A DNA stretch of 20,000 nt. Origin: Pseudomonadota bacterium. GTDB taxonomy: Bacteria > Desulfobacterota > Desulfobacteria > Desulfobacterales > JBDRRP01. A program made the position numbers and the translations under genes. The notes beneath the pieces are model-generated. The model did no database searches and was not told the origin of the DNA. It saw only the letters and a program-made list of their open reading frames with translations. Below, in pieces: positions 1-20,000 of this stretch. Positions within the stretch are counted from its first letter, which is position 1. The number at the start of each line of letters is the position of its first letter. The stretch spans positions 58,752 to 78,751 of the forward strand of contig JBDRRP010000090.1 in the NCBI GenBank assembly GCA_043825735.1, read 5' to 3'.

Positions 1-267
1 CTGATGCCAGACCCGTTGCCGCGCACTACGGCCATCATTCTTTCGGTTGGGCAACCCAAAATCCTGCCCCGACTAACCACCGCCCTACGCCTATCTATAC
101 GTAACAAAATGACTGTTGACCCGTAAATGGTTGCGGGCGATTATGTCTCTGTTTTTTCTATTAAAAAGAGAAAACGGAGGCAATTATGGTTCCCACCGAC
201 ATCCTTTCCTCCATTGCTCGGCCGTGGGCATCGTGAATTGTAGTTTGAATTAACTGGTTTTGCAGGA

Positions 268-304
268 TTAGATGGGGCGGAAGAGAAGATCCCGCCCCGT
301 CTAA
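268..304 (-). terminator. Hairpin downstream of the MCP gene (probable terminator/stabilising stem)
   Basis: Inverted repeat TTAGATGGGGCGG (268-280) / CCGCCCCGTCTAA (292-304), about 20 bp past the MCP stop; no clear U-tract. Confidence 0.55.
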
Positions 305-323
305 CGTTTATTGGGAGGAAGCA

Positions 324-2252
324 TTAACAATCGCTGAACGGATCGTCACCCCGAGGGAAGAGTTCTTCCGTGTCTATTTCCTGTGCGATTTTTTTGGCCT
401 GCAATTTCCTGGGGGGGCCATCGATATTAGCGTCTGTAACAGTGCGTTGTTTTCGGCGGAAGAAACTCCCGTTTGACTTATTGTCCATCAGGCTCTCGGC
501 TGCAGCACCGGCCACAATTTTCACCAGGTCCTTAACTAAAACTTTCATCTGTTCGGCCTGGACGCTCATTTCTTCGGCGGCTGACGCAGACTCCTCGGCC
601 CCGGCCGTGTTGCTCTGGGTCACCTTGTCCATTTCGGTAACGGCGATGTTGATCTGATCGATACCACGGGCCTGTTCGCTGGATGCGGCGGCGATCTCCG
701 ACACTAGCTCGCCCACTTTAGTCTCAGCCTCCGACACGCTGGCGAAAACGGCATTGGTAGAGACCACCAGTTCGGAGCCGTCCTTGACCTTCTTCACCGT
801 TCCCTCGATGAGGTTGGCCGTATTTTTTGCCGCCTCGGCCGCCCGCATTGCAAGGTTTCTCACCTCGTCGGCCACCACGGCGAACCCTGCGCCGGCCTCT
901 CCGGCACGGGCTGCCTCCACCGCCGCGTTCAGAGCCAGGAGATTTGTCTGAAAGGCAATCTCGTCGATAGTCTTGATGATTTTACTGGTCTCCTCGCTGG
1001 CGGTGGATATCTCAGACATGGATGCGGTGAGCGCATTCATGGACCGGTTGGCAGTGAGCACTACGCTGTTGGCCTCTTTCATCAGAAGATCGGCCTGGGT
1101 GGCGTTGTCAGCGTTCTGCTTGGTCATGGAACTCATCTCCTCCAGTGAGGAGGAGGTCTCCTCGATGGAGGCGGCCTGCTCGCTGGAACCCTCGGCCAGG
1201 GACTGGCTGTATGACGATACCTGACCGGCGGCCGAGGCCACCTGCTCGGCGCCCGTCCGAAGATCTCCAGCCATACGCTGAATGGCCTTCGATATCCGGC
1301 TGATCAGAATGAATGCAGTCAATATGACGAAGGCTGTCACGGCGGCGCCGGTGATGATTAAACTCTGTCGGGTGCGGTGTGACAGGGTGGATATGGAATC
1401 GTCGATTTCAGCAACTACACTGTTGCGGGTTTCTTGCCCCTCACGGCGTATCTTACCAACACGATCGCTAATATCGCGGTTCAGCGCATCGCGTTCGGAG
1501 GCCATCACGCCTGCGATGAGGGCCGCGTTTCCGGTGATCATCTCCCCGAAGCGGAGATCCATTCCCTGTAATCGAGCGGACATACGGTCCCGACTCACGC
1601 AAAGCACCAAAGAACCCAGCGGCTTGCCTTCTAACGCCACAGGTTTTTCTATGCGAAAAACGGTTTCGTCCTTTGCGGAGGCGGAAAGAATTTTTTCAAT
1701 CTTACCGCCGTCCGAGTCACTTTGAAGGTAGGTCTGGATCTTGGGGTGATCCTTGTCTACGAAGCGGCTCAGCGGTTTTCCATCCGGCTTCAGGTAAATC
1801 GCATAAACGATGTCCGGGTGCTGAGACGCGGAACGGGCGTAGGTGATCAATTCCATGAAGTCATTGGTGACAATCGCCTTGGGCGCCACCCTTACAAGCA
1901 ACTCAGCGATGGTTTCCATGTTTTCAGTCAGCACCTGGCTGTAACTCTCAGCAACGCTTCTCTTTTCCTCATTGAGCGTTCTTTCGCTTTCTTCGGTGAT
2001 CTGGGTCCGTGCAGTCTCGGTCATCCGGACAAGGCTACCGGCGATTGCGGTGCTGAGTTGGTTCATGGCGTTATCCGCACTTTTGCCGTTTTCAGCAAGC
2101 GACCCCGTCACACTGGATCCCATCCGCTCGAGCAGGGATGACTCCAAGATCACCACAACCGAAGTCAAAGCGACGATGGCAACAGCCATTGACACTCCGA
2201 TGGCGATGATCAGTTTGGTCCGCAGACTTTGGTTGGTTATCCTTTGGAACAT
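324..2252 (-). CDS. Methyl-accepting chemotaxis protein
   Basis: Canonical signalling hairpin [40 protein letters not shown]; two TM helices flanking a large periplasmic domain; start moved from 2333 to ATG 2252 (MFQRIT), preceded by GAGGG RBS. Confidence 0.95.
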
Positions 2253-2353
2253 TTGGTTGCCCTCAATAGGTTGTATGCTGTTCGCAATCCGTCCTGAGTG
2301 CCGGTGGGCAGTGATGTTCCGCCCACCGGTCATGATATTGATCTGATATTCTA

Positions 2354-3271
2354 CTATTTGGCTGCTAGTTTCGCCGAGGCGTAGGCGCCGACACCAAGCG
2401 TTTTCTGCAGACTCTCAATTCCGTCGTAGTCGAGGGCATCGGCCCAGCCGACCACCTTCGCGTCCTTTGCAGCAGGGTCATCGCTATTCATCTGTTTGAG
2501 GGCCTCCACGACCTTAGCAACCAACTCCCCGTCCGTTTTGGCGGTTTTGGCTAGCGGCCATTCCGGATAGAGCGCGGTGCTGCACACAAACGGAAACCCA
2601 TCATGAGAGCGTGGAGCGATGATACGGAATTCGTCCATGTCGATCACCCCGGCAGCCACCATGCGCTCAAGGGTGTCGGTACGCACCGTACCTGCTTCGA
2701 CAGCGCCGTTCTGGACCGCCAGTACAACGTTGTCGTGCTTGCCGCCGAAGGTCAATTGGGAAAAATCTTTGCCTGGGTCGATTCCTGCGTCGATGAATTC
2801 CTTGTACGCCATCTGCCACCCGCCAAACGAGGATTCCTCGACGGCCATGAAGGAGTGCCCTTTGAGATCGTTCAGCGTCTTGATGTCGTCGTTTTCGGCG
2901 TTGGTGAAAATGACGCCGCCGAACGCCCTAAGGGGTTTACCCTGACGGGAATTGATCATGGTTGCCACAGCCTGGGCGCCGTATTTCACCTTGGCGGTGA
3001 TGAACATTGACGAGTTGACCAGAAAAAAATCAACGGTGCCATTTTGAACGGCAGGGTTGACCTCATCGAATCCCAGCGGCACGATTTCGAATGTGGTGCC
3101 CGGAATCTTTCCGGACAAATAGTCTCCTGTGGTTTTCCATTGATTAAGTGCCTTTACCGGGCCGTTTTTGGCCAATACGCCGATTTTAACCGTGTCGGCG
3201 TGAGCGCAGACAGGGAAAGACAAGAAACAAGTAAGCGCTGCGATTAACACAAGAGAACCTGTCTTTTTCAT
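2354..3271 (-). CDS. PhnD/SsuA/transferrin-family periplasmic solute-binding protein (resembles TtrS/ThsS-type sensor domain)
   Basis: Signal peptide ending AHA-D; motifs [28 protein letters not shown]...[33 protein letters not shown]. Confidence 0.85.
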
Positions 3272-3359
3272 GGGGATTCCTCCTTAACAATAAAAATTAT
3301 AAAATTATGGCGTTGAATGAAAAGCCCCTAAACTTCAGATCTGTAAAGCGATGCCTAAT

Positions 3360-3386
3360 AATTCGGCAGGATCCAATTAAACTTGA
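3360..3386 (-). promoter_or_regulatory. Putative sigma28 (FliA) promoter for the SBP-MCP operon
   Basis: Minus strand TCAA-N15-GCCGAATT versus consensus TAAA-N15-GCCGATAA, about 90 bp upstream of the SBP start; fits a chemoreceptor operon. Confidence 0.65.
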
Positions 3387-3395
3387 GTAAAATTT

Positions 3396-3730
3396 GACCC
3401 CGTCGTAAAAAGGCCGACTTCAGCGAACTATAGAAATATCAGGAAAAATTTGATTTTCCCGTTGACGAGAAACGGCTGACTTGGCAGCATATTATAAACA
3501 TAAACAATGCTTTAGATAGATTTGGATATGCTCAGGGCAAACGGCCGCAAACAACGACATCTGTTCGACCCCTGGCAGTTCATGAGCCCGAAACGGCGCA
3601 AAATGCTCGACGAGGACTGGCCCGGGTTTTTCCGTCAATACATCATAGACCTGCTGCCGGTTGAAAAACTCAGCCTGGCCTTTCCTCACCACATGGGGCG
3701 GCCCACCAAGGAATTGCATACCGTAGCCCC
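3396..3730 (+). mobile_element. Truncated insertion sequence remnant (left end plus 5' part of transposase)
   Basis: GACCCCGTCGTAAAAAGGCC (3396-3415) resembles IS termini seen in Desulfobacterota and is followed by a transposase N-terminus; no right end found. Confidence 0.55.
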
Positions 3731-3791
3731 ATTGCTTATGAAAAAGAACGAATACGAACGGCTGCCTAACCGTGTGTCCGTTTTCAGTTGA
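3528..3791 (+). pseudogene. Transposase N-terminal fragment (IS5/IS1182-like, DUF772-type)
   Basis: LFDPW..MSPKRRKML...WPGFFR..I...LPVEKL...F....GRPTKEL is a recognisable transposase N-terminus; similarity appears to stop near 3725 and there is no DDE domain. Confidence 0.75.
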
Positions 3792-3900
3792 CACTACACA
3801 GAGCTCTACGCCTATCATTCTGCAATTGGCGGCGGATCAGGAAGATAGAGGAACATGGCAAATAGTCCTCCCATAGAGGAAACTGAATTAGGCTGACGTC

Positions 3901-3948
3901 GGCCTAACCATCGTTGAATGAGATGTCTATTAAATATGAATGTTATGT
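3901..3948 (+). repeat. Degenerate short attC-like site / left border of cassette 1
   Basis: GGCCTAAC (R''-like) ... GTTATGT (R', G at 3942) with an imperfect internal hairpin CAT..TTGAAT..AGA / TCT.ATTAAA.ATG. Confidence 0.45.
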
Positions 3949-3965
3949 GTTTTGGAAAAGTAATA

Positions 3966-3981
3966 GGGGTCAGACCACGAA
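3966..3981 (+). repeat. Direct repeat copy 1, GGGGTCAGACCACGAA
   Basis: 14/16 identical to the copy at 4492-4507; both preceded by TAATA(A); ends 18 bp before the ORF start. Confidence 0.8.
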
Positions 3982-3999
3982 TATCGTTGAGGGTTTATA

Positions 4000-4488
4000 A
4001 TGAGCGAAAAATACAGATTTAAACCAGCTTCACAACAAGAGCTATCGCTATATTGTTTTGTTGGCGAGTCTGTATGTGCAGTGCAGCATGTGGAAGATGC
4101 CCTTAGTCATTCGATTATATTAAAAAGGACAAAACCACGGTTAAGGTCAGAAGCTGACCAACTTTTAGAGGAATACCGTTCATATACTCTTGGTAAAGCT
4201 ATCAAGATTGCCGAACAAGAAAGTTTATATCCTGAGTCACTACAGCAAGAACTTATAGAGTTTTTGTCAGAAAGAAATTGGCTTATTCATAAAAGTATTG
4301 CACAAAGCCGAGATGAATGGGATTTGAATATCTCCAGAGAAAAATTGATTTATAGAATAAAGGCTATCACAACACAAGCACAGAAGCTTTTACAGTTGAT
4401 CGAAGAGGATTTGATCGAGTTTTCAGAAGCTAATGGTGTTGATATGTCTCGGGTGAGAGCTGAAATAAATAAGCATTATTTTGAATAA
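4000..4488 (+). CDS. Hypothetical cassette protein, HEPN-like (RxxxxH) putative RNase
   Basis: 162 aa, helical character, with ..E.AL, TLG and ERNWLIH (R-N-x3-H) motifs typical of HEPN superfamily; GAGGG RBS. Confidence 0.65.
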   Translation: MSEKYRFKPASQQELSLYCFVGESVCAVQHVEDALSHSIILKRTKPRLRSEADQLLEEYRSYTLGKAIKIAEQESLYPESLQQELIEFLSERNWLIHKSIAQSRDEWDLNISREKLIYRIKAITTQAQKLLQLIEEDLIEFSEANGVDMSRVRAEINKHYFE

Positions 4489-4491
4489 TAA

Positions 4492-4507
4492 GGGGACAGG
4501 CCACGAA
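4492..4507 (+). repeat. Direct repeat copy 2, GGGGACAGGCCACGAA
   Basis: Begins 3 bp after the stop codon of ORF 4000-4488; matches 3966-3981. Confidence 0.8.
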
Positions 4508-4569
4508 CTATAAGTATCCGCTTAGGCCGTTATCAGATATAGAGAAACTAAAGTTAAAAACAATAAAAC

Positions 4570-4641
4570 ACATAACAAGGCGCTCGTTCGGACTCAAACT
4601 TCACTGCGTTTCGTTTGCGCCGCACAGGTTAAGCGTTAACT
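4570..4641 (+). repeat. attC site 1
   Basis: ACATAAC-AAGGCGCTCGTTCGGACTCAAAC...GTTTGCGCCGCACAGGTTAAGC-GTTAACT: R''/R' boxes, internal CGG..CAAAC / GTTTG..CCG pairing, about 70 bp. Confidence 0.9.
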
Positions 4642-5425
4642 CTTTGAAGGTTATTATGGGCAAGAGTTCAAATCAAGAAATTGAAAAATATTTCTTTGAA
4701 ATGTTTCGTAAGGATTATCCGTTGCCATCTGGTAATGTTGTCTACGGAGATAGTCCTGATATCGTTATGGATGGTGAAAGAAAAATCGGGATCGAAATTA
4801 CCAACTTTTACCACAAGCCTGGCTCCGCCCCAGAAAGCGAGCAGATTCAAAATAGCTGGAGAGGTAAGGTCATTTCAGAGGCACAAAATTTTTATGAAAA
4901 ACAAAATGGTAAAAAGTTTGAAATTTCCTTTGGATTTGATAAATCAAATCCTATCCAAAATCAAAAAGATCTAATCAAACAAATATTTGATTTAGCAACG
5001 CAAATTCAAAATTGTGAAACTGGGCAAATTAGAACAGATTATTTTAAGCAGATTCCGGAGCTTTCATTCGTTTATTTGAACAATAAAGAGTACAGAGACA
5101 ATAAGTGGAGAATCGTTCAAGTTTACGATGTTCCAATTCTAAAAATGAAGCGATTATTAAAAATTGTCAGAGATAAAGAACATCGCTCTAAAAAATATGA
5201 GAAATGTGATGCGTATTGGTTACTTGTTGTTGTCGATTTTATGAATCGTGCACAGGACCAGGAAATTCAAGTCGATAATTTCGAAAAAGTTGAGACGGAC
5301 GTATTTGAACGAGTGATAGTTTACAAGACATTGTTCGGTCATGTATTGGAGGCAAAGTAGAGGGAGTTAACCATGCCTTTCACTCGGACGGGAACTCCGC
5401 TCCGTTCCCTCCGGCGAAGGCTACG
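4636..5425 (+). mobile_element. Integron gene cassette 2
   Basis: Starts GTTAACTC (4635-4642); R'' GAGTTAAC (5364-5371) is its exact reverse complement, 3 bp after the ORF stop. Confidence 0.85.
4656..5360 (+). CDS. Hypothetical cassette protein, PD-(D/E)xK-like (restriction endonuclease fold) nuclease
   Basis: N-terminal E...GDSPDIV.....IGIEIT motif and C-terminal KKY..CDAYWLLVV...FERVIV; start set to ATG 4656 after GAAGG RBS. Confidence 0.6.
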   Translation: MGKSSNQEIEKYFFEMFRKDYPLPSGNVVYGDSPDIVMDGERKIGIEITNFYHKPGSAPESEQIQNSWRGKVISEAQNFYEKQNGKKFEISFGFDKSNPIQNQKDLIKQIFDLATQIQNCETGQIRTDYFKQIPELSFVYLNNKEYRDNKWRIVQVYDVPILKMKRLLKIVRDKEHRSKKYEKCDAYWLLVVVDFMNRAQDQEIQVDNFEKVETDVFERVIVYKTLFGHVLEAK

Positions 5426-5431
5426 CTATAA
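5364..5431 (+). repeat. attC site 2 (core mutated GTT>GCT)
   Basis: GAGTTAAC-CATGCCTTTCACTCGGACGGGAAC...GTTCCCTCCGGCGAAGGC-TAC-GCTATAA: strong GCCTT/AAGGC, CGG/CCG, GGGAAC/GTTCCC stems; expected GTT at 5425-5427 reads GCT. Confidence 0.8.
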
Positions 5432-6401
5432 ACCGCGCATTCCGCCTATCATAAGGGCGTGCCACTCGAAGCGATTCCATTGCGGAATCTTTGAATCATT
5501 CTATCCGTTCCAGAATTGGATGGAAATGCTATTTTCCGATTAGGCTTCCTACGTCCCTGAGGACGGTGTCTCGCGGGCATCAATGGCCCGCTGCCCACAT
5601 TTACAACTGTTGAGGCCAGTTGCTATCCACCGCAGGAGGAAAGGCTCTTCAGTTCGCCAATTATACTGTTAGGCTGAGAGGCGGCTTTGCGCTGACTCAA
5701 TGGCTCTGGCAGTGGATGTAGGGGCTAAGAAGGGGCTTGTAAGGATGAGGGAGGAAATGGTTGGCCCTCATCTTGATTTCGATCTCAGAGGATGGCAGAC
5801 TTAGGAACATCGAATCCATTCCTCTCACATTGCACTTAATTCAGGGTAGCATGCACGAGAAACTGTGCATCATTAAATTCACCATTGCGGGTTGAATGAG
5901 TATTGAACCGCCTGATTACACCCATCGAAACCTAATAAATGGGGAAACTAATACCCATAGATTTTATAAGTTAATTAAAGTCTTGACTTCAGGGCAGCTC
6001 ATCAATTATTATTTTGCTATCACTAAAGTCTGCAGCCGAATCCATAGATTGCCCAGAACTTGGAACTGCGGTCTATTCCCCATCCATTTGGTCCTCAACT
6101 ACTCATGCAGACTATTTTGAAATCCATAACAGAATATACCTTAGCTGGTTTGACTGTCTTTCGGAACAGCTGGGTCAATCCATTGTCATTATCAATCCCT
6201 GAATAAGCGATTCAAAAATATATTCCACAATGGTAATTGAACTATCGGAAAATCAAATCCGAATTTCTTATCTATTGCGGATCTGAAAAGGCATTAAAGC
6301 ATGCCGTTGGTCTCTTCATTTTTTTGATTCTATCTGAAATATATTATAATTAAAATCACACATGAACGTATAAAATTAATAATTAGAATGAGGATTTAAT
6401 A

Positions 6402-6720
6402 ATGAAAAAACTATTTGCCTTTTTTTGGTTTTTTTAATTCGATTGCTTTTTCACAAATAGGATTATAGAACTGTTCGGGCAGTTTATCAACGGAGATATT
6501 AATAATGCACCAACAATGTATTATAGCGCTCCGGATAAACCTTTTAAAGATAATAGACATCTTTGCTACCGTGATGAAAAAAAGCTTTTTTGCAATGGAA
6601 TATTGGCCCGATGAGTTTTCACCAAGATGGGTAGCATATAAAATAACACCTGAGAACTATGGACAAAATGGCTGTAATACTTTTACAAGGCAAAAAGCAA
6701 AATTGAGTACTTCTTTAAAA
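6402..6720 (+). pseudogene. Frameshifted, truncated secreted DNA/RNA non-specific endonuclease (NucA/EndoG-like N-terminus)
   Basis: GAGG RBS + MKKLFAFF signal-like start broken in T7 runs; ...DNRHLCYRDEK then a shift at the A7 run (6577-6583) into SFFAMEYWPDEFSPRWVAYKITPEN, matching the LC...Y.....P.WVAY.L motif; no DRGH catalytic motif. Confidence 0.55.
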
Positions 6721-6724
6721 TTCA

Positions 6725-6790
6725 TCATAATATATCACTTTAAACAAGCGGATTTTTCCAAAAACATTTCCGCTCGAATAACTGTTATGC
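6725..6790 (+). repeat. Degenerate attC-like site 3
   Basis: CATAAT (6726-6731, R''-like) ... AGCGGA-TTTTT/AAAAA-TCCGCT hairpin ... GTTATGC (6784), 40 bp before the next ORF. Confidence 0.45.
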
Positions 6791-6829
6791 CTATTTTTGT
6801 TAATCAGATTTGCTAATAGGGGGCGAGCT

Positions 6830-7828
6830 ATGAGGGAAAAAATATCGATCACTATAATTGCTATTTTATCGATAATATTAGTAGGTTGTAATACTCCACC
6901 AGATCCAAAGAAAAATGATGTGAGCCCATGCCCCTCTATACCTTTAGAAACTTTTAATCGCTGTGGCTGCAATCCAGATGTATCAAACGCCATTGATATC
7001 ATTCATGCCACAGACTTATCTTATAAAGATAAAACTATACTTATTAGTTGTGTTGAGTCCAAAGGTGCAGGGTTAACTGGCCATTTGAAGGGACAAGAAC
7101 TCATTAAGTTTGGAATAGATATAAAAGCATGCATTAATCGTTCAAGTGAATTTACTGTAAACGATAAGGCATTAGAGATAGTTGAAGGTGTAATAGAAAA
7201 TATTAAAGCTAAATCTGTCCCGGATAAATATGTTGATAAATGGTATAATTGCCGATTTAAAGAAAACGTAACTGGAAAAAGGAATTTCGAAAGAGAATTA
7301 GTAGAGGAGTATCGATCAGAGATATTAGGTATGGAAGGAGACTGGGTAAGATATACTCTTCAGGGTAGTGAAAAGGCAAAGCAAAGAGTTAGAAAAGATG
7401 CATCAAATTACGGTAATGTTTTAATTGGTGTTGACAGTAATAAATTGACAGGGTCTAGAAACATAGAGAAATATCTTTTTGCTACAGCAGCCTTCACTAT
7501 GGCAGCAGATGTGGCAGAAGATTATAATTCATTTTCTGATGTGTATAAAGCAGCAATAAAATCTGGAGAAGAAGCTGAGTTGGCCATAAATTTCTATAGA
7601 AATAATCGTGTTAGCGAATTGGATTTGCAAGTGATTAAATGGATACAAGAAGAAAGGGTTGCCGACTGGCTAAACTATTGGCTTACAATTTGTTATGGTA
7701 TTGGATACCGTAATGGAGAAAATGATGCAAAATCTTTAGGAAGACAAACATATAATAGGATATCTAAGAAATTTATTGATGATTTTGAAGTTAACCAACT
7801 TCAAATCGTATCAAAAATGATTAAATAG
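6830..7828 (+). CDS. Hypothetical lipoprotein (Cys-rich N-terminal half, helical C-terminal half)
   Basis: MREKISITIIAILSIILVG-C lipobox; AGGGGG RBS before ATG 6830; AT-rich codon usage. Confidence 0.8.
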   Translation: MREKISITIIAILSIILVGCNTPPDPKKNDVSPCPSIPLETFNRCGCNPDVSNAIDIIHATDLSYKDKTILISCVESKGAGLTGHLKGQELIKFGIDIKACINRSSEFTVNDKALEIVEGVIENIKAKSVPDKYVDKWYNCRFKENVTGKRNFERELVEEYRSEILGMEGDWVRYTLQGSEKAKQRVRKDASNYGNVLIGVDSNKLTGSRNIEKYLFATAAFTMAADVAEDYNSFSDVYKAAIKSGEEAELAINFYRNNRVSELDLQVIKWIQEERVADWLNYWLTICYGIGYRNGENDAKSLGRQTYNRISKKFIDDFEVNQLQIVSKMIK

Positions 7829-7856
7829 AGTCATTATTACTATCAGAGGGGGATAA

Positions 7857-8066
7857 ATGAAATTACAAAAGACATTTACGATTTTTTTAATTTTGCTTGT
7901 ATTTCAACTCTCTAATCTATTTTTATTAAAATATAAACCTGAACACAAAAAATTTGGAAATAAGAATATATCTTTAGGTGCTAATGAATCCTCCTCAGGA
8001 AATGGCACTGGTCCGAAAGTTCCAACAAACCGTGGAGGTCCAAAGCTTGGTCCAGGTGGTGGTTGA
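7857..8066 (+). CDS. Small secreted/membrane-anchored Gly/Pro-rich peptide
   Basis: AGAGGGGG RBS, 28 bp after the lipoprotein stop; hydrophobic N-terminus, basic linker, tail GNGTGPKVPTNRGGPKLGPGGG. Confidence 0.6.
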   Translation: MKLQKTFTIFLILLVFQLSNLFLLKYKPEHKKFGNKNISLGANESSSGNGTGPKVPTNRGGPKLGPGGG

Positions 8067-8146
8067 ACTGGTTTTAATATAAGATTAATGTTTCTCGAAT
8101 AGAATGGCGGTCTATTCGACATCCATAATAATTAGCTAAAACACAT

Positions 8147-8253
8147 ATAGAATAACATCAGTTTGGCCTAGACGTCAGAAAAATTTCTGTTTATCGCAAA
8201 GGCCGCGGTAGCCCGACCTATGCTATATACGCTATTCAGGTGGGTTGTTAACT
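8147..8253 (+). repeat. Degenerate attC-like site 4 / right border of the island
   Basis: ATAGAATAAC (R''-like, near-complement of GTTATGCCTAT at 6784) ... GTTAACT (8247); internal GGCCT/AGGCC, CAGAAA/TTTCTG and ACCT/AGGT stems, but not one clean hairpin. Confidence 0.3.
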
Positions 8254-8318
8254 CTTCGCTTTACGCCTATAAAAAGTCAGTATTCCGCTGACCTGAAAGA
8301 CCAAGGAATGCCATACAG

Positions 8319-8358
8319 AAGCCGGGCTGGGGTTTTTTTAGCCCAAGCCCGGCTTTTT
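8319..8358. terminator. Rho-independent terminator between the island and convergent core genes
   Basis: AAGCCGGGCT...AGCCCGGCTT stem followed by a T run on the + strand. Confidence 0.75.
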
Positions 8359-8429
8359 CAACTGAAGCATTGTATCTCGCGACGATTGCAGGTCGCGCTT
8401 TGACTGGTATGGAACTTTTTTGCAGAGGC

Positions 8430-8957
8430 TCAGATATCCTTCATGAAATCGTCCAGCAGGGAATCGACGTAATCAAAATCGATCTCCGACTGTTTTTCAA
8501 AGGCGAGCTCCTGGTTGGCGTTTTTGAGCTTGTTCAGCAGACTCAGGATAATGACCATGAGGATCTTGTTGCCGCCGGCGGGGTTGGCCCTGATAAAGGC
8601 GATGATGGATTTGCGGTGGATGCGCAGGACCGTTGCGACGGTGTCCGCGATGACGCTGGCCGAGCGCTCTTCCCTGAGGAAGATGGCCGACTCGCCGAAG
8701 ACGTCGCCTTTTTCGATTTTGCTCACCACGACCTCTTCATTGTTCAGTTCCTGGACCGAGACATTCACGGTGCCTTCCAGGACGCCGAAAAAGTGTTCGC
8801 TGATGTCGCCCTGGCGGACGATGGCCTCTCCGTTCGAGAAATGAAGAACCTCGGCGGAGGTGAGCAGCGCACGCAACTCGTCATCTTTCAGGTATCGAAA
8901 GGCGTCGATGGTGCGAATTTTTGGCAGATAGGCGGACACTTCGCGATGTTCGGGCAT
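8430..8957 (-). CDS. Stand-alone cyclic nucleotide-binding domain protein (Crp/Fnr-like sensor domain, no HTH)
   Basis: GEAIVRQGD...FFGVLEGTVNV...GDVFGESAIF...ERSASVIA motif; AGGAGG RBS. Confidence 0.9.
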   Translation of the reverse strand: MPEHREVSAYLPKIRTIDAFRYLKDDELRALLTSAEVLHFSNGEAIVRQGDISEHFFGVLEGTVNVSVQELNNEEVVVSKIEKGDVFGESAIFLREERSASVIADTVATVLRIHRKSIIAFIRANPAGGNKILMVIILSLLNKLKNANQELAFEKQSEIDFDYVDSLLDDFMKDI

Positions 8958-9047
8958 GGTTCCTCCTCATTTGTTCGTCACGACGCGCATCTGGCTCTAT
9001 GAATAACCGCATCCGGCAGCTGCTGTCAAGAAATCGCCGCATTGCGG

Positions 9048-10169
9048 TTAGAGGAAAACGGTTTCGCCGTGAGATACCGCCAGCAGGCGGTCGGAGTGTC
9101 CGTTGGCGGTCATTTCCCGCTGTATGTCCATGGGCGGAAAGTGCACCGGTTCATCGCCCAGGCGAAAGGTCCCCCAGTGGGTGATCATCAGCCGGCGTGC
9201 CCCCAGCTCCGTAAACGCACGCACGGTTTCGGCCGGGTTCATGTGGCTGCCGGCCATAAACCAGCGGGGTTCGTAGGCGCCCAGGTTGATGATGGCCAGA
9301 TCGATGTCGAACAGCTGGCCGATCTGCTGGAAACCGTCGAAATAGCCGGTGTCGCCGCTCACGTAGATGGACGCCCCCTGGCGGGTGCGTATCAGATAGG
9401 AGCCCCACAGGGATCTATTCGGGCCGATGAGCGGATTTCTCATGGTCCAGTGGTTGCAGGGAAGGAAGGTGATGTCGCTGCCCTCGACACGCAGGTTGTC
9501 AAACCAGTCCATGGTGTGGCGCCGGCGCATGCCCAACTCGCTGAACTCGGTATCATATCCCAGCGGGCTGATGATTTCGGTATCGGTGCCCAGCCGGGTG
9601 AGAGATGCCAGATCCAGGTGGTCGTAATGGCCGTGGGTGATCAGCACCCGGGTGGGGCGCGGCATTTCATCGAGGTCGCCGGCCAGCGGAGAGAAATCCT
9701 GAATGAAGGGAAAAATCGGACCGAACACCGGGTCTATAAGGAAGGTGTCGGGTCCGTCTTTAATAAGGATGGTGGCGTGTTTCACAAAGGTGACGGAAAG
9801 CCCCTTGTGGGCGCTCAGCCGCGGCCAGTCAGGCTGTACGGTAAGGCTTGGCTCATCTTTGTAGTACCCGGAGAAATGGTTGGGGGAAAAGAGTTTCCAT
9901 CGCATCACCGGCCAGAAACTGCCTTTTTTTTCCCGGGTAAACGGGTTCGAGAAGCGGTTTCCACCATGGTGGGTGCGGCTCAGTGCCAGATCCATCAGGC
10001 TGCGGCCGTTGAGCGGCTGATAGGTGTCGTTGGAAGCGTCTGCGCCGATGGCCGTTTCGGCCATCAGTGGCAGCGCCGAAGGGCCGCCGATCGTCCATGC
10101 GGCAGCAGCGGTCAGGGCGCGCCTGGAAAGTCTCTGAATGAATGTGCGTCGTGTCATTGTCATTATCAA
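9048..10169 (-). CDS. Tat-exported metallo-beta-lactamase-fold hydrolase (NAPE-PLD/RomA-like)
   Basis: TRRTFI twin-arginine signal; LITHGHYDHLD, HWTMR, SLWGSY, GDTGY, GAYEPRWFM..SHMNP.E and HWGTF motifs. Confidence 0.9.
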   Translation of the reverse strand: MIMTMTRRTFIQRLSRRALTAAAAWTIGGPSALPLMAETAIGADASNDTYQPLNGRSLMDLALSRTHHGGNRFSNPFTREKKGSFWPVMRWKLFSPNHFSGYYKDEPSLTVQPDWPRLSAHKGLSVTFVKHATILIKDGPDTFLIDPVFGPIFPFIQDFSPLAGDLDEMPRPTRVLITHGHYDHLDLASLTRLGTDTEIISPLGYDTEFSELGMRRRHTMDWFDNLRVEGSDITFLPCNHWTMRNPLIGPNRSLWGSYLIRTRQGASIYVSGDTGYFDGFQQIGQLFDIDLAIINLGAYEPRWFMAGSHMNPAETVRAFTELGARRLMITHWGTFRLGDEPVHFPPMDIQREMTANGHSDRLLAVSHGETVFL

Positions 10170-10313
10170 TGGGGCTTCGCGCCGTCAGCTCGGCGCACTG
10201 GCACCGTTGCGGAGCGTTTCGGTAATTTTAGCGGTGCGTCGGTTATCATCCTGGCCCGATACGGGGCAATGGGACTGCCCGAGGCAGTGCTCGGAGGCCG
10301 GCAGTACCGGGGC

Positions 10314-11081
10314 TCAGATGCCGGAAGCTTCCATCAGTTCACCGACAAAGCTGCCCACGATCACTTCGCTCTTTAACAAAATGGGTATATGACGGTGGTC
10401 GGCAGTGACCCATATTTGAATTTTGGCGCCGGGACTTTTTTCAAAGACGCCGCCCACGTGTTTGAGATCCGGTTCGATGAGAAAGGTGTCGTAGCTTTTG
10501 CCGCGGACGGTGATCTTTTCGCGCTTAACCACCCTGACCTGGCCGACGACGTTTTTGTTCCCGTCGGTTATGGGGCGCTCGATGATCATTCCCGTCCCAG
10601 TGATGGGCACCGACCGGACGAAGAACAATGCCGACAGCGGATCAAAGGAGCCGGCCATCAGCGGGGAGGTTTTAGCCTCGATGCCTTCCTTTTCCACTTT
10701 GGTGTAGCGAGCCGTATTGGTTTTCCAGTCAAAGGCCACCGTCACGTCCCGCTCGGTGCGCCCTTCGTGCTGCTCCTTTTTATAATACACCGATCTGGTC
10801 ATGCCGGTGTCGGCATAGGCGTCGACGACATCACGCACTTTGTAGAAGGCGTCGATGAACGCGTTGGAGCGCACCGACAATGTGAAGTGCCAGGCCGTCT
10901 GGCCGTCGATAGTGGTCATGGGCCTGACGTTCAACTCGGCCTCACCGGCATCGACGATGGTCCACCTCAGCCGGTAGACCAGGCGCTCGCCAGGTGTGAA
11001 TGCCGGTTGCGCTTCGGTCCGCCCGATATTAGGAAACGCCATGGCGGCGATCACCAGACTCAGGAGCGTCAGCGCCTGCAT
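10314..11081 (-). CDS. DUF3108-like exported beta-rich protein
   Basis: Signal peptide then PGERLVYRLRW...AGEA, FDPLSALFFVR, ITVRGKSYDTF, IWVTAD...IPI; start uncertain (11081 or 11129). Confidence 0.75.
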   Translation of the reverse strand: MQALTLLSLVIAAMAFPNIGRTEAQPAFTPGERLVYRLRWTIVDAGEAELNVRPMTTIDGQTAWHFTLSVRSNAFIDAFYKVRDVVDAYADTGMTRSVYYKKEQHEGRTERDVTVAFDWKTNTARYTKVEKEGIEAKTSPLMAGSFDPLSALFFVRSVPITGTGMIIERPITDGNKNVVGQVRVVKREKITVRGKSYDTFLIEPDLKHVGGVFEKSPGAKIQIWVTADHRHIPILLKSEVIVGSFVGELMEASGI

Positions 11082-11261
11082 GGCGCGCCGTCTGCTGGCT
11101 GGTGGGGCGTTCCGTAGTGATCCGGGCATGCACATCCTTTCAGGGGCGTCAACATCGGCAAACAATGGCGACTGGTCGAGATTTTGTCAACAGGCGGCAT
11201 TTCGGGCGGGCGTCCTCACCATAGAATTACAAACGGCGCCAGCGGTCTCGTCCGGCAGGGC

Positions 11262-12023
11262 TCACCGGTCGTTGGCCCCCTGGGTTTCGGCATCGATGAA
11301 CGGTTTGAGTCTGCGGGCGATGATCAAGCCGATGTCGATGAATTCCGGGCCGTACTGGCGGCCGCTGGCGGTTCGAAATGTGGTGGCGACGGTTTTCACA
11401 TAGCGGATGCCGTTGTCGTAGCGCTCTGCAAAAGCCAGCGGCGTGATGGCGGCTTCATCGAGCATGTCCCAGACCGTATGGGTGAAGTTGTCGGGTCCCC
11501 ACCGGAATTTGTCGGCGTCGTAGAGGCAGTTGCCGATGAGTTCGGTGATGGGATCGGCGGGCACCGGCAGCGGCTGAAACGCCACGTGGCAACGAATGGC
11601 ATCGCAGATGCACTGAATTTCATTGTCCGAAAACGGGTAGTCGGCCAGAAGGATTTCGGCGGCGGCGGCACCGGCAGCGGCGTGGTCCCGCTCGTTGCGG
11701 CAGATGTCATGCAGGAGCCCGGCCGACTGGACGAGGCGCAGCAATGTCGTCGACGTCGCCGATATTGTCAGCGGGGGCGCTTCTATCAGGGCCAGGCAAC
11801 CGGCATCCACGCTGACCGCAGTAGCGTGGCCGATGCCATGGCCCATGGTGCTTGCCACCATGTCCAGAACCTGCAGGTACAGGCGGCGCACCACTGTATC
11901 GGTTTCGAAGAACTGGCGGGAGCGTGCGTACTGGTGCTGGAACACCCGATAGAAGGCCGGTGCCGGCAACCCTGCGGCCAGGCGCCGCGCGGCCGCTCTC
12001 ATGCGCTGGTAAGAAAGGTCCAT
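11262..12023 (-). CDS. HD-domain metal-dependent phosphohydrolase
   Basis: GHGIGHA...AGLLHDI...HA..GA...AIRCH...LYDADK; start set to ATG 12023. Confidence 0.85.
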   Translation of the reverse strand: MDLSYQRMRAAARRLAAGLPAPAFYRVFQHQYARSRQFFETDTVVRRLYLQVLDMVASTMGHGIGHATAVSVDAGCLALIEAPPLTISATSTTLLRLVQSAGLLHDICRNERDHAAAGAAAAEILLADYPFSDNEIQCICDAIRCHVAFQPLPVPADPITELIGNCLYDADKFRWGPDNFTHTVWDMLDEAAITPLAFAERYDNGIRYVKTVATTFRTASGRQYGPEFIDIGLIIARRLKPFIDAETQGANDR

Positions 12024-12116
12024 GGGATGAATGTCGCGCTTATAAAGAAAGGCCGATGCGGATCGTCGTTCTCGCACCGGCCCTTTGGGATTTGAAGATC
12101 GTGTCGGTATCGCTGA

Positions 12117-12620
12117 CTATTCGGCAACGACGGCCGAAAGCGTCAGCGGCTCGCCGCACACTTTCCATTTTCCATCTTCCTTGACGAGGTCAAGCGTGGC
12201 CTCGAGGTGTTCGGGAGTGGTGATGAAAAACATTTTCCCGAACCAACCGAACACCGGATTGATGATGGTGCGTGCCGTTCCCGATATGTGGACGGTCGCC
12301 GATTCATTGGTCATGTCGACCGTCTGGGTTTTGATATGGCTGAAGGATTTTCTCAAACGCGTGACATCATAGCCCCGGGCGGACGCCTCCATCTGTTTGG
12401 CGTATAGATAGTTGTCGACCATATCCACGTCATCTTCAGTGACTCCGGCATTGCACATCTGGTCGGCCATGCTCGGGTCGAGATAGAAATACTTCTGAGT
12501 AAATTCAGTTGCGGCCTTGTACGGGGCGTCTTTCCCATCCCCGGCTGCCAGCACCACCTGGACCATTGCGCCAAAGATAACGATCAATATGAGGGTGGCC
12601 AGCCTGTTGTCCTGTTTCAT
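12117..12620 (-). CDS. Exported/membrane-anchored hypothetical protein (NTF2/DUF4878-like C-terminus)
   Basis: AAGGAGG RBS before ATG 12620 (MKQDNR); N-terminal hydrophobic helix; C-terminal LDLVKEDGKWKV strand motif. Confidence 0.7.
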   Translation of the reverse strand: MKQDNRLATLILIVIFGAMVQVVLAAGDGKDAPYKAATEFTQKYFYLDPSMADQMCNAGVTEDDVDMVDNYLYAKQMEASARGYDVTRLRKSFSHIKTQTVDMTNESATVHISGTARTIINPVFGWFGKMFFITTPEHLEATLDLVKEDGKWKVCGEPLTLSAVVAE

Positions 12621-12867
12621 GCGCGATCCTCCTTGAGTCAATATCTCTTCGATCCGATTGGAAGTGTTTCCGGCTGACGCCAGGGGATAGATTCCGATGC
12701 GCGGCGCCGCATCCTCCGCCGCGATTCGATCGCCCCCGCATATCATGGTTTGATATCGAAAACAAGAGGGGGGAGCACTTGCGCCAATGGGCGTCTTGCG
12801 GGTGCAAGGCGGTCTAAACGATGTGAAAAATGGGATATCCGATTTTCAGCGATGCTCATGAAAATTA

Positions 12868-12986
12868 GGGCATTGACAAGAATCCGTAAATGAAGCTAAT
12901 TCTATGAATTCCGGTCAGTTTCGTATGGTATTTGTGCGGAGGGGCGCCAAATGGGCATTGACATTTTAACGCTTCCTGACTAATTG
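12868..12986 (+). promoter_or_regulatory. Tandem sigma70-type promoters for rrf2-hmc
   Basis: GGGCATTGACA at 12868-12878 and 12953-12963; second gives TTGACA-N17-TAATTG, first TTGACA-N18-TAATTC. Confidence 0.65.
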
Positions 12987-13019
12987 GGTCAGGAATTTCT
13001 TGACCCAAATAGTCAAGAA
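12973..13019. promoter_or_regulatory. Double Rrf2-type palindromic operator
   Basis: TTCCTGAC-N7-GTCAGGAA (12973-12995) and TTCTTGAC-N7-GTCAAGAA (12997-13019), similar to IscR type-1 YYGAC-N7-GTCRR; immediately upstream of the Rrf2 gene. Confidence 0.8.
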
Positions 13020-13029
13020 AGGCCCTTCC

Positions 13030-13458
13030 ATGCTGGTAACACAAAAAAACCAATACGCGCTTCGAGCCATTTTTGAATTGGCCAAGCACCGGGGTAAGGG
13101 ATTGAGGAAGATTTCCGACATCGCCCAGGCCCAGCATATTCCATTGCGCTTTCTGGAAGTTATTCTCAGCCAGCTCAAGCGGTCCGGGCTTGTGGAAAGC
13201 AAACGCGGCTACACGGGTGGCTATGAGCTCTTGTTGCCACCGGAGCAGATCACTGTGGGGGCAGTGTTCCGCTTTGGTGGTAAGGACACTGTTCCGGTCG
13301 ATTGCATCGCCTGCATTTCCAGGAGCAAATGCCCGAGCCGCACCAAACGCGCCTGTGCTTTTATGCCCATGTGGAAAAAGGTTCAGGATTCCATTTTTGA
13401 TATCTATGATACCACAACCATCGCCGATCTCTTGGCACAAGAGAAGGAGAACGCCTGA
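13030..13458 (+). CDS. rrf2: Rrf2 family transcriptional regulator with Cys cluster
   Basis: YALRAIFELA, IAQAQHIPLRFLEVILSQLKRSGLVESKRGYTGGYEL, C-x2-C-x5-C-x7-C, TTIADL; start ATG 13030. Confidence 0.95.
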   Translation: MLVTQKNQYALRAIFELAKHRGKGLRKISDIAQAQHIPLRFLEVILSQLKRSGLVESKRGYTGGYELLLPPEQITVGAVFRFGGKDTVPVDCIACISRSKCPSRTKRACAFMPMWKKVQDSIFDIYDTTTIADLLAQEKENA

Positions 13459-13516
13459 GACGAGCCAGGTGATTGAACGCATATCTGAAACGGGTGACTG
13501 AGATGAAGGACAAGAG

Positions 13517-15097
13517 ATGATGAAGGGGACTTCGCGGTTACGAATCAGGACATTGTTGCTGGTGGCGGTCGCCGGGGTGCTGCTGTATGCCGGAGCGCAG
13601 GGAATCGCGGCCATTTCGGACAACGCCGCGCCGCCAAGACCGGACACGATTCGCATCGAATCGATGGCGGTATTTGGTAAGCTCGAGCGGCCCGCCGTTG
13701 TGTTCTTTCACGACAAGCACTCCGAAGCTGCCAAGAAAATGGGCAAAGACTGCGCCGCCTGCCACATGACGGCGGACGAAAAGGGAGCCAAACTCTCTCT
13801 CAAGTACATGCGTCTGGAGGACACCGGCCGCGATGCGGTCATGAACGCCTACCACGACAACTGTATCGCCTGTCACAAGGAGGCCTCGGCCAAAAAGCTG
13901 GAGGCCGGGCCCGTGGCGTGCAATGACTGCCACGATGACAAGCGCGCGGGTACCTCGTCCCGCAGGCCGGTGGGGCTGGATCTTTCCCTGCACTATCGCC
14001 ACGACAAGGCCATGGCCAATAAATGCGAAACCTGCCATCACGCCTACAACGAAACAACCGAGAAGCTTTACTACGACAAGGGCAAGGAAGGCTCGTGCCG
14101 GTACTGCCACGGCGAGACAAGCGTCAAAAAACGCATCTCCTTCCGGCTTGCCGCCCATACCGATTGCATCAGCTGCCACCGGCAGAAAGCGGCCGAGAAA
14201 AAAGTGGCCGGGCCGGTGGAATGCAAGGGCTGCCACGGCGCCGAGGAACAGGCCCTGTGGGAGAAAGTGAAAGACCCTGCGCCGCCCAAGCGCGGGCAGC
14301 CCGAGGCCACCATTGTGATGGCGGGCAAGGGCGCCCGCATGGGGCTGGTTCCCTTCAACCACAGCGCCCATCAGCGCGCCAGCGACACCTGCCGGGTATG
14401 TCATCACAAGGAAATCGTTGCCTGCAACGAGTGCCACAGTGTGGACGGCAAAAAGGAAGGCCAGTTCATCACGTTGGAAAAGGCCATGCATGAGGTGACC
14501 CAGGACGCCAGTTGTATGGGGTGCCATGATCGGAAAAAAACGCAGAGCCTCCAGTGTGTCGGCTGCCACGGCGCGATGGAAAAGCGCAAGATCAGTCAGG
14601 ATGCCTGCTTGAGCTGCCACGACATCCCGCCGGGCATCGTCGCCGAGGACGCCGGAAAGAATGAACGCACCGCCATTGCCGTGATCGCATTGATGACACG
14701 GCCCCCTGCGGCGGACGCTATTGCCGCGAAAGACATCCCCGAAGTGGTGGAAATAGCCACCCTTGCGGATAAATATGAACCGGCCAAGATGCCGCACCGG
14801 CGCGTCGTCGACAAGATGAGGGCCGGAATCGGCGACAACCGGCTCGCCGCTTATTTCCATCAAACGCCCGGGACCATTTGCCAGGGCTGCCATCACAACA
14901 GCCCGGCTGCCGTGAAACCGCCCAAATGCGCCAGCTGCCACAGCCGCGGCAAAGGCCTTGAGGTGAGCGATATCGAAAAGCCCGGGCTCATGGGGGCCTA
15001 CCACCAGCAGTGCATGGGCTGCCACGATGCCATGGGTATAGAAAAGCCGTCAAAGAACGACTGCATCGGTTGCCATCTCGAGCGCAAGCAGTGGTAA
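13517..15097 (+). CDS. hmcA: High-molecular-weight 16-heme cytochrome c
   Basis: Sec signal and exactly 16 CxxCH motifs in cytochrome c3-like domains; first structural gene of an hmc-type operon. Confidence 0.95.
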   Translation: MMKGTSRLRIRTLLLVAVAGVLLYAGAQGIAAISDNAAPPRPDTIRIESMAVFGKLERPAVVFFHDKHSEAAKKMGKDCAACHMTADEKGAKLSLKYMRLEDTGRDAVMNAYHDNCIACHKEASAKKLEAGPVACNDCHDDKRAGTSSRRPVGLDLSLHYRHDKAMANKCETCHHAYNETTEKLYYDKGKEGSCRYCHGETSVKKRISFRLAAHTDCISCHRQKAAEKKVAGPVECKGCHGAEEQALWEKVKDPAPPKRGQPEATIVMAGKGARMGLVPFNHSAHQRASDTCRVCHHKEIVACNECHSVDGKKEGQFITLEKAMHEVTQDASCMGCHDRKKTQSLQCVGCHGAMEKRKISQDACLSCHDIPPGIVAEDAGKNERTAIAVIALMTRPPAADAIAAKDIPEVVEIATLADKYEPAKMPHRRVVDKMRAGIGDNRLAAYFHQTPGTICQGCHHNSPAAVKPPKCASCHSRGKGLEVSDIEKPGLMGAYHQQCMGCHDAMGIEKPSKNDCIGCHLERKQW

Positions 15098-15126
15098 CCG
15101 TGATAACCATTGAAGAGGTGCACTAA

Positions 15127-16248
15127 ATGGCCATTTCGAGAAGAACCTTTTTAGGATGGATGGGGGCTGCCAGTGTTGCCACAACCGTTGGCAACCGGGC
15201 CCAGGCGGCTGGAAATCATCACTTCGAGGGATACCCCGACAGTTACGGGGTGCTCCATGACGACACGCTGTGCATCGGCTGCCGGACTTGCGAGGCGGCC
15301 TGCAACAAGGTCAACGAACTGCCGGTTCCGCACACGCCGTTCACTGATCTCAAGGTGCTGGAGGCGCGCCGCCGCACCGATGACAAGGCCTATACCGTCG
15401 TCAACAAGTATGCACCGGATGGCGCGCAAGGGCGTCCGGTTTTTCGCAAGAACCAGTGCAACCACTGCCTTGAGCCGGCCTGCGCTTCGGCATGTTTCGT
15501 GGAGGCATTCACAAAAACGCCCACCGGCGCGGTGGTTTACGATGCCTCGGTGTGTGTGGGGTGCCGCTACTGCATGATTGCCTGCCCCTTTGAGATTCCC
15601 GCTTACGAATACGACAATGCCTTCACCCCGGTGATTCGAAAGTGCACCATGTGCCATCCACGGGTCGTCGACGGCAAACTGCCCGGTTGCGTGGAATCGT
15701 GCCCGACACAAGCCCTGACTTTCGGCCGGCGCGAAGACCTTCTGAAGGTGGCCAGGGAGCGCATCCGCAAGTTTCCCGAACGCTACATCGACCACATCTA
15801 CGGTGAGAAGGAGATGGGCGGCACCAGTTGGCTGTACATCTCCGGAGCCTCTTTCAGCGACGTGGGGCTGCGCGAAGACCTGGGCGTCACACCGGCGCCC
15901 TCACTCACCAAGGGCGCCCTGGGCGCGGTTCCCATGGTGGTGGGCCTGTGGCCGGTGCTGCTGACCGGGATCTATGCCATGACCAAGCGCAAGGAGAAGG
16001 TCGCTGCCGCGCAAGCGCAGGACGCGGTTGCCGCGGCGATCGCCACCGCTAACGATGCGGCCGCCAAGAAGCTGGCCGAGGCGTTGACCAAGGCTGAAAA
16101 AGATAAACAAGCGGCCATCGACCGGGAGGTCAAAAAGGCGCTGGAGGAAGCCGCGAAGGCGCGGGAAGCGGCCGAGAAAGCCCGCGAAGAAGCCACCGAG
16201 CCGGCAGGAGCCGATGACGCTGCGGCGCAAGATGAGGAGGACGCCTGA
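15127..16248 (+). CDS. hmcB: Hmc complex periplasmic 4Fe-4S protein
   Basis: SRRTFL Tat signal; [47 protein letters not shown]-terminal TM helix and Ala/Lys/Glu tail. Confidence 0.93.
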
Positions 16249-17426
16249 TGTCTGAGATTACTGCCACCGAAAACCGAAATTACCTGACACCGTTCAATAT
16301 TATCGCGGGCCTCATTGTCGCCATCGGTCTTGCGGTCACCGCGCTGAGATTCCTCAAGGGGCTGGGAGCCGTCACCAACCTGTCGAACTACCAGCCCTGG
16401 GGCATATGGATCGGCTTCGACCTGCTGTGCGGTGTCGCCTTGGCCGCCGGCGGTTACGTCACCTCGGCCGCCTGCTACATCTTCGGCATGCGCCATTATC
16501 ACTCTGCCGTTCGACCCGCCATTCTGACAGGTTTTCTGGGCTACTCGCTGGTCTTTCTAGCCCTGCTTTACGATGTGGGCCGCCCGGTGCGACTGGCCCT
16601 GGCTTATCCCTTTTTGGTGCAGCAGGGGACGTCGTCGCTGCTATTCGAAGTGGGCCTGTGCGTGGCGATCTACCTGACGGTGCTCTTTCTCGAGTTCAGT
16701 CCGGCGGCCCTGGAATGGCTGGGGCTTCGGCTGCTTCGAAATCTGTTGGTGCGGATCACCATGGTGCTGACGATATTCGGCGTGGTGCTGAGCACCCTGC
16801 ACCAGTCGTCTCTCGGGGCCCTGTTTCTCATCGCCCCGAGCAAACTGCACCCGCTGTGGTACTCGTCGAATATTCCCATCTACTTTTTCGTTTCCAGCAT
16901 CATCGCCGGCCTGTCCATGGTGCTCTTTGAAGGCAGTCTCGCCCACAAGTACTTCCACCACAAAATGGACGAAACCCATTTGAAGGAAAACGACGAACTG
17001 GTGCTCGGATTCGGCAAAGCGGCCGCGCTGGTGCTGGCCGGCTATTTTACGATCAAGGTGATCGGCATCGCCGCCGACGACAACTGGCACTACCTGGCCA
17101 CCGGCTGGGGCGCCTGGTATCTGGTGGAACTGCTGGGATTCGTTGCCCTGCCCTGTTTTCTCTTTGCCGTCGGGGTCCGCGACCGCAATCGGAAACTGAT
17201 TCAAAGAACCGCGGCGCTGAGCGTGCTGGGCGTGGTCCTCAACCGGCTCAATATATCGGTGATCGCGTTCAACTATCACCTGCCGGCAGCGGACCGATAC
17301 GTGCCGCATCTTTTTGAGATCTGCATTTCGGTGTTCATCGTCACCGTCGGCGTGTTGGCCTATCGGTTCATTGTTACCCACATGCCGATTCTTTACGAGC
17401 ACCCCGATTACAAAGACGAGCATTAA
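16248..17426 (+). CDS. hmcC: Hmc complex integral membrane subunit (NrfD/HybB family)
   Basis: PWGIWIGFDLLCGVALAAGGY, DVGRP, LSTLHQSSLG, KLHPLWY; polytopic; TGATG overlap with hmcB. Confidence 0.93.
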   Translation: MSEITATENRNYLTPFNIIAGLIVAIGLAVTALRFLKGLGAVTNLSNYQPWGIWIGFDLLCGVALAAGGYVTSAACYIFGMRHYHSAVRPAILTGFLGYSLVFLALLYDVGRPVRLALAYPFLVQQGTSSLLFEVGLCVAIYLTVLFLEFSPAALEWLGLRLLRNLLVRITMVLTIFGVVLSTLHQSSLGALFLIAPSKLHPLWYSSNIPIYFFVSSIIAGLSMVLFEGSLAHKYFHHKMDETHLKENDELVLGFGKAAALVLAGYFTIKVIGIAADDNWHYLATGWGAWYLVELLGFVALPCFLFAVGVRDRNRKLIQRTAALSVLGVVLNRLNISVIAFNYHLPAADRYVPHLFEICISVFIVTVGVLAYRFIVTHMPILYEHPDYKDEH

Positions 17427-17444
17427 ACAGGAGGATCGCCTCTC

Positions 17445-17576
17445 ATGGAACAGAGCTTTTTCACACTCCAGGATTTCATGGTCCACACCAAGGCCGTCAT
17501 CTATGTGCTGATGGGCGTGTCACTGGTCGGGATCGTCGGCTTCTGGTTTTTCCTGACGGGAAAAGAAGGCAAATAA
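17445..17576 (+). CDS. hmcD: Hmc complex small membrane subunit (43 aa, absent from ORF track)
   Basis: AGGAGG RBS; MEQSFFTLQDFMVHTKAVIYVLMGVSLVGIVGFWFFLTGKEGK, single TM helix, located between hmcC and hmcE. Confidence 0.88.
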   Translation: MEQSFFTLQDFMVHTKAVIYVLMGVSLVGIVGFWFFLTGKEGK

Positions 17577-17624
17577 CACCGTTCGGCGGCGGACCAACGC
17601 CCCGTCAACGCTAAGGAGTCTACC

Positions 17625-18302
17625 ATGTACGCATTTGTTACCGGTCCTCTGGCATGGCTGAGTTTCTTGATTTTTTTTATCGGCGTCATTGCCAGGGCGG
17701 TCATGTATGTGAAGGGGCTGGACTGGAAACTGGACCGCGTGCCTTATGGGCATTTCAACCGGTTCGGCGTCAGGGGCGCGGTGCGCAGCGTCGTGTCGTG
17801 GCTGATTCCCTTCGGCACCCACGGCTGGCGGCAGAACCCGGGATTCACCCTGCTGGTGTTCGTCTTCCACATCGGCCTGCTGGTGACGCCGGTCTTTCTT
17901 CTGGCGCATAACGTCATCTTGAAGGAACGCTGGGGATTCAGTCTGTGGACCTTTCCCGAAGTCGTGGGCGATGGCCTCACAGTGGCCATGCTGGTGGCCG
18001 CGCTGTTCATCGTGTTGCGGCGAATCGCACTTCCGGAAGTGCGCATCCTCACCACCGCCTATGACTATCTGCTGCTGCTCATCGCCACCGGCCCGTTCAT
18101 CACCGGATTCATCGCCTATCACCACATGGGCGATTATCATTTCTGGATCATAGCGCACATTCTCAGCGGTGAACTCTGGCTCATCGCCGTACCGTTTACC
18201 AAACTGTCCCATTTTATCCTGTTTTTCATGTCCCGCATCCAACTCGGTATGGATTACGGCATCAAGCGCGGCGGCATGAAGGGCACGGATATGGCCTGGT
18301 AG
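17625..18302 (+). CDS. hmcE: Hmc complex NarI-like cytochrome b membrane subunit
   Basis: [50 protein letters not shown]. Confidence 0.92.
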
Positions 18303-18337
18303 ATAAGACGATTAACCTTTATCGATTGGGAAGAAAA

Positions 18338-19726
18338 ATGGCTGAAGGCAAACTGTGCAATAGAACGCCCTGTAATACCAAAGAGCAGCTTCAGGCGCTG
18401 CTAGACGACAAAAGCGGCAAGCAATACTACGCCGAAATGGACCAACTGAACGTTGACCATGAAAAGTTGGCCACCGTTTTCAAGAACACGCTGAAATCCC
18501 GGCTCAAGACCTGGCTGGAGATCTGCGCCCATTGCGGCATGTGTGCGGAGAGCTGTTTTTTCTATCTGGCCAACGACAATGACCCAGAGCAGGTTCCGTC
18601 CTTCAAGATCCAGGACACCCTGGGGCAACTCGTCAAGCGCAAAGGCAAGGTGGACAATGCCTTCATGCAGTACTGCATGGACACGGCCTGGGGCAAATGC
18701 ACCTGCTGCAACCGGTGCGGCCAGTATTGTCCGTTCGGGATCGACATGGGCATCATGTTCGGCTACCTGCGCGGCGTGTGTCATTCTCAGGGGTTCGTGC
18801 CCTGGGAGTTGAAGATCGGCGCCGGCATGCACCGGATTTTCAGGGCCCAGATGGACGTTTCCACCGAGGACTGGGTGGAGACCTGCGAGTGGATGGCCGA
18901 GGAATACGAAGAGGAGTACCCGGGTCTTGAAATCCCCATGGATAAGGAAAATGCAGACATCATCTATACCGTGAACGCCAGAGAGCCCAAGCACTATCCG
19001 GAGGATCTGGCGGAGGCTGCCATATTGTTCCATCTGGCCGGAGAGAACTGGACCGTCCCCTCGGAAGGATGGGAGGAGACGAGCCTGGCCATGTTCGCCG
19101 GCGACTGGGAAGCGTGCAAGATGCAGGTGGAGTCGGTCTACGCAGCCATGCGCCGGCTCAATCCCAAACGCATGGTGGTCACCGAATGCGGCCATGCCTA
19201 CAGGGCCACGGTGATCGAGGGCCCCTACTGGGCGGGTATCGAAACCGGCCAGACGCCGGTACCCAGTTTTCATTACGTGGAGTGGGTGGCCGAGGCGCTG
19301 CGCACCGGAAAGATCAAGATCGACCCTGCCAAACGGATCAAGGAGCCGGTGACATACCAGGATTCTTGTAACTATATCCGCAACGCCGGTTTGAAGGACG
19401 CCGCCCGGGAGATCATGAGCTATATCGCCGAGGATTTCCGGGAAATGAAACCCAACAAGGAACACAATTTCTGCTGCGGCGGCGGTGGCGGCATGAACGG
19501 CCTGGGGCGTTACCGGCAGCAGCGAAACATAGGTCTGAAGGTCAAGCGGGACCAGATCCTTGCCACCGGTGCCAAATTGGTGATTTCCCCCTGTCACAAC
19601 TGCTGGGACGCTATCCGCGATCTTGAGGAGGTTTACAAGGTGGGCATCCGCTGGTCTTTCCTCAAACCGCTGCTCATCAAAATGGCCATCGTTCCAGACC
19701 ATCTGAAGGTGCCCGAAGAAGAATAG
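18338..19726 (+). CDS. hmcF: Hmc complex cytoplasmic Fe-S/CCG protein (HdrD/DsrK-like)
   Basis: [45 protein letters not shown]; start set to ATG 18338. Confidence 0.92.
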
Positions 19727-19742
19727 CGGCTTCGCCGCTATA

Positions 19743-19786
19743 TAAAAGAGAAAGGCCTCACCCGAAGGTGAGGCCTTTCTCTTTTA
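19743..19786. terminator. Bidirectional Rho-independent terminator after hmcF
   Basis: Perfect 20-bp stem TAAAAGAGAAAGGCCTCACC / GGTGAGGCCTTTCTCTTTTA with CGAA loop. Confidence 0.9.
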
Positions 19787-19801
19787 GTTTCGCAGTTTCA
19801 T

Positions 19802-19837
19802 ATAAAAGGGTCCCGGGTTGTTTCGGGGCCCTTTTAT
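19802..19837. terminator. Second terminator hairpin, adjacent to the acyl-CoA synthetase stop
   Basis: ATAAAAGGGTCCCG...CGGGGCCCTTTTAT with T runs on both strands. Confidence 0.8.
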
Positions 19838-20000
19838 TCAGCTACTTTTTCTCGAGCCTGCCAGACCGATGGTGTTGAGGGCCGCTTCCATTTCTCCCAG
19901 GATGGTGGGATCGTCGATGGTGGCCGGCACCTTGTACTCCTTGTTGTCGGCGATCTTCTGGATGGTGCCGCGCAGGATCTTACCCGAGCGGGTCTTGGGC
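19838..20000 (-). CDS. prpE: Propionyl-/acetyl-CoA synthetase, 3' end (partial)
   Basis: Manual translation PKTRSGKILRGTIQKIADNKEYKVPATIDDPTILGEMEAALNTIGLAGSRKSS*; PKTRSGKILR..PATIDDP is typical of PrpE. Confidence 0.8.
   Translation of the reverse strand, partial: PKTRSGKILRGTIQKIADNKEYKVPATIDDPTILGEMEAALNTIGLAGSRKSS

Follow-up and report, generated by a model that had tools for sequence, protein, structure and literature searches.

How a gene that carries the ends of one mobile element at both of its borders came to lie inside an integron gene cassette is the question raised by the locus described here. The window, that is, the whole analyzed stretch of 20,000 nucleotides, contains a cassette of 693 bp (cassette 1) whose open reading frame (4000..4488; forward strand, like the other cassette features below) is bracketed by two direct repeats, GGGGTCAGACCACGAA at 3966..3981, which ends 18 bp upstream of the ATG, and GGGGACAGGCCACGAA at 4492..4507, which starts 3 bp downstream of the stop codon. 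The two agree at 14 of 16 positions and are spaced 526 bp apart. An initial annotation of the window had drawn attention to this arrangement, tight to the ORF and inside the cassette borders, and recomputing the coordinates and the complementarity of R' and R'' gave the same picture; likewise, the 167 bp that it expected to be left after removal of one repeat-to-repeat unit are what remains of 693 bp minus 526 bp. The pattern GGGGWCAGRCCACG matched the 6.8-Mb host genome twice, both times in cassette 1, and since a reversed control pattern matched four times, this count alone is not above chance. The placement of the repeats at the ORF borders is above chance, with a 14/16 pair at both borders in 9 of 20,000 random draws made with the base composition of the island.

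Cassette 1 is an integron gene cassette

Cassette 1 has the complementary R'/R'' boxes and the attC of integron gene cassettes. It opens with a core site (R', G/TTATGT) and a 12-bp extension at 3942..3953, where GTTATGTGTTTT is exactly complementary to AAAACACATAAC (4565-4576), and it is closed by an attC at 4570..4641 (ACATAAC ... G/TTAACT) that was recognized by a heuristic attC scan and matches sites of a plasmid and of three other genomes at 88–90%. The attC hairpin folded no better than shuffled sequences (z -0.17).

Part of the window is present in 23 public runs, eight of which were examined at the level of contigs (run X1 may be the window's own source). In run X9, one contig aligns to 3942-4638 (27 differences, one gap; ~96% identity) and has other sequence beyond either border of cassette 1, while X6, X2, X3 and X12 hold partial copies with the same borders. 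Contigs of these other (sediment) runs start at 3942, as seen in X6, X9 and X12, and break at 4638, and the right repeat is retained in the copies of X2, X3, X6 and X9. Cassette 1, both repeats included, is thus found with other neighbours and therefore travels as a normal attC cassette, moving as a unit between core sites.

Immediately upstream lies a dispersed non-coding repeat of ~143 bp (3806..3945, forward strand), which is given here as context only and whose 3' end supplies the junction for cassette 1. Copies of it occur on contigs C112, C59, C115, C79 and C11 of the host genome (G000); on C59 (2307-8544), cassettes adjoin the 3' end of the repeat and partial repeat copies follow attC sites. 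The repeat may act as a landing site present in several copies, or be a cassette that has no ORF; as an attC, 3806-3945 was rejected after the heuristic scan. IntI-like genes of the host genome were found only on C139 and C64.

Some further features of the window were noted in passing. A second cassette (4644-5431) carries a 238-aa ORF without a family and ends in an attC-like hairpin with no GTT in its R' (fold z -1.68). Positions 8120-8265, at the far end of the AT-rich island, show weak inverted similarity to 3894-3968 and have no other copy in the genome. An operon for a multihaem cytochrome and iron-sulfur and membrane subunits occupies 13517-19726 and presumably resembles, judging from the translations, the Hmc complex of sulfate reducers. 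A search of the window against Rfam returned no match.

The cargo gene encodes a putative HEPN-type RNase

Among 42 homologues of the 162-aa product of 4000..4488, residues N93, W94 and H97 are invariant and R92 is near-invariant, and the resulting motif, ERNWLIH, is one that we take to fit the HEPN motif R-x4-H (motif definition R-x4-6-H). The structure model is all-helical (pLDDT 85.7) and aligned with HEPN structures at Z 6.6–7.9 (2hsb, 7.9, rmsd 3.0, 100 aligned; 3o10, 7.5; Csm6 6tug, 7.4), non-HEPN bundles scoring as high; leads from the Atlas were MtlR (0.83) and DUF4145 (0.81). Foldseek returned nothing at E<=0.001, a PDB sequence search nothing, and Pfam, NCBIfam and PADLOC hold no family for the protein, while a plasmid search retrieved one distant homologue. 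We regard the cargo as likely to be a HEPN-type defence RNase.

Resemblance of the repeats to TIRtron ends

TIRYT are Y1/HUH transposase genes flanked by inverted repeats with the consensus GGGGWSAS, and, according to the accessible text of the work that described them, TIR families occur singly, as dimers or in groups (Di Nocera et al. 2013, PMC3733652). In the parts of a later classification available to us, TIRYT are mostly equated with TnpA-Y1 subclass 2.1, which is reported in 14.9% of strains and thus common (Quentin et al. 2018, PMC6006769). As judged from their letters, the two 16-mers of cassette 1 match such TIRtron ends: at 3966 and 4492 the window reads GGGGTCAG and GGGGACAG, both of which fit GGGGWSAS. 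The first 14 nt of the left end (3966..3981) fit GGGGWCAGRCCACG, the pattern that flanks Y1 genes in L312, L309, L318, L512 and L514 and, with single changes, in L320. At these inverted-end-flanked loci, which stem from genomes G326, G353, G160, G836 and G715, GGGGACAGACCACG (in some copies with single changes) forms inverted repeats around genes for 230–236-aa proteins that carry Y1_Tnp with the motifs HVH and Y-x3-NP and score 74–78 bits against NF047646, slightly below the cut-off of 80. The suspicion of the initial annotation that the motif was tied to Y1/HUH transposase genes was therefore borne out, as it is a TIRYT terminal repeat that flanks Y1 genes elsewhere. The TIRYT of this end family probably belong to subclass 2.1; what is accessible of the subclass description (PMC6006769) includes an HTH tail, whereas the one protein scanned here, that of L312, gave a Pfam match to Y1_Tnp only.

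The left end is shortened and fused to the gene's own ribosome-binding region, and the right end (4492..4507) lies in direct orientation behind the stop codon. Both terminate in CCACGAA rather than the usual CCACG(G)TTT, a variant found in 4 of 136 family sites. Outside the left end, a 10-nt leader (3956..3965) ends in TAATA; among the 136 sites, leaders of the family read AAATA (50), CAATA (15) or TAATA (12). Folding at the left and right repeats was no better than that of shuffles (z -0.56 and -0.35), and no GTAG- or CGTC-footed hairpin of the REP kind was found there.

Within the phylum, 32 of 401 genomes had a match to the 14-mer. The majority of hits, single ones included, stayed at control level; four genomes hold copy families of 22, 20, 9 and 6 (controls 1, 0, 0 and 3). 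For the 14-mer plus leader, another class had 37 positive genomes among 401 (one of the 37 unpublished), against 3 for the control. We took 104 matches of the 16-mer on viral contigs, all single and without a nearby Y1 gene, as chance. The host genome has eight Y1 matches, none of them on C90 and none with the end type of the window, and although several end families of its own are present, none is of the window's type; the gene therefore likely brought its ends along from elsewhere. Cassette 1 does not contain a complete TIRtron, with TIRYT between inward ends, as its ends are direct around a non-transposase gene.

Ends of the family carry duplications of their outer flank

Of 136 distinct family ends, 39 show a tandem duplication of the outer flank of 6–18 nt, and in 34 of these the first copy is followed by 1–28 letters of the end itself, so that one flank copy with the beginning of the end precedes a second copy with the full end. 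Controls with swapped flanks gave averages of 5.4 and 3.0 and maxima of 13 and 8, and the first set of ends analyzed had the duplication at 23 of 77. Such stutters occur in G052, G185, G353, G160, G326, gamma-class genomes and the host genome, and L420 has a long version at a contig end, where 7 nt of leader together with 120 bp recur 701 bp further on. We infer that the stutter would be the expected trace of a nick, extension and rejoining, the position of the nick being read from the scars only. Among the TIRtrons inspected by eye, a target duplication across the element was found in none.

Homologous loci outside and inside integrons

We collected 166 homologues of the cargo protein and compared 160 loci, some of them duplicates and six ending at a contig end. 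The four closest (L081, L001, L082 and L083) do not lie in a cassette. Three of them, L081 (94% identity), L001 (88%) and L082 (85%), have an end 1–3 nt after the stop codon, which upholds the expectation that homologues outside integrons keep the repeats; in L083 (85%) and the remaining loci, no end was present within 4 nt of the stop. The string 4 nt after the stop of L116 (40% identity) only doubtfully resembles an end and was left out of the count. Two of the three loci are in defence islands: the gene follows Gabija in L081 and, in L082, has a UG6 reverse transcriptase on one side and Lamassu on the other; the heuristic scan found no attC at L081, L001 or L082, and neither a TIRYT gene nor an inverted partner end lies beside the gene copies of these three loci or of the window.

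The homology between the window and L081 ends 10 nt outside the left end, at the outer limit of the leader. At L001 the left end is a different one and faces outward, and at L082 the left end (5880-5910) has decayed, mainly by G to A changes, within an otherwise 88%-identical gene copy. Behind the right repeat, the non-coding stretch 4508..4530 (AGTATCCG..GGCC) resembles the same position in L081, and GTCCGC sites related to it flank the homologue in L083; to judge from these similarities, 4508-4530 is likely the remnant of a further site family. As separate observations, GCGGACA/TGTCCG-type sites (1990-2002 and 6509-6530) bracket Gabija plus the cargo gene of L081 as inverted repeats and are followed there by a DDE transposase gene, and the L001 homologue is framed by ~100-bp imperfect direct repeats of another family (60-160 and 778-900). 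Sites of the GCGGACA/TGTCCG type are possibly a third site family.

Attachment sites resembling attC were flagged heuristically behind 11 of 150 homologues; eight are canonical, with the stop codon inside R'', and three look false. No TIRtron end was found at any of the 11 loci, and none of 126 family ends has an attC-like site within 200 nt inside, a weak negative because three of the 11 flags look false and the scan missed some cassettes seen by eye. A tree of 15 gene copies was poorly resolved, with two changes needed for the label, so that the order 'TIRtron first, cassette second' is a matter of parsimony and not of proof.

A cargo-bearing block has moved between TIRtron ends

Movement of a gene between ends of this kind was caught in one case. 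G715 and G561 have in common a 2,267-bp block (L514:9282-11548 and L562:8269-6016) that sits in different flanks and, at 98.5% identity, exceeds the 95% of the core gene that they share. The block runs from a 10-nt leader and a degenerate end through a dead TIRYT fragment and a cytochrome b561 gene to a direct end, a TIRYT, an inverted end and 5 nt, and its junctions are sharp, 10 and 5 nt outside the outer ends. It carries the sister end type, GGGGTCAGATCCC, and not that of the window, and with this proviso it substantiates the idea that ends of the family can bound a mobile cargo unit. The offset of 10 nt is the one seen at the junction between the window and L081.

The same layout, end>cargo end>TIRYT<end, recurs in L512 with a two-gene module and in L320 with an ankyrin gene. 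In G353, TIRtron copies occur at two sites with 95% identity, and there are also one-ended copies of variable length (200–230 bp). A side observation concerns tandem islands at repeated tRNA-like attachment sites in the same genome (G353:C4:154000-187200, L443-L445), among which a 118-aa gene sits between direct ends; no empty site was found for the units of G353, the 118-aa one having no homologue in 40 relatives and the synteny being broken in G401.

A model for the origin of cassette 1 and its alternatives

On balance we lean, with slightly better than even confidence, towards the reading that the gene was the cargo of a composite TIRtron and that a fragment with the gene and its ends was later captured by an integron, so that it is now an ordinary attC cassette. 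This reading builds on the identity of the motif, on the ends kept by relatives outside integrons, on the complete cassette seen in other arrays and on the one composite of this family, with its cargo, that occupies two different sites. In the mechanism that we propose, the TIRYT would nick the GGGG strand ~5–14 nt outside the end, displacement synthesis would proceed into the end, and the strand would be rejoined elsewhere, often at A-rich AATA-type sites, e.g., stop codons. A new element inserted in this manner behind a gene already inside an older left end would yield end>gene, end>TIRYT<end, and its outer ends could then mobilise the block as one. Were the transposase part lost, end>gene end> would remain, as in the window, where the ends are predicted to be inert passengers, with the TIRYT genes of the host using other end sequences. 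The one composite move caught belongs to the sister end type only, none of the four gene copies has a TIRYT gene or an inverted partner end beside it, and L083 lacks the ends despite its 85% identity; moreover, L081 could be derived from the cassette instead, and the common 10-nt junction offset could have arisen by chance, roughly estimated at ~1 in 7.

A competing and somewhat unlikely reading is that the ends are bystander scars, separate insertions having placed one on either side of an AT-rich gene, like REP graffiti, in a donor genome rich in ends, while the gene itself was moved only by other systems (the integron, other recombinases or island transfer). Singles and inward-facing dimers of ends indeed lie between many genes, including those for housekeeping and biosynthesis; ends are found behind genes such as polA (named by eye), and some genes are truncated by them. 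In an orientation test with crude ORF calls and pairs 300–3,000 bp apart, the 40 non-transposase end pairs were 21 direct, 15 outward and 4 inward, while 10 of 13 transposase pairs were inward; direct pairs around cargo genes are thus not over-represented, and the counts fit independent singles and dimers, or random placement. The gene family also uses many vehicles, among them end-less attC cassettes, the GTCCGC sites of L083 and the ~100-bp direct repeats of L001, a locus whose left end is, besides, the different, outward-facing one. Against independent scarring stand the sharp junctions of the G715/G561 block, by which ends can limit a moving, cargo-bearing unit, and the window/L081 junction with the same offset.

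More far-reaching, and in our view unlikely, is the proposal that TIRYT constitute a widespread single-strand gene-capture system, which would nick 5–14 nt outside the GGGG ends, take up individual genes lying between direct ends, assemble defence and toxin-antitoxin genes into arrays and pass promoterless single-gene units to integrons, cassette 1 being a frozen intermediate of cassette genesis. Less probable still is the integron-like variant along the lines of the initial annotation, in which TIRYT would cut out genes one at a time from between direct ends, as single-stranded circles, and insert the circles at an end already present, which for cassette 1 would be one on an empty cassette of 167 bp. 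What speaks for it are single genes between direct ends (L425 and L456) and dense two-type end arrays in L417:1-12000 (G052:C15), L420 (G185:C220) and L512 (G836:C4), among which lie toxin-antitoxin pairs, AAA/DUF4143 ATPases and PEP-CTERM genes. Gene order at end-rich loci is shuffled between related genomes, the stutter scars indicate that the outer edge of the end is hit repeatedly, and the right end and the sequence downstream of it differ among the four contexts.

Searches for the traces of such a capture, all of them in small samples, found none. A joint skipping 3966-4491, as left by repeat-to-repeat excision, was not seen in the eight runs, a weak negative given that contigs drop rare forms. 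An empty or refilled shell was encountered neither in these runs (a small sample of contigs), nor in 301 genomes of the class, where only the attC matched, nor in 72,556 plasmids, where the right part of the shell served as sole query and gave only attC-level or low-complexity matches; a 40-bp end query had no match among plasmids. The 0/126 and 0/11 counts of the attC comparison bear against the variant as well. In addition, the supposed shell is partly common to the non-integron L081, over 10 nt left of the left end and, loosely, ~22 nt right of the right end, and this part likely arrived with the gene. The notion of delivery into a site on an empty cassette found no support, and other cassette forms of the gene family are free of ends. 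Finally, that the repeats resemble such ends by chance, or are target duplications left by an unrelated element, is highly improbable: the rarity of the CCACGAA terminus and the lack of an identical end family in the host genome would suit it, but not the 14-nt fit with leader to a transposase-linked family, the ends kept in three non-integron relatives or the 9 in 20,000 draws.

Returning to the composite TIRtron that we favour, whether TIRYT mobilise passengers can now be tested directly, as there is a defined substrate, a zone in which the nick is predicted and a single comparative case of cargo that moved. As the cassette contains non-coding DNA homologous to a non-integron defence island, it was likely cut from DNA together with flanks; such an origin bears on how cassettes arise, as one case and not as a general route.

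Comparison with known systems

The bracketed gene of cassette 1 resembles TIRtrons in the fit of its ends to GGGGWSAS and in a 14-mer that is inverted around Y1 genes and elsewhere forms singles, dimers and groups, and it differs from them in having two direct ends around a non-transposase gene inside an integron cassette. Neither cargo, composite movement, outer-flank stutters nor biochemistry is described in the accessible parts of the two TIRtron papers (PMC3733652, PMC6006769), and across the literature searched (mostly open papers, as text without figures or supplements) TIRYT cargo, composites and TIR ends in cassettes were unreported and no biochemistry of TIRYT recognition or cleavage was found. 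The nearest proposal is a TnpA-REP-linked diversification of lanthipeptides, for which the authors later saw no strong evidence of causation (10.1101/2020.03.09.984088). With REPtrons, RAYTs (TnpA-REP) and REP/BIME, the system has in common a Y1 HUH enzyme and dispersed intergenic repeats, whereas the ends in cassette 1 lack a GTAG-footed hairpin. REPtrons are said, in the available text of PMC6006769, not to move as a unit, in contrast to the 95% identical TIRtron copies of G353 and the G715/G561 block; group 1 RAYTs are, in what is accessible of their description, among the most IS-like (Bertels et al. 2017, PMC5581495).

Like other integron gene cassettes, cassette 1 has R'/R'' boxes, an attC and hardly any promoter region and is found intact in other arrays. 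It departs from them in that its stop codon lies 82 nt before R'', as opposed to inside R'' in the eight canonical attC-bearing homologues, and in that its interior holds ends of another mobile element and flanking DNA of a non-integron locus.

In composite transposons and in the one-ended rolling-circle capture of IS91/ISCR, the outer ends of neighbouring elements mobilise a passenger, in the latter by HUH one-strand chemistry. The TIRtron differs from these in its Y1 enzyme, as opposed to DDE or Y2, in its short, GGGG-tagged ends and in the absence, among those inspected by eye, of a target duplication across the element, and it is like them in that a passenger would be mobilised by outer ends and in the one-ended copies of variable length in G353.
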